DNA of 64,000 bases from an uncultured Dehalococcoidia bacterium (GTDB taxonomy: Bacteria > Chloroflexota > Dehalococcoidia > Lucifugimonadales > UBA3495): positions 31,416-95,415 of the forward strand of contig OY282494.1 in NCBI GenBank assembly GCA_958296385.1. The letters are read 5' to 3'. Positions 1 through 64,000 of this stretch are shown piece by piece (position 1 is the first letter of the stretch; the number at the start of each line of letters is the position of its first letter). The notes under the pieces are model-generated. The model had not been told where the DNA came from. It saw only the letters and a list, made by a program, of their open reading frames with translations, and searched no databases. The position numbers and the translations under genes were made by a program.

Positions 1-7809: not shown

Positions 7810-8529
7810 CTCTACGATACCATACACCCCAAAGTAGGCGGCCAGCGGGTTGGGGCGGTAATCCAGGATTGACTTCACCACGTCGGCATCGGTTTCGCCG
7901 GTGGTTGGCTGCTGGTTGATTATGGCGCAGCGCGGGTCGGGGGCCAGCACCCGCACTATGGCATCGCCCACGGCCACCTGCCGGTTCATCCACCCGTCCT
8001 CCTGGTGCGCTGCGCCGCCGTCCAGCAGCAGCGTGGGGCGGAATCGGTCGGTGGACAGGCACTCGTCGTCGGCCATTCCCATCTCCGCTGACAAATGCTC
8101 CACCGAGGCCCGGGATAGAATCGACACCGGAAACTCGTCAAAGACCTGCCCCGGCAAGTCCGACATCATCAGCATCGCCGGCTGCCCGCAAAACTCGCTG
8201 ATGGCCGGCGTCCAGTCCCCGGCCAGCGCGCGCCCGCGCACCCGGCGCCCCCATACGATAGTCCAGACCGGGCCGGCCAGTTCCGGCGCACCCGCCAGCG
8301 TTGTGCCGTCGGGAAAGCGGATGCTCAGCCGTTCGGCGGCGGCGTCCCACGCTGCGGTTAGCTGCGCCAGCTTGCCGACTTGCCGCCGGGTGAGCAGCCG
8401 TCCCCGCTCGTTCACCAGGTAGAACCGCCGGTCGTCCGGTATCCCGCCCAGCTCCAGGTTCACCGCATCCCGCGCGGCCAGCGCCATTGACTTGACCGGG
8501 GCGATGTTGATTTCGGCAACGGTAATCAC
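7765..8529 (-). CDS. MOSC domain protein (N-terminal beta-barrel + MOSC)
   Basis: Typical MOSC architecture: ITVAEINIAPVKS... then ...RFRPTLLLDG...APDPRCAIIN. GTG 8529 has GGGAG upstream and sits 2 nt after the hpaB-like stop. The long N-terminal extension in the track ORF is Arg/Ala-rich junk overlapping the upstream gene. Confidence 0.8.
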   Translation of the reverse strand: MITVAEINIAPVKSMALAARDAVNLELGGIPDDRRFYLVNERGRLLTRRQVGKLAQLTAAWDAAAERLSIRFPDGTTLAGAPELAGPVWTIVWGRRVRGRALAGDWTPAISEFCGQPAMLMMSDLPGQVFDEFPVSILSRASVEHLSAEMGMADDECLSTDRFRPTLLLDGGAAHQEDGWMNRQVAVGDAIVRVLAPDPRCAIINQQPTTGETDADVVKSILDYRPNPLAAYFGVYGIVERPGMVRVGDAVQAV

Positions 8530-8531
8530 GG

Positions 8532-9986
8532 CTACTCCCAGCTCAAAAAGTTCTGCACCAGTTGACGGGCCGGGTTGCGGTCGTAAATCTGATAGAGCAG
8601 GGCGGCGTTGCGTGCGGCGTCGCCGCCAAAGTAGCGTTCGTAGAGCGTTTGCCGCCCGCCGAACGCGCTGCACGACACGTCCCACGCCAGCCGGAACAGC
8701 CGGATGCGTTCCTCGGCGGTGGCCGTGTCGGTGTCCAGATACCGCGCGATTTCGTCGGCCAGCGGCCCGTGCAGGTCGGCCTCGGCGGGCAGCGCCATCA
8801 GGCTGCTGGAACCCAGCAGGTGCAGCAGCTCCGCCATCCGCGGGTACATCGTAATCATCTGCTTGCGCGCCACCAGCAGCGGCCGGTAGTCGGGGCAGCA
8901 AATGCCCCATTCGTCAACCGACGCCTGCGCCTCCGACGCCAGCAGCAGCGCCCGGGTTATCTCCAGATTCTCGATTACCTCTGCGATGAGCTGCTGCGTT
9001 TGGGGCAGTTCGCCGGAGCCGAGAATGTCCGCCATCAGCGACGCCAGGCCCAGGATGAACTCGCACTTGACCACGTTTTTGGTAACCACCTGGTGGCCGG
9101 TGTGGGCGTTGCGGTTGGTGCGCTCGCCCCACGCATTGCACCGCGCCACGTCATTATAAAGAAACACCCGCTCCCACGGCACCAGCACGTCGTCAAAAAA
9201 CACGATGGCGTCCATCTCCTCAAAGCGGCTGCTGGCCGGATGGTCAAAGTGCGACCGCCCGGCGTCAAAGGTATCGCGACACTGAAACTTGAGGCCGTCG
9301 CTGTTGCACGGAATGGAGAAACCGAAAGCGTAGCGCCCCTCCTCGCCGGCCGGCACCCGCCGCGTGCGGGCCGGATAGACGGCGATTTCATCCGACAGCG
9401 GCCCCAGCGTGGCCAGCACCCGCGCCCCGCGCACGATGATGCCGTCGCTGTTCTCGTCCACCACCGACAGCGCGACGTCGGTGCGGTCGTCAAAAGGCGT
9501 TTCGCCAACCGAACGGCTGCGCTGCAAGTTGACCAGCGTGTGCGTCAGCACGATGTCGTTTTCCCGGATGTACTCGTAGTAATTAAGGATGTTCTGCCCG
9601 AATTCGGGCCGGTTCTGCGCGCAGTAGTCGGCGCCGGCGGCCATTGACATCACCGCTACGTTGAGAAAGTCGGGCGTGCGCCCCATCATCCCGCAGGAAC
9701 CCTTGGCCCAGTTAGCCATCATCCGCCGCCGTCGTTCCAAATCCTCCCGGCTGCGGGGCATGATGAACGACAGCCCCACCGGGTCGCCCGTCGTCGGCGA
9801 TGGATAGGTCATCTGCTCAGCCAACGCCGGGTCGTGCTGCATATCCAGCAGGCTGGCCACCGTGCGCAGCCCGCCGCCAAAAGCCGGATGCGCCGTAACG
9901 TCGCCCACCCGCTCCCCGGCAATGTAAATGTCCGCCCCCCGCTCCCGCAGGCCGGCGATGTACTCAACTCCACTGCGTGCCGGCAT
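8532..9986 (-). CDS. 4-hydroxyphenylacetate 3-monooxygenase oxygenase-component family (HpaB-like) flavin monooxygenase
   Basis: MPARSGVEYIAGLRERGADIYIAGERV...MMGRTPDFLN...VLTHTLVNLQRSRS. ATG 9986 is preceded by GGAGGA. Confidence 0.85.
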   Translation of the reverse strand: MPARSGVEYIAGLRERGADIYIAGERVGDVTAHPAFGGGLRTVASLLDMQHDPALAEQMTYPSPTTGDPVGLSFIMPRSREDLERRRRMMANWAKGSCGMMGRTPDFLNVAVMSMAAGADYCAQNRPEFGQNILNYYEYIRENDIVLTHTLVNLQRSRSVGETPFDDRTDVALSVVDENSDGIIVRGARVLATLGPLSDEIAVYPARTRRVPAGEEGRYAFGFSIPCNSDGLKFQCRDTFDAGRSHFDHPASSRFEEMDAIVFFDDVLVPWERVFLYNDVARCNAWGERTNRNAHTGHQVVTKNVVKCEFILGLASLMADILGSGELPQTQQLIAEVIENLEITRALLLASEAQASVDEWGICCPDYRPLLVARKQMITMYPRMAELLHLLGSSSLMALPAEADLHGPLADEIARYLDTDTATAEERIRLFRLAWDVSCSAFGGRQTLYERYFGGDAARNAALLYQIYDRNPARQLVQNFLSWE

Positions 9987-10156
9987 CAGGCTTCCTCCAC
10001 AAACGGCGCGACGAACTACTGCTGCCGCCAGAGTATGGCATATCAGCCCAAACCGCAATCGCCATCCCCCCGATGGCCGCGTTCCGTTGCCGGCGGTTCA
10101 ACCGGCCCCCGCCAAAATCCCCCGCAAAATCCAAAAAATCAATGACGCTACCCCCC

Positions 10157-10185
10157 TTGCCGAACGAATGTACGACTGGCATAAT
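10157..10185 (+). promoter_or_regulatory. Sigma70-like promoter of structured element copy 1 (TTGCCG-17-CATAAT)
   Basis: Hexamers and 17-nt spacing match the promoters at 31409 and 46332, although the spacer sequence differs. Confidence 0.5.
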
Positions 10186-10191
10186 ACCCCT

Positions 10192-10632
10192 ATCGGGCAA
10201 ATCAATCAACCCCCTATCCCCAGCCGTTTTCAGATAGAGAGCGCACCTGAGGAAGCGGGGACACCGCATCAAACCACACCGCTAGCACCACCGCCGGAGA
10301 TTCAAGTCAAAAACGGCCAGTCAGCAAAAACCGCAATCGGCAAGGGTAGTCCCGACCCCGCTTTCACGGCGCGGGCTGCCTCCGCAGGGTATCGAGCTTC
10401 AGCCCGCGTGCTGTCCTCTCATTAGGGATAGGCCACGTAAAATGAAGGTACAAAATAGTTGCGTACCCACCTCCGGCCGTAGGGCTGACAACGACTTGAA
10501 TCTCCGACAACCACCAATCAAACCAACCAAACCCACCGCCCGATAAACGCCCGATACCAGCCAACCGCAACCCACTCCCAAAGGATGACCCATCATGACT
10601 TGACCAAACCACTTGAAACGAAACGCTGTCCC
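10192..10632 (+). ncRNA. Candidate large structured non-coding RNA, copy 1 of 3
   Basis: Collinear with 31444..31902 and 46367..46794 and has no conserved ORF. Long-range helix CGGAGATTCAAGTC (10295-10308) / GACTTGAATCTCCG (10493-10506). Confidence 0.55.
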
Positions 10633-10658
10633 ATCCCCCGGTTATTGTGAGGTAACTA

Positions 10659-11483
10659 ATGCCCATCATCCCGCGCGGCGATGCCCGGCTCCATTACTAT
10701 CTGGACGATTTTACCGACCCCTGGCGCGCCTCTCCCGATGCCGTCGTGTTGCAGCACGGCTTTTCGCGGAGCGGACGGTTCTGGTACAACTGGCCGCCCC
10801 TGCTGGCCCGCGAGTACCGCGCCATCCGCCCCGATTTGCGCGGCATGGGCCTGTCCACCGTTGACCCGGAGCGCTACGCGCCTACCCTTGACGTTCTGAT
10901 GGCCGACTTGCTGGCCATTCTGGATGACGCCGGCGTCGAGCGGGCCGTGTACGTAGGCGAGTCTTTCGGCGGCATTATGGGAATGCAGTTTGCCCACGAT
11001 TACCCGGAACGCTGCCGCGCCCTGGTGCTGTGCAACTCGCCCTGCCGCCTCACCCGCCGGGAGAACGACACCCCCGGCGGCAGCTGGCTGGCCACCATGG
11101 CCTAGGGCGGCATCGGCGCATGGAGCCAGGCCACCATCAACTACCGCCTGGACTTACGCCACGCCCCCGCCGGCCTGCAAGACTGGTACGTCTCCGAGAT
11201 GGACAAAACCCCCGCCAGCATCGGCCAGGCCCTGCACGCCTACCTGGACAGCCTCGACTTCGGCCCCCATCTCAAAGACATCACCGTCCCCACCCTGCTG
11301 CTCACCGGCGACGAATCGCCAACTACCGCCCCGGAACAGCAGCAGTTCATGGCCGCGCAAATCCCCAACAGCCAGCTAACCGTCTGGCCCGGCCTCGGCC
11401 ACGGCGTCAACGTAATCTACCCGGAATGGTGCGTAGATAAGATGCGCGAGTTCCTGGGCAGGCCGGCGGCCCCGACGCTATGA
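10659..11483 (+). pseudogene. Alpha/beta hydrolase interrupted by an in-frame TAG (11103..11105)
   Basis: ORFs 10659..11105 and 11199..11483 are in the same frame, and the frame is open between them. The nucleophile GESFGG is in the first part and the His (GLGHGV) in the second. Confidence 0.75.
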
Positions 11484-11485
11484 GT

Positions 11486-12082
11486 TCAGCCGCCAATCCC
11501 CAGTTCGGCCTGCATATCGGCTACCGCCTGATTGCGGGTTTTGCGCTGCCATTGCGGGCGGTTGTTGATTGGCTCGTTGATGATTTCCGGGTCTATCTTG
11601 AGCGCTACGAACACCGGGCCCGGCTGGCCGAGAATCTCCTCAATCTGATTGGCGAAATCCTCCAGATTGTCAATGGCGTAGGTAGCCGGATAGCCGCAGC
11701 CCTGGGCAACCGTTTCGTAGGCCATCGTGTCGGCGTTCGGCACGGGCTGGCCGCCGGTGGTGGCATAGACCCCGTTGTCCAGCATAAAGTGGTACAGGTT
11801 GGCCGGCGCCTTCTCCGCAATGGTGGGCAGCGCGCCCATCCCCATCAGCACGTCACCCTCCGAGTCGAACAGCACCACCCGCTGGTTAGGCAAGGCCAGG
11901 GCCAGCCCCAGGGCAAACGAAGCGTGGCCGCCCATGGCCGGGTCGCCCAGCGGCAAATCCCGCTCCGGCTGCTCGCTCAGCTCCACCCAGAACCGCCCGC
12001 CGCGCCCCGGTATCACGATAGCATCGCCCCGCTGCCGGTTGAAAACTTCCAGCATCTCCGCCGTTTTCATCATATTAGTCAC
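11486..12082 (-). CDS. ThDP-dependent decarboxylase beta subunit, sulfopyruvate decarboxylase (ComE)-like
   Basis: PP-binding type sequence ...VVLFDSEGDVLMGMGALPTIA...FMLDNGVYATTGGQ. It is paired with the alpha-like gene upstream. Confidence 0.7.
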   Translation of the reverse strand: MTNMMKTAEMLEVFNRQRGDAIVIPGRGGRFWVELSEQPERDLPLGDPAMGGHASFALGLALALPNQRVVLFDSEGDVLMGMGALPTIAEKAPANLYHFMLDNGVYATTGGQPVPNADTMAYETVAQGCGYPATYAIDNLEDFANQIEEILGQPGPVFVALKIDPEIINEPINNRPQWQRKTRNQAVADMQAELGIGG

Positions 12083-12154
12083 TTCCTCGCTGATTGGATC
12101 CCCTATGATTGGCTCCCCTGTCCCATCGGGAAAGGGGCCGGATGCCGGCCGTCG

Positions 12155-12664
12155 CTACCGGCTTACGTTAAACCCGTGATATTCGTCGCCCACCAGCACC
12201 GCCACCGGCCGCTTTTCCCGCTGCGCCTCGGCGAACGCCACCGATATGCGGTCGGCGTCCTCGTCCGATTCCACCAGATAGTAGTTGATGTTGAAAGCGT
12301 GCAGAAACCGCTCGGTGTAAAACGCGGCGGTATCGGTGATGACGCCGTGCCGCGTCCACCCCCGATAGCCCACCATCATCACCACCGGCGTATTCATCCC
12401 CAGCCCCCAGCCCCGCAGCGAATCGCCCGACTCCATCATCCCGGTATTCTGGATGAGAATAACCGGCTTTTGCCCCCCGGCGGCCAGGCCGGCCGCAGTG
12501 GAGAACGCATGGCCCTCCCGGCTCACCGGCACCAGGTCAATGGACGGTTCGTCGCGCATCAGCACGTAAAGAAAGTTAGTTTCGCTGTCCGGCAGCCAAA
12601 CCACGTGCGTAACGCCATTATTCTTCAACTCCGCCAGCACCCGCGCCGGGCTCAACTCCGCCAT
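12155..12664 (-). CDS. ThDP-dependent decarboxylase alpha subunit, sulfopyruvate decarboxylase (ComD)-like
   Basis: PYR-domain type sequence ...VVWLPDSETNFLY...VSREGHAFSTAAGLAAGGQKPVILIQNTG. Confidence 0.7.
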   Translation of the reverse strand: MAELSPARVLAELKNNGVTHVVWLPDSETNFLYVLMRDEPSIDLVPVSREGHAFSTAAGLAAGGQKPVILIQNTGMMESGDSLRGWGLGMNTPVVMMVGYRGWTRHGVITDTAAFYTERFLHAFNINYYLVESDEDADRISVAFAEAQREKRPVAVLVGDEYHGFNVSR

Positions 12665-12812
12665 AACCTAATCCTCCATCCAACATCCTGCAAATCGCCG
12701 GCATCCCGGCAACCCGGACACCGCCCAACAGATATACCCGGCAACCCCCGCCCCCGTCAACCGGAACGCCCTGGCCGTCCTTGTGAGCCCCCGCCGCCAT
12801 CCCTCTCCCCCC

Positions 12813-12919
12813 AATGTCATTCTGAGCGTAGCGAAGAATCTCGACAGCGTAGCAACGGCGTTGCCCCCAAAGCGGGCCCCTACGACATCGAGATTCTTCG
12901 CTACGCTCAGAATGACATT
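12813..12919. repeat. Palindromic element copy 2 (32-bp perfect arms, ~43-nt loop)
   Basis: AATGTCATTCTGAGCGTAGCGAAGAATCTCGA (12813-12844) is the reverse complement of 12888-12919. The loop shares GCGTAGCAACGG.GTT with copy 1. Confidence 0.9.
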
Positions 12920-13038
12920 AGGAATGGCAGTGACCGCCCCGCCCTTGCCGCCGTTTTCGCCGGTCTTTATACTGGCGGCATCCAATCCCGGATTAATTCC
13001 CGGCGCCAGCGCCGGCCGCTGCCGTGAGGAGGCCCGTT

Positions 13039-14217
13039 ATGCCTAAAGATAAGGTGGAAGTGTTCTGGTTCTCCGAACAGCCTTATGGACACGTTACCGA
13101 CGACGAAGTTGCTCAGTACGAGTCGGGCCGGCTGCTGTTTCCCAATTCCCACTTTGACCCGGCCAAGGCCCACGCCCTCTATAATCAGTACCACGAGCAG
13201 TACGCTTGGGCTGACGAGCATGGGTTTGACGGCATCATGTCCAACGAGCATCATTCCTCTTACTGGTGCATGAAACCGGCCGTTAACATTGACGCCGCCG
13301 TCATCGCCAAAGTCACCCGCAACGCCAAAATCGCCATCCTCGGCAACGTCATCGCCGTCAACGACCCCATCCGCATGGCCGAGGAAATCGCCATGCTGGA
13401 CTGCATCTCCGGCGGGCGCATCATCTCCGGTTTCGTGCGCGGCACGGCGGTGGAGACTTTGCAGGGCGGCATCGCCCCGCCGCAGAACCGCGACCGCTTT
13501 GAGGAAGCCCACGACCTCATCGTCAAGTGCTGGACGGAACCCGGCCCGTTTCGCTACGAGGGCGAGTATTACCACTACCGCATGGTCAACCCCTGGGTAC
13601 TGCCGATGCAAAAGCCCCACCCGCCCATCTGGTTCCCCGGTTTCAGCAGCCCCGAATCCGTCGTCTGGGCCGCCCGCCATCAGCATCCTTACATGAACCT
13701 GGGTTCGCTGCTGGACCACACTCACCGCCTGCGCGACGTGTACATTGACACCGCGCTGGAAACCGGATTCCAGCCGGGGCCGGAGCATTTCGGCTACCTG
13801 CTGCGGGTGTTCTGCGCCGATACCGATGCGCAGGCCCAGGAATTGGGCCGCGAATTCCTCTGGACGCAGGAGCATCGCAACCGCGGCCCCCGCGAGCATA
13901 ACGACCCGCCCGGCTACCAGTCCCGCGAGGCCGTCAACATCCAGCGCACCCTGCCCGGCGCCGGCGGCTTTGGCCGGATGATGACCTACGAGGAATTGCA
14001 GGACGCCAACAACATCATCGTCGGCAGCCCCGACACCGTGCGGGCCAAGCTCTCCATGATTATCGAGCGCCTCAACCCCGGCTACCTGCACATCTACGGC
14101 AACGAGGGCGCAATGGCCCACGCCGACGTGATGCGCTCCATCGAGCTGCTGGGCCGGGAGGTCATTCCCGCCCTGCACGAAATACCCCTGGTTGACCACT
14201 ACGAAGTTGCGGAGTAA
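13039..14217 (+). CDS. LLM-class flavin-dependent oxidoreductase
   Basis: MPKDKVEVFWFSEQPY...GFDGIMSNEHHSS...MAEEIAMLDCISGGRIISGFVRG. RBS GAGGAGG lies 6 nt upstream of ATG 13039. Confidence 0.85.
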   Translation: MPKDKVEVFWFSEQPYGHVTDDEVAQYESGRLLFPNSHFDPAKAHALYNQYHEQYAWADEHGFDGIMSNEHHSSYWCMKPAVNIDAAVIAKVTRNAKIAILGNVIAVNDPIRMAEEIAMLDCISGGRIISGFVRGTAVETLQGGIAPPQNRDRFEEAHDLIVKCWTEPGPFRYEGEYYHYRMVNPWVLPMQKPHPPIWFPGFSSPESVVWAARHQHPYMNLGSLLDHTHRLRDVYIDTALETGFQPGPEHFGYLLRVFCADTDAQAQELGREFLWTQEHRNRGPREHNDPPGYQSREAVNIQRTLPGAGGFGRMMTYEELQDANNIIVGSPDTVRAKLSMIIERLNPGYLHIYGNEGAMAHADVMRSIELLGREVIPALHEIPLVDHYEVAE

Positions 14218-14226
14218 AGAGCAAAG

Positions 14227-14658
14227 ATGACCAAAACTATACTGCCGGCGGCCCTGCTCGCCATCCTGCTGCTGCTGGCCTGCGCGCCGGCCGCCACCAC
14301 CGCCGATAAATCCTGCCCGGAGGGGTTTGACTACGTGGTGGAGTACAACCTCTTTTTCGGGCTGGACGACAGCGCCGGCAACCGGGTCAGCGAGCCCGAG
14401 TGGCAGGCTTTCCTGGAGGACACCATCACCCCCCGTTTCCCCGCCGGCCTCACCGTCATTGACGTCAAAGGCCAGTGGCAGGAACCCGACGGCGGCATCC
14501 AGCGCGAGAACACCATCCTGGTGCTGGGCCTGCTCGACCCGCCCGGCGGCGACGGCCTGCGTCTAATCAACGAAATATCCGCTGAATTCGTCAGCCGTTT
14601 CAATCAAGACCCGGTCTTTCGCGTCATCAACGAAGTTTGCGCCGGGCTATCCGGCTGA
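14227..14658 (+). CDS. Small lipoprotein, DUF3574-like
   Basis: Signal peptide with lipobox LLLAC. The core YNLFFGLDD..VSEPEWQAFLEDTITPRFPAGLTVIDVKGQW resembles DUF3574. Confidence 0.6.
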   Translation: MTKTILPAALLAILLLLACAPAATTADKSCPEGFDYVVEYNLFFGLDDSAGNRVSEPEWQAFLEDTITPRFPAGLTVIDVKGQWQEPDGGIQRENTILVLGLLDPPGGDGLRLINEISAEFVSRFNQDPVFRVINEVCAGLSG

Positions 14659-14701
14659 CAGACGTGAGTATGGACGTGAGTATGTATGATGGACGGATTC
14701 T

Positions 14702-15622
14702 ATGACTGATACATTGCCGCCGCAACAGGCCGTTATCGGGGTCGGCACGATGGGCAGCCTGATGGCCTCCGCACTGCTGGACGCCGGCGTTGACTTGGCC
14801 GTCCACGACTTGCGGCGCGCGGCGGCGGAACCCCTGCTGCAACGCGGCGCCCGCTGGTGCGACACCCCGGCCGACGCGGCCCGCGCTTGCCCGGTAGTCT
14901 GGGCCTCGCTGCCCGGCCCGGAGCAGGTAGTATCGGCCCTGCTGGATACCGAAACCGGCGCGCTGGCCGGAATGTCGCCCGGCGCCGTCCTGATTGACAC
15001 CACCACCGACGACCCCGACGTCGCCCGCCGGGTTGCCGTCGCCTGCCTGGAACGGGATTGCGCCATGCTGGATGCCCCCGTCAGCGGCCGGCCGCCCACT
15101 ATGACGCTGATGGCCGGCGGCCGCCGCGCCGTGTTCGACCGGATGCGGCCCACGCTGGCAACGGTAGCGGCCCAAGTCTTTTACGTCGGCGAGGCCGGCG
15201 CCGGCTGCGCCGCCAAACTGGCCACCCAATACATGGGCTACACCAATCTGATTGCCGCCATCGAGGGAATGTTAATCGGCAAAGCCGCCGGCATCGACCC
15301 CTCCGTGCTGGCCGAGATTGTCCCCGTCAGCGCCGGCGCCAGCCGCGCCTTTAACGCCATCCCCAACGCCATCCTGGACGGCTCCTACCAAGCCGGCGGC
15401 ACCCTAGACATCGTAGCCAAAGACGTTGCCCTGGCCTGCGCCCTGGCCCAGCGCCTCCACGCCCCCGCCGCCACCGGCGAGCAGGCCAACGCCCTCTACA
15501 AAGCCGCCCAGGAACTCGGCTGGGGCAGCGAGGGCTACCCCGTAATCGCCCGCCTGCTGGAGGAACTGGCCGGCCAGCGCCTGACCGCGGATGGCACGGA
15601 CGGCGCAGACGGCGCAGACTGA
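14702..15622 (+). CDS. NAD(P)-dependent oxidoreductase, 3-hydroxyisobutyrate dehydrogenase-like
   Basis: N-terminal Rossmann motif VIGVGTMGSLMASALLDAG, followed by a 6PGDH-type C-terminal helical domain. Confidence 0.75.
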   Translation: MTDTLPPQQAVIGVGTMGSLMASALLDAGVDLAVHDLRRAAAEPLLQRGARWCDTPADAARACPVVWASLPGPEQVVSALLDTETGALAGMSPGAVLIDTTTDDPDVARRVAVACLERDCAMLDAPVSGRPPTMTLMAGGRRAVFDRMRPTLATVAAQVFYVGEAGAGCAAKLATQYMGYTNLIAAIEGMLIGKAAGIDPSVLAEIVPVSAGASRAFNAIPNAILDGSYQAGGTLDIVAKDVALACALAQRLHAPAATGEQANALYKAAQELGWGSEGYPVIARLLEELAGQRLTADGTDGADGAD

Positions 15623-15692
15623 ATCCCGCCGCTCTTTGTGTTACTATTCCATCATCCATCAGCAGTTCTTTGTGCGATTACCGGGGGGCGAT

Positions 15693-17105
15693 ATGACAAT
15701 CACGTTTCAGCCCAGCGCGTTCAGTGGTCTGGTTGACCGGGATAATGGACTGGTCAGCCGCGAAATTTTTGTGAATCACGACATCTACGCCGAGGAGCAG
15801 GAGCGCATTTTTACCCGCGCCTGGCTGTTCGTCGGCCACGAAAGCCAGGTGGCCAAGCCGGGCGATTTCTTTATATCCTCAATGGGCGAGGAATCGGTAA
15901 TCCTGTGCCGCGACCGGCAGGGCGAAGTCCACGTCTTTCTCAATTCCTGCACCCATCGCGGGATGAAAGTCTGCCGGTACGATGAGGGCAACACCCCCAT
16001 CTTTACCTGCCCCTATCACGGCTGGAGTTTTGCCACCGACGGCAGCCTGGTGGGCGTGCCTTATTATAAGGATGCCTACCACGAGGAACTGGACAAGTCG
16101 GAATGGGGCCTGCTCCGCGTGCCCCGGATGACCAACTACAAGGGCGGCATCTGGGCCAGCTGGGACCCGCAGGCGCCGGATTTTCTGGAGTATATCGGCG
16201 GTTTCCGCACCTATCTGGACATCCTGTTTGACGGCTGGGACGGCGCGGAGGGCGGCACCGAGATTATCGGCGGCATCGAGAAGTGGCTGGTTCCGTCCAA
16301 CTGGAAGTTCCCCGCCGAGAACTTTATCGGCGACCGCTACCACAACATCAGCCACCGCTCCGTTGACCTGGTAGGCATCGGCCCCTCCGGGCAAGGCCGG
16401 CGCGACAACCGGGAAAGGGACGGCGCCAAGTCGCTGGACGTGTCGTTCCCCGAACGCGGCCACGGCACCGTAATTTTCCTGCGCCCGGCGGACGCCCAGC
16501 CGGTGCAGTCCTATCAGAACGACCCCATCGTCGCCGAGTATTTCTACGCCTGCGAAATCGCCCGCAAGGAACGGCAGGGCGAACTCTGGCGCATCCTCGG
16601 CGGGCCGGGCACCATCTTTCCCAATATGTCCTACCTCCCCCGCCAGCCCCGCAGCATCGCCGTCTGGCACCCCCGCGGCCCCGACCAAACCGAAGTCTGG
16701 CGCTGGTTCCTCGTTGACCGCAGCGCCCCGCCCGAAGTCAAGGAGTTCCTCCGCCAGTACTACATCCGCTACTCCGGCCCCAGCGGCCTGACCGAGCAGG
16801 ATGACATGGAGAACTGGAACTACGCCCACGCCGCCAGCCGGGGCGCCATGGCCCGCCGCCTGCGCTACAACTACCAGATGGGCCAGGGCTACGCCGTTGA
16901 CGACTTTGAGGACGGCGGCCTCCATCTGCCCGGCACCGTGCTGGACACCACCAAAGCCCGCGCCGGCGAGCAGAATCAGCGCACCTTCTACACCCGCTGG
17001 GCCGACTTTATGGCCGCCCGCGATTGGGACGAACTGGCCGGCTGGCGCAACGGCAAGTCAGCCAACGGCCATGCCGCGCAGGGCAACGGCGCCGCCGGAC
17101 GGTAG
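15693..17105 (+). CDS. Rieske-type aromatic ring-hydroxylating dioxygenase, alpha subunit
   Basis: Rieske motif CTHRG...CPYHGW, then a catalytic domain with DRYH..SH. Confidence 0.88.
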   Translation: MTITFQPSAFSGLVDRDNGLVSREIFVNHDIYAEEQERIFTRAWLFVGHESQVAKPGDFFISSMGEESVILCRDRQGEVHVFLNSCTHRGMKVCRYDEGNTPIFTCPYHGWSFATDGSLVGVPYYKDAYHEELDKSEWGLLRVPRMTNYKGGIWASWDPQAPDFLEYIGGFRTYLDILFDGWDGAEGGTEIIGGIEKWLVPSNWKFPAENFIGDRYHNISHRSVDLVGIGPSGQGRRDNRERDGAKSLDVSFPERGHGTVIFLRPADAQPVQSYQNDPIVAEYFYACEIARKERQGELWRILGGPGTIFPNMSYLPRQPRSIAVWHPRGPDQTEVWRWFLVDRSAPPEVKEFLRQYYIRYSGPSGLTEQDDMENWNYAHAASRGAMARRLRYNYQMGQGYAVDDFEDGGLHLPGTVLDTTKARAGEQNQRTFYTRWADFMAARDWDELAGWRNGKSANGHAAQGNGAAGR

Positions 17106-17112
17106 GCCCCCT

Positions 17113-17670
17113 ATGGTTACCGACAACGTTACTGCCAACGATGCCGTCGCCCGGCTGCTTTTGCGGCAGGACGTTGAGGCGTTTCTGTACCACGAGGCCA
17201 ACCTGCTGGACGAGCGGCAGTACGATGACTGGCTGGACTTGCTCACCGACGACGTGCGCTACTGGGTGCCGATGCGCCGCAACGTCAAGTTCGGCGAGCT
17301 GGAGCGCGAGTTCACCCGCGAGGGGCAGGACATCAACTGGTTTGACGAGGGCAAGCCCACGCTAATCCAGCGTGTGCAGCAAATCCAGACCGGCGTACAC
17401 TGGGCCGAGGAACCCTTATCCCGCCTGGCCCATCTGGTGACCAACGTGGAGATTACGGACGTACAGCCCGACGCCGCCGACGCCGGCGAAGTGTCGCTGC
17501 GCTGCCGTTTCATCATCTACCGCAACCGGGTGCAAACCGAAACCGACATCCTGGTAGGCCGCCGCGAGGACACCCTGCGCCGGGAGGACGGCCAATGGCG
17601 CATCGCCCGCCGCAAAGTCCTCCTTGACCAGAACGTGCTGCTGGCCAAAAACCTGACCTTTTTCTTTTAA
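17113..17670 (+). CDS. Ring-hydroxylating dioxygenase beta subunit (SnoaL-like fold)
   Basis: ...EAFLYHEANLLDERQYDDWLDLLTDDVRYWVP... It starts 8 nt after the alpha subunit stop. Confidence 0.85.
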   Translation: MVTDNVTANDAVARLLLRQDVEAFLYHEANLLDERQYDDWLDLLTDDVRYWVPMRRNVKFGELEREFTREGQDINWFDEGKPTLIQRVQQIQTGVHWAEEPLSRLAHLVTNVEITDVQPDAADAGEVSLRCRFIIYRNRVQTETDILVGRREDTLRREDGQWRIARRKVLLDQNVLLAKNLTFFF

Positions 17671-17696
17671 CCTGCGCGTTTTCAGGTGATACCGAC

Positions 17697-17900
17697 ATGG
17701 CCGACATCGTGAACCTTATGGAGCTGGAATCCGGCCAGGCGGTGCGTCTTGACAACGACGCCACTGCCGAAATCGTGTCCAACCCCGGCGATGGCGTCTG
17801 GCTGTTCGTCCGCTACCTCTCCCACCCCGACGACCCGGCGCAGGTTGGCGTAGAAGACATGGTGTTCGCCCAGGTCATAACCGAAGTCCTCAGCGAGTAA
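17697..17900 (+). CDS. Hypothetical small protein (67 aa)
   Basis: ORF in the operon position after the dioxygenase, with acidic non-shadow composition. No family recognised. Confidence 0.4.
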   Translation: MADIVNLMELESGQAVRLDNDATAEIVSNPGDGVWLFVRYLSHPDDPAQVGVEDMVFAQVITEVLSE

Positions 17901-17905
17901 GCATC

Positions 17906-18172
17906 GTGTCCGGCAATCGCAACACCACCGCATCAATTGACCGGGGCGCCGGTGACCGGGGCGCCGGCGACTTGCCCACCGGCGCCGAAGTGCTGGCCGC
18001 CCTGCGCGCCGGCTACCGGGCCATCGATGACGGCTACGGTTTCTACGCCGGTTTCAACGGCTGGCTGGAATCCCTGGGCTACCGCCGGCAAGACGACCGG
18101 CCCTGCACCTGCCCCGACCACGGCTATCGCGGCCACCTGCCCGAATGTCGCTGGATAAAAGAATCGCAATAA
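17906..18172 (+). CDS. Hypothetical small protein (88 aa) with DRGAG duplication and Cys/His cluster
   Basis: GTG start. The C-terminus reads CTCPDHGYRGHLPEC. No family recognised. Confidence 0.4.
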   Translation: MSGNRNTTASIDRGAGDRGAGDLPTGAEVLAALRAGYRAIDDGYGFYAGFNGWLESLGYRRQDDRPCTCPDHGYRGHLPECRWIKESQ

Positions 18173-18215
18173 AACAATCGCATCCCCTAACTTGGCAACA
18201 CGGAGAACATTCACA

Positions 18216-19025
18216 ATGTCGCAGGAAATGGTTGACTTGATGGAAACGGTGTGGCAGTCCATCGCCGCGCTGTGCGCCGACTTCACCGATGAGCAATGGA
18301 CGGTCGCCACGGAATGTCCGGGCTGGACGGTGCAGGACCAGGTATCGCACCTGGTAGGCAGCGAGTGCCGCCTGCTGGGCCGCCCCGCGCCGGAACACGA
18401 ACCGTCCGACACCTCCCACGTCCGCAACGAAGTCGGGCAGAGCAACGAAGTGCTGGTTGACTACCGCCGGCAGTTCCGGGGCGCCGACATCCTGGCCGAG
18501 TTCCGGGAAATCACCGCCGAACGGCTGGCCATCCTGCGGGCCATGACCGCCGACGACTTCGCCGCCGAAACCGACAACCCCCTGGGCCGCGGCCCCTACA
18601 CCGACCTGCTGGCCGTCCGCATCTACGACGCCTGGGTGCACGAACAGGACATCCGCCGCGCCCTGAACATCCCCGGCCACCTGAGCGGCCCGGTAGCCCA
18701 GCACGCCTACGGCCGCACCGCAATGGCAATGCCCTTCGTAGTAGGCCGCAAAGTAAAGCCCGACGACGCCACCACCACAGTATTCGAAATAACCGGCGAA
18801 ACCGGCGGCACAATAGCCCTCAACATGGAAGGCGGCCGCGCCCACCGACTGGAAACCACCCCCGCATCACCCACCACCCGATTGACTATGGATTTGACTG
18901 CATTCAACGCCCTGGGCACCGGCCGCTGGGCCGCCGAACACGCTTTGGCCAGCGGCGCAGTTACGATAGCGGGGGATGCTGCGCTGGGAGAGCGGATAGT
19001 GGGGGAAATGAACTTTATGATTTAA
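18216..19025 (+). CDS. DinB-like / maleylpyruvate isomerase N-terminal domain family protein
   Basis: ...FTDEQWTVATECPGWTVQDQVSHLVG...VRIYDAWVHEQDIRRAL. RBS GGAGA lies before ATG 18216. Confidence 0.7.
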   Translation: MSQEMVDLMETVWQSIAALCADFTDEQWTVATECPGWTVQDQVSHLVGSECRLLGRPAPEHEPSDTSHVRNEVGQSNEVLVDYRRQFRGADILAEFREITAERLAILRAMTADDFAAETDNPLGRGPYTDLLAVRIYDAWVHEQDIRRALNIPGHLSGPVAQHAYGRTAMAMPFVVGRKVKPDDATTTVFEITGETGGTIALNMEGGRAHRLETTPASPTTRLTMDLTAFNALGTGRWAAEHALASGAVTIAGDAALGERIVGEMNFMI

Positions 19026-19048
19026 CGGCGTGGGGGTGCCATTTTCCC

Positions 19049-19357
19049 ATGACACTGAAATACGCGGCAGTCTTTGAACGGACGCCCAACAACTACTGCG
19101 CCTACGCTCCCGATTTGCCCGGCTGCATCAGCACCGGCCAAACTTGGGACGAGATGCAGGATAACATCCGGCAAGCAATAGCATTCCACATCGCCGGCAT
19201 CTATGAGGATGGCGATACGGTTCCCGAACCGAAGCTGTCGGTAGCCGAAGCAGCCACATTCCACAACCAAACCACACCCCCCACCGAAAACGGCGCATCA
19301 GAGCTGATAGCAGTCATAGCCGTTGAAGTCAGTGCCAACCCTGAACCGGCGGCATAA
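19049..19357 (+). CDS. HicB-fold (UPF0150) protein
   Basis: YAAVFERTPNNYCAYAPDLPGCISTGQTWDEMQDNIRQAIAFHI. No C-terminal DNA-binding domain and no adjacent HicA. Confidence 0.7.
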   Translation: MTLKYAAVFERTPNNYCAYAPDLPGCISTGQTWDEMQDNIRQAIAFHIAGIYEDGDTVPEPKLSVAEAATFHNQTTPPTENGASELIAVIAVEVSANPEPAA

Positions 19358-19373
19358 GTGCAGGAGGCCAACC

Positions 19374-19694
19374 ATGACGCATAACGATGGCCCATACGAA
19401 GTCATCCTAATCAATTCCGGCGCCGGCTACGCAGCCCTCTGCCCCGGCATACCCGGCGCAATCTCTCAAGGCGCCGACCGTTCGGATGCGCTGGCGATGA
19501 TAGCCGATGCAATGGCAATGGTCATCATTCACCCGCTGCCCGGCGATGACACCGCAGCCCGCCGCCGGGAACAACGCAATTACGGCAAAACCCGCATCCG
19601 AGAACTTGCCGCGGAATGTAAGCAAGAGGGCCGGGAATACGAGATTTGCGAGGTGACGCCGCATCTGATAAGTCCGCCAGTATCGGAGGTATAG
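19374..19694 (+). CDS. HicB-fold (UPF0150)-like protein, second tandem copy
   Basis: YEVILINSGAGYAALCPGIPGAISQGADRSDALAMIADAM. RBS AGGAGG lies before ATG 19374. Confidence 0.6.
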   Translation: MTHNDGPYEVILINSGAGYAALCPGIPGAISQGADRSDALAMIADAMAMVIIHPLPGDDTAARRREQRNYGKTRIRELAAECKQEGREYEICEVTPHLISPPVSEV

Positions 19695-19741
19695 CCGGTG
19701 TAGCCGTATATTCCCCGGAGTCAGTACACGGGAAGTGGCAA

Positions 19742-19770
19742 TTGCAGGTATTGGTAGCGGCATTTACAAT
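19742..19770 (+). promoter_or_regulatory. Putative promoter TTGCAG-17-TACAAT
   Basis: Near-consensus hexamers ~20 nt upstream of ATG 19790, with its RBS GGAAGGTGA. Confidence 0.45.
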
Positions 19771-19789
19771 GTAATTAGGAAGGTGAAGT

Positions 19790-20599
19790 ATGTGCACGTA
19801 CAAAGGAAACGTCGGCCACCTGATGCAGCACTGGACACTCTGCGAACTGCTGGTCGCTGCAAGCGGGCACACATCAGGGTTGAGTTTCATTGACGCTCAC
19901 GCAATGGCGCCGTTGGCTCGCGAGAGGCAAAACGATGATGCCCGGTTCACCCGCGCGGAAGGTCGTTTGCCGAATCGCCGTGAGTCAGCCTACGAGCGGG
20001 CGTGGCATCATCTAGCACCAAACGGCGGGTATCCTAATAGCGCAGCTTTCGTTGAAAGGGTCTGGGAACGCGATTTCTCGCTGTTGTTGTGCGAGACAGA
20101 CGCTTTGACTATTGAGGAGCTCCGGCCTTGGTGTCAACGTGTTCGTAGGCTGGCGAGGTGCCAAACGGTCGAGCTGTTCCGAGGTGATTGGCGGGGAAGG
20201 TTCGGAAATGGGCTGCCGAGCCCCGCTGAAACGGGGTTGGCTGATGGGTCGCTAACGTTGGTCTCATTCGATCCGTATATGTACAACAAACGCCGGGGCG
20301 CCAATCAACATGAGGGAAATGTCTATCCAGAAGATATAGAGCTAGCGATGCGTGCAATGGACGGTCTGAAAGATGGCATTCTCATGCAGCTATCCACATA
20401 CTCGGCGAATGATGGCAACGCGCAAGGAGCCGCGATTGCATCAGTGAACTCGATTTTGAGACTAAATAATTTCTCATTAGTCGCGGTAGTACGGGTTGAC
20501 GGAAATATGATGTCTTTGGTTTATGAGCGCAATGTCCCGTGGGCCGCTGACTTGACAGATCTGCCCACTCGCTTCGATACGTGGCTTTCGGAAGTCTAA
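19790..20599 (+). CDS. Divergent RlmJ-like (N6-adenine methyltransferase fold) protein
   Basis: Collinear by eye with E. coli RlmJ landmarks: GNVGHLMQH (vs GNHADVLKH), FIDAHAMAP (vs LDTHAGAG), YPNSAAF (vs YPGSPLI), SFDPYMY (vs IDPPYE). Lies in a lower-GC islet. Confidence 0.5.
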   Translation: MCTYKGNVGHLMQHWTLCELLVAASGHTSGLSFIDAHAMAPLARERQNDDARFTRAEGRLPNRRESAYERAWHHLAPNGGYPNSAAFVERVWERDFSLLLCETDALTIEELRPWCQRVRRLARCQTVELFRGDWRGRFGNGLPSPAETGLADGSLTLVSFDPYMYNKRRGANQHEGNVYPEDIELAMRAMDGLKDGILMQLSTYSANDGNAQGAAIASVNSILRLNNFSLVAVVRVDGNMMSLVYERNVPWAADLTDLPTRFDTWLSEV

Positions 20600-20675
20600 C
20601 CATGTTGGCAGTCGTCCAAAACCTGCTACAACCAAACCACCCAAAGCGGAACGCTATCGCGGTGGGAAGGCGGTG

Positions 20676-20704
20676 TTGACTGCTATCGCTGTGGGGCATA
20701 GGAT
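20676..20704 (+). promoter_or_regulatory. Putative promoter TTGACT-17-TAGGAT
   Basis: Located ~37 nt upstream of the aldolase ATG. Confidence 0.4.
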
Positions 20705-20740
20705 TTGGGCAGACGGATGTTATGAGAGGAGTGTTGTGCT

Positions 20741-21517
20741 ATGCGCGAGAATACTATGAAGCGGAAGTTGGCGGCGGGGCAGCCTGTTTTTGGCTCGATG
20801 ATTACCTTTCCATCGGCGGCCGTTGTGGAGATGCTGGGGTTTCTGGGGTATGACTGGGTGCTTATTGACAACGAGCATGGCAGCATTACCGTTGACCTGG
20901 CCGAGGATATGATTCGCGCTGCCGAATATTCCGGCACTGCGCCGATCGTGCGTCCGGTGGGCAACCGCCCGGAGATTATTGCGCCTTTTCTGGACCGGGG
21001 CGCCTGGGGCGTGCAAGTCCCTCACGTGAACACCGCCGACGAAGCGCGGGCCGCCGTGTCCGCCGTCAAGTATTATCCCGATGGCGAGCGCGGCCTGTTC
21101 AGCGGCGGCCGTCCGGCGGAGTACGGGTTCAGCGGGTCAACGCCGGATTACGTCGCATCCGCCAACCGCAACACGCTGGTATGCCTGATGCTGGAGGAAG
21201 TGGAAGCCATCGAGAACATCCCCGAGCTGGTGAAAGTTCCCGGCGTGGACGTCTATTTCATCGGCGCCGGCGACCTCTCGCAGAGCATGGGCTACCCCGG
21301 CCAGCAGACGCATCCCGAAGTGCAGGCGCTGGTGGAGCGGGGCGTGCAGCAGATTGCCGACGCCGGCATCACCGCCGGGTGCAGCTGCCCCGACAACCTG
21401 GTTCCCCACTACCTGGAGCTGGGCGTCCGCTACTTCCACAACACGGTTGGCCGCCTGCTCCAGTCGGCCAGCGCAGACTATCTCAAAACCATGCGGGCCG
21501 CCGCCGACGGGGTATAG
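20741..21517 (+). CDS. HpcH/HpaI family aldolase
   Basis: ...KLAAGQPVFGSMITFPSAAVVEMLGFLGYDWVLIDNEHG...VQVPHVNTADEA.... Confidence 0.85.
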   Translation: MRENTMKRKLAAGQPVFGSMITFPSAAVVEMLGFLGYDWVLIDNEHGSITVDLAEDMIRAAEYSGTAPIVRPVGNRPEIIAPFLDRGAWGVQVPHVNTADEARAAVSAVKYYPDGERGLFSGGRPAEYGFSGSTPDYVASANRNTLVCLMLEEVEAIENIPELVKVPGVDVYFIGAGDLSQSMGYPGQQTHPEVQALVERGVQQIADAGITAGCSCPDNLVPHYLELGVRYFHNTVGRLLQSASADYLKTMRAAADGV

Positions 21518-21580
21518 CCGTCGGATTGAACGCTATCACACAGTCACCATCCGGCCCGAACCAGCAGGAGGCGATACGCT

Positions 21581-22165
21581 ATGACCAGTCCGGTTGACTC
21601 CAATCAGATTTGCCTGACCGGGGAGAACTCTTTTATCCGGCTGTCGCCCGCCGCTGGCGAGGCCAGCACGACCCGGGCCAGCCATTGGCGCGTCCTGTGG
21701 TCGCCGGCCGGGCCGGGTCACGCTTTGTTTCTGAAAAGCGACCAGCTGGGCGACAATCCGATTCGGGTCTATTCCGACAACATCGCCCTCACCCGCTATC
21801 TACAGCAGGAAATCGAAACCCACCTGTTCCCGGAGTTTGCCGACGCCGCTCTGCCGGTGATTGCGGCTGAGTTCAGCAAGACCGGCAACGTGGCGTATTT
21901 CTGGAACGAAAAGGTGGCGGCGGAGGGCGAATCGGTAGTACTGACCTGGTACGATTTGCTGACGCCGTTCCTGTTGAACGTAGCGGCGGGCAGCGTGGCA
22001 GGACGGCCGCACGGCGTGTACAGCTGCTTCATTCCCGCCCGCAGCGCGCAACTCACCGTGGGCGGGCAGCCGCTGTCGGGCGTGGTATCGCCGGAAACGC
22101 GCGGCCAATTCCAAAGCAGCTCGGCCTGCATCGCCTGGTCGGAAACCTGGTTCAAGCCGTACTGA
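21581..22165 (+). CDS. Hypothetical protein (194 aa)
   Basis: Strong RBS AGGAGG and non-shadow composition. No family recognised. Confidence 0.5.
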   Translation: MTSPVDSNQICLTGENSFIRLSPAAGEASTTRASHWRVLWSPAGPGHALFLKSDQLGDNPIRVYSDNIALTRYLQQEIETHLFPEFADAALPVIAAEFSKTGNVAYFWNEKVAAEGESVVLTWYDLLTPFLLNVAAGSVAGRPHGVYSCFIPARSAQLTVGGQPLSGVVSPETRGQFQSSSACIAWSETWFKPY

Positions 22166-22196
22166 GCTACCGCAATGAGCTAACCCGGATGCCAGG

Positions 22197-23822
22197 CTAC
22201 TCGCTGCCCGGAATCTGCAAGCGGGCGATTGCGCCGTCGATGTACAGCAGGCGCAGCGCTTGCAGGGCGATGGCGGCCAGCTGGCGCGCCGGTTCGGGTT
22301 CCAGTTCCCGGCACAGGCCGGATACGACGTCGCTCACGGTGGCCGCGCCGTCCAGCCGGGCTACCAGAGCGGCGACGACTGCGCTGCACGGCAGTCCCTC
22401 CGGATGCCCGTCGGTGACCAGGCCGTAGCCCCATTCGAACGTCGCGCCGGATAGCACCGGCTGGCGCTGGACGCGCACGCCCGGAGCCAGCACGGGGCGG
22501 GCCGGCAGCAGCGCATCCGTTGCCGATGTCCGGGCCAGGTCGTTCAGCCATTGTTCCCGGCGGGCGCGTTCTCGCTCCACCGTCGCTACGCTGTCGCCAA
22601 AGGCCGCCGGGGCCAGACCCCGGTCCAGCACGGCGCGCTCGTACCCCCGGGGCGGCTGGCCGGCCACCGCCTGGATAAACGACTGCCGGGGCGTCAACGA
22701 CGCATCATCATCCAGCAGACGGCGCGCCTCCCAGAAGTAGGAATCGGCGGTGCGGTTGCTGGAATAGAACAGCCGGGCCATCTCCCGAAAGTGTCCATAC
22801 TCCTTATAGTAGAGCTGCTGATACACGCGCCCCGCCGGGCCGGCGATGCTGGGGTCGGCCAGGGCGGAGGTTACGGCGGCGGCGGCCAGCGTTGCGGAAG
22901 TGAGGGCCAGATGCACGCCGGACGAGAATAGCGGGTCGATAAAGCAGGCGGCATCGCCCACCAGTATGTAGCCGGGGCCGGACAGCGATTCGCAGCGATA
23001 CGACCAATCGCGCACCACCTGCACATCGGACGCCGGCCGGGCGGCGGCCAGCAGTCCGGCGGTGTGCGGCGCAGCGGCGATTTGCGATTCCAGAAAGCGA
23101 CGGGCGCCCAGCCGACGGATGCCGTCCTGCCCGCTGGCGGCGTCCACCACCGCGCCGACGCTGGCCCAGCCGTCCCGCAGCGGGATGCTCCAGAGCCAGC
23201 CGCCCGGCTGGGATTCAATCAGGATGTTGCCCGCGTCCGGTTCCGGCAGGCGCTGGCCGCCCTGGAAGTAGCCGAACACCGCCAGGTTGCGAAAGAAGTC
23301 ATCCCACTGCCGCAGCCCCAACTGGCGGGAAAGCAGCCCGCCCTGGCCACTGGCATCCACGACGAACTGCGCCGGCAGGACGTCCGGCCCGGCGCGCACG
23401 GCGATGGCGGTTCCGGCGGCGTCAAACTCAACGGCGGTAGCCGGACACCCCTCGCGCACGTCCACTCCGGAGCGGCGGGCGTTGTCCAGCAAAATGGCGT
23501 CAAACTCGGGGCGCCACACCTGATAAGAATGAGGGTTGCGGACGTTGGTTTCGCTGAAATACCAGCTCCACGGCGTCGAGTCGGTTCCCCAAACCATAGT
23601 AGCGCCGCGCTTGCGCACAAACCCCGCCCCCTCCACCGCACCCAGCACGCCCAAATCATCCAGGATAGGAATACTGGCCGGCAGCAGCGACTCACCCACA
23701 TGAGCCCGCGGAAACCGCTCCCGCTCCAGCAACACAACCGAATGACCCCGCCGGGCCAACAGTGCGCTGACGCAAGAGCCGGCGGGGCCGCCGCCGATAA
23801 CGATGATGGGGGCGTTAGACAT
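22197..23822 (-). CDS. FAD-dependent halogenase-like oxidoreductase
   Basis: Motifs GGGPAG, FPRAHVGESLLP, KRGATMVWG, the WxWxIP motif (GWLWSIPL) and FIDPLFSSGVH. It also carries a ~130-aa C-terminal extension. Confidence 0.75.
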   Translation of the reverse strand: MSNAPIIVIGGGPAGSCVSALLARRGHSVVLLERERFPRAHVGESLLPASIPILDDLGVLGAVEGAGFVRKRGATMVWGTDSTPWSWYFSETNVRNPHSYQVWRPEFDAILLDNARRSGVDVREGCPATAVEFDAAGTAIAVRAGPDVLPAQFVVDASGQGGLLSRQLGLRQWDDFFRNLAVFGYFQGGQRLPEPDAGNILIESQPGGWLWSIPLRDGWASVGAVVDAASGQDGIRRLGARRFLESQIAAAPHTAGLLAAARPASDVQVVRDWSYRCESLSGPGYILVGDAACFIDPLFSSGVHLALTSATLAAAAVTSALADPSIAGPAGRVYQQLYYKEYGHFREMARLFYSSNRTADSYFWEARRLLDDDASLTPRQSFIQAVAGQPPRGYERAVLDRGLAPAAFGDSVATVERERARREQWLNDLARTSATDALLPARPVLAPGVRVQRQPVLSGATFEWGYGLVTDGHPEGLPCSAVVAALVARLDGAATVSDVVSGLCRELEPEPARQLAAIALQALRLLYIDGAIARLQIPGSE

Positions 23823-24011
23823 TAGCGGAGCACATTACGCTTGTGCGGTATATCTGCGCAACAATCATTCCTACAATCCGCTACCTTCTGCGACGATTCG
23901 TTCCGGATTCTCGCCGCGATAGAGGGTGCGGTTAGCGAAGTTTGGGGCGGGCATGGAGAGTCCTGTCTAATGGGGGTTGCGGCAACGCCTCCGACAACTA
24001 AGGTACACGGG

Positions 24012-24545
24012 CTAACTACCTTGAAACATACCGCTATACCCTTCCGAGGCAGGTTCGCCCAATCGCTCGACAAGAAGCGTACAAATCGTCATTCCTGCTT
24101 TCAACCGAACCCGCCACGGGCCAAGGTTGAATATCTCTAAGGTGATATGGTTGTGGAACCCTGGATCAATCTTGGGAGCGGTGATATGTACACCTATGCC
24201 CAATCGGGCCAGACGGCTTCTGCCTTCAACTCGCCCTGATAGATACAAAGGCAACCGGACGGTTTCAAGCGTTTGTCCAATGACAAAATGACCGGGAAGG
24301 AAGTCCCAACCGTCGGATATGTCCGTCTCTTCTGAGTAACCGCGCAACAAGCGCGAAACGTCCAACTCCGCCTCGGGATCAACGATAATCCCATCGACGG
24401 GTGAGCTGCGCTGCAATAGCAATGTGGAGTCCAGCCGTAAGTCAATTGAAGCCGGCTGTATGCAGCCGCTGCCAGGGTCAAACGGGTCAATTCCGAGCTC
24501 GCCGGATGCGATTACATCCCTGATTTCGTTATTTGACAGTAGCAT
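24012..24545 (-). CDS. dcd: dCTP deaminase family protein (short, 177 aa)
   Basis: ...IQPASIDLRL...GRSRLARLGIGVH...HITLEIFN... Lies in a lower-GC islet. Confidence 0.8.
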   Translation of the reverse strand: MLLSNNEIRDVIASGELGIDPFDPGSGCIQPASIDLRLDSTLLLQRSSPVDGIIVDPEAELDVSRLLRGYSEETDISDGWDFLPGHFVIGQTLETVRLPLYLSGRVEGRSRLARLGIGVHITAPKIDPGFHNHITLEIFNLGPWRVRLKAGMTICTLLVERLGEPASEGYSGMFQGS

Positions 24546-24588
24546 AGTTGCTTACATCCACGGGCACGGCCGAGGAGAATACAAGGCG

Positions 24589-24930
24589 TCACTCGAACAG
24601 CAGTCCGGCGAGCCTGTCCTCTGGTATACGCCAGGTCGTGGCCCCATCGTTGCCCACCGGCAAGGCGATGAGGGCCAGGTTTCCGAGGCGTCCTACGCGC
24701 TGGGCCAGCACGTACTGATAGCCTTCGCCCAAGGTGTGGGTGGGAACCCAGGCCGAATACCGGCTGTCACCGTCGTACACGACAATCGCTGCCTCATGCT
24801 CCAGCGGGTGTATTGCCACAGCATCGGGGGCAAGCCTGATTTTGAGGTCGACGCGGTTCTCAGATTCGGTAACCAATTGCGCCACTTTTTTGCTCCTTGT
24901 GTTTTGGTAATCGCATCGTATGGCAATCAA
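24589..24930 (-). CDS. Hypothetical protein (113 aa) upstream of dcd-like gene
   Basis: ORF on the same strand, 43 nt from the dcd start, with lower GC. No family recognised. Confidence 0.45.
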   Translation of the reverse strand: MIAIRCDYQNTRSKKVAQLVTESENRVDLKIRLAPDAVAIHPLEHEAAIVVYDGDSRYSAWVPTHTLGEGYQYVLAQRVGRLGNLALIALPVGNDGATTWRIPEDRLAGLLFE

Positions 24931-24982
24931 ACTACCCCGTCAAGCAGGCGGTGTCATCCTAACGCGGCCTAGCGCCATCCCG

Positions 24983-25600
24983 CTACCGATAGTATTGGGA
25001 GAATACGGGTTCTTCGCGGGTTATTATTTTGAGGACGCAGGGTTGGCCGGTGGTGGCGATTTCTTTGGCCCGTTCTATGGCCGGGCCTACTTCGGCTGGG
25101 TCGGTGATGTGTTCGGCGTGGGCGCCCAAGACTTGGGCCATGCGGGCGTATTCGCCGGTTGCGTACTTGCTGCGGCAGGGGCTGATGGGCGCATCGCTGC
25201 TGCCCAGCCGGGGCATCCATTCGGGCCATTCCTGGCGCACCCGGCGAATCTCGGCGGCAGCGGACGCATCGCCGCGCTGTCATTCCGGCCGGGCCCAGCC
25301 GTTCCTTGACCTCATCAACCGGCTAGCCTAACACCAACCGGGCATCGCCAATGATTATCTCGTCCGGCGCAGCTGCGTATAAACCCGCCGCATCAGCTCC
25401 GGTATGCGGTCGGTGTGGTTCACAAAATCGGCCGCTTGGCAACGCCCTGATAGTTCCGGGCCGCAGCGCAATCGGAGGTCATACCGTGCCGCCGGGTTCC
25501 GGGGTGGGCGGGAATCATCATATGTTGGCAAAAGCGGTTTTGCCGTCCGTATAGCATCTCTACAAGAAAGCCGGCGTCCGTGCCGCAATCGTGTTGCCAC
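24983..25600 (-). pseudogene. Deletion-riddled remnant of a ThDP enzyme of the acetolactate-synthase superfamily
   Basis: Fragments appear in order on the minus strand but in different frames. They include ...TDRIPELMRRVYTQLRRTR (end of the PYR domain) and ...VRQEWPEWMPRLGSSDAPISP, fused directly to the C-terminal ...YARMAQVLGAHAEHITDPAEVGPAIERAKEIATTGQPCVLKIITREE. Confidence 0.45.
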
Positions 25601-25733
25601 AGCGGGCCGCCGGCCAGGTTAAATCAGCCCAAGCAGGATATTTTAATCCGAACGGCACAGCAAACGATGCCGGGCGTCGGAATGGCGGCAGCAAAACTGC
25701 CGTTTTGCAATTTTCCGGCTATCGTCAAAATCG

Positions 25734-25763
25734 TTGCATTGTACGTGCCTCAGCGATTATAGT
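25734..25763 (+). promoter_or_regulatory. Putative promoter TTGCAT-18-TATAGT
   Basis: Located upstream of the zinc-ribbon gene, implying a ~105-nt leader. Confidence 0.4.
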
Positions 25764-25875
25764 AGGCTGGTGTTAAGTTGCGCCGGACTGCCTTCCTGGG
25801 TTATGGAAACGCTGGACCCGACGAAACAAAATAATCGAGCACAGCGTCCAACCAGTTTGGCCGGAGGAAAAAATC

Positions 25876-26187
25876 GTGGCTCTTTCTGATATTAACCTGG
25901 TGTGCAGCGACTGCGGCGCCGAATTTCCGTTCACCGTCGGTGAGCAGGAGTTCTACGCCTCCCGCGGTTTCACTAACTACCCCAAGCGCTGCTCCAACTG
26001 CCGGAACGCCCGCCGCGGGCAGCAGCCCCGCGATGGCGGCGGCGGCGGTGGCGGCTACGGCGGCCCCCGGGAAACGTTCTCCATCGTGTGCAGCAACTGC
26101 GGCGCCGATGCCACCGTGCCGTTCCGCCCCCGCGGCGACCGCCCGGTGTATTGCAGCGACTGCTTCTCGCAGATGCGCAACTCCTAG
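25876..26187 (+). CDS. Double CxxC zinc-ribbon protein with poly-Gly linker
   Basis: CSDCG...CSNCR, then GGGGGGGYGG, then CSNCG...CSDCF. GTG start with GGAGGA upstream. Confidence 0.75.
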   Translation: MALSDINLVCSDCGAEFPFTVGEQEFYASRGFTNYPKRCSNCRNARRGQQPRDGGGGGGGYGGPRETFSIVCSNCGADATVPFRPRGDRPVYCSDCFSQMRNS

Positions 26188-26211
26188 CCCTTACCCGGCG
26201 CTCATCCCTTC

Positions 26212-26240
26212 CCGACAGGCTGCGTCCGGTAGCCTGTCGG
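26212..26240 (+). terminator. Perfect 10-bp hairpin after the zinc-ribbon gene (no U tract)
   Basis: CCGACAGGCT-gcgtccggt-AGCCTGTCGG. Confidence 0.3.
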
Positions 26241-26355
26241 ATACTGCCGGCTGGCCGGTTGACCCGTCCTCAAACGGGCGGGCTGATATACTGCCGGCGC
26301 TGAATCCCCGGCTGCGGCAGCCTCCGGGCAATCCCTCACGAAACGGCGTGCGTCT

Positions 26356-27840
26356 ATGCCTTACCAAGACCTGCGCGAGTTCATAGCCTTTCTGGAAAGC
26401 AAGGGCGATTTGCGCCGTATTTCCGCTCCGGTTGACCCGGAGCTGGAAATCACGGAGATTGCCCATCGCCTGCTGCGGGCCGGCGGGCCGGCTCTGCTCT
26501 TTGAGAACGTGATTGGGCACGATATGCCGGTGCTCATCAATGCTTTTTGCGCCGAGCGTCGGATGAATTGGGCGCTGGACGTGGACAGCCCGGACGAGCT
26601 GGCAGCCCGCCTGGAATCAATGATTGAACTGGTGCAGGGCGGGCCGCCGCCGGGCATTGTCAACAAGCTGCGCACGCTGGGGCGGCTGGTGCACGTGGGC
26701 GCCTACCAGCCCCGGATAATCAGCAACGCCCCGTGCCAGGAAGTTACGCTGTCCGACGACGACGTCGATTTGTACCGGCTGCCCATCATAAAGTGCTGGC
26801 CGGAGGACGCCGCGCCTTACATCACCCTTCCGCTGGTGATTACGAAAGACCCGGAAACCGGCACGCAGAACTACGGCATTTACCGGATGCAGGTGTACGA
26901 CCGGCGCACGACGGGGATGCACTGGCAAACGCACAAGGTAGGCGCGCGGCACTACCGCTCCAGCGGCGCGCGCGGCGACGGCCGGCTGGAGGTTGCCGTC
27001 GCGCTGGGCGGCGACCCGGCGTCAATCTGGACAGGTTCGGCGCCGCTGCCCCCCGACATTGACGAGATGGTGTTGGCCGGTTTCATACGCGACCGGGGCG
27101 TAGAACTGACGCCGGCCAAATCGGTTGACCTGCTGGTGCCGGCCCACGCCGAAATCGTGCTGGAAGGTTACGTCGTTCCGGGAGAAGAACGGGTCGAAGG
27201 GCCGTTCGGCGACCACACCGGCTATTACTCGCTGGCCGAGCCCTACCCGGTGTTCCACGTAACAACCATCACCCGCCGCCGCAACCCCATCTACCCGACG
27301 ACATTCGTAGGACGCCCGCCTACCGAAGACTACTGGATGGGCAAGGTTACGGAGCGGGTGTTCCTGCCTCTAATCAAGCTCATCCTGCCCGAAATTTGCG
27401 ACATCAATATGCCGGCCGAGGGCATCTTTCACAACTTGGTGCTGGTGTCAATGAAGAAGGAATACCCCGGCCAGGCCCGCAAGGTGATTTACGGGCTGTG
27501 GGGGCTGGGGCTGCTCAGCCTGACCAAAGTGATCGTAGTGGTGGACGACTTTGTGGACGTGCAAAACCTGTCCGAAGTGGCGTGGCGGGTAGCCAACAAC
27601 ATCAACCCCGGCGCCGACCTGGTGATTGCAGACGGGCCAATCGACGACCTGGACGTGGCATCGCCCACCGCCCGTTTCGGCAGCAAGCTGGGCATTGACG
27701 CAACCCGCAAAGGCCCCGGCGAAGGATACCACCGGGGATGGCCCCCGGACATCACGATGAGCCCGGAGATTCGCGCGCAGGTATCCCGCCGCTGGTCGGA
27801 GCTGGGGCTGGACGATATTGTCCCGCCGCCGAATTCTTGA
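26356..27840 (+). CDS. ubiD: UbiD-family (prenyl-FMN dependent) decarboxylase
   Basis: MPYQDLREFIAFLESKGDLRRI...GPALLFENV...YGIYRMQV...GDHTGYY. Confidence 0.88.
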   Translation: MPYQDLREFIAFLESKGDLRRISAPVDPELEITEIAHRLLRAGGPALLFENVIGHDMPVLINAFCAERRMNWALDVDSPDELAARLESMIELVQGGPPPGIVNKLRTLGRLVHVGAYQPRIISNAPCQEVTLSDDDVDLYRLPIIKCWPEDAAPYITLPLVITKDPETGTQNYGIYRMQVYDRRTTGMHWQTHKVGARHYRSSGARGDGRLEVAVALGGDPASIWTGSAPLPPDIDEMVLAGFIRDRGVELTPAKSVDLLVPAHAEIVLEGYVVPGEERVEGPFGDHTGYYSLAEPYPVFHVTTITRRRNPIYPTTFVGRPPTEDYWMGKVTERVFLPLIKLILPEICDINMPAEGIFHNLVLVSMKKEYPGQARKVIYGLWGLGLLSLTKVIVVVDDFVDVQNLSEVAWRVANNINPGADLVIADGPIDDLDVASPTARFGSKLGIDATRKGPGEGYHRGWPPDITMSPEIRAQVSRRWSELGLDDIVPPPNS

Positions 27841-27884
27841 CGGAAACTGTCTATCAAGGCTATACAATCGGGACAAAACGAACG

Positions 27885-28319
27885 ATGGAAGGCAATGATG
27901 AAAGCCGCTCAATGTGGCGGTTTGTTGACGGGTCACTATCAATCAGCATCAGTACGCTGCTGGCGGTCATACTCAGCAGCTGCGCCGCCTGCGCCAGGCT
28001 GCCGCTGCTGGGCTACCTCAATGAGCTGACCCAACGGAACGACGGGATTATAATAGTAGCCACGCTGCTGCTGTTTCCAACCACAGCCGTAATCTATGGG
28101 GGGTTCAATATGTTCTTTGCGGCAAAAGAAGCGGTCGAGAAAAAAGCCCGACAACGCGGGCGCCAAGAAGGCCGTCAAGAGGGGCGAGTCGAGGGGCGGC
28201 AGGTGGGGCGTCTGGAAGGGCGCGCGGAGGAACGGGAGCGCATCAGCAAGCTGCTGTCGGAGCACGGCGTGGCGCTCTCGCCGGAGCTTGCCAGCAGATT
28301 GGCCAACGGCGCCGAATGA
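27885..28319 (+). CDS. Membrane protein with C-terminal (E/V)GRQ repeat and coiled tail
   Basis: Two predicted TM helices, then RGRQEGRQEGRVEGRQVGRLEGRAEERERI. Confidence 0.5.
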   Translation: MEGNDESRSMWRFVDGSLSISISTLLAVILSSCAACARLPLLGYLNELTQRNDGIIIVATLLLFPTTAVIYGGFNMFFAAKEAVEKKARQRGRQEGRQEGRVEGRQVGRLEGRAEERERISKLLSEHGVALSPELASRLANGAE

Positions 28320-28367
28320 CCCGCCCGTTTCTAACCCGCATTACGGCCTGCGTTCCATAACCTCCTG

Positions 28368-29294
28368 ATGCAAAACGCCGCCGCAAATCCCGGGCCCATC
28401 CGCTCCATCGTGGGCAAGGCGCCCCACTACCTGAACGCCATCAACGTGTCCGAGTCGCTGTTTGCGCTGCCTTTCGGATACATCGGAATGGCGCTGGCGT
28501 CGCACTATTCGGGCGGCGCGGGTTGGCCGGGCTGGTCAACCTTCATCTGGATTACGCTGGCGTTTCTGGGCGTGCGGACGCTGGGGATGTCGGCGAACCG
28601 CATCATCAACGCGCGGGAGGATGCGCGCAACCCGCGCACGGCGGCGCGCCATATTCCGGCCGGGCTGCTGCGGCCGCTGGAAGTCGGCGGGATGGCCGCC
28701 GTTGGCTCGGCCATCTTTTTCGTCTCCGCCTGGCAGCTGAACACTCTGGCGCTGCTGTTGTCTCCCGTTGCCGCCGCGTATGTAGTCGTCTATTCCTTTG
28801 CCAAGTATTACACCTGGCTGTGCAGCTTTATGCTGGGGCTGGCGCTGGCCATCGCCCCCTCCGGCGCCTGGATTGGCGTTACCGGCGAGCTGCACTGGCC
28901 GCCGGTGCTGCTGACGTTTGCCGTGGCAATGTGGGCCGGCGGCTTCGAGACCATCTACGGCAGTATGGATTTTGACTTCGACCGGGCCAACGGCATCCAC
29001 TCCGTGGCGTCCCGATTCGGGATACGCAACGCCATCCGCACTACGCGCGTCCTGCACACGCTGGCGGCGGCGGCGCTGCTGGTGCTGGGCATCTGGATGG
29101 AGCTGAACGTATTCTACTTTACCGGCTGGGCCGTCGCGGTGGCGCTGCTGATTTACGAGAACAACATGGTCAGGTCGGGAGAGGCGGCCCGGATTGGCGC
29201 CGCTTTTGCGTTCAACAAGTACATCTCCACCCAACTGCTGCTGTTCACCGTGCTGGCGGTTGCGCTGCCCTTTGACGGTTTCTTTCCCTGGTAA
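28368..29294 (+). CDS. UbiA-family aromatic prenyltransferase
   Basis: Polytopic membrane protein. The first motif reads NRIINAREDARNPRTAARHIPAG and a second Asp-rich region is YGSMDFDFD. Confidence 0.8.
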   Translation: MQNAAANPGPIRSIVGKAPHYLNAINVSESLFALPFGYIGMALASHYSGGAGWPGWSTFIWITLAFLGVRTLGMSANRIINAREDARNPRTAARHIPAGLLRPLEVGGMAAVGSAIFFVSAWQLNTLALLLSPVAAAYVVVYSFAKYYTWLCSFMLGLALAIAPSGAWIGVTGELHWPPVLLTFAVAMWAGGFETIYGSMDFDFDRANGIHSVASRFGIRNAIRTTRVLHTLAAAALLVLGIWMELNVFYFTGWAVAVALLIYENNMVRSGEAARIGAAFAFNKYISTQLLLFTVLAVALPFDGFFPW

Positions 29295-29321
29295 CGCACG
29301 GCGGGAGCGACAAGCGAGCGC

Positions 29322-29936
29322 ATGACTAATCAAGAATCGCCAGAGTCAACGCCCCCGGTAATCGTTGGCGTCACCGGGGCCAGCGGCGCCGTCATCGCCC
29401 GCGAATTAATTGACACCCTGCTGCGCCGGGAGCATCCGGTAATCGCCATCGCCTCCAACGCGGCCCGGCTGGTGTGGCAGGAGGAGCTGGACGAAACCTA
29501 CAATCAGGCGCTGGCCCGCTGGGTGGAGCATCCGCTGTTCCGGCAGTACGCCATCGGCGATCTCTTTGCCTCCGTCGCCAGCGGTACGACGGCAACGGCC
29601 GGCATGATTATCGCGCCGGCCAGCATGAACTCGGTAGCGTCGCTGGCCCACGGGCTGACGCCCAACCTGTTGCTGCGCGCCGCCGACGTTACGCTCAAGG
29701 AACGCCGCCGCCTGGTGCTGGTGCCGCGGGAAACGCCCCTGCACGCCGTCCATCTGGAAAATATGCTCACCCTCGCCAGGCTAGGCGCCACCATACTGCC
29801 GCCCGAACCGCCTTTCTATCTCAAGCCGCTGGACATCGACGGGCTGGTGCGTTTCGTCGCCGAACGCGCGCTGGTGGCCCTGGGCCTGTCGGATAACTTG
29901 CCCGACGACTTGCAATATCAGGACCGGCAGCGGTAG
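29322..29936 (+). CDS. ubiX: UbiX-family flavin prenyltransferase
   Basis: VIVGVTGASGAV...MIIAPASMNSVASLAHG...LVLVPRETPLH. Confidence 0.88.
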   Translation: MTNQESPESTPPVIVGVTGASGAVIARELIDTLLRREHPVIAIASNAARLVWQEELDETYNQALARWVEHPLFRQYAIGDLFASVASGTTATAGMIIAPASMNSVASLAHGLTPNLLLRAADVTLKERRRLVLVPRETPLHAVHLENMLTLARLGATILPPEPPFYLKPLDIDGLVRFVAERALVALGLSDNLPDDLQYQDRQR

Positions 29937-29954
29937 CCGGTGCGACGGTTCGGG

Positions 29955-30515
29955 ATGGGCAAGATTACCCTGTACATCGCCAGCAGCCTGGACGGGTTTA
30001 TCGCCGACGCCAACGGCGGCGTGGACTGGCTGCCCCATGACGACGGCGCTGACTACGGCTATGCGGAGTTCTACCGGCAGGTTGACGCACTGGCGATGGG
30101 GCGGCGCACCTACGACCAGATTCGGGGCTTTGGCGAATGGCCCTACCCCGGCAAGCCGGCGTATGTATTCACCGGCCAGCCTCCAACTGGCAATCCTCCG
30201 GCCGGCGCTGCCATGGCGGATGCGCCGCCCGGCGTCCACTTTGTGCAAACCGGGCCGTCCGGTTTCGCCGCAACCGTTGCCGCCCGCTACTCCGGCACGG
30301 TGTGGCTGGTGGGCGGCGCCAATCTGGCCGACCAGTTCCGGCGGGAGGGCCTAATCGACGAATATCGCATCTTTGTAATCCCCATCATCCTGGGGCGCGG
30401 CGTACCGCTGTTTGACGGCGCCGCCCCGCCGACGGCCCTGCGTCTGGACGGCGCTCAAACTCACGGCAACGGCATGGTTGAACTCCGCTACGGCCCGGCG
30501 CCGGCCGGATTGTGA
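29955..30515 (+). CDS. Dihydrofolate reductase-like (RibD C-terminal domain) family protein
   Basis: MGKITLYIASSLDGFIADANGGVDWL...YRIFVIPIILGRGVPLF. Confidence 0.75.
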   Translation: MGKITLYIASSLDGFIADANGGVDWLPHDDGADYGYAEFYRQVDALAMGRRTYDQIRGFGEWPYPGKPAYVFTGQPPTGNPPAGAAMADAPPGVHFVQTGPSGFAATVAARYSGTVWLVGGANLADQFRREGLIDEYRIFVIPIILGRGVPLFDGAAPPTALRLDGAQTHGNGMVELRYGPAPAGL

Positions 30516-30536
30516 CCGCCGGATTGTGACTATCTG

Positions 30537-31262
30537 ATGGCCCACCTGCGCGGCGCTGAGAAACGCCGCTACGTAGCCGAGATGTTCGCCCGCATCTCGC
30601 CCCGCTACGATCTGATGAACTCGCTGATGACCGGCGGGATGCACCACCGTTGGAAAAGGACAACGGCCCGTCTGACGGCGCAGGGCCTCTGCGGAACCGC
30701 TTTGGACATCGCCACCGGCACCGGCGATTTGGCCTTTGCCCTGTCGGAGCGTCCGGGCATAACCGCCGCCGTCGGCGTTGACCTGCTGCCGGAGATGATT
30801 GCCCTCGCCGAGGCCAAAGCCGCCGCCGGCAACCGGCACGGCGCCAAAGCCAATTTCATCGTAGGCGATGCGCTCCGTCTGCCCTTTGCCGACGGCACGT
30901 TCTGCTGCGCCACCGCCGGATTCAGCCTGCGCAATATGGTGGACGTATCCGCCGCCGTCAACGAGATGGCGCGGGTCGTGTCCCCCGGCGGGCGGGTAAC
31001 TACGCTGGAACTAACGCCGATGCCGGCCGGCTGGCGGGCTACCCTGGGCCGGGTCTATTTCCACAAAGTGGTGCCGCTGCTGGGGGAACTGGTAGCCGGC
31101 GACCGCTCGGCCTACACCTACCTGCCCAGCAGCGTGGACTACTTCCTCACCGCCGACGGGCTGGCCGAGGCGTTCCGCGCGGCCGGCCTGACTAACGTAG
31201 GCTACCGCCGGCTGGGAATGGGCGCAGTAGCAATACACTACGGCGAAAAGCCGGGCCGGTGA
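30537..31262 (+). CDS. ubiE: Demethylmenaquinone/ubiquinone C-methyltransferase (UbiE/MenG family)
   Basis: ...VAEMFARISPRYDLMNSLMTGGMHHRWK...LDIATGTGDLA.... Confidence 0.88.
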   Translation: MAHLRGAEKRRYVAEMFARISPRYDLMNSLMTGGMHHRWKRTTARLTAQGLCGTALDIATGTGDLAFALSERPGITAAVGVDLLPEMIALAEAKAAAGNRHGAKANFIVGDALRLPFADGTFCCATAGFSLRNMVDVSAAVNEMARVVSPGGRVTTLELTPMPAGWRATLGRVYFHKVVPLLGELVAGDRSAYTYLPSSVDYFLTADGLAEAFRAAGLTNVGYRRLGMGAVAIHYGEKPGR

Positions 31263-31331
31263 GCATCCAGACAATCGCCGCGCTGAATCTCGACAACGTA
31301 GCATCACCCTTGCCCGCAAGAATGAGGGGGT

Positions 31332-31354
31332 CTGGGGGAAATCATTTCCCCCAG
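31332..31354. promoter_or_regulatory. Perfect palindrome CTGGGGGAAAT-C-ATTTCCCCCAG at the 5' edge of element copy 2
   Basis: The same arms occur at 46234..46256. Located 70 nt after the ubiE stop. Confidence 0.4.
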
Positions 31355-31408
31355 CGTCCCCCCCTTAGAATCCCCCGCCAAATCCAAAAAATCAGCGGCC
31401 CCAACCCC

Positions 31409-31437
31409 TTGCAGCCGCACACCAGTTCGTGTAAGAT
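31409..31437 (+). promoter_or_regulatory. Sigma70-like promoter of element copy 2 (TTGCAG-17-TAAGAT)
   Basis: Geometry is conserved with the other two copies. Confidence 0.5.
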
Positions 31438-31443
31438 ATATTC

Positions 31444-31902
31444 ATCGGGCATCTCAACCAACCAATCCCCGCCTCAGCCGTTCTCGACGGAGAGCGTCCC
31501 CTGAGGCACCGGGGCCATCACACTATCACAACACCGCGTCAAACGTCGCCGGAGATTCCAGTCACCACGGCCACCCCCGTCAGCATCCAAATCGCAATCG
31601 GCCAGGCCGCCTATCCCTGCTTCCACAGCGCGGGCGGTACTCCGCAGGGTATCGAGCTTCAGCCCGCGTGCTGCCTCTCATTAGGGCAGGACACGTAAAA
31701 TGAAGGTCCGTAATAGTTGCGTAAAAACCTTCCGGCCGTAAGGGCTGACACCGACTCGAATCTCCGGCGATAACCGAACCACCAAACCAACATCAAACCG
31801 AACCCACCGCCCGATACCGCTAGCCCGATTACCACACCCGCCCGATAGGAGCCAGGCACAAATGATGAACTAACCAAACTACCCGCAACAAAACGCTGCC
31901 GC
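31444..31902 (+). ncRNA. Candidate large structured non-coding RNA, copy 2 of 3 (most diverged)
   Basis: Helix CGCCGGAGATTCCAGTC (31547-31563) / GACTCGAATCTCCGGCG (31753-31769). Paired indels relative to copies 1 and 3 occur in two hairpins. Confidence 0.55.
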
Positions 31903-31920
31903 ATCGACTGGTGACGGGCC

Positions 31921-32637
31921 TTACGCTTGTCCAGGCCCAAGCAACGCTAGGGCGGCGCTGGCCGCTTCCGTTTCGGCGGCCGCCTTGCTGCGTCCGGTGC
32001 CGGCGCCCAGCACGCCAGCATCGCCAACCACCTCTACGGTGAACTGCCTTTGATGCGGCGGCCCGGCCATCTCCACTACGCGGTAGGTAGGCGGCGCCTG
32101 TCCGTTGGCCTGCAACAATTCCTGCAAGTCGGTCTTGGGGTTGTGCGGACGCCAGTCCGGATGGCAGGTTGCCTCAATCTCGGCGGCCATCACCCGCAAG
32201 ATGAACCGCCGCACGACGGCATACCCGGCGTCCAGGTAGATGGCGGCGATGACGGATTCCATCACGTCGCCTAGCACCGATTGGCTGGCCCGCCCGCCGG
32301 TGGTCGCCGAGCCGTAGCCCAGCCGCACGTAGTCGGCCAGACCCAATCGTTGGGCAACGGCGGCCAGCCCCTGCTGGCTCAAAAGCGTCGTCCAGCGCCG
32401 GGTCAACCCCCCCTCATCGCAATCGGGCAGCCGGTGATACAGCTCCTCGCTAACCACCAGCCGGGCCACCACGTCGCCCAGAAACTCCAGCCGCTCGTAG
32501 GATTCACGGGCATCGCCGGAGTGTTCGTGGACGTAAGAACGATGCGTCAAAGCTTGACGCAATAAGCCCCGGTCCTGAAAGTTCAGGCCCAGGGCTTGTT
32601 CGAGCTCTGCGACTGGCCGATGCCCGATGGCAAGCAT
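31921..32637 (-). CDS. rnc: Ribonuclease III
   Basis: ...LTHRSYVHE...ERLEFLGDVV... followed by a C-terminal dsRBD. ATG 32637 was chosen because the upstream track extension overlaps the neighbouring gene. Confidence 0.9.
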   Translation of the reverse strand: MLAIGHRPVAELEQALGLNFQDRGLLRQALTHRSYVHEHSGDARESYERLEFLGDVVARLVVSEELYHRLPDCDEGGLTRRWTTLLSQQGLAAVAQRLGLADYVRLGYGSATTGGRASQSVLGDVMESVIAAIYLDAGYAVVRRFILRVMAAEIEATCHPDWRPHNPKTDLQELLQANGQAPPTYRVVEMAGPPHQRQFTVEVVGDAGVLGAGTGRSKAAAETEAASAALALLGPGQA

Positions 32638-32659
32638 CGTCAGGTCAGGCGCCGTCGGG

Positions 32660-33298
32660 TTAGGAGCGGACACCCTCATACGGCCAGGGCGGGGAAGGCC
32701 GCTTGACCTCGCCCACGTGCTTGTGGTCGGACACCATCTCGACCAGGTTGTCGTAGATGGAGCCGGACTCTTCCGCCGACGGAATGAACATCTTGACGAA
32801 GGCGGAGTTGCCGTTGGGGAACACGTAGAGCGGCACGCCGAAAGCGCCGTGGACTTCCACCGCCTCGGTATGGCTCTCGCCAATCTCCTTCAGCACTTCG
32901 GGGTCGGCCAGGTCTTCGGCGAACTGGCCCATATCGACACCGGAAGCCTCGGCGACGGCGTTGATAGCGTCGGCGTCGGTCAGGTCGATACGGTCTTCGT
33001 GCCGGGCCCGCAGCAGGTTGATAAAGAACTTGTCAAAGACCTCGGGCCCCTGCCGCTGAGCGGCCACGCCGGCGCGCAGTTCCAGCAGGGTATTGTCCGC
33101 GTCGTCCTGCTCCCAGTACTTGAAGTTGTCGCTGTCGGCCTTGTTGTTGTCGTAGTTAACCTGCACCAGCGAGAACGGCTTCAGGTCAACGTTAATCTCG
33201 TGCTCCGTAGTCTCGCGAACTTTCGCCCACCACATGGCAGCGTTGTACACGAAGGGTCAACGGAAATCGTAAAAGCAAAGGAAATCGGCCTCGGCCAT
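32660..33298 (-). CDS. DsbA/HCCA-isomerase-like thioredoxin-fold protein with in-frame TGA (33257..33259) at the redox-site position; selenoprotein candidate or nonsense pseudogene
   Basis: ATG 33298 with RBS GGAGGTG. The N-terminus reads MAEADFLCFYDFR-TGA-PFVYNA and the C-terminal part contains HGAFGVPLYVF, typical of the family. Confidence 0.55.
33212..33253 (-). promoter_or_regulatory. Hand-drawn imperfect stem-loop 4 nt downstream of the in-frame UGA (possible SECIS)
   Basis: Lower stem UUCGUG.AC / GU.CGCGAG, upper stem CGCU.CC / G.GGGCG, apical loop AUGUG. Not energy-evaluated. Confidence 0.25.
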
Positions 33299-33438
33299 TA
33301 TGCCACCTCCCCGGTTTGACGGATGGTTGGTCGGATGATTGACTGACGGACGCAGCCGGCTTGCAACGTCCTTGTTGCCCAGATTGTAGCACACCCGGCC
33401 CCCGGCGTCACTGCAATCCGGGCCAGCCGGCGTTCAGA

Positions 33439-33468
33439 ATGACAAAAGGGGCGTAAGTTCCCTATAAT
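33439..33468 (+). promoter_or_regulatory. Putative promoter ATGACA-18-TATAAT
   Basis: Consensus -10 hexamer ~40 nt upstream of the nitroreductase ATG. Confidence 0.45.
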
Positions 33469-33509
33469 CGGCGGGTGCCAATCGCATATCAATCAGGGAG
33501 GGTTTTGTT

Positions 33510-34115
33510 ATGACGCAGACGCAGCGGCTTCGCAGTGGGGGGGTTGAGGCGCCGGTTACTTCGGTTTCGGTGTATGAGGCGATTCACGGGCGGCGGATGA
33601 ATAATGATTTCTCGGATGCCGTTCCCGCGCGGGAGGCGTTGCAGCGGATGCTGGACGCGGCGATTTGGGCGCCCAATCACCGGCTGACCAACCCCTGGCG
33701 GTTTTACGTGCTGGAAAAGGGCGGCCAAAAGCGGGCGGAGGTGGCACAGCTGGCCTACGATAACATCTTTCAGCGCAGCGGCAGCCACGAGAACGCCGAC
33801 GGCAGCCGGCAGCGGGTGCTGGACGCGCCGGCGCTGATTTACGTGTACAGCATCCCCGACGACCGCGCCGATATGACCCAGGAGAACTACGCCGCCGCCT
33901 GCTGCGCGGTGCAAAACCTGCTGCTGGCCGCCGTCGCCGAGGGGCTGGCCGGCGACTGGAGCACGGGCAACACCACCCGCCATCCCCAACTGGCCGCAAC
34001 CCTGGGCGCCGAACCGGACTGGACGATGGTCGGCGCACTGTTCATCGGCCAGCCGTCCCGCCCCTCCGCGTCGGTGCGCTCCGCTGCGGACGACGTGACG
34101 GTGTGGTGGGAGTAG
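33510..34115 (+). CDS. Nitroreductase family protein
   Basis: ...MLDAAIWAPNHRLTNPWRFYVL...AVQNLLLAAVAEGLAGDW.... Confidence 0.8.
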   Translation: MTQTQRLRSGGVEAPVTSVSVYEAIHGRRMNNDFSDAVPAREALQRMLDAAIWAPNHRLTNPWRFYVLEKGGQKRAEVAQLAYDNIFQRSGSHENADGSRQRVLDAPALIYVYSIPDDRADMTQENYAAACCAVQNLLLAAVAEGLAGDWSTGNTTRHPQLAATLGAEPDWTMVGALFIGQPSRPSASVRSAADDVTVWWE

Positions 34116-34218
34116 CATCCCGCGCCCCGGAAACGCCGGGATGCGCTATACTGTCCGGCGGCAATCCATCCAGCAATCCATCTGCCAATCCATCCATCCT
34201 GCAAGGAGCCATCCGTCT

Positions 34219-34725
34219 ATGCCCTGGGCTGAAACTATCGTTGACACTCTCAAAAAGTGGGACACGTCGCTCATCGCCTACGTCCCCGATATATCCATTG
34301 ACCGGGTTACCAGCATCATTGACGCCGACCCTTACTTCAGCCTGGTGTCCTGCACCCGTGAGGAGGAGGCCGTTGGCGTGGCAGTGGGCAGCTATGCGGT
34401 GGGGCGCAACGCCGCCGTCTTTATGCAGTCCAGCGGGTTCGGCAACAGCGTCAACGCCATCGCCAGCCTGTGCCTGCCGGCGCGCACGCCCATTCCCATC
34501 TTTATGAACCTGCGCGGGCAGGTGGGCGAGTTCAACATCGCCCAGGTCGCCATGGGCCGCAACACCACGCCCATCCTCGACCTGTTCGGCATCGCCCACT
34601 ACACCATCGAGAGCGAGGATCGGATGGACACGCTGCTGGACGGGATAATGAAACTGTGCCACGCCCACCGCAACCCGGTGGCGGTTTGTATGACGCCGAT
34701 GCTGCACGGAGGCAAAATTGCTTAG
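34219..34725 (+). CDS. ThDP-dependent decarboxylase alpha subunit (ComD-like), second pair
   Basis: ...LIAYVPDISIDRV...CTREEEAVGVAVGSYAVGRNAAVFMQSSG. RBS AAGGAG lies 10 nt upstream. Confidence 0.7.
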   Translation: MPWAETIVDTLKKWDTSLIAYVPDISIDRVTSIIDADPYFSLVSCTREEEAVGVAVGSYAVGRNAAVFMQSSGFGNSVNAIASLCLPARTPIPIFMNLRGQVGEFNIAQVAMGRNTTPILDLFGIAHYTIESEDRMDTLLDGIMKLCHAHRNPVAVCMTPMLHGGKIA

Positions 34726-35275
34726 GTTTGACGCCACCCAACTGGTACTGCGCCACGCCGGGGACAGCCCGGTCGTGGGCAACCTGGGGCCCACCAGCGA
34801 CGAGCTGTATCACGCCGGCCACCGGGACCGCAATTTCTACACCTACGGCAGCATGGGCCTGTGCTCGTCAATCGCGCTGGGGATGGCCCTGTCCACCGAC
34901 GACAAAGTAATATCGCTGGACGGCGACGGCTCGCTGCTGATGAACCTGGGCGCCATCGCCACCATCGGGCGGGAGAATCCGCCCAACCTGGTGGTAGTAG
35001 TTTGGGACAACGAAGCCTGGGGGCAAACCGGCGGCCAACCCAGCCACACCGCCACCAACACCGACCTGGCAGCAGTAGCCCAATCCTGCGGCATCACCAA
35101 AACCGCCACCGTAAGCGACCTGGAAACGCTGGAAGAGGCAGTCTCACAAGCAATGACGGAGCCGGGGCCATGGTTCATAGTAGCCAAAATTGAGGAAGCG
35201 GAAGAATATATGCCGGTAGCCCCGGTAGAACCGGAGTTCACCCTGTATCGGTTCAGAAACACCTACGTGGAGTGA
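34718..35275 (+). CDS. ThDP-dependent decarboxylase beta subunit (ComE-like), second pair
   Basis: TTG start overlaps the alpha subunit stop, with GGAGG 6 nt upstream. ThDP motif LDGDGSLLMNLG...WDNEAWGQTGGQ. Confidence 0.7.
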   Translation: MLRFDATQLVLRHAGDSPVVGNLGPTSDELYHAGHRDRNFYTYGSMGLCSSIALGMALSTDDKVISLDGDGSLLMNLGAIATIGRENPPNLVVVVWDNEAWGQTGGQPSHTATNTDLAAVAQSCGITKTATVSDLETLEEAVSQAMTEPGPWFIVAKIEEAEEYMPVAPVEPEFTLYRFRNTYVE

Positions 35276-37329
35276 CGCGGCCGGCCGAAAGCACCGCACC
35301 CATGCTCTCCCGCCGCCCGCTGGCCCGGTTCCGGCCCGGCCGCTTTACCCTGCTGCTGGCCGGCATTGCCGTGCTGGGCGCGGCCCTCGTGCTGGCGCGG
35401 GAGGTTACTTACGGGGTGGCGCTATCGTGGGATTCCGTAGAGTACATCGGCGTGGCCGGGAGCCTGCTGGCAGGGGACGGTTTTACGCGGTTCTTTGGGG
35501 GCGTTTATAAGGCGTTTCCCCCGCTGTATCCCGTGCTGCTGGCGGCGGGCAGCCTTTTCCTGTTTGACCCGCGCGACGTCGCCGGGCCGCTGAACGCCGT
35601 CATCTTTGGGCTGATTATTTTCGTTGCCGGACGTTACCTGCGGCTCCGCCTGCAATCCCGGTTCCTGGTCGGTTGGGCCTGCCTGGTCATAGCTCTAGCC
35701 ATCCCACTGACTGAGATTGCATCCCATGCGATGTCCGAAACGACGTTCATCCTGCTGGCAATCCTCGCTCTAATCCAGACCGATGCGTTCCTGATCGACG
35801 GCAAACGTTCCGCTTTGCTGTGGGCGGCGGCGTTCACCGCTCTGGCCTGTCTGACGCGCTTTATGGGCGTTACGGTGCTGGCTGCCATAGTGCTGCTGCT
35901 GCTTTGCCAGCGCGGCATAGCCCTGCCGGACAAGGCAAAACGCATCGCCGTCTATGCGCTGATTGCGGCAACGCCGGTCGGCCTGTGGATACTGCGGACT
36001 TTCCTGCTCACCGGAACGCCGACCGGAACGAGAGGCCGGACGTTTTACTCCCTGCCGGAGATTCTGGACGGAATGTTAGACGTCGTCGTCAAGCAGGGTT
36101 CCCTGGATTTGCAGTTGGGGGACGCTGCGTTTATCCCCGTAGTCGGGTTAGCCGGCCTCAGCCTGCTGGCGCTGGCGGCGGCGGTTTGCTACACATTCGT
36201 CCGCGCGCTCCCGCCGGGCGATACCTGGACCAATCGGCGTCCCTTTTACATATTTGGCGGGTTTGGACTGGTGTACCTCATCTTACTTACGGTAGCGATG
36301 CTGTTGGGAAACACTTGGGACGGGGTGCAGCCCAGATTCCTGACCCCGGTGTACATTCCGCTCCTGTTTGCGGCGCTATTTGTGATTGACCAGTCCTGGA
36401 GTTATGTACGGGAGCGCAGGCAGTCGGCAACTGATGGCAGATTGTCAGCAACAGAACGAATGCACGAGAGGGGGCAGCAATGGCCGAGTCTGCTGGCTGC
36501 CAGCATAGTCATCCCGCTTTCCCTGATACTGGTTCATCAGTCGGTGTTGCAGGCCGGCGCAATAACTGAGGCGAATGAGGGCGCCAACCTGGGGTATGAC
36601 GGCAAAAGATGGACGGATTCAGAAACCCTGCAATACGTCCGAGAGTCAGCCCTGACCGGAATGATATTCAGCAACGACGCGGCGGCCACCTATATTCATA
36701 CCGACCTCCCCGCAAAGCATCGCTATTGGTCCTGTACAAATGGCAAACTGCAATCGCAACTACCGGCGGAAGGCGTTGAGGATGGCATTGCCGTCCACGG
36801 TGTTTGGTTCTACAACAGGTGTGGCGAGAGCGACTCGCTCACCCCCGCCGACTTGCGGACAACGCCAGGGCTGGAGCCGGTGGCAAAGCTGAGCGACGGC
36901 GCTATCTTCAAAGTTAACCGGAATTACGACCCCGCCAGTGCGCTGCGTGCGGAGTACGCAGCCATAGCATCCGGCGAACCCCTAATCCGTTCCGATTTCG
37001 TCGTTTATCTCAATGGACGCACCATGCACTACATCAGGGACACGTGCCGGGAGCAGGACACGACGGCAATGTTCTTTCTCCACGTCACCCCATCGGACGC
37101 GAATGACTTGCCGGCCCACCGCAAGCAGTACGGCTTTGACCACCACGACTTTAGCTTTAATCAATACGGCCTGATGTTCGACGGCAAGTGCTGGGCAGAG
37201 CGCATACTGCCGCAGTACGACATCGCCGCCATCCGCACCGGCCAGTACGTTCTCGAGGCCGGCGATTTCAACAACCTCTGGGAGGCGGAATTCCCCTTTA
37301 TGCCCGGGCAAGAAGGAACGCCGCAATAG
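35272..37329 (+). CDS. GT-C-type polytopic membrane glycosyltransferase-like protein (ArnT/PMT-like) with conserved C-terminal module, paralog 1
   Basis: There are >=10 hydrophobic segments. The first-loop motif is WDSVEY...GDGF and the C-terminal ~110 aa are shared with paralogs 2-4. GTG 35272 overlaps the upstream TGA; ATG 35302 is an alternative start. Confidence 0.7.
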   Translation: MTRPAESTAPMLSRRPLARFRPGRFTLLLAGIAVLGAALVLAREVTYGVALSWDSVEYIGVAGSLLAGDGFTRFFGGVYKAFPPLYPVLLAAGSLFLFDPRDVAGPLNAVIFGLIIFVAGRYLRLRLQSRFLVGWACLVIALAIPLTEIASHAMSETTFILLAILALIQTDAFLIDGKRSALLWAAAFTALACLTRFMGVTVLAAIVLLLLCQRGIALPDKAKRIAVYALIAATPVGLWILRTFLLTGTPTGTRGRTFYSLPEILDGMLDVVVKQGSLDLQLGDAAFIPVVGLAGLSLLALAAAVCYTFVRALPPGDTWTNRRPFYIFGGFGLVYLILLTVAMLLGNTWDGVQPRFLTPVYIPLLFAALFVIDQSWSYVRERRQSATDGRLSATERMHERGQQWPSLLAASIVIPLSLILVHQSVLQAGAITEANEGANLGYDGKRWTDSETLQYVRESALTGMIFSNDAAATYIHTDLPAKHRYWSCTNGKLQSQLPAEGVEDGIAVHGVWFYNRCGESDSLTPADLRTTPGLEPVAKLSDGAIFKVNRNYDPASALRAEYAAIASGEPLIRSDFVVYLNGRTMHYIRDTCREQDTTAMFFLHVTPSDANDLPAHRKQYGFDHHDFSFNQYGLMFDGKCWAERILPQYDIAAIRTGQYVLEAGDFNNLWEAEFPFMPGQEGTPQ

Positions 37330-37373
37330 CAGTGGTAGAATAACCACCCCGCAACCTACCAAACCACTGCGCC

Positions 37374-39464
37374 GTGCGAACTTTACTTCCAGCCCACCGC
37401 ATCTATTTCATCATTGCCCTCCTGCCCTGGCTGGCGCTGCTGGGCTGGTTGGCATCGGTGTCGTGGTTTCTCACCGACGACGCCTTTATCAGCTTTCGCT
37501 ACGTCCGCAACCTGCTGGAAGGGCACGGCCTCGTTTTCAACGTCGGCGAGCGGGTTGAGGGCTACTCCAACTTCCTGTGGGTGCTGGAACTGGCCGCCGT
37601 TTGGGGCATCTTGGGCATCAAGCCCGAACACGCCGCCCCCTGGCTGTCGGTAATCTACACGGCGGCAACCATCGCCGCGCTGCTGTGGTGGGCGTGGCGC
37701 ACGCCGTCGCTGCGGTGCCGGGGATTGACGGCGTGGCTGGCCCTGGGGCTGGTGTGCAGCAGCGCCACCTTTGCCGTCTGGACATCCGGCGGAGGGCTGG
37801 AAACCCGGCAGTTCACTTTCTTTATAGTCGTAGCGGTAGTCTGCCTGGCCCTGTACCGCAACAACCAGTGGGCCCTGCTGACGGCATCGCTGAGCCTGGC
37901 CGCCGCGTCCCTGACCCGCCCGGAGGGCCCGCTGATTGCGGTTCTGTGCTTCGGCTGGTTCATCATTCAGCGGATGATTGACGCCGGCCGGCCCCGTCTT
38001 GACTGGCGGGAACTGGCTTTCCTGATAGTACCCTTTGCCGTCCTGATTGCCGGCCATTTCCTGTTCCGCTACGCCTACTACGGCGAATGGCTGCCCAACA
38101 CCTACTACGCCAAACACGTCCGCCCCTGGTACGAATCGGGATTCCGCTACCTCTGTGCGGCGGCCATTGAAACGGGGCTGTATCTGCTGCTGCCGCTGGC
38201 CGCCATCGCCCTGCGGGAACGCTGGCGGCAATACCGGGATGGCACCTACGCCCTGGTGCTGCTGATAATCGTGGTGCACATGGCCTACGTAATGCGGATT
38301 GGCGGCGACCATTTTGAGTACCGGCCGCTGGATTTCTACTGGCCACTGCTGGCGCTGCCGGCGGCAGTGGGGATTGTGCATCTGGGCGGCTGGGTTGCCG
38401 GCCAAGCGCAACGTATCCGGCCAATCGCACGGGTCAGGATATTATCAAGCCCGCCGGCGTGGGCGCTGCTGCTGTTCGTGCCCATCATTTTCTACTCGAG
38501 CGCAATGCAGGCGGCCCTGCTGTTTGAGGGGGCCAAGATTAACGAACGCATCTTTCAAATCCATATCGAGCTCGATGATGAGACCGCCAGCTGGCTGCGG
38601 TCCGCGCCGGGGATGCCCGCGCTGGCGGCAATCTCCAACGACTTGCGCGCTAGTCTTGTCCAGCAGAACGTGAATCTGCGGTTCGTCGAGCATCGCGAAT
38701 TCGCTGACAAAAGGATTGCGATATGGCAGCCCTACTCGAATATGGAACGGGGGCTAATTCCCGACGACGCGGTGATGACTACCGCCACCATCGGCATCCC
38801 ATACTATTATCTCCCGGAACTGACCGTCATTGACTATAATGGTCTGACCGACGCGACGATAGCGCGCAATCCGGTTACACACCCCAACCGAGAGCGCCAA
38901 ATGGCCCACGACCGTTCTCCGCCCCCCGGCTACCTGAAGCAGCGCGGCGTTAATATTGACCTTCATGGCCCGGCGGCCACTGTGGAGCAGGCGTTGCAAG
39001 CTGAATATGCCATGCCGGTGGGGCCCAACCTCTGGATGCCCTTTGAGTCCGACGACCCTGAGTGGGTCAGCTCCGCTTTTGCCGGACGCGACCTAATAGT
39101 GTCCAGCGATTACAATGCGGAGTTGACCAGGGGCAACACGCCGGCAATTCGTTCCCAATTCGACGTCCACCTTGTGGAGAACCGGCTGATCTACGTAAAG
39201 GAACAGTGCGGCCCGAACGACCTTGACGCCGCGTTTTTCCTCCACTTGCACCCGGTTGACGTGAACGACCTGCCCGACGACCGCAAGCAGCACGGTTTTG
39301 ACAACCGAGACTTCTACGAGGATAGTATCATCAGACTGGCTAACACCTGCCGGGCCATAGTTCTGCTACCGGAATACGACGTCGCCGAAATCAGAACCGG
39401 CCAGTTTATAGAAGTGGATGGCGGCTATAAGCACATCTGGGAGGGGGAAATCCGGCCGGAATGA
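37374..39464 (+). CDS. GT-C-type membrane glycosyltransferase-like protein, paralog 2
   Basis: First loop TDDAFISFRYVRNLLEGHGLVFNVGERVEGYSNFLW. The C-terminal module lies at 39153-39461. Confidence 0.7.
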   Translation: MRTLLPAHRIYFIIALLPWLALLGWLASVSWFLTDDAFISFRYVRNLLEGHGLVFNVGERVEGYSNFLWVLELAAVWGILGIKPEHAAPWLSVIYTAATIAALLWWAWRTPSLRCRGLTAWLALGLVCSSATFAVWTSGGGLETRQFTFFIVVAVVCLALYRNNQWALLTASLSLAAASLTRPEGPLIAVLCFGWFIIQRMIDAGRPRLDWRELAFLIVPFAVLIAGHFLFRYAYYGEWLPNTYYAKHVRPWYESGFRYLCAAAIETGLYLLLPLAAIALRERWRQYRDGTYALVLLIIVVHMAYVMRIGGDHFEYRPLDFYWPLLALPAAVGIVHLGGWVAGQAQRIRPIARVRILSSPPAWALLLFVPIIFYSSAMQAALLFEGAKINERIFQIHIELDDETASWLRSAPGMPALAAISNDLRASLVQQNVNLRFVEHREFADKRIAIWQPYSNMERGLIPDDAVMTTATIGIPYYYLPELTVIDYNGLTDATIARNPVTHPNRERQMAHDRSPPPGYLKQRGVNIDLHGPAATVEQALQAEYAMPVGPNLWMPFESDDPEWVSSAFAGRDLIVSSDYNAELTRGNTPAIRSQFDVHLVENRLIYVKEQCGPNDLDAAFFLHLHPVDVNDLPDDRKQHGFDNRDFYEDSIIRLANTCRAIVLLPEYDVAEIRTGQFIEVDGGYKHIWEGEIRPE

Positions 39465-39591
39465 GCCGGTAATCTCCCCCCTGCCAAAGCGGTTGCATCT
39501 GTTACGGATTATAGCGCATAGTACCAAACCGCCGCCCCGCCACAAGCGCATTTCCGCATCGCCCCGGCGCGGTTATCCAGGAATCAGGCAG

Positions 39592-41898
39592 ATGATAAAC
39601 AAACGGTGGATAAACATAATGCGGGGCCTGTTATCGACTGCCCCGCTGCGCCACGCTCTGTTCACCCTGTTCATCGCCGGCATCCTGTCCTACGGCGCCG
39701 GGTTCGCCGGTTATATGCTGGCCAAATTTGACCTCATCAACCTCATCCGCGAAATGAGCAATGATGATTCCTTCTACTATTTTCAGATAGCCTATCACCT
39801 GTCCGAGGGAAAGTTTTCCACCTTTGACGGCGGCATCACCCGCACCAACGGCTACCATCCCCTCTGGATGTTTGCCGTCACGCCGTTTTATTGGGTGTTT
39901 GACAAGGAATCCGCCCTGTTCGGCATCAAGGCTTTTGAGATTATGCTCGTTGCCGGGGCCGTTGCCTGTATTGCGACAGCGGCCCGGCTGGCGCGGCTGC
40001 CCTGGATTTTGCTTTTTGCGGCGCTGCCGCTGCTTTACGAGCATCGTGCCTCGTTTGGCGGGCTGGAAGCCGCCGCCGCGCTGTTTATGCTGGGGCTGTT
40101 TATGCTGGCCCTGATGCTCTATGCGCGCAATCCGGCCCGGTGGACTTGGCCGCTGGCCGCCGTTGCCTTTGCGCTGCCCTGGGTGCGGCTGGAGTACATC
40201 GCCATATCGATGGCGGCGACAGTGGTGTTGTGCGTCATTGAATGGTCGCGGCGGGAGCGGCCGGCCGGGGCGTGGTGGCGCAGCTTGATGCTTTCTGCCC
40301 CCTCCCAAGCGTTAGTTCTAATCGGCGGCGCAATCGCCGGCATCCTGGTCTATTTCCTCTACAATCGGTTGGTGTTTGGCGGCATCGTGCCGGTAAGCGG
40401 CGTTACCAAAGCCGCCTGGTCGCAGTTCAAGTGGGCGCAGGCCGGCGGGTACAGTTTTACGCAGAACTTCCGGGATGTGTTGCAGGTTCCGGTCTTTGAC
40501 TTTGAGCTGCTGGCTGCGTTGGCGATTTGCGCCGGCCTGCTGTTGGTCTGGTGGCTGGCCCGACGTTCTCGTGATGAACGGGATTGGCTGCTGCTGGTTT
40601 TTCTGGTAGGCGCGTTCGGCTTGGCCGTCGGCCATCTGTCAATGTTCGCGCAAACCGTGCTCACCGTGTATCCCACCAGCCAAGGGAAATTTCTCTGGTA
40701 TTTTGTACCGGCGTATCTGATGATGGCGCTGATTACTCCCGTAATCTGCTATGTTGCCATTTACTTCATTCGGCGTTGCATCGGGCCAAGATGGCGCCGC
40801 ACGGCCGGCCTGCTGAGCGTGAGCATCATCGCAGCCGGCGCGGTTTTCCTGCTGGCCAGGGCGGATTTCACTTATCCATTCTGGTTTGTTGAGAATTACA
40901 GTGCGATAACCAGGAATCACGATGAATGGGTTTCCTCTTTTTATGGCGGCGTGCAGGTTATGAACCGGGTGCTTCCCGATAACAGCGTGGTCGGCTCGTG
41001 GGACGCCGGCATCGTCGGGTACTTCTCCCGTTTTCCGGTGGTCAACCTGGACGGTTTGGTCAATTCCTACGACTATCTGCACGACACCGGAGTAGCGGAG
41101 GATGGCTATGCCAGCTGGAAAAATAAGTTCATTCCCCTTTACCGAGAGTTTGGAATAACCGGCTTTGCCAATATTACGACGCAGCACTTTGCGGGCGACG
41201 TAATTTTGGAAACTTCGTCGCCGTCCCAGGGGGATCGTTTCTACATCTTTCCCGCCGAACCGCTGGACAACGCTGACACTGCGGAATGGTTCTGGCAGCG
41301 GATGGAGCCGCACTTCGCCTACCAGTCCGATGGCGTCGGCTTTATTGTGGATGGCCGGCTGGCGCAGGGGTTTGCCAGAAACTGCGCGCCGGGCGAGCTG
41401 GCGGTATGGGAATGGGGCGGGCCGGGCAACGTAGTCGGCATGAATTGGCACCGGAACGAATCGGGGCTGTGCATGGTCGATATGCTGCTGCCGCACCACG
41501 CCATGCCGCCGGTAGGGATTGCTGCGCTGTCGGCCAGCGATTACCTGGCGGCGCTGATTGGCAGCAGCGCGCCGGCAATCTCCTCCGACTACGCGGTCTA
41601 TCTCAAGAACAACCGGCTCATCTACGTAAATGAACAGTGCGGCGATGCCGACGTTGCCCGTGGTTTCTTTCTGCATTTGGACCCGGTTCGCCAGCTCGAC
41701 TTGCCGCGCCAACGCCGGCCCAACGGGTTTGACAACCTGGACTTCCGTTTTGCCTGGAACGGCCGCCAATTCGGAGAAATCTGCATCATAATCCGGCAGC
41801 TCCCGGATTATGACATCGCCGCAATCCGCACCGGCCAATTTGAGCGGGTGGGCGGCAACTTCAGTCACGTCTGGGAGGGTAAAATCCGGCCGGAATAA
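39592..41898 (+). CDS. GT-C-type membrane glycosyltransferase-like protein, paralog 3
   Basis: First loop NDDSFYYFQIAYHLSEGKFSTFDGGITRTNGYHPLW. The C-terminal module lies at 41584-41895. ATG 39592 was chosen over the track start, which overlaps paralog 2. Confidence 0.7.
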   Translation: MINKRWINIMRGLLSTAPLRHALFTLFIAGILSYGAGFAGYMLAKFDLINLIREMSNDDSFYYFQIAYHLSEGKFSTFDGGITRTNGYHPLWMFAVTPFYWVFDKESALFGIKAFEIMLVAGAVACIATAARLARLPWILLFAALPLLYEHRASFGGLEAAAALFMLGLFMLALMLYARNPARWTWPLAAVAFALPWVRLEYIAISMAATVVLCVIEWSRRERPAGAWWRSLMLSAPSQALVLIGGAIAGILVYFLYNRLVFGGIVPVSGVTKAAWSQFKWAQAGGYSFTQNFRDVLQVPVFDFELLAALAICAGLLLVWWLARRSRDERDWLLLVFLVGAFGLAVGHLSMFAQTVLTVYPTSQGKFLWYFVPAYLMMALITPVICYVAIYFIRRCIGPRWRRTAGLLSVSIIAAGAVFLLARADFTYPFWFVENYSAITRNHDEWVSSFYGGVQVMNRVLPDNSVVGSWDAGIVGYFSRFPVVNLDGLVNSYDYLHDTGVAEDGYASWKNKFIPLYREFGITGFANITTQHFAGDVILETSSPSQGDRFYIFPAEPLDNADTAEWFWQRMEPHFAYQSDGVGFIVDGRLAQGFARNCAPGELAVWEWGGPGNVVGMNWHRNESGLCMVDMLLPHHAMPPVGIAALSASDYLAALIGSSAPAISSDYAVYLKNNRLIYVNEQCGDADVARGFFLHLDPVRQLDLPRQRRPNGFDNLDFRFAWNGRQFGEICIIIRQLPDYDIAAIRTGQFERVGGNFSHVWEGKIRPE

Positions 41899-42006
41899 GC
41901 CCCAGATGCTTGCCCACTTTGTGCCGGCGTGGGAAACTGGCGGGTGTCGATGCGCCTGCGCCTGCGTCGGCCCCGGCCCGCTACAATAATCAGGAGGCGA
42001 TACGCA

Positions 42007-43230
42007 ATGACTACCCCGCAGAACCCGCCGGAATCCCCGGCCCCGGAATCCCAGTCCGGCGATGCCGCCCGCCCCGACTTTCTGCAAATGGACGGCGCCG
42101 CGTCGGATGGCAATTCCGCCGCCCACACCGACAGCTGGTACGGCTGGCCGCACAAAAAGGTGGAGCCGGTTACTTTGCAGCGGCCCGACGGCAAGACGGA
42201 GCGGGTTCGCACGCCGGTTATGGAGCTGGAGGGCCTGATTACGCCCACCGAACTGCATTACGTGGTGCAGCACTTCGGGATTCCCGACCCGGTGGCCGCA
42301 GCCGACTGGTCGCTGTCGGTGGACGGGGAAGTCAATAACCCCCTCACGCTGAATTACGAAACGCTGCGCCAATTCCCGGCCCGCTCCGTCCGTACCGTGA
42401 TGGAATGTTCCGGCAGCGACGCCACCTACTTTGAGTACTTCAAGGGCGAGGGGCCCCGTCCGTCGCGCACGCAGGAACGGATGATACTCTCAGGCAGCGA
42501 GTGGACCGGCGTGCCGCTGGCCGCCGTGCTGAACGCCGCCGGTCTCACCGGCCGGGCCACCCACGTGCGCGCCGTCGGCTGGGATGAGGGCGTGCCGGCC
42601 ACCGCCGCCGAGGGCACCGAACCATTTTTGTACGACAAAGGGCTGCCCCTGCAAAAAGCCCTGCACCCCGACACCATCCTGGCCTACGCCCAGAACGGCC
42701 AGATACTGGAACACCTGCACGGCGCCCCCGTCCGCCTGCTGGTTCCGGGCTGGTCGGGCAACTGGTCGGTGAAGTGGCTGACCCGGCTGGAGGTTATGGA
42801 CCACGAACCCGACTGCTGGTATCACTACAACTTCTACTACTACGGCGACTCGCCCGACGACCCCAACAAAGAGCTGATTACCACCATCGGCGTCAAGTCG
42901 CTGGTTACCCAGCCCAACGACGACACCGGCACGCTGCCCGCCGGCAATCACGCCGTGCGGGGCTACGCGTGGAGCGGCGGCGGCGCCATCACCCAGGTGG
43001 AAGTCAGCGTGGACGGCGGCCAGTCCTGGCACCCCGCCCGCTTGGAGGAGCCGTCGGAGCGGTTCATGTGGCGGCGCTGGTCGTGGGTGTGGGACGCCGC
43101 GCCCGGCCAGTACACCGTAATGTCCCGCGCCACCGACAGCGTGGGCAGCGTGCAGTCCCGCGAACCGCGCTACAACAATATGCGCAAAAACTTCAGCGCC
43201 ATCGTAGGCTACGACATAACGGTGGAATAG
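42007..43230 (+). CDS. Sulfite-oxidase-family molybdopterin oxidoreductase
   Basis: ...HFGIPD...VMECSGSD... (Mo-binding Cys context) followed by a C-terminal dimerisation domain. RBS AGGAGG. Confidence 0.8.
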   Translation: MTTPQNPPESPAPESQSGDAARPDFLQMDGAASDGNSAAHTDSWYGWPHKKVEPVTLQRPDGKTERVRTPVMELEGLITPTELHYVVQHFGIPDPVAAADWSLSVDGEVNNPLTLNYETLRQFPARSVRTVMECSGSDATYFEYFKGEGPRPSRTQERMILSGSEWTGVPLAAVLNAAGLTGRATHVRAVGWDEGVPATAAEGTEPFLYDKGLPLQKALHPDTILAYAQNGQILEHLHGAPVRLLVPGWSGNWSVKWLTRLEVMDHEPDCWYHYNFYYYGDSPDDPNKELITTIGVKSLVTQPNDDTGTLPAGNHAVRGYAWSGGGAITQVEVSVDGGQSWHPARLEEPSERFMWRRWSWVWDAAPGQYTVMSRATDSVGSVQSREPRYNNMRKNFSAIVGYDITVE

Positions 43231-43232
43231 CC

Positions 43233-43952
43233 ATGACGACAACCCAAAAACCGGATACCGCCGCCGCCATCGCCCCGGCCATCACCGTCCCCCCGGTTCA
43301 CGATGCGGACATCCCCCCGTTCCCGCTGGCCGGCCGCCTGCGGCTGAACCTGTCGGCCCTGGGCGTTGACGCCGGCACGCCGGATTTGGGGGAGCGGCTC
43401 TGCCAACTGTCAAAGGACAACGACCTGTATGACTTTGAGTTTTCGGCGCAAGGAGAACTTATCATAATGCCGCCATCCGGCTGGGACACCGGCGCTTACG
43501 AGGGCGCTATCAACACCAGGGTTGGAGTTTGGCAGGAGGAAAACGACGGCCTCTACTTACCGCTATCCGTGATGTTCCGGCTGCCCAGTGGCGCCCTTCT
43601 GATGCCGGATGCGTCCTGGATTAGCCAGACGCGTCATGATGAACTGCGGGCGCAGGAATATCAAAGCGTCATTGACGGCGCGCCGGATTTCATCGTAGAG
43701 ATACGCTCGCGCACCGATGCGCTGAGGCCCGGGCTGGCCAAGATGGACGAGTGGATGGCCGGCGGCGCCCGCCTGGGCTGGTACATTGACCCCTACCGCC
43801 AGCAGGCCCACATCTACCGGGCCGGTCAGGATGCTGAAATCCTGGACAACCCGGAAACCCTGTCCGGCGAGGACGTGCTGCCGGGCTTTGTGTTCCCGGT
43901 GCGCCGGCTGATCTTCGCGCGCTACGCCAACCCGCCTAATCCGTCCGTCTAA
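43233..43952 (+). CDS. Uma2/DUF820 family endonuclease
   Basis: ...GELIIMPPSG...PDFIVEIRSRTD...LAKMDEWMAGGARLGWYIDP. ATG lies 2 nt after the upstream stop. Confidence 0.8.
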   Translation: MTTTQKPDTAAAIAPAITVPPVHDADIPPFPLAGRLRLNLSALGVDAGTPDLGERLCQLSKDNDLYDFEFSAQGELIIMPPSGWDTGAYEGAINTRVGVWQEENDGLYLPLSVMFRLPSGALLMPDASWISQTRHDELRAQEYQSVIDGAPDFIVEIRSRTDALRPGLAKMDEWMAGGARLGWYIDPYRQQAHIYRAGQDAEILDNPETLSGEDVLPGFVFPVRRLIFARYANPPNPSV

Positions 43953-43982
43953 TCCGCGCCAAAGCGCCGGGAGATTCAACGT

Positions 43983-45137
43983 ATGACCACCATCCCATCC
44001 ATACTGGAGCAGGCGCCGGTTGTGGCGGCCGAGTGGGCCGAGGGCCGGGCCGACCGCCAGCAGCGCACCAAGGCCGACCCCGCCGACTTCGCCCGCCTGG
44101 CCCGGATTGGCGTACCCCTCATGGCCATCCCCAAAGACTTGGGCGGCACCTGGGAAAGCATTGAGCAGTCGGCCCGCCCCATCTGCTCCATGCTGCGTAT
44201 CCTGGCCACGGGCGACCCCTCCATCACGCTGGCCAGCGCGATGCACCATCTGGTGCTGGCGTCTTGGCGGCTGCCGTCGGTGCCGGAACCCTTTGCCGCC
44301 GGCTGGATTAAGCAGCGCAATCAGGTGTTTGACAGCGTGCATAGCGGCTGCTGGTGGGGCACCATCGTCAGCGAACCCGGCTCCGGCGGCGATACCGCCC
44401 GCACCTCCAGCGTCTGCCAGCCCGACGGCGTTAGCGAGTTCGGCTATCGCATCTCCGGCCTGAAGCACTTTGGCAGCGGCTCCGGCCTCACTTCCTTTAT
44501 GACCACCCGCGCCCTGGCCGCTGGCGAAGCCACGCCCGACCTGTTCTTTATGGAAGTGCGCAACCACCCCTGGGACGGCTCCACCGGCCTGAAACTTACC
44601 GCCGAATGGCGCGGACACGGGATGAAGTCCACCAACAGCCACGCCTTTGAGTTCGCCGATTTCCCCGCAACGCGGGTCGCCTGGCCCAATCATCAGGCCG
44701 AGTTGATGGGCGCCAACGGCGGCCTCGGCGCGGCGGCGTTCCTGTCGGTGATTGTCGGCGTGGTGGACGCCGCAATGGACTACGTGCGCCCCCGCATCAA
44801 AAACGGCCTGGCCTCGGATGCCGGCCTGCGCGCCTTTCAGCAGGTGGAATGGGCCCACGCCGAACAGGAAGCCTGGCTCATCGGGCAAGCGTGGGAGGGC
44901 GCGCTCCGCTGCCTGGAGACCAACACCGGACGCCGCGAGCTGCTGCTGGCCAAAGAGAGCGTGGCCCGCCTGTCCGAGGACTGCTTGGGCCGGCTGTGCA
45001 AGCTGAGCGGCGGCAGCGCCTACACCCGCTACTCGCCCCTGTCGGTCTGGTACGACGACGTGCGCGCGCTGGGCTACCTGCGCCCACCGTGGGCGCTGGC
45101 CTGGGATCAAGTATTCCAGCAAAGCCTGTCCGATTAA
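43983..45137 (+). CDS. Acyl-CoA dehydrogenase family protein
   Basis: ACAD-like three-domain layout: ...PLMAIPKDLGGTWES...GTIVSEPGSGGD...KHFGSGSG.... Confidence 0.7.
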   Translation: MTTIPSILEQAPVVAAEWAEGRADRQQRTKADPADFARLARIGVPLMAIPKDLGGTWESIEQSARPICSMLRILATGDPSITLASAMHHLVLASWRLPSVPEPFAAGWIKQRNQVFDSVHSGCWWGTIVSEPGSGGDTARTSSVCQPDGVSEFGYRISGLKHFGSGSGLTSFMTTRALAAGEATPDLFFMEVRNHPWDGSTGLKLTAEWRGHGMKSTNSHAFEFADFPATRVAWPNHQAELMGANGGLGAAAFLSVIVGVVDAAMDYVRPRIKNGLASDAGLRAFQQVEWAHAEQEAWLIGQAWEGALRCLETNTGRRELLLAKESVARLSEDCLGRLCKLSGGSAYTRYSPLSVWYDDVRALGYLRPPWALAWDQVFQQSLSD

Positions 45138-45178
45138 CCCCGCCGGGCCGCCCAACTAGCATCCTGAGATTGCCAAGT

Positions 45179-46183
45179 ATGAACGCAGGCCACTGGCGGC
45201 AGCGCGCGCTAATGCGGGTTCCGGGGTTGGAGGGGCTAGTCGGCAAGGCGCGCCGCAGATTCCGGCGCATCGGCCGGCGGGTGTCCGCCGTGCCGGTGGT
45301 TCGCCTGGCCATCCGCACCGTGCGGGAGACGGGCGCCGACGATGCCACCCACATGGCCGCCGGCGTCTCCTTTTACGCCATCCTGTCGCTGTTTCCCATG
45401 ACCCTGGGGCTGGCGTCCGTCATGGGTCTGGTGCTGCCGCCGGGGAATACCGAGAACCAAATCGTGGGATTTTTCCGGGATTATCTGCCCGGCGTGGGCG
45501 ACGTGCTGGCGGCTAACGTGCAGGCCGGCCGCACGGTGCAGGGTTTCACCGGCGTAGTCAGCCTGCTGGGGCTGCTGTGGACGGCCAGCGCCGTATTTGG
45601 CGCCGTCGCCCGCTCGGTGAACCGGGCCTGGGACATTCACCGCGACCGCCCCTTTTGGCTGGCGAAGTTGCGGCAGATTGGCATGGCTCTCAGCGTCGGG
45701 GTGATGTTTTTGCTGTCGATAGGGGCAACCACCGCTTTGGAAGTGGTGGGCCGCATCGATTTATCAGACGCCGGGTCGTTGTCGATATTGCAAAGCCAGG
45801 GTATGGCCATCGTTGCCCGGTCGTTGCCCTTTGGTTTTACTTTCACGATTTTCCTGCTCATCTACAAGTTCGTCCCGAACACCACCACCCGCTGGCGCTA
45901 CATCTGGCCCGGCGTAATCCTGGCGGCGGCGTCATTTGAGATTAGCAAAACCCTGTTCGTGTTCTACATGAACAATTTTGCCGACTACGCCCGCGTGTAC
46001 GGTTCGCTAGGCTCCGTAGTCGCGCTGATGGTCTGGATTTACCTCTCCACCCTGATACTGATTGTGGGCGCGGAGTTTGCCTCGGAATACGAGCGGGTGC
46101 GGACGGGCGTAGCCCGGGGACAGCTAATCAGACGTGAGCCTTGGCAACGGGACGCAAACGCCAGCGCGGAAGGCCAGGAATAG
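45179..46183 (+). CDS. YihY/BrkB family membrane protein
   Basis: ...AAGVSFYAILSLFPM...YGSLGSVVALMVWIYLSTLILIVGAEF.... Confidence 0.8.
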   Translation: MNAGHWRQRALMRVPGLEGLVGKARRRFRRIGRRVSAVPVVRLAIRTVRETGADDATHMAAGVSFYAILSLFPMTLGLASVMGLVLPPGNTENQIVGFFRDYLPGVGDVLAANVQAGRTVQGFTGVVSLLGLLWTASAVFGAVARSVNRAWDIHRDRPFWLAKLRQIGMALSVGVMFLLSIGATTALEVVGRIDLSDAGSLSILQSQGMAIVARSLPFGFTFTIFLLIYKFVPNTTTRWRYIWPGVILAAASFEISKTLFVFYMNNFADYARVYGSLGSVVALMVWIYLSTLILIVGAEFASEYERVRTGVARGQLIRREPWQRDANASAEGQE

Positions 46184-46233
46184 CCGGCCATGACGTAGCA
46201 GCCCCTTTGCCCTCAAGGATCCGCCGAGGGGGT

Positions 46234-46256
46234 CTGGGGGAAATGATTTCCCCCAG
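46234..46256. promoter_or_regulatory. Perfect palindrome CTGGGGGAAAT-G-ATTTCCCCCAG at the 5' edge of element copy 3
   Basis: 11-bp arms are identical to those at 31332..31354. It is nested in an outer GGGGG/CCCCC pair (46228-46232 / 46263-46267). Confidence 0.4.
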
Positions 46257-46331
46257 CGGAAGCCCCCTTACGAATACGCCCCCCCGTCAAAATCCCCCGC
46301 CAAATCCAAAAAATCAATGACACCCCTCTAC

Positions 46332-46360
46332 TTGCAACCGTACATCGGTTCGTGTATGAT
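46332..46360 (+). promoter_or_regulatory. Sigma70-like promoter of element copy 3 (TTGCAA-17-TATGAT)
   Basis: Best match to consensus among the three copies. A conserved A-rich block (CCAAATCCAAAAAATCA) lies upstream. Confidence 0.55.
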
Positions 46361-46366
46361 ACATCC

Positions 46367-46794
46367 ATCGGGCAAATCAATCAACCCCGCTACCAGCCGT
46401 TTCTCATATAGAGGGCGCACCTGGGAAATCGGGGACACCGCATCACCATCGTCGGAGATTCAAGTCAAAACGGCCAGTCAGCAAAAATCGCAATCGGCAA
46501 GGGTAGTCCCGACCCCGCTTTCACGGCGCGGGCTGCCTCCGCTGGGTATCGAGCTTCAGCCCGCGTGCAGCCCTTAAAAAGGTAGGACACGTAAAATGAA
46601 GGTCCAAAATAGTTGCGTACCAACCTCCGGCCGTAGGGCTGACAACGACTTGAATCTCCGGCAATCACCAAACCAACCAAACCAAAATCGCCCGATACGA
46701 CGCCCGCCCGATACCAGCCAAGCACAAAATCCACTCCCAAAGGATGACCGATGCTGATATGAAATGACCAAATCACCTAAAACGGAACGCCGCC
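46367..46794 (+). ncRNA. Candidate large structured non-coding RNA, copy 3 of 3
   Basis: 16-bp long-range helix 46451-46466 / 46647-46662 and inner helix GTCAGC/GCTGAC. It has conserved hairpins, a C/A-rich G-poor 3' tail and no conserved ORF. Confidence 0.6.
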
Positions 46795-46846
46795 AGCCGC
46801 CGGCGGCGCATCAAGGATGCTATGATGTTCCGTGGGGTGATTTAAC

Positions 46847-48691
<1,845 letters not shown>

Positions 48692-48741
48692 CCCGGCGTC
48701 CGGGCCATCACCTTGCGGATATTCAACGGAGAGTAGCAGTA

Positions 48742-49617
48742 ATGCCTGATTTTAGTACGGGCGTAGTCCACGCCAACGGCATCAACTTTCACTACCTGGA
48801 AATGGGGCAAGGCCCGCTGGCGCTGTGCTTGCACGGCTTCCCCGACCACGCCTGGTCATTCCGGCACCTGCTGCCCGACCTGGCGGCGGCCGGATTCCGG
48901 GCCGTAGCCCCCTTCATGCGCGGCTACGCCCCCACCGACCCGCCGTCCGACGGCCTCTACCAGCCGGTATCCCTCTGCAAGGACGCATTGGCCCTGATTG
49001 ATGCGCTGGGCGCCGAACGGGCCTGTCTGATTGGCAACGACTGGGGCGCCGGCGCCGTCACCGGAGCCGCCATTCTGGCCCCGGAGCAGGTCATCAAGAT
49101 GGTAATTATCGCCGCCGGTCAAGTCGACAGCGACTTGCAGATGGACTATATGTACCTCCGCGGAACGTGGCACTCCTACTTTTTCCAGATGCCCCACGCC
49201 GAGGCAGCAGTAGCGCACAACGACTTTGCCTTTGTGGAAGCCTGGTGGAGAGACGCCGCCCCGGAGTGGGACATCCCGCAATACGCCCTGGACAGCATCC
49301 GGGAAACATTCCGCAAGCCGGGAGTAGTAGAGGCCGCGCTGAGCTACTACCGGGCCCGCTACAACCCGGCGCTGCAAGACGCATCGCTAAGTGCAGACCA
49401 GGCGCAGGTTAACGCCGGCCCGGTAACCGTGCCCACGCTGGCCCTGCACGGCACCCGGGACCGCCCCAAGCGGCTGGAATCTTTCGAGAGCGCGGCCATG
49501 GACGCCTTTTTCACCGGCGGCCTGGAGAAAGTAATCATCCCCGGCGCCGGCCACTTTATGCACCAGGAGAAACCGGCCGAGGTGAACCCGCTGATAGTAG
49601 AGTTCCTGACGCGCTAA
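48742..49617 (+). CDS. Alpha/beta hydrolase (epoxide-hydrolase/haloalkane-dehalogenase-like)
   Basis: ...[24 protein letters not shown]...LIGNDWGA.... Confidence 0.8.
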
Positions 49618-51113
49618 ATCCCCTGCCGGCGCAATTTCTCAGCCTCCAGCCCGCTTTGCACCAGACTTAAGGCCAGTTCCGGTTGGGCCTGCCCTTTGGT
49701 AAGGCGCATCACCTGTCCCATCAGAAAGCGGGCGGCCGATTCTTTGCCATCAATATAATCGGCAACCGCTTTGGGGTTGTCGGCAATAGCCTGCACGACG
49801 GCAGACTCAATGGCGCCGGTGTCGTTAATCTGCGCCAGCCCTTTCGCCTGCATAATGTCCGCCGGATTCCCCCCGCTGGCGTACATCTCCTCCAGCACGG
49901 TTTTCGCCAGCGACGTAGAAAGGTCGCCGCCGGCAATGAGGCCAAGCAATTCGGACAGCCGGCGCGGGGGCAGGGGCGATTCGGCGATGCTGTGGCCGCT
50001 CTGGTTCAGCAGACGGGACAAGTCGCCCAGAATCCAGTTGGCAACTTCTTTCGCGGCGGCCGGCCGTTCCGCATCGGCAGCGTTCCGCAATCCCAACGCC
50101 GTCTCAAAGTAGTCGGCCATGTCACGGGATACCACCAGCAGGCCGGCGTCGTAATCGGAGAGGGCCAAGTCGGCCTGAAAGCGGGCTTTGCGTTGGGGCG
50201 CCAGTTCCGGCAGTTGGGCTTGCAGCTGCGCCACTGCATCCGCGCCGATGCGCAGCGGCGGCAAGTCCGGTTCGGGAAAGTACCGATAGTCGTGGGCGTA
50301 TTCCTTGCTGCGCTGCGAAACCGTAATCTCCCGTTCCTCCACCCAGCCCCGCGTTTCCTGCTCCACCGCGCCGCCATCCTCAATAACCCGCCGCTGCCGT
50401 TCCACCTCATACTGCAACGCCTGATACACCGCGCGAAAGCTGTTCATATTTTTTACTTCGGTGCGCGTGCCAAAAGTATCGCTGCCCGATGGCCGGATGC
50501 TCACGTTGGCATCGCAGCGAAAGTTGCCATCCTGCATATTGCCGGTGGACACCCCCAGATACTGCACCAGCGAATGCAGCGCGGTAAGATACTGGCGCGC
50601 TTCCTCAGGAGAACGCAAGTCCGGCTTGCTGACAACCTCCATCAGCGGCACGCCGGAGCGATTGACGTCCACCAGAGAATACCCGTCGCCATCGTCGGGA
50701 AAATGCTGCAACTTGGCAACGTCCTCCTCCAGATGCACCCGCTCCACGCCGATGCGCAGCGGCCCCGTCCGCCCGTCGCCATCGCCGTCAATCTGCACAA
50801 ACCCGTCCAGCGCCAGCGGCAGGTCGTATTGAGAAATCTGGTAGCCCTTCATCAGGTCAGGATACGGATAATTCTTGCGGTCAAACTTGGTAAAGTCGGG
50901 GATGCGGCAATGCAAAGCCAGCCCGGTCAGCACCGTGTACTCCACGGCGCGGCGGTTGATTACCGGAAGCGCCCCCGGCAGCCCCAGGCAAACCGGACAG
51001 GTGCGCGTATTCGGCGCAGCGGCCTGATAATCGGCCGGACACCCGCAAAACATCTTGCTGCGGGTATTCAACTGCACGTGAACCTCCAGGCCGATGACGG
51101 TTTCGTACTGCAT
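49614..51113 (-). CDS. gatB: Asp/Glu-tRNA(Asn/Gln) amidotransferase subunit B
   Basis: [25 protein letters not shown].... Confidence 0.95.
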
Positions 51114-51165
51114 AAGCGCTCCGGGAGTTGGTCCGGGAATGAGTCCGGGAATGGTTCAGAGATGG

Positions 51166-51915
51166 CTAGACTTGGCCGTTCTGCTGCGCCTCCAAACGCC
51201 GCAACCGTTCGCGGAGTTCGGCGGCCTCGGCTTCGGCGGCAGCGCGGGCGGCTTCGGCTTGATGGAGCGCGTCCCAAACTTCCTCGTGGCCGGGCAAAAA
51301 CTCCCCGGTGTCCGGGATGCGAAAGCGCAGGATGCAGTCGTCCCAGCACAAATCCAGCCCCAGCGTCGGGCTGTGGCCCCAAACCAGCCCGTCGGCATCC
51401 TCCGCAATCGGAAACGGCTCGTAACGCCCGTTGGCCAGATACCCGCCGGACAGCTTGTCGCCGTAATGCTCGCTGTCCGGGGTAGGGTCGTAAAGCCAGT
51501 ATTCGCCGAAACCGATGCTGGCGTACAGCGCCGGCTTTTGGCGGACGTCATAGCGGCCGGTGCTTTCGGAGCCAATCTCCAGCGCAAAATCCGGCGGCTT
51601 GCCCAATTCCCACACCCGGTAGGTGTTGCGATAAAAAATATGCCCCACGTCCACGCCGAACACCACGTAGCAGTCCGGCGATACAAACCGCTGCGGGCTG
51701 CCCTGCTCGTAATAGACAAACGTGTTGCCAGCGACGTGCACGCCGGGCCAGTCCCGAAAGTAATGGTCCAGAGGCGTAAGCACGGCGCGGAAAGTACGGC
51801 CCTGCGTTTCGGCGTCGGGCATAGGGATACCATCCTCCTCAGGGTAAAAAACGCCGTTCTCATCGTAAAGATGCGCGAGCCTCGGCTCAATGGCCGGCAG
51901 CTGTTTAGTAGTCAT
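51166..51915 (-). CDS. Uma2/DUF820 family endonuclease
   Basis: ...SPDCYVVFG...PDFALEIGSESTGRYDVRQKPALYASIGFGEYWLYDP... followed by an ERLRRLEAQ tail. ATG 51915 has GAGG 6 nt upstream. Confidence 0.8.
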   Translation of the reverse strand: MTTKQLPAIEPRLAHLYDENGVFYPEEDGIPMPDAETQGRTFRAVLTPLDHYFRDWPGVHVAGNTFVYYEQGSPQRFVSPDCYVVFGVDVGHIFYRNTYRVWELGKPPDFALEIGSESTGRYDVRQKPALYASIGFGEYWLYDPTPDSEHYGDKLSGGYLANGRYEPFPIAEDADGLVWGHSPTLGLDLCWDDCILRFRIPDTGEFLPGHEEVWDALHQAEAARAAAEAEAAELRERLRRLEAQQNGQV

Positions 51916-51962
51916 AGCAAACCTCGGCAAACCTCTCGGTGTACCCGTAGCGGCACACCCCG

Positions 51963-52012
51963 AATATCAGCAACAGTATAACAAAGTGCCGCCGTCTGGC
52001 GTCGGCGCGCGC
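51963..52012. repeat. ~50-bp imperfect direct repeat flanking the disrupted GT-C paralog (left copy)
   Basis: AATATCAGCAACAGTATAACAAAGTGCCGCCGTCTGGCGTCGGCGCGCGC compared with 54408..54458: about 8 mismatches and 1 gap by eye. Confidence 0.7.
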
Positions 52013-52057
52013 AGCACGTATCCACCGGACTCGGTGCAAAAGACGGGAGCAGATGGC

Positions 52058-54401
52058 CTACTTTACAACGATGATTTCCCCTTCCCAGACGTGCTTGAAA
52101 TCGCCGTCCACCCACTCATACTGGCCGGTGCGGATTGCGGCGATGTCGTAATCCGGTAGCTCCCGGATGGTTATGCAGGTTCCCCCCAATTGGTGGCCGT
52201 ACTCGGTAAAACCGAAGTCCAGGTTATCAAACCCGGCGGACCGGCGATGACCCGGCAGGTCGCCCTGGCGAACCGGGTCCAAATGCAAAAAGAAGTGATG
52301 GGCAACGTCGGCGTCGCTGCACTGTTCCTTTACATAAATGAGCCGGTCGCTGTTGACATAAACATCGTAATCGGAGCGGATTGCCGGCGGGCTGTTGCCG
52401 ATTAGCTCCGCCAGGTAATCGCCGACCGACATCGTAGCAACCCGCACCGGCGGCGTTGCGCCGTGCGGCAGCAATGCGGAGGCCACGCACAATCCGTTGT
52501 CGTTTTCGTTCAAGGGAATGAACCTGGAATCGTTTGCTCCGTCCGGGGTTGACCAGAAAACTACCGTTACATCATCTGCATCGCAGTCCTTAGCGAATAT
52601 CTGCGTCATCCGGCCGTCAAGAGTTAGTCCTATGCCATTGCGTTGATAGTCAAAGTGCGGTTCAATTCTTTTCCAGAACCAGGCAGCGCTGTCAAAACCC
52701 CTTAAATCATGTGATGCCCAGAGTTGGTATCCTACCTTAGATCCATTACCATGGTACACAGCTCCCTCAAGCAGCGTCATATGCAATTTTCTAGTGATTG
52801 CATAATTGATGAAATGGTTTATACCGAATTTCTTAAAAAACGGTTCAGTGTCGCCAAACTGTTGCTCTAAAACCCAGAAGCGCTTGCCACCGGCGGCGAC
52901 ATAGGCGTTTAGATAGTCGTAATCGTTCACCAGTCCGTCCAGATTCACTACCGGGAAGCGCGAAAAATACCCGACAACGCCGGCATCCCACGCCCCCACT
53001 ATGCTTTCATCGGGAAGCACCCGATTCACAGTCTGGATGGTAAGGTAGTTAGTGGGCGCCCAGCCAACCCGCGTGTCCTTGGAACTGGCATCAACTCTTT
53101 GGAAAGGATAGGCGAAATCACCATTGAACCAGAGGAGAACTACTGCGATTACAACGGCGGCCACGCTTAAAGTGTTCGCTGTGCGAGTTGACCAGGGCGC
53201 AACGAAGCGGCGAATGAAGTGCACGACAATACAGCATCCGATGGGGAGAGCCAGCGCCATCAGCAAGTAGGCCGGAACAAAGTACCATAGCCATAATGGT
53301 TCATCAGGATGCACGGTGAGCACGGTTTGCGCGAACTTGGCGATATGGCCGGCGGCCAGTCCGAACACCCCCACCAGAAAAACCAGCAGCAGCCAATCCC
53401 GTTCATCCCGAGAGCGGCGAGCGAACCACCAGACCAGCAGAAGGATGACGCAGCCCCCTAACGCTACTAGCAACTCAAGGTCAAAGACCGGAATCTGTAA
53501 TGTGTCCTGTAAGTTCTGCACGAAATTGTACCCGCCGTCCCGCTCCCAATAGAACCGCTGCCATGCCTGCTTGGTCGCGCCGCTCACTGGCACGATGCCG
53601 CCAAACACCAGCTTGTTATAGGCGAAGTAAATAAGTATCCCAGCAGTTGCGCTCGCTATTAAAACTAACGCCCGGAGCGGGGCGGTAGAAAGTATTGCCG
53701 CTCTCAAAGACACCCCGGCCGGCCGCTCCCGCCACGACCATTCAATGACGCACAACGCCACCGTCGCCGCCAGCGATATGGCGATGTACTCCAGCCGCAC
53801 CCAAGGCAGCGCAAAGGCAACGGCGGCCAGCGGCCAAGTCCACCGGGCCGGATTGCGCGCATATAGCATCAGGGCCAGCATAAACAGCCCCAGCATAAAC
53901 AGCGCGGCGGCGGCCTCCAGCCCGCTAGGCGCCTTGCCCGTAAAGCAGCGGCAACGCCGCAAAAAGCAAAACCCACGGCAGCCGCGCCAGCCGGGCCGCT
54001 GTCGCAATACAGGCAACGGCTCCGGCAACGAGCATAATCTCAAAAGCCTTGATGCCGAACAGCGCCGTTTCCTTGTCAAACACCCAATAAAACGGCGTGA
54101 TTGCAAACATCCAGATGGGATGGTAGCCGTTGGTGCGGGTGATACCGCCGTCAAAGGTGGAAAACTTCCCCTCCGCCAAGTGGTAGGCTATCTGAAAATA
54201 GTAGAAGGAATCATCGTTGCTAGCGTCGCGGATGATATTGATGAGGTCAAAGTTGGCCAGCATATAGCCGGCAAACCCGGCGCCGTAGGCCAGGATGCCG
54301 GCGATGAACAGGACGAACAGGGCGTGGCGCAGTTTATCGGAATGCAGGTTCAGCATAGGGCTAACGCGGTCTTTATAGAGGATGGGAATACCGGGCGGCA
54401 T
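52058..54401 (-). pseudogene. GT-C-type membrane glycosyltransferase-like paralog 4, frame broken near 53925-53945
   Basis: ORF 53925..54401 encodes the N-terminal 158 aa and closely matches paralog 3 by eye. ORF 52058..54154 carries the remainder in another frame. Relative to paralog 3, the junction has a net 5-nt length difference. Confidence 0.7.
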
Positions 54402-54407
54402 ACCCCT

Positions 54408-54458
54408 AATATCGGCAAACAGTATAACAAGGCGCAGTCGTTTGGCGGCGGAGCGCGC
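54408..54458. repeat. ~50-bp imperfect direct repeat flanking the disrupted GT-C paralog (right copy)
   Basis: AATATCGGCAAACAGTATAACAAGGCGCAGTCGTTTGGCGGCGGAGCGCGCG. Confidence 0.7.
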
Positions 54459-54570
54459 GACGGGTATGCTAGGCTGGTATCCCCATGAATCATTGCGCTA
54501 TACTGCGCCCGTTCCCAACCCAAAGCATCCGGCCCCGCTACTCCGGCCCCACTACAACGGAGGTCAGGCA

Positions 54571-55128
54571 ATGACCACAGCCAAAAAACTGCTCACCGCC
54601 GCTGACCTGCTGGCAATGCCCGACGACGGCAAGCGGTACGAACTCGTACAGGGGGAACTCATCGAAATGCCGCCGCCAAGCATCATGCACGGCATAGTAA
54701 CCGGGCGCCTTGGGTATCGCATCACGCACTTTATTGAGGAACGCAATCTGCCCTTTATTTACGGGCCTGAAGCCGGGATTTACATTGAGCAGGCCCCGGA
54801 CACCATTCGCGCCGCCGACTACGCCCTAATCGCCCGCACGCGCATCACCGAACCCCTGCCGGAACGGGGCTACGCCGCCGGGGTTATTCCCGATTTGGTA
54901 GTGGAGGTAGTTTCGCCCGATTACCCGATGACGGCAGTGGATTCCAAAATCCAAACGTGGCTGGCCGCCGGCGTGCGAATAGTCCTGGCAATCTACATAA
55001 CCAGCCGGGAAGTAGTGGCGCACCACCACGATGGAACGGTGCAACGATTCGGCCCCGGCGATACGCTAACCTGCGAGCCGGTATTGCCCGGCTTCGCTTG
55101 CCGGGTGGACGATATTTTCGCATATTGA
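54571..55128 (+). CDS. Uma2/DUF820 family endonuclease
   Basis: ...YELVQGELIEMPPPSIMHG...PDLVVEVVSPDY...DSKIQTWLAAGVRIV. RBS GGAGG lies before ATG 54571. Confidence 0.85.
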   Translation: MTTAKKLLTAADLLAMPDDGKRYELVQGELIEMPPPSIMHGIVTGRLGYRITHFIEERNLPFIYGPEAGIYIEQAPDTIRAADYALIARTRITEPLPERGYAAGVIPDLVVEVVSPDYPMTAVDSKIQTWLAAGVRIVLAIYITSREVVAHHHDGTVQRFGPGDTLTCEPVLPGFACRVDDIFAY

Positions 55129-55301
55129 CGTGGTTGGGATAGTACGCTGGACTTGACCGTAGCCGCCACCGGTAGCATAGGGGTGACGACCCGCCTTGCT
55201 TGGGCGCCGATTGCGCTGCCTCACACAATTGCCGCCATAATTGGATTGTGGTAATCTAGCCTTGTTAGGCATTGCCTGAATACCATTAAGGAGTACATAT
55301 A

Positions 55302-55559
55302 GTGCGAATTCTCAGGGAACAGGGTGAGCCGTTGACGCCATATCAGCGAGTCAAGCGTTGGGCGTTTTTGATTATGACGGCTATCGGAGCTATATTAGCG
55401 ATAAGTACGTTAGCGTCGTTATTTATGGGTAGCTTGGAGGTCACGCTATTTCTGGCCGGTATCAGTTTGGGCTTTATTCTGGTCGGTATTCAGCAGGAAA
55501 TCGACGTTCTTGCATCTGGCGCAGCTAACAGGCAAAGGAGGGAGCAAGATGGTGAGTAA
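55302..55559 (+). CDS. Small membrane protein (85 aa, two TM segments)
   Basis: GTG start with AAGGAG 8 nt upstream. Lies in a lower-GC islet. Confidence 0.45.
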   Translation: MRILREQGEPLTPYQRVKRWAFLIMTAIGAILAISTLASLFMGSLEVTLFLAGISLGFILVGIQQEIDVLASGAANRQRREQDGE

Positions 55560-55680
55560 AATAATGACCACTATCTCTGGCGGGAATATCCGAGAATACC
55601 GCTGGGCCATAGCTGCGATTGCCTTTATTCTGCTCTGGGCGATTGCCTTTGTGACGATCGCGTTGGTAAGGACGCCCTGA
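55549..55680 (+). CDS. Small membrane protein (43 aa, one TM segment), overlaps end of previous ORF
   Basis: ATG 55549 is preceded by AAAGGAGGGAG. The product is MVSKIMTTISGGNIREYRWAIAAIAFILLWAIAFVTIALVRTP. It is below the size cutoff of the ORF track. Confidence 0.4.
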   Translation: MVSKIMTTISGGNIREYRWAIAAIAFILLWAIAFVTIALVRTP

Positions 55681-55747
55681 ACAGAATGCAAAGCCCCCAC
55701 GGCCCGAAACCGTGAGGGCTTTATCTACCGGGCTGCGTCGGAACGCG

Positions 55748-57718
55748 CTACTCCTCGTCCCCGTACTGTTCCTTAAGCATCTCCACCACTGCCGGGTCGG
55801 CCAGCGTAGTAGTGTCGCCCAGGGCGCGGCCTTCGGCTACGTCGCGCAGCAGCCGCCGCATAATCTTGCCGCTGCGCGTTTTGGGCAGCTCGGCGGCGAA
55901 GTGGATGTCGTCGGGACGGGCCATCGGGCCTATTTTGCTGGTCACGTGCTGCTTCAGCTCGGCGATTACGTCGTCGGAGCCGGCCACCTGGTCTTTCAGC
56001 GTTACGAAAGCGACGATGGCCTGGCCTTTCACTTCGTGGCTGCGTCCGATGCAGGCGGCCTCGGCCACTTTCAGGTTGTCCACCAGCGCCGACTCCACCT
56101 CCATCGTGCTGATGCGGTGCGCCGACACGTTGATTACGTCGTCCACCCGCCCCAGCAGCCAGAAGTACGACTCCTCGTCCAGCTTGGCGCCGTCGCTGGT
56201 AAAGTAAATGCCCTCGTAGTTGGACCAGTACTGCTGGACGAACCGCTCCGGGTCGCCGTAGATGCCCCGCAGCATACTCGGCCACGGCTTGCGGATGACC
56301 AGATAGCCACCCCCGCCGGGCCCAATCTCGTTGCCCTGCTCGTCCAGGATGGCGGCGTCGATGCCGGGGAACGGCTGCGTTGCCGAGCCGGGTTTCAGCG
56401 TCGTGATGCCGGGCAGGGGCGCAATCATCACCGCGCCGGTTTCCGTCTGCCACCAGGTATCCACCACCGGGCAGCGTCCGCCGCCGATGTGCTGCCAGTA
56501 CCAGACCCACGCCTCCGGGTTGATGGGCTCGCCCACCGTCCCCAGCAGCCGCAGCGACGACATATCGTGCCGGTTCGGGTATTCCTCCCCCCAGCGCATA
56601 AACGTGCGGATGGCCGTGGGCGCCGTGTAGCAGATGGTGCAGCCGTACTTCTCCACGATGACCCAGAACCGATCCCGGTCCGGCCAGTCCGGGGAACCTT
56701 CGTACATCACCGACGTAGCGCCGTTGGCCAGCGGCCCATAGACGATGTAGCTGTGTCCGGTCACCCAGCCGATGTCGGCGGTGCACCAGTACACGTCATC
56801 CTCTTTCAGGTCAAAAATCCACTTGGTGGTAGCGTAAGTGCCGGTCAGGTAGCCGCCGGTGGTATGCACAATGCCCTTCGGCTTGCCGGTCGTGCCGCTG
56901 GTGTACAGCATAAACAGCATATCCTCGCTGTCCATCGGCTCCGGCGCGCAGGTCAGCGGCTGGTTCGCCACCAGCTCGTGCCACCAGACGTCGCGCCCGG
57001 CTTGCATCATATCGTCGGCGTGAGCGGTGCGTCGCACCACGACCACGCTCTCGACGGGTGTTGAGCCCTCAATTGAGGCGTCGGCGTTCTGCTTGAGCGG
57101 AATGATGTTGCCCCGCCGCCAGCCGCCGTCGGCGGTAATCATCACTTTGGATTGCGAGTCCTCGATGCGATCCCGCAGCGATTCCGCGCTGAACCCGCCG
57201 AACACGATGCTGTGCGGCGCGCCGATGCGGGCGCAGGCCAGCATCGCGATAGGCAGCTCCGGCACCATCGGCAGGTAGATGGTAACCCGGTCGCCCTTCT
57301 CCACCCCCAGGCTCTTCAGCCCGTTGGCGAACTTGCAAACCTCCCGGTACAAGTCCCGGTAGGTATAAACCTGCCAGTCCCCCGGCTCGCCCTCCCAGAT
57401 GATAGCCGCCTTGTTCTTGCGCGGCCCATTAAGATGACGGTCGATGCAGTTGTAGGACACGTTGAGCTGGCCGCCCTCAAACCACCTGGCAAAGGGCGCG
57501 TCCGACCAGTCCAGCACGTTATCCCAGGGCTTGAACCAGTCCAGCTCGCCGGCAAAGCGCGCCCAGAACGCCTCCGGATCGCGGTTCGCCTCCTCATAAA
57601 CGGCCGGGTCGGCGATGTTGGCGTGGGCGGCAAAACCGGCCGGGGGCGGATAGGTGCGGTCTTCCTGCAACAGCGCCTCAAAAGCGCCGCCGCTCCGGGC
57701 CTCGTTACTCTGGGTCAT
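55748..57718 (-). CDS. acs: Acetyl-CoA synthetase (AMP-forming)
   Basis: ...[13 protein letters not shown]...[18 protein letters not shown]...[11 protein letters not shown].... ATG 57718 has GGAGG upstream. Confidence 0.93.
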
Positions 57719-57903
57719 CGTGCGAACCTCCGGGGATGGATATAGATGTAGATGGGTAGATGGGATTGGTACAGATATTAGCACATCGCCCGGCCCGCCC
57801 TGCGGCTTGCTCTGCAGCTTGCTCTACGGATGGGATGGATGGACGTAACGGAACGCTGACGGCGGCAAATCGGCGTTGGCAATTTTCTGCTGTGCAATTC
57901 CGG

Positions 57904-57932
57904 TTGACATTCGGGGGTGTGGTGGTTACAAT
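57904..57932 (+). promoter_or_regulatory. Promoter of the str operon (TTGACA-17-TACAAT)
   Basis: Consensus -35 and near-consensus -10 hexamers ~50 nt upstream of the rpsL ATG. Confidence 0.6.
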
Positions 57933-57980
57933 CCCTTTTTACTGTGACGGAAACACAGCCGACGCAGTTGAGGATTGACT

Positions 57981-58391
57981 ATGCCTACTGTAAATCAACT
58001 GGTGCGCAAGGGCCGTAAGCCCGTCCGCAAGGGAACCAAAGCCCCCGCCCTGCATTGGGTGCAGAACTCCCTGCGCAACCGCACGCGCTGGGGGCCGGGC
58101 TGCCCGCAGCGCCGCGGCGTTTGCATCCAGGTGCGCACCATGACCCCCAAGAAGCCCAACTCCGCCCTGCGTAAAATCTGCCGCGTCCGGCTCACCAACG
58201 GCGTGGAAGTAACCGCCTACATCGGCGGCGAGGGCCACAACTTGCAGGAACACTCCGTCGTGCTCATCCGCGGCGGGCGCGTCAAGGACTTGCCCGGCGT
58301 GCGCTATCACGTCGTGCGGAGCAACCTTGACACCGAAGGCGTAGATGGCCGACGTCAGGGCCGCAGCAAGTACGGCACCCGCAAACGCTAG
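57981..58391 (+). CDS. rpsL: 30S ribosomal protein S12 (with ~14-aa N-terminal-region insertion)
   Basis: [12 protein letters not shown]...[10 protein letters not shown]...[29 protein letters not shown]. Confidence 0.97.
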
Positions 58392-58421
58392 GCAGCGGCC
58401 CCGCAACATCGCCGCCAGTTT

Positions 58422-58442
58422 CACCCCCGTGCGCCGGGGGTG
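58422..58442 (+). promoter_or_regulatory. Perfect 8-bp GC hairpin in the rpsL-rpsG spacer
   Basis: CACCCCCG-tgcgc-CGGGGGTG. Confidence 0.35.
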
Positions 58443-58498
58443 GCTTACTATACAAACCGACACCATCCCCAAAACGCACCGCCACAGGTAGAGCTGAT

Positions 58499-58969
58499 AT
58501 GTCGCGACGACGCCGAGCCGAACCCCGGATAATCAAACCCGACCCCAGGTACAACAACCTGGAGTTGGCGAAGTTCATCAACCGGGTGATGCTCAAGGGC
58601 AAGAAATCCACCGCCCAGCGGGTGGTGTACGATGCGCTGGAACTGGTGCGCTCCGACGCCAACCAGGACCCCCTCACCGTGTTCTCCACCGCCCTGCGCA
58701 ACGCTACCCCGCTGGTTGAGGTGCGCCCCCGTCGCGTGGGCGGCGCCACCTATCAGGTTCCCGTCGAACTCCGCACCTCCCGCAGCGAAGCCCTGGCGAT
58801 GCGCTGGATTATACGCGGCGCCCGCGGACGCAACGGTATGCGCATGTCCCGGGGCCTGGCCAACGAATTCCTCGACGCCGCCCGGGGCGAAGGTTCCGCC
58901 GTCCGCCGCCGCGAGGAACTGCACCGCATGGCCGAAGCCAACCGCGCTTTCGTACACTACCGCCGCTAG
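58499..58969 (+). CDS. rpsG: 30S ribosomal protein S7
   Basis: MSRRRRAEPRIIKPDPRYNN...STAQRVVYDAL...RVGGATYQVPVE.... Confidence 0.97.
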   Translation: MSRRRRAEPRIIKPDPRYNNLELAKFINRVMLKGKKSTAQRVVYDALELVRSDANQDPLTVFSTALRNATPLVEVRPRRVGGATYQVPVELRTSRSEALAMRWIIRGARGRNGMRMSRGLANEFLDAARGEGSAVRRREELHRMAEANRAFVHYRR

Positions 58970-59039
58970 ATTAGCGCTGCTCCCATCCCACCCACGCCTC
59001 CCGCCCACGTCTAAATAGGTACGTATCGGAAACCCCAAA

Positions 59040-61121
59040 ATGACTACCGTCCAGCACTCCACTGACCAAATCCGCAACATCGGCTTCATCGCCCACATTG
59101 ACGCCGGCAAGACTACGGTAACCGAGCGGGTGCTTTACCTGACCGGGCGCATCCGCAAGGTTGGCGGCGTTGACGAGGGCACCACCGCGATGGACTGGAT
59201 GCCCCAGGAAAAGGAACGCGGCATCACCATCACGGCGGCGGCCACCACCGCCTACTGGCGCGACCACCAGGTCAACATCATTGACACCCCCGGCCACGTG
59301 GATTTCACCGCCGAAGTGGAGCGCAGCCTCCGCGTACTCGACGGCGGCATCGTCGTACTGGACGCCGTAGCCGGCGTGCAGCCCCAGTCCGAAACCGTCT
59401 GGCGCCAGGCCGACACTTACGCCGTCCCCCGCATCTGCTTTGTCAACAAGATGGACCGGGTCGGCGCATCCTACGAGCGCACCATTGAATCGGTGCGCCG
59501 CCGGCTCAACGGCAACCCGGTAGCCGTGCAGGTTCCCATCGGCGCCGAGGACGAGTTCCGCGGCGTAGTTGACCTGATGGAAGGCCAGGCCATCATGTAC
59601 TCCGACGGACGCGACGACATCGGCGAACCCCCCGAAGTCATCCCCGTGCCGCCGGAATACGAGCGGGCCTACCTGGACTACCGCCAGGAGATGGTGGAAA
59701 AAATCGTCGAAACCGACGAAGCCCTTTTGATTAAATACCTGGAGGGCGAGGAAATCTGCGCCGATGACTTGCGCCGGGCCTTGCGCAACGCCACCATCAA
59801 TCGCGAGTTGGTGCCGGTGCTGTGCGGCAGCGCCATGCGCGGCAAGGGCATCCACCCCCTGCTTGACGCCATCATTTACTACCTGCCCGCCCCGCTTGAC
59901 GTAGCCGCCGTTACCGGAACCGTCCCTGGCACGGAGGACACCGAAATCCGGGAGCCGATAGCCAGCGAACCCCTGGCCGCCCTGGCGTTCAAGGTAGTCG
60001 TTGACCCTTACGTAGGCCGTCTGGTGTTCCTCCGCATTTATTCCGGCCGCGTTGAATCCGGCGCCGCCGTGCGCAACGTCACCCGCGGCAATCGGGAGCG
60101 CATGGGCCGCCTGCTGCGGATGCACGCCAACCACCGCGAGGAACTGCCCGAAATCACCGCCGGCAACATCTGCGCCGCCGTCGGCCTGAAAGACACCTTT
60201 ACCGGCGACACCATCTGCACCGACCACAAGCCCGTAATCCTGGAACCCCCCCACTTCCCGGAACCCGTAGTTTCGGTGGCCATTGAGCCGGCGACGCGGG
60301 CCGACCAGGACAAACTCGGCGAGGCCCTGCGCAAGCTGTCCGAGGAGGACCCGACTTTTGTAGTTCGCTTCAACGACGAAACCGGCCAGACTATCATCTC
60401 CGGCATGGGAGAGCTGCACCTGGAGGTGCTGGTTGACCGGATGCGCCGGGAGTTTGACGTTGAGGCGCGCGTTGGCCGCCCCCGGGTCGCCTACCGTGAA
60501 ACCATCACGGAGCGAGTACGCATCGAGGGACGGTTCGTCCGTCAAACCGGCGGCCATGGCCAGTACGGCCACGTGTGGCTGGTGCTGGAACCCCAGGAAC
60601 GCGGCGCCGGCAACACCTTCGTTGACGGCACCACCGGCGGCGTCATCCCCCGCAACTTCATCCCGGCCGTCGAACACGGCGTCAACCAGGGGCTGGACAA
60701 CGGCCCGCTGGCCGGGTATCCTCTGGTAGATTTAAAAGTCACGCTGGTAGATGGCAGCTACCACACGGTTGACTCGTCCGAAATGGCCTTCCGCTCAGCG
60801 GGAATGATGGCCCTGCGGGACGGGGCAAGGCGCGGGAAGCCGGTGTTGCAGGAACCCATCTTTGAGATGGAAGTCGTAACCCCCGGCGAGTTTCTCAGCG
60901 ACGTGCTGGGTGATTTGGGCGGCCGACGCGCCCAGATTCGCAGCATCGAAGGTCAGGACGACCTCCAGACCGTGCGGGCAATGATTCCCCTCGGGGAAAC
61001 GTTTGCGTACACTACGGCTTTGCGCTCACTGAGCCGGGGTCGGGCTTCATACACCATGGAGTTCCGGCACTACGAGCCGGTGCCGGAAAACCTGTTGCGC
61101 ACTCTCGCCAATATCGGCTAG
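59040..61121 (+). CDS. fusA: Elongation factor G
   Basis: ...IRNIGFIAHIDAGKTT...DTPGHVDFTAEVERSLRVLDG.... Confidence 0.97.
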   Translation: MTTVQHSTDQIRNIGFIAHIDAGKTTVTERVLYLTGRIRKVGGVDEGTTAMDWMPQEKERGITITAAATTAYWRDHQVNIIDTPGHVDFTAEVERSLRVLDGGIVVLDAVAGVQPQSETVWRQADTYAVPRICFVNKMDRVGASYERTIESVRRRLNGNPVAVQVPIGAEDEFRGVVDLMEGQAIMYSDGRDDIGEPPEVIPVPPEYERAYLDYRQEMVEKIVETDEALLIKYLEGEEICADDLRRALRNATINRELVPVLCGSAMRGKGIHPLLDAIIYYLPAPLDVAAVTGTVPGTEDTEIREPIASEPLAALAFKVVVDPYVGRLVFLRIYSGRVESGAAVRNVTRGNRERMGRLLRMHANHREELPEITAGNICAAVGLKDTFTGDTICTDHKPVILEPPHFPEPVVSVAIEPATRADQDKLGEALRKLSEEDPTFVVRFNDETGQTIISGMGELHLEVLVDRMRREFDVEARVGRPRVAYRETITERVRIEGRFVRQTGGHGQYGHVWLVLEPQERGAGNTFVDGTTGGVIPRNFIPAVEHGVNQGLDNGPLAGYPLVDLKVTLVDGSYHTVDSSEMAFRSAGMMALRDGARRGKPVLQEPIFEMEVVTPGEFLSDVLGDLGGRRAQIRSIEGQDDLQTVRAMIPLGETFAYTTALRSLSRGRASYTMEFRHYEPVPENLLRTLANIG

Positions 61122-61191
61122 GAACCCCGCAGCGCGGCGCCCCCGTCGCACTGCCCCATCAGCACGTTAGCGGAGCAGAACATAGCAAATT

Positions 61192-61503
61192 ATGGTCACC
61201 AGGCAACAAATGCGCATCATCCTCAAGGCGTTTGACCACAAGGTGCTGGACCAGTCCAGCGCCCAAATCGTGGAAACCGCCGAACTCACCGGCGCCCGAG
61301 TCGCCGGCCCGGTGCCCCTGCCCACCCAAATCCGGCGGTTCTGCGTCATCCGCGGCCCCCACGTGGACAAGGACTCCCGCGAACACTTCGAAATCCGCAC
61401 CCACAAGCGCCTCCTGGACATCATGGAACCCACCAGCAAAACCATCGACGCGCTAACCCGGCTCAATATGCCGGCGGGAGTAGATATATCCATCAAGCTC
61501 TAA
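61192..61503 (+). CDS. rpsJ: 30S ribosomal protein S10
   Basis: ...[16 protein letters not shown]...[25 protein letters not shown].... Confidence 0.97.
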
Positions 61504-61607
61504 CCGGGCTTGCCCCAGCGCAAACATCCACCACCGGCCGGCGGCAGGCCCACGCCACCGCCGCCGTTGCATCTATCACAGGCACCGGCAACTTACAGGC
61601 AAACAAA

Positions 61608-62243
61608 ATGCTAAAGGCTTTCCTCGGCAAAAAAATCGGCATGACCCAGGTGTTCAACGACGCCGGCCACGTCCAGCCCGTCACCATCATTGAGGCTGGC
61701 CCCTGCGCCGTCACCCAGCTTCGCACTGCGGACAAGGACGGCTACGAGTCGGTTCAGCTGGGCTTTGGCCGCGTGCGCCGCCCCAACAAGCCGGAAGCCG
61801 GACACCTGCGCGGCAGCCAGATTGGACGCCGCCTCCAGGAGGTTGCCGCCGACGATACCGCCGAGTACGAAGTCGGCCAGCTGGTAACCGTAGAGATTTT
61901 TGAACCCGGCGAGATTGTTGACGTCATCGGCAAGTCCAAAGGCAAGGGTTTCGCCGGCACCATGAAACGCCACGGCTTCGGCGGCGGCCCCCGCACCCAC
62001 GGCCAGTCCGACCGGCAGCGCGCCCCCGGCTCCATCGGCGGCGGCACCACCCCCGGCAAGGTCTTTAAAGGACTCAAAATGGCCGGACACATGGGCAACC
62101 GCCGCGTTACCGCCAAGGGCCTTGAAGTAGTGCAAGTTGACCCGGAGCGCAACCTTCTAATGGTAAAAGGCGGCATCCCCGGCGCCCCCAACAGCCCCGT
62201 AACCATCCGCAAAACCGGCAAGCGCAAGTCCCAGCCCGCATAG
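61608..62243 (+). CDS. rplC: 50S ribosomal protein L3
   Basis: ...[11 protein letters not shown]...VTIIEAGPC...[13 protein letters not shown].... Confidence 0.97.
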
Positions 62244-62298
62244 CCTTTCGCAGACCGACTACCTTTCAAGCGCCAACCCCACAGGAATCACTTCCATC

Positions 62299-62964
62299 AT
62301 GGAAATCCCCGTAATCAATCGCAACGGCGAGGCCATTGACACCATCAGCGTTGACGACGCCGTCTTTAACGCGCCGATGAACCGCACGCTGGTGCATCAG
62401 GCAATGGTCATCTACAACCTCAACCAGCGGCAAGGCACCCACTCCACGCGCACCCGCGCCGAAGTTTCCGGCGGCGGCCGCAAGCCCTGGATACAAAAGC
62501 ACACCGGACGCGCCCGCCAGGGCAGCATCCGCTCCCCGCAGTGGAGGCACGGCGGCATCGCCTTCGGCCCCAAGCCCCGCGACTACCGCAAAGCCCTGCC
62601 CCGCGCCATGCGCCGCAACGCCCTCAAATGCGTGCTGTCCGACCGCATCCGCCAGGGCCAGTTCATCTGCATCGACTCGCTGAGCGACCTGGACGGACGC
62701 ACCCGCTCCATGAGCGCCCTGCTCCAAAGCCTCAACCTGACCGGCTCGCTGTTGGTAGTGACACGAGATGCCGACCGCAACGTATCACGCGCCGGCGGCA
62801 ACTTGAAACAGGTTTGGACGTTGCCCTCCGATTTGGTGAACGCCAACGACGTCATCAAGCGCCAAACCATTCTGATTACCGCCGACGCCGTGCGCCGCAT
62901 TGAGGAGATTTGCAACGCCCCTCGACACCGGGCCCGCCGGGCCGCTATGGAGGTGGCCGAGTAA
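62299..62964 (+). CDS. rplD: 50S ribosomal protein L4
   Basis: ...RQGTHSTRTRAEVSGGGRKPWIQKHTGRARQGSIRSPQWRHGG.... Confidence 0.97.
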   Translation: MEIPVINRNGEAIDTISVDDAVFNAPMNRTLVHQAMVIYNLNQRQGTHSTRTRAEVSGGGRKPWIQKHTGRARQGSIRSPQWRHGGIAFGPKPRDYRKALPRAMRRNALKCVLSDRIRQGQFICIDSLSDLDGRTRSMSALLQSLNLTGSLLVVTRDADRNVSRAGGNLKQVWTLPSDLVNANDVIKRQTILITADAVRRIEEICNAPRHRARRAAMEVAE

Positions 62965-63248
62965 TGAATATCAGCGAAGTTTTGCTGCGCCCTACCATCA
63001 CCGAGAAAAGCACCCTGCTGCAAGAGGACGGGCAATACACCTTTGAGATTGCGCGCAAGGCCAACAAAACGCTGGTCAAGCAGGCGGTGGAACAGAACTT
63101 CAACGTCACCGTCCTCAGCGTCAACATCACCGTCAACCGGGGCAAGCGCAAGCGCTTTGGCCCGCGCGTCAAGAAACAGCCCGACATCAAAAAAGCCGTC
63201 GTAACCCTCCGGCCCGGCGATCGCATTGACCTGATTGAGGGCTTGTAG
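62964..63248 (+). CDS. rplW: 50S ribosomal protein L23
   Basis: MNISEVLLRPTITEKST.... The ATG overlaps the rplD stop (TAATG). Confidence 0.95.
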   Translation: MNISEVLLRPTITEKSTLLQEDGQYTFEIARKANKTLVKQAVEQNFNVTVLSVNITVNRGKRKRFGPRVKKQPDIKKAVVTLRPGDRIDLIEGL

Positions 63249-63299
63249 CCCTTAAATCCGCGAACCCTGTAATCGCCCAACCCAACGCGAGCGTTCAGT

Positions 63300-64000
63300 A
63301 TGCCTCTGAAAAATCTGCGCCCCATCACCCCTGGGACACGAAACGCGGTGCGCCCCTCTTTTGAGGAACTCACCGCCCGCAAGCCGGAAAAGTCCCTGCT
63401 GGAACCGTTGCAGAAGCGCGGCGGCCGCAACAACCGGGGCCGCATCACCGCCTACCACCGGGGCGGCGGCCCCCGCCGGATGTACCGCCGCATCGACTTC
63501 AAGCGGCGCAAGGACGGCGTGCCGGCTACCGTCAAGTCTATTGAGTACGACCCCAACCGCACCACCCGCATCGCCCTGCTGTACTACGCCGACGGGGAAA
63601 AGGCGTACATCCTGGCGCCGGTGAACCTCTCGGTTGGCGACCACGTAGAATCCGGCCCGGCGGCGGAAATCAGCCCCGGCAACAGCCTCCCCCTGCGCAA
63701 CATCCCCACCGGCACGGTGGTGCATAACCTGGAACTCACGCCGGGCCGGGGCGGCCAGCTGGTGCGCGGCGCCGGCACCGGCGCGCAGGTGCTTTCCCGC
63801 GAGGGTGAATACGTGCTGATTCGCCTGCCCTCCGGCGAGATGCGCCGCATCCTGCTCAACTGCCGCGCCAGCGTTGGCCAGCTCTCCAACCCCGACCACA
63901 AGAACGAGAGCCTGGGCAAAGCCGGCGCCAAGCGTCATCTGGGCCGCCGCCCCCACGTCCGTGGCGTCGCCAAGAACCCGGTTGACCACCCCCACGGCGG
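63300..64000 (+). CDS. rplB: 50S ribosomal protein L2, N-terminal ~233 aa; 3' end outside window
   Basis: [15 protein letters not shown]...[16 protein letters not shown]...IEYDPNRT...[20 protein letters not shown]. It is absent from the ORF track because there is no stop codon inside the window. Confidence 0.95.

Follow-up and report, generated by a model that had tools for sequence, protein, structure and literature searches.

A conserved in-frame TGA at the nucleophile position of a DsbA-like gene in Dehalococcoidia points to a selenoprotein candidate

The locus described here raises the question of whether an in-frame TGA marks a broken gene or is itself read as a codon. In the window, i.e. 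the whole 64-kb stretch of DNA that was analysed, a mechanical ORF list gives on the minus strand an open reading frame of 196 aa (32660-33250) with a GTG start, and the same frame can be read from 33298 to 32660 with an in-frame TGA as codon 14, giving MAEADFLCFYDFR-TGA(33259-33257)-PFVYNAAMWW. We report that the UGA is conserved throughout the lineage, as is the coding sequence on either side of it, and, judged from the sequence comparisons, that codon 14 very probably encodes selenocysteine (Sec). The earlier note on this DNA had put the gene forward as a selenoprotein candidate, and the candidate is supported by the Cys that homologs carry in the same column, by TGA in 80/80 related loci, by the translated upstream codons and by covariation in a downstream hairpin.

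The full CDS (32660-33298, minus strand) comprises 212 codons, with the proposed Sec at codon 14 and the stop TAA at 32662-32660, and the homologs can be aligned along its whole length (residues 1-212). On the minus strand the DNA reads GGAGGTG-gcata-ATG GCC GAG GCC GAT TTC CTT TGC TTT TAC GAT TTC CGT TGA CCC TTC GTG TAC AAC, such that a Shine-Dalgarno-like (SD-like) GGAGGTG (33304-33310) is separated by a 5-nt spacer from the ATG at 33298-33296. Once the TGA is replaced by Cys, the translation matches the Pfam DSBA domain from residue 9 (E=5.9e-16, 59.3 bits vs a cut-off of 25.6), so that neither strand beta1 nor the active site is contained in the truncated ORF. The ATG at 33298 with its upstream ribosome binding site, as well as the absence of beta1 and the active site from the GTG-start ORF, had been proposed in the earlier note; both are confirmed, and all of its sequence statements check out.

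A homolog search of a large protein collection yielded 95 homologs. Approximately 13 of these are full length (~210 aa) and read F-Y-D-F-R-C-P-F-V-Y-N-A, which aligns the TGA (33257-33259, minus strand) precisely with the nucleophile column, at the start of helix alpha1. Another ~75 begin just past the motif (MYNAA… or MWL…), as if the gene calls cut there, and a full-length homolog annotated with Sec was not found among the 95. The DNA of truncated homologs (92, 84, 61, 60, 48, 45 and 43% identity) has in each case an in-frame stop at the nucleophile column, with an ATG and a conserved YYDF(R/T) peptide ahead of it, and the stop codon is TGA in 12/12 metagenomic loci (45-92% identity). In the Cys forms the equivalent codon is TGT or TGC (TGT in L015), and one database protein with Trp in this column, P0023, has TGA in its DNA. 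A distant family member, L012, carries the motif U-P-F-C.

Moreover, when GTDB species were scanned, each represented by one genome, 456 relatives were found, the best 80 of which were taken for alignment. These 80 are all Dehalococcoidia, SAR202 or sponge-associated Chloroflexota MAGs, and TGA is present in 80/80, embedded in (Y/F)(Y/F)DFR-U-P(F/Y)VY. Hence the column holds Cys in the full-length forms and TGA in 80/80 genomic and 12/12 metagenomic loci, which bears out the view that a TGA at the nucleophile position is a Sec/Cys signature (Cys being encoded by TGT/TGC). The family motif that had been given for this block, F-Y-x-D-F-x-(C/S)-P-x-(C/S)-Y, holds for the first, nucleophile column but not for the second Cys/Ser, the window protein being U-P-F-V. 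In a neighbour-joining tree the Cys orthologs group in one clade within the Sec forms, suggesting that Sec was replaced by Cys only once; a metagenome scan with a profile of the Cys form gave one locus.

These data bear directly on the alternative named together with the candidate, i.e. that the TGA is a plain nonsense mutation and the gene a pseudogene or a gene being inactivated in this genome. The mechanical ORF list does break the gene at the TGA, and other genes in the window had been read as broken in the earlier note. However, the same TGA occurs in the best 80 of the 456 species-level genomes and in the 12 metagenomic loci over a range of 45-94% protein identity, and the TGA-bearing genomes differ in sequence and hence are no assembly copies of one another. 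The reading frame has no frameshifts and no extra stops, purifying selection of the coding type acts on both flanks, and a lesion would not pass unchanged through a class-level radiation. The conservation of the TGA together with the purifying selection upstream of it virtually excludes a nonsense mutation.

The region upstream of the TGA was compared across the same 80 loci. In nearly all of them an ATG is located 13 codons before the TGA, and a (loosely defined) SD-like motif precedes the equivalent ATG in 80/80. For the 12 codons between ATG and TGA the entropy is 0.47, 0.40 and 1.10 at codon positions 1, 2 and 3, to be compared with ~1.9 at all positions in the intergenic DNA 24-60 nt farther upstream. 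The fixed distance to the ATG and the variation at third positions rule out a pseudogene, and also an internal start as the source of the main product.

An internal start would mean that the true product is a truncated protein made from GTG 33250 or ATG 33235, with the 13 codons and the TGA forming a regulatory leader peptide or uORF. Gene callers have chosen such starts in ~75 database clusters, and the GTG or ATG in combination with the downstream hairpin could in principle serve re-initiation. Yet the truncated protein would be without beta1 and the fold-defining nucleophile, the upstream peptide is homologous, residue by residue, to the beta1/active-site motif of the Cys homologs and of DR2335 (see below), and it is precisely the column of the catalytic Cys that the TGA occupies. 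In addition, the window sequence shows no SD-like motif before the internal start codons, and we consider a leader peptide or uORF followed by a truncated product extremely unlikely.

Recoding of the UGA as Sec, which we prefer, would involve an RNA element downstream of it. A SECIS-like two-tier stem-loop (33212-33253, minus strand) begins 4 nt past the UGA; its lower stem pairs 33253-33245 with 33220-33212, and in a fold of the 51 nt after the UGA an internal loop separates this stem from the upper hairpin CGCUGCC-AUGU-GGUG(G)GCG (33224-33242, minus strand), the apical loop of which, AUGU (33235-33232), lies 21 nt past the UGA. This structure is the predicted minimum-free-energy (MFE) fold (-13.1 to -13.7 kcal/mol) and is identical to the ~42-nt stem-loop that had been drawn by hand at 33212-33253. 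With respect to energy the check was divided: the element is the MFE structure, but its stability is not above chance (z=-1.1, 25/200 shuffles folding at least as well), and for a 68-nt span the z-score is 0.09. The stability of the stem-loop by itself is no evidence, while the comparative data exceed chance.

For the comparison the structure was prescribed, and its pairs were counted in 73 distinct sequences. The whole two-tier structure has 83.1% of cells paired vs 30-55% when the 3' partners are slid, and for the upper hairpin the numbers are 85.9% vs 27-61%. Alignment columns 24 and 42 form the outer pair of the upper hairpin; 46 sequences have C-G here, 23 have U-A, and the remaining 4 are unpaired. 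The two members of this pair are synonymous third positions, of an Asn codon and of an Ala/Ser/Thr codon, and at least two coordinated double switches are seen on the neighbour-joining tree. In one clade Ala is replaced by Asn (GCC→AAC) and another codon has changed synonymously (CUG→UUG), and the two changes give a perfect 7-bp stem. When RNAalifold was run on the 73-sequence alignment the hairpin was not recovered, and it returned a trivial 3-bp helix alone; no Rfam family matched, either with the gathering threshold or with a cut-off of E ≤ 10.

Codon choice in this region was analysed by enumerating every synonymous recoding of the peptide. The codons actually used make the hairpin more stable than 80-99% of the synonymous recodings in most clades; in the 'WW' clade, to which the window belongs, the codons are no better than the synonymous alternatives (weighted fraction 0.756; core -6.6 kcal/mol). 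Within the window's clade (30 sequences) the fraction of identical codons among same-residue pairs is 0.92 for codons 15-27 vs 0.62-0.71 elsewhere, and the 12-codon window that starts from the UGA is the most synonymous-frozen of 207 (0.965 vs a gene mean of 0.70). The downstream RNA is kept beyond the needs of the protein, with its base pairing retained; the covariation and the frozen synonymous sites both fall on the stem-loop that had been drawn by hand. Of two Cys-form DNAs compared, one gene (L097) is also able to form a small hairpin at this place.

According to the published bSECIS criteria the apical loop has 3-9 nt, the upper stem 4-16 bp, the position is 16-37 nt past the UGA and the MFE is ≤ -7.5 kcal/mol (PMC13188914). 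Loop size, the 21-nt spacing and MFE (≤ -10.7 in all) are within these limits in 73/73 sequences, and the element of the window has the 4-nt loop AUGU on a 7-bp upper stem with one bulge. The bSECIS consensus also asks for G in the first two loop positions (PMC13188914). AUGU departs from this rule, having its G at position 3, and only the GUGU-loop clades conform to it (19/67 sequences). A subset of bacterial selenoprotein genes lies outside the bSECIS consensus (PMC13188914), corresponding to 12.6% of BSepDB (PMC13326102). The natural set of variants found here, with covarying stems and an AUGU or GUGU loop, could help to refine bacterial SECIS models.

If the UGA is decoded, the inserted residue might be another than Sec, for example Trp or Cys, as a result of near-cognate suppression or of a TGA reassignment in the whole lineage. 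Some database gene calls do give W at this position (P0023 and P0292), the TGA=Trp code having been applied by pipelines. Many high-GC3 genes in the window, however, end in TGA at their natural C-termini, for example a UbiE-like methyltransferase with a Pfam match that ends three residues before its TGA stop, and since the window genes end normally at TGA the codon is not reassigned. Furthermore, the orthologous residue in the genuine full-length forms is Cys and never Trp, the conserved structured element just downstream is as expected for Sec recoding, and the annotation of related SAR202 genomes includes both SelA and SelB. Taken together, decoding as another amino acid appears very unlikely.

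With respect to the machinery for decoding UGA as Sec, selA, selB and selD were not found among the larger ORFs of the 64-kb window, nor did the window contain tRNA genes, tRNA-Sec included, or any Rfam match. Relatives provide good evidence that Sec decoding is present in the lineage. Specifically, contig MPNC01000001.1 of SAR202 bin87 carries a TGA ortholog (L033) that is 85% identical, and this bin is annotated with COG1921 (SelA) three times and COG3276 (SelB) once; both SelA and SelB are present in 5/5 SAR202 bins (Slaby et al. 2017, Table S4). Moreover, with 49 and 46 selenoprotein genes, two Dehalococcoidia MAGs rank in the top ten of bacteria by number of such genes (BSepDB; PMC13326102). 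Six-frame TGA scans of the window gave no convincing second selenoprotein candidate. The GC content is 62.8% for SAR202 bin87 and 62.6% for the window.

To describe the fold we used the AlphaFold model (pLDDT 91.2) of a full-length Cys ortholog, P0019, which is 58% identical to the window protein. The model has the DsbA architecture, with a strand at residues 6-10, Cys14 directly before a helix (15-30) and the conserved G-V-P-T cis-Pro loop before a strand at 157-159. The protein starts directly at strand beta1 and has no signal peptide. Its motif is D-F-R-U-P-F-V, with neither a CxxC nor a UxxC pair, and the family alignment has no other invariant Cys; therefore it would be an enzyme with one nucleophile. 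The wider family comprises 634 clusters in a library of 50%-identity representatives; nearly all full-length members read C-P-x-(V/A/T/S), and many others begin just past the motif. None of the NCBIfam models matches the window protein.

We conclude that the protein belongs to a cytoplasmic, single-nucleophile branch of DsbA-like proteins with DR2335 as the closest solved structure. DR_2335 of Deinococcus radiodurans has been predicted to be a cytoplasmic DsbA-like protein and has one conserved Cys (PMC8945050, PMC6300522), and structures from the same depositors are available for the native protein (PDB 7DK9) and the C24S mutant (7DKA). It is the closest solved relative both by sequence (profile E=4e-23; phmmer 1.9e-13 over residues 8-203) and by fold (TM 0.79-0.80 with the P0019 model). 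Its lone Cys24 aligns with the UGA (F-D-F-L-C-P-Y-A-W vs F-Y-D-F-R-U-P-F-V-Y-N), and the two proteins have in common the architecture, the absence of a signal peptide, the single conserved nucleophile and a C-terminal RP-x-P motif; they differ in that DR2335 has Cys instead of Sec and is ~27% identical to the window protein. The conserved UGA is thus a strong pointer to the catalytic residue of the DR2335-like family.

Other members of the fold are more distant. Rv2466c of Mycobacterium tuberculosis (PF22234; PDB 4NXI, 4ZIL and 5XUR), a mycothiol-dependent reductase/nitroreductase, is also a cytoplasmic DsbA-like protein and uses a low-molecular-weight thiol. It resembles the window protein through a weak Pfam match (27.3 vs 27 bits) and a TM of ~0.7, but it has a CPWC dithiol motif and the sequence similarity is marginal (E≈1e-3). 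HCCA isomerase and GST kappa likewise have the DsbA-like fold with a helical domain inserted into it, and their single catalytic residue occupies the corresponding site; they, as well as FrnE, are farther away than DR2335 and Rv2466c. Assignment to the HCCA isomerase/GST kappa subfamily was rejected, given E-values of only 3e-6 (putative HCCA isomerase profile) and 6e-4 (GST kappa) and a TM of ~0.6 (0.58-0.62) with a large rmsd of 8-9 Å, and so was a classical DsbA/FrnE dithiol oxidoreductase, the motif U-P-F-V being without CxxC or UxxC. The label DsbA/HCCA-isomerase-like, which the gene had been given before, therefore stands in its DsbA-like part (PF01323 match) and not with regard to HCCA isomerase, DR2335 and Rv2466c being far closer.

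DsbA-like selenoproteins had been said to be known from computational surveys, and the literature agrees (PMC1088965, PMC13188914). Form 1, 'UxxC', was described in 2005 from nine Sargasso Sea sequences (COG2761; PMC1088965), DsbA-like selenoproteins were counted in 41 organisms in 2016, and a 2026 review lists form 1 (UxxC) and form 2 ('DxxUP') (PMC13188914, citing PMC5029168). The window protein shares with them the PF01323 fold, the Sec (here proposed) as the first residue of the CxxC-equivalent motif near the N-terminus and the SECIS hairpin directly downstream inside the coding sequence. Because it has no resolving Cys, its U-P-F-V does not fit form 1, which the distant member L012 (U-P-F-C) does fit. 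Its D-F-R-U-P fits DxxUP literally, an assignment made by pattern alone, and the form 2 representative MDP6049977.1 carries the NCBI name crotonase/enoyl-CoA hydratase family, suggesting a different architecture. Since DsbA-like selenoproteins are already published, this is not a new kind of selenoprotein; it is a well-supported addition to the published family, with no new mechanism, and a well-supported case of a selenoprotein in which Sec stands alone, without a resolving Cys.

One consequence concerns annotation. About three quarters of the database clusters of the family are N-terminally truncated and some carry Trp at the proposed Sec codon. The gene is systematically mis-called, and hundreds of Dehalococcoidia/SAR202 genomes, marine and sponge-associated, are therefore annotated without the active site of this conserved redox protein.

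A mechanism can be proposed on this basis. Translation would start at ATG 33298, and the UGA at codon 14 would be decoded as Sec by SelB·GTP·Sec-tRNA(Sec), SelB being recruited by the stem-loop within the CDS, 4 to 45 nt past the UGA. We infer both the insertion of selenium at the UGA and the binding of SelB to the hairpin. The predicted product would have 211-212 residues, with Sec14, at the N-terminus of helix alpha1, as the sole redox-active residue and without a resolving Cys. Sec would attack a disulfide or mixed disulfide, and a low-molecular-weight thiol would resolve the selenenylsulfide. By analogy with monothiol glutaredoxin and mycoredoxin mechanisms, the chemistry would most likely be a monoselenol thiol-disulfide exchange with a thiol co-substrate. 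CoaE–DsbA-like fusions occur in 8 clusters; CoaE is also fused to many unrelated domains, and these fusions are therefore only a weak functional hint.

The RNase III gene rnc, as identified by Pfam matches, is located at 31921-32637 on the same strand and begins 22 nt past the stop of the selenoprotein gene, and the two genes are probably co-transcribed. The order DsbA-like → rnc is kept in all related loci inspected, and the recurrent order in relatives is DsbA-like → rnc → ftsY → DUF2298. Co-expression with RNase III may accordingly be expected from the arrangement of the genes. A more far-reaching reading would join these elements: the gene would encode the Sec version of the DR2335-like family and be a core, vertically inherited SAR202/Dehalococcoidia gene that is operon-locked with RNase III; the protein would act as a monoselenol mixed-disulfide reductase and use a low-molecular-weight thiol that might be coenzyme A, for which the CoaE fusions give a hint and which would amount to protein de-CoAlation; and the hairpin would be an AUGU-loop SECIS variant outside the bacterial consensus. 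We regard it as unlikely that this reading is correct in all its parts.

Upstream of the gene, a promoter-like GTGACG-17-TACAAT with a TG extension is located at 33383-33411 on the minus strand, ~85 nt before the ATG, and is only a weak match to the consensus. A nitroreductase gene and a split TPP-enzyme pair lie farther upstream and are divergently oriented, and the 211-nt spacer has promoter-like matches in both directions.

In a neighbor-joining (NJ) tree of the DsbA-like family, all Cys-containing orthologs (protein clusters P0019, P0022, P0026, P0028 and P0029, and the locus L015) group together in one clade, which is nested among the forms with Sec. Their nested position points to one Sec-to-Cys conversion rather than to repeated Cys-to-Sec gains. 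The motif around the Sec codon also varies within the family. A distant member with 43% identity, L012 (contig ERZ26166869:contig_2; Sec codon 2977-2979), reads FDFG-U-PFC-YNA, i.e. a dithiol-type U-x-x-C motif, whereas the clade of the window has U-P-F-V, and as judged from these motifs both published "forms" of DsbA-like selenoproteins may co-occur in one family. In some public gene calls, P0023 (a cluster of 147 member sequences) and P0292, the Sec codon is rendered as Trp (YYDFR-W-PFVY); for P0023 the codon behind this Trp lies at L016:352-354. Evidently, a code in which TGA is read as Trp was used on these short contigs, and mistranslated proteins thereby enter the databases.

Among database proteins outside the window, CoaE (dephospho-CoA kinase) is joined to a Cys-form DsbA-like domain of the same family in eight clusters of ≈415 aa (fusions P0220, P0225, P0274 and P0364-P0369). 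These fusions could tie the family to coenzyme A, but this is a weak hint since many unrelated domains are also found fused to CoaE. Another fusion, P0382, combines an OGG/HhH-GPD domain with the DsbA-like domain and mirrors a gene that neighbors the family member at the loci L006, L012 and L015.

Downstream of the selenoprotein gene (33298-32660, minus strand), rnc (31921-32637, minus strand) is followed by ftsY and a DUF2298 gene in most related loci. This continuation is missing from the window and from its closest relatives, L001 and L002; the window instead carries a convergent gene for a UbiE-like methyltransferase, along with UbiD, UbiA and flavoprotein genes that make up a cluster of ubiquinone type. 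On the other side, the 211-nt spacer between the selenoprotein and nitroreductase genes contains promoter-like matches in opposing orientations (33383-33492), ATGACA-18-TATAAT on the plus strand (11/12 positions) and GTGACG-17-TACAAT with an extended TG on the minus strand; the promoter scan gave 3 sites vs 0.4 expected from shuffles. A split TPP-enzyme pair, in which adjacent genes encode the N- and C-terminal TPP-binding domains (34141-35275, plus strand), is kept beside the selenoprotein gene in the close relatives L001-L005, and a second split pair of this kind is present at 11486-12664 (minus strand). Both pairs resemble sulfopyruvate or phosphonopyruvate decarboxylase subunits. Three large ORFs of 685, 696 and 826 aa follow in succession (35272-41898, plus strand), for which a Pfam search at E ≤ 1e-5 returned no family. 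The first visibly has many hydrophobic segments. The corresponding neighborhood of relatives includes a DUF2298 membrane protein gene downstream of ftsY.

Elsewhere in the window, the DUF3574 gene (14227-14658, plus strand) ends with CAGLSG-TGA followed by two further sense codons and the next stop, and we saw nothing that sets this TGA apart from an ordinary stop codon. Finally, in a 654-aa ORF (2801-4765, plus strand) Abhydrolase_3, BD-FAE and COesterase are each matched twice, separately, and it looks like two esterase/lipase domains derived by tandem duplication or fusion.

Follow-up and report, generated by a model that had tools for sequence, protein, structure and literature searches.

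A lineage-restricted family of candidate structured non-coding RNA genes, each carried with its own promoter, in Chloroflexota

An intergenic element that recurs in three copies within a 64-kb stretch of Chloroflexota DNA (the window, meaning the whole stretch analysed) is a real, lineage-restricted and unclassified non-coding RNA candidate, whose product is most likely a folded RNA of an uncatalogued kind. In the mechanism that we propose, each copy would be a gene in its own right, encoding a structured non-coding RNA of ~340–430 nt that is read from the + strand. The fuller reading, in which the copies form a family of independently transcribed structured RNAs that act in trans and sit on a promoter-containing module recently multiplied in this lineage, has in our estimation about an even chance of being right. 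Such an RNA would function as a stable protein-binding or self-associating molecule rather than as a leader of the adjoining genes.

A preliminary description of this DNA had placed three intergenic loci end to end on the + strand, and our alignment bears this out (Table 1). Searched with an nhmmer profile, the 64-kb window yielded exactly three matches (E values of 1e-150 to 1e-190) and none on the opposite strand. Conservation peaks at the centre of the element and its ends are ragged: the core (46449–46664, ~215 nt) is 81–94% identical among paralogues, the 5′ domain (46367–46448) and the tail (46665–46794) are 50–72% identical, and the flanks are unrelated. An orthologue of copy 3 occupies the same site in a ~97% identical strain (L065:9516–9948), in a 723-nt spacer without a called gene, and a copy of a fourth type lies on an 853-nt metagenome contig, L066, which was reached through P0122, a protein that a gene caller had translated from its minus strand. 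The flanks of L066 have no match in the window, so the family comprises at least four loci. The sequence set used for comparison (copies 1–3, L065 and L066) therefore stands at five members, drawn from essentially one species and one contig. Two ENA metagenome contigs, L023 and L077, match the window at 99.7–100% identity, and a 2.1-Mb contig (L024, L065) does so at ~97%. TypA homologues bear Chloroflexota source names, and the sample name, JAHN19, presumably denotes a marine sponge metagenome.

Each copy has a sigma70-type promoter. As first described, all three promoters in the window are present in the sequence and keep their hexamers and 17-nt spacing while the spacers differ; the promoter scan reported those of copy 3 and copy 1 (TTGCCG-17-CATAAT), and that of copy 2 (TTGCAG-17-TAAGAT) scores 8/12, under the scan threshold. 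In all five sequences the −10 hexamer ends 6 nt before a conserved AUCGGGCA, the A of which is the seventh base after the −10 (a consensus match). Transcription would start at this AUCGGGCA, driven by the promoter together with an upstream A-tract. The A-rich block that had been seen before each promoter is found in every copy, identical in copies 2 and 3 and L065, with one substitution in copy 1 and, in L066, with one substitution and the loss of one A, and it resembles an UP element. Further upstream, the 23-bp palindrome of copy 3 recurs before copy 2 (31332–31354), L065 and L066. It ends an extra upstream module that these four sequences have and copy 1 lacks; as a separate module, it could be an operator or a hairpin. 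The 5′ boundary of the element is ragged.

Table 1 Positions of the element copies and of their predicted features in the window
Feature	Position	Strand	Details
Copy 1	10157–10630	+	Promoter 10157–10185, RNA 10192–10630; preceded by an old promoter-like sequence and followed by the ribosome-binding site for an alpha/beta hydrolase gene
Copy 2	31409–31900	+	Promoter 31409–31437, RNA 31444–31900; flanked by ubiE and, in convergent orientation, the RNase III gene
Copy 3	46332–46794	+	
Copy 3, 23-bp perfect palindrome CTGGGGGAAAT(N)ATTTCCCCCAG	46234–46256	.	Upstream of copy 3; the central base alone varies
Copy 3, A-rich block CCAAATCCAAAAAATCA	46300–46316	+	Approximately −67 to −51 relative to the predicted start
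Copy 3, promoter	46332–46360	+	TTGCAA-17-TATGAT, sigma70-type, reported by promoter scan
Copy 3, predicted RNA	46367–46794	+	Begins at conserved AUCGGGCA (7 nt past the −10); provisional 3′ limit at AACGCCGCC, where homology stops
5′ hairpin domain	46385–46434	+	CCCC/GGGG, CCAG/CUGG, inner hairpin
16-bp long-range helix	46451–46466 with 46647–46662	+	14 of 16 pairs invariant (five sequences)
Candidate pseudoknot, ACGGCC with loop GGCCGU	46470–46475 with 46629–46634	+	Invariant; predicted duplex −10 kcal/mol
GUCAGC with GCUGAC	46477–46482 with 46638–46643	+	Invariant
CGCAAU with GUUGCG	46489–46494 with 46612–46617	+	Proposed closure of the inner junction; invariant
Hairpin GGGUAGUCCCGACCCCGC-loop-GGCGCGGGCUGCCU	46501–46538	+	G-C to A-U in L065, C-G to U-A in copy 2
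Near-invariant segment CCUCCGC(N)GGGUAUCGAGCUUCAGCCCGCGUGC	46536–46568	+	Internal GGUAUCG complements tail CGAUACC
Variable hairpin	46568–46585	+	CUGCCU...AGGGCAG in copy 2 and L066; paired U/A insertion in copy 1; CCUU-AAA-AAGG in copy 3
Hairpin CCU[CCGGCCGU]AGG	46624–46637	+	Paired U/A insertion in copy 2 extends the stem
C/A-rich, G-poor tail	46663–46794	+	C 36%, G 15%; CGCCCGAUA motifs at 46690–46696 and 46706–46712

It is scarcely credible that the element codes for a protein or is the decayed remnant of a coding gene. Minus-strand ORFs of ~100 codons do exist, and a gene caller had annotated one of them on a metagenome contig (P0122), but the frames differ among copies. The absence of a conserved ORF, asserted in the preliminary description, is upheld by the common ATG, which yields 53, 34 and 13 codons in the three copies, and by indels of 1, 2 and 5 nt, none a multiple of three, which break all frames across the core in its most conserved part. 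The accompanying statement that the minus-strand ORFs lie in non-equivalent frames is mostly correct, except for a short stretch common to the ORFs of copies 2 and 3. ORFs on both strands had no match in Pfam. When a minus-strand ORF was searched against 5.8 billion protein clusters, the sole match was P0122, which had itself been predicted within a further copy of the element, and an exhaustive search of 1.8 billion representatives with a second ORF gave two weak, low-complexity matches to long unrelated proteins. Gene callers placed no gene in the element spacer of L065 or L077.

Folding energies point to an RNA read from the + strand. Compared with dinucleotide shuffles, the minimum free energy of the + strand was lower in all five sequences (z of −1.9 to −3.45), whereas none of the minus strands folded better than its shuffles (z of −0.85 to +1.25). 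RNAalifold energies for the core alone were about equal on the two strands. In a hand-built model on the five-sequence alignment (A6), 95.5% of cells are paired, with 39 G.U against 7 A.C, a count that leans towards the + strand because the model was built on that strand; on the complement the two numbers would be exchanged. Promoter direction, this G.U excess and a folding signal confined to the + strand all agree with the sense that had been assigned at the outset. A minus-strand RNA was also considered and set aside: the terminator-like hairpin at 46809–46787 lies outside the shared element and, although kept in L065, is missing from copy 1, copy 2 and L066.

Comparison of the two strains supports purifying selection as a probable constraint on the RNA part. 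There, 9 of 428 positions are substituted (2.1%), compared with 37 of 615 third codon positions of typA (6.0%; Fisher p = 0.002), and the 107 nt just upstream of the RNA part are only ~77% identical between the strains. Since the family is limited to one species and one short contig, its conservation could partly reflect recent spread.

In the proposed fold, a variable 5′ hairpin domain would be followed by the ~215-nt core, closed by the 16-bp helix and GUCAGC/GCUGAC and containing a multi-branch junction with a probable loop-to-internal-loop pseudoknot, ACGGCC/GGCCGU. All three complementarities had been recognized before, and we find each in all five sequences, GUCAGC/GCUGAC and ACGGCC/GGCCGU without any variation and the helix with 14 of 16 pairs unchanged. 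Most helices do not vary, and pairs that never do (these, and CGCAAU/GUUGCG) speak neither for nor against pairing. The CGCAAU/GUUGCG closure avoids a U.U mismatch that the RNAalifold alternative introduces in copy 3 and L065. The 5′ hairpin domain shows U.G to C-G, U-A to U.G, C-G to U-A and U-A to C-G changes between copies.

Among the inner helices, the GGGUAGUCCCGACCCCGC/GGCGCGGGCUGCCU hairpin has the best support. Its G-C to A-U change in L065 accounts for two of only six core differences from the orthologous copy 3. A third change, A-U to C-G in copy 2, emerges only after manual realignment of the register; in the tool alignment, these positions are mismatches. The preliminary description had instead drawn a stem between GCGGGCUG and CAGCCCGC in this region. 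That complementarity exists, but a competing hairpin (GGGUAGUCCCG.../...CGGGCUGCCU) is better supported: it renders the L065 change compensatory, and likewise the copy 2 changes after the manual realignment, whereas the GCGGGCUG/CAGCCCGC stem turns the same changes into a wobble and a G.A mismatch. The GCGGGCUG/CAGCCCGC stem is therefore probably not the dominant fold, and both it and the GGGUAGUCCCG/CGGGCUGCCU hairpin may form.

The claim that the hairpins vary in a compensatory way stands in part. The paired U/A insertions reported in two hairpins are confirmed in the alignment (Table 1). These insertions and the strand-specific z values favour a conserved structure, and double changes occur in two helices. 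By contrast, double-change pairs number only 4, and shuffles average 2.9, with 4 attained in 157 of 500; for five closely related sequences this is anecdotal, and covariation in this set is not significant.

The transcript would end in a single-stranded, C-rich and G-poor tail. Its composition, described earlier as C/A-rich and poor in G, is confirmed across the copies (C 36–41%, G 12–15%, with C/G up to 3.3) and resembles, as far as base composition can indicate, a Rho utilization (rut) site. The promoter and terminator scan detected no intrinsic terminator on the + strand after copies 1–3. Taken together, the rut-like composition and the lack of such a terminator suggest that the 3′ end would be formed by Rho-dependent termination.

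A new feature, beyond those in the preliminary description, is a set of self-complementary CGCCCGAUA motifs, two or three of which each copy keeps in an otherwise variable tail. Of the 11 GCCCGAT sites on the + strand of the 64-kb window, 7 fall in the three tails. As RNA, GCCCGAU complements the first seven bases of the molecule, AUCGGGC (7 bp, predicted −13.5 kcal/mol), and this pairing of 5′ end and tail is used both in the minimum-free-energy fold of copy 3 and in the three-copy consensus fold. In addition, 9 of 10 positions of GCCCGAUACC are complementary to GGUAUCGAGC, the invariant loop of the core (predicted −14.5 kcal/mol). One CGCCCGAUA motif could base-pair with the 5′ terminus of the molecule (7 bp) and the other with the invariant core loop GGGUAUCGAGC (9/10 bp), and through these predicted contacts the molecule could close on itself or pair with another copy.

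The element is recent at the sites where we could compare it with relatives. In genomes with 82–83% identical TypA, the brkB–typA spacer is 41 nt long, and in the same relatives the hydrolase–hpaB spacer is 197 nt long; the element is missing from both. The second comparison was supplied by HpaB proteins of other genera, obtained in a two-protein profile search. A profile search over ~260 kb of relatives' DNA found no copy, compared with three in 64 kb here. Absence from both orthologous sites tested in related genera argues for recent spread of a unit that behaves as a module; as this unit includes the promoter, it spread as DNA rather than by reverse transcription of the RNA. The origin that we propose is accordingly worded for two sites: a promoter-bearing module would have been duplicated, as DNA, into intergenic spacers. 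At the copy 1 site, relatives have TATGGTATATCAGCGAAAACCGCAA followed by a ribosome-binding site and the hydrolase ATG, whereas in the window ~560 nt of element come between TATGGCATATCAGCCCAAACCGCAA and the GTGAGG that precedes the ATG. Insertion of copy 1 therefore parted the hydrolase gene from its former promoter region. In this gene, codon 149 has changed from CAG to TAG, a nonsense codon.

These observations also fit selfish repetitive DNA, that is, a non-autonomous mobile element or 'mobile promoter' whose conservation reflects its youth and whose transcript is a by-product or drives downstream genes. We regard this account, the main rival, as possible but rather doubtful. The empty orthologous spacers, the lack of copies in relatives, the very narrow distribution, the separation of a gene that now carries a nonsense codon from its promoter, and the association with other repeat modules and a ragged 5′ boundary are all as it would predict. 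However, inspection of the flanks of the five copies revealed no shared terminal inverted repeats and no target duplications, no transposase was found with the element, and reverse-strand profile matches were confined to the 23-bp internal palindrome. Moreover, it is the centre and not the ends that is most conserved, the RNA part changes less than synonymous sites between strains, the folding signal and the G.U excess are strand-asymmetric, and the paired insertions preserve hairpins. Assignment to the MITEs gave a divided picture: presence or absence at orthologous sites follows the expected pattern (missing in related genera, present in the ~97% strain), but we set the assignment aside on the ends, given that the five copies have neither terminal inverted repeats nor a target-site duplication. 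A selfish origin is compatible with RNA function, as a mobile RNA gene would combine both.

The genes around the copies (brkB, typA, ubiE, rnc, hpaB and the hydrolase gene) bear on whether the element is instead a cis-acting leader, in which a structured sensor and a Rho loading site would form a conditional, riboswitch-like attenuator. At 3 of 4 loci (copy 1, copy 3 and L066) the next gene has the same orientation and no obvious terminator precedes it, so read-through effects on these genes are conceivable; copy 1 has a promoter-like sequence on one side and the ribosome-binding site of the hydrolase gene on the other, and the tail is rut-like in composition. We nevertheless hold a leader to be improbable. 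Copy 2 cannot be a leader, as the RNase III gene (rnc) beyond it is convergent and presents its 3′ end. The genes downstream have no functional relation to one another (hydrolase, TypA and a gene of unknown function), typA retains, beyond the element, a −10-like sequence of its own in the same place as in relatives, and no riboswitch model matched. For the same reason the element was rejected as a riboswitch: it does not lie consistently upstream of co-oriented, related genes, copy 2 being convergent with rnc.

Database searches returned to the preferred reading, a family of independently transcribed RNA genes, no catalogued counterpart. Rfam 15 (4,227 families) gave no match at the gathering score anywhere in the window, and with E values of up to 10 each copy and L066 gave only weak, short and inconsistent matches (10–23 bits). 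A cmscan of the copies thus placed them in no family, in keeping with the earlier judgement that they match neither RNase P, tmRNA, SRP RNA and 6S RNA nor a riboswitch. The window has no tRNAs, and a tRNA or tmRNA reading was dropped. Exact-pattern scans found 22 loci in one genome per GTDB species (several of them in a coding region of Rhodobacteraceae) and 37 loci in JGI metagenomes, all attributable to chance. Three patterns had zero matches in viral contigs, and blastn against plasmids and phages produced only chance matches. The literature on the sequence motifs, and two genome-wide non-coding RNA surveys checked for Chloroflexota genomes, contained nothing.

The same searches bear on the idea that the element yields an accessory RNA for a protein whose gene lies elsewhere, such as an omega RNA scaffold of IscB or TnpB, a bridge RNA or a retron-type RNA. 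A long-range helix closing a pseudoknotted core of ~200 nt, the several dispersed copies and the occurrence of IscB systems in Chloroflexota would suit this idea, which we consider very improbable all the same. HEARO, IS605-orfB and the other Rfam families gave no match at E values of up to 10; the adjacent ORFs scanned with Pfam, which are part of the window's ORFs, encode no IscB, TnpB, recombinase or reverse transcriptase; and neither an iscB or tnpB gene nor IS200/IS605 ends lie next to the copies. Both flanks of the core are homologous among the copies (50–72%), so there is no unrelated segment that might serve as a guide. A retron msr-msd was likewise rejected, as the downstream genes are typA, rnc (convergent) and the hydrolase gene, with no reverse transcriptase.

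If transcribed and functional, the element would add an unclassified and fairly large structured RNA from Chloroflexota, a phylum in which, to our knowledge, almost no regulatory RNAs have been characterized. It would also be an RNA gene with its own promoter, recently multiplied into conserved intergenic spacers, one insertion of which parts a gene from its promoter. A bolder possibility, which we think unlikely, is a new mid-sized class of structured RNA with a pseudoknotted core of ~215 nt, a 22-bp interrupted helix and CGCCCGAUA pairing of the tail that would yield circles or multimers, borne on a self-contained promoter-plus-RNA module that propagates without inverted repeats or target duplications. 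The self-complementary tail motifs offer a concrete, testable structural hypothesis. For now the value of the family is limited, as a comparison within one species and one contig cannot establish structure or function.

Among known systems, Chloroflexi-1 (RF01698, from Chloroflexus aggregans) is an orphan structured RNA motif that was found by comparative genomics (PMC2864571). The element resembles it in being intergenic, non-coding, limited to one lineage of Chloroflexota and without a known function. It differs in that a cmscan gave no match to RF01698, in having a recognizable promoter for each copy and in being much larger. A second comparison is with the ornate RNAs (OLE, ROOL, GOLLD, raiA and HEARO), of which ROOL, GOLLD and OLE form homo-oligomers (PMC12286853). 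Like these, the element has multiple helices, some of them long-range, and is larger than typical small RNAs, and its self-complementary motifs could mediate self-association, although oligomerization is here pure conjecture. In complexity it resembles the smaller members of this group. Unlike them, it has no Rfam match, is smaller than ROOL or GOLLD and shows no association with phages or tRNAs (no tRNAs in the window and no viral matches).

Putative mobile promoters and miniature non-autonomous elements are homologous, promoter-bearing intergenic modules found upstream of unrelated genes. The element is likewise a promoter-bearing intergenic module that is missing at the same sites in relatives, but it has no terminal inverted repeats or target duplications, its long transcribed part is conserved and apparently selected, and its centre is better conserved than its ends. 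Parallels in general design come from two groups of protein-sequestering regulatory small RNAs. CrcZ and CrcY are about 400 nt long and titrate Hfq/Crc with A/C-rich motifs, and RsmX, RsmY and RsmZ are several paralogues, each with an upstream palindromic activating site. The element differs from both groups in sequence and in model, repeats CGCCCGAUA rather than GGA or AANAANAA, and has a large, conserved and putatively pseudoknotted core with no counterpart among them. What it shares with them is a similar length, paralogues with their own promoters, short repeated motifs in an unstructured C/A-rich region and, at 4 of 5 copies, an upstream palindrome. The element is a member of none of these groups, and is a lineage-restricted orphan family of structured RNA genes with a design like that of CrcZ/CrcY and RsmX/Y/Z.

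Upstream of the RNA copies lies a perfect 23-bp palindrome that varies at its central base only. It sits ~75-100 nt 5' of the -35 hexamer in copies 2 and 3, in the copy 3 ortholog on the ~97% identical strain contig L065, and in the fourth-type copy on the 853-nt metagenome contig L066; it is missing from the upstream region of copy 1. The palindrome could be the operator of a dimeric regulator or form a hairpin. The 107 nt 5' of the copy 3 RNA start, promoter spacer included, are ~77% identical between two strains (window 46260-46366 versus L065:9400-9515), and the genes flanking copy 3 are 97-98% identical between the same strains. This upstream stretch diverges much faster than synonymous sites; a possible cause is exchange among paralogs.

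Copies 2 and 3 and the L065 ortholog are also preceded by the left half of one kind of palindromic element, ~115 nt long (CCCCAATGTCATTCTGAGCGCAGCGAAGAATCTCGA...TCGAGATTCTTCGCTGCGCTCAGAATGACATTGGGG). A 24-nt tandem repeat, CATCCCCGCTGTCATACTAAGCGC, present in 11 copies at 6291-6554, continues into such an element at 6534-6646. Rfam searches returned no match for the element; a palindrome akin to it occurs in related genera (GTCATTGCGAGCG..., L067 spacer 9804-10000).

Coordinates of additional features (window positions unless a contig is named)
Feature	Position	Strand	Description
Esterase ORF	2801-4765		654 residues, two Abhydrolase_3 domains
Palindromic element, second copy	12809-12922		~115 nt
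Palindromic element, half copies	31280-31330; 46190-46230; L065:9285-9365		
23-bp palindrome	31332-31354 (copy 2); 46234-46256 (copy 3)		perfect, CTGGGGGAAAT(N)ATTTCCCCCAG
Large ORFs	35272-37329; 37374-39464; 39418-41898		three in tandem
GC-rich hairpin, then T-run	46787-46809	minus only	terminator-like for that strand; between the RNA element and typA
ORF related to the tandem large ORFs	52058-54154	minus	

Downstream of the RNA copies, the hairpin that precedes typA falls outside the shared RNA element and is retained in L065; no obvious minus-strand gene was found that it could terminate. Directly 3' of copy 1, the alpha/beta hydrolase gene (10659-11459), the same gene whose promoter was split off by the element, has an in-frame TAG at codon 149 (11103-11105), which is CAG (Gln) in relatives. 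The remainder retains 80% identity across 267 residues. The gene is a probable pseudogene, unless the TAG is a sequencing error.

Elsewhere in the window, the esterase ORF contains an internal DNA repeat with a period of ~1 kb (2972-3228 versus 3971-4227, 76% identity), and related genera have the ORF conserved at an unchanged length. The three tandem large ORFs, for which no Pfam match was found, share a conserved C-terminal segment of ~100 nt, and their region is ~85% identical between strains, compared with 96-98% elsewhere. A strain-variable island flanked by several Uma2-family genes separates gatB from the acetyl-CoA synthetase gene (window 52000-55200 versus L024:1958-6183), with a different large ORF in the window and an MmeI-type restriction-modification gene in the ~97% identical strain.
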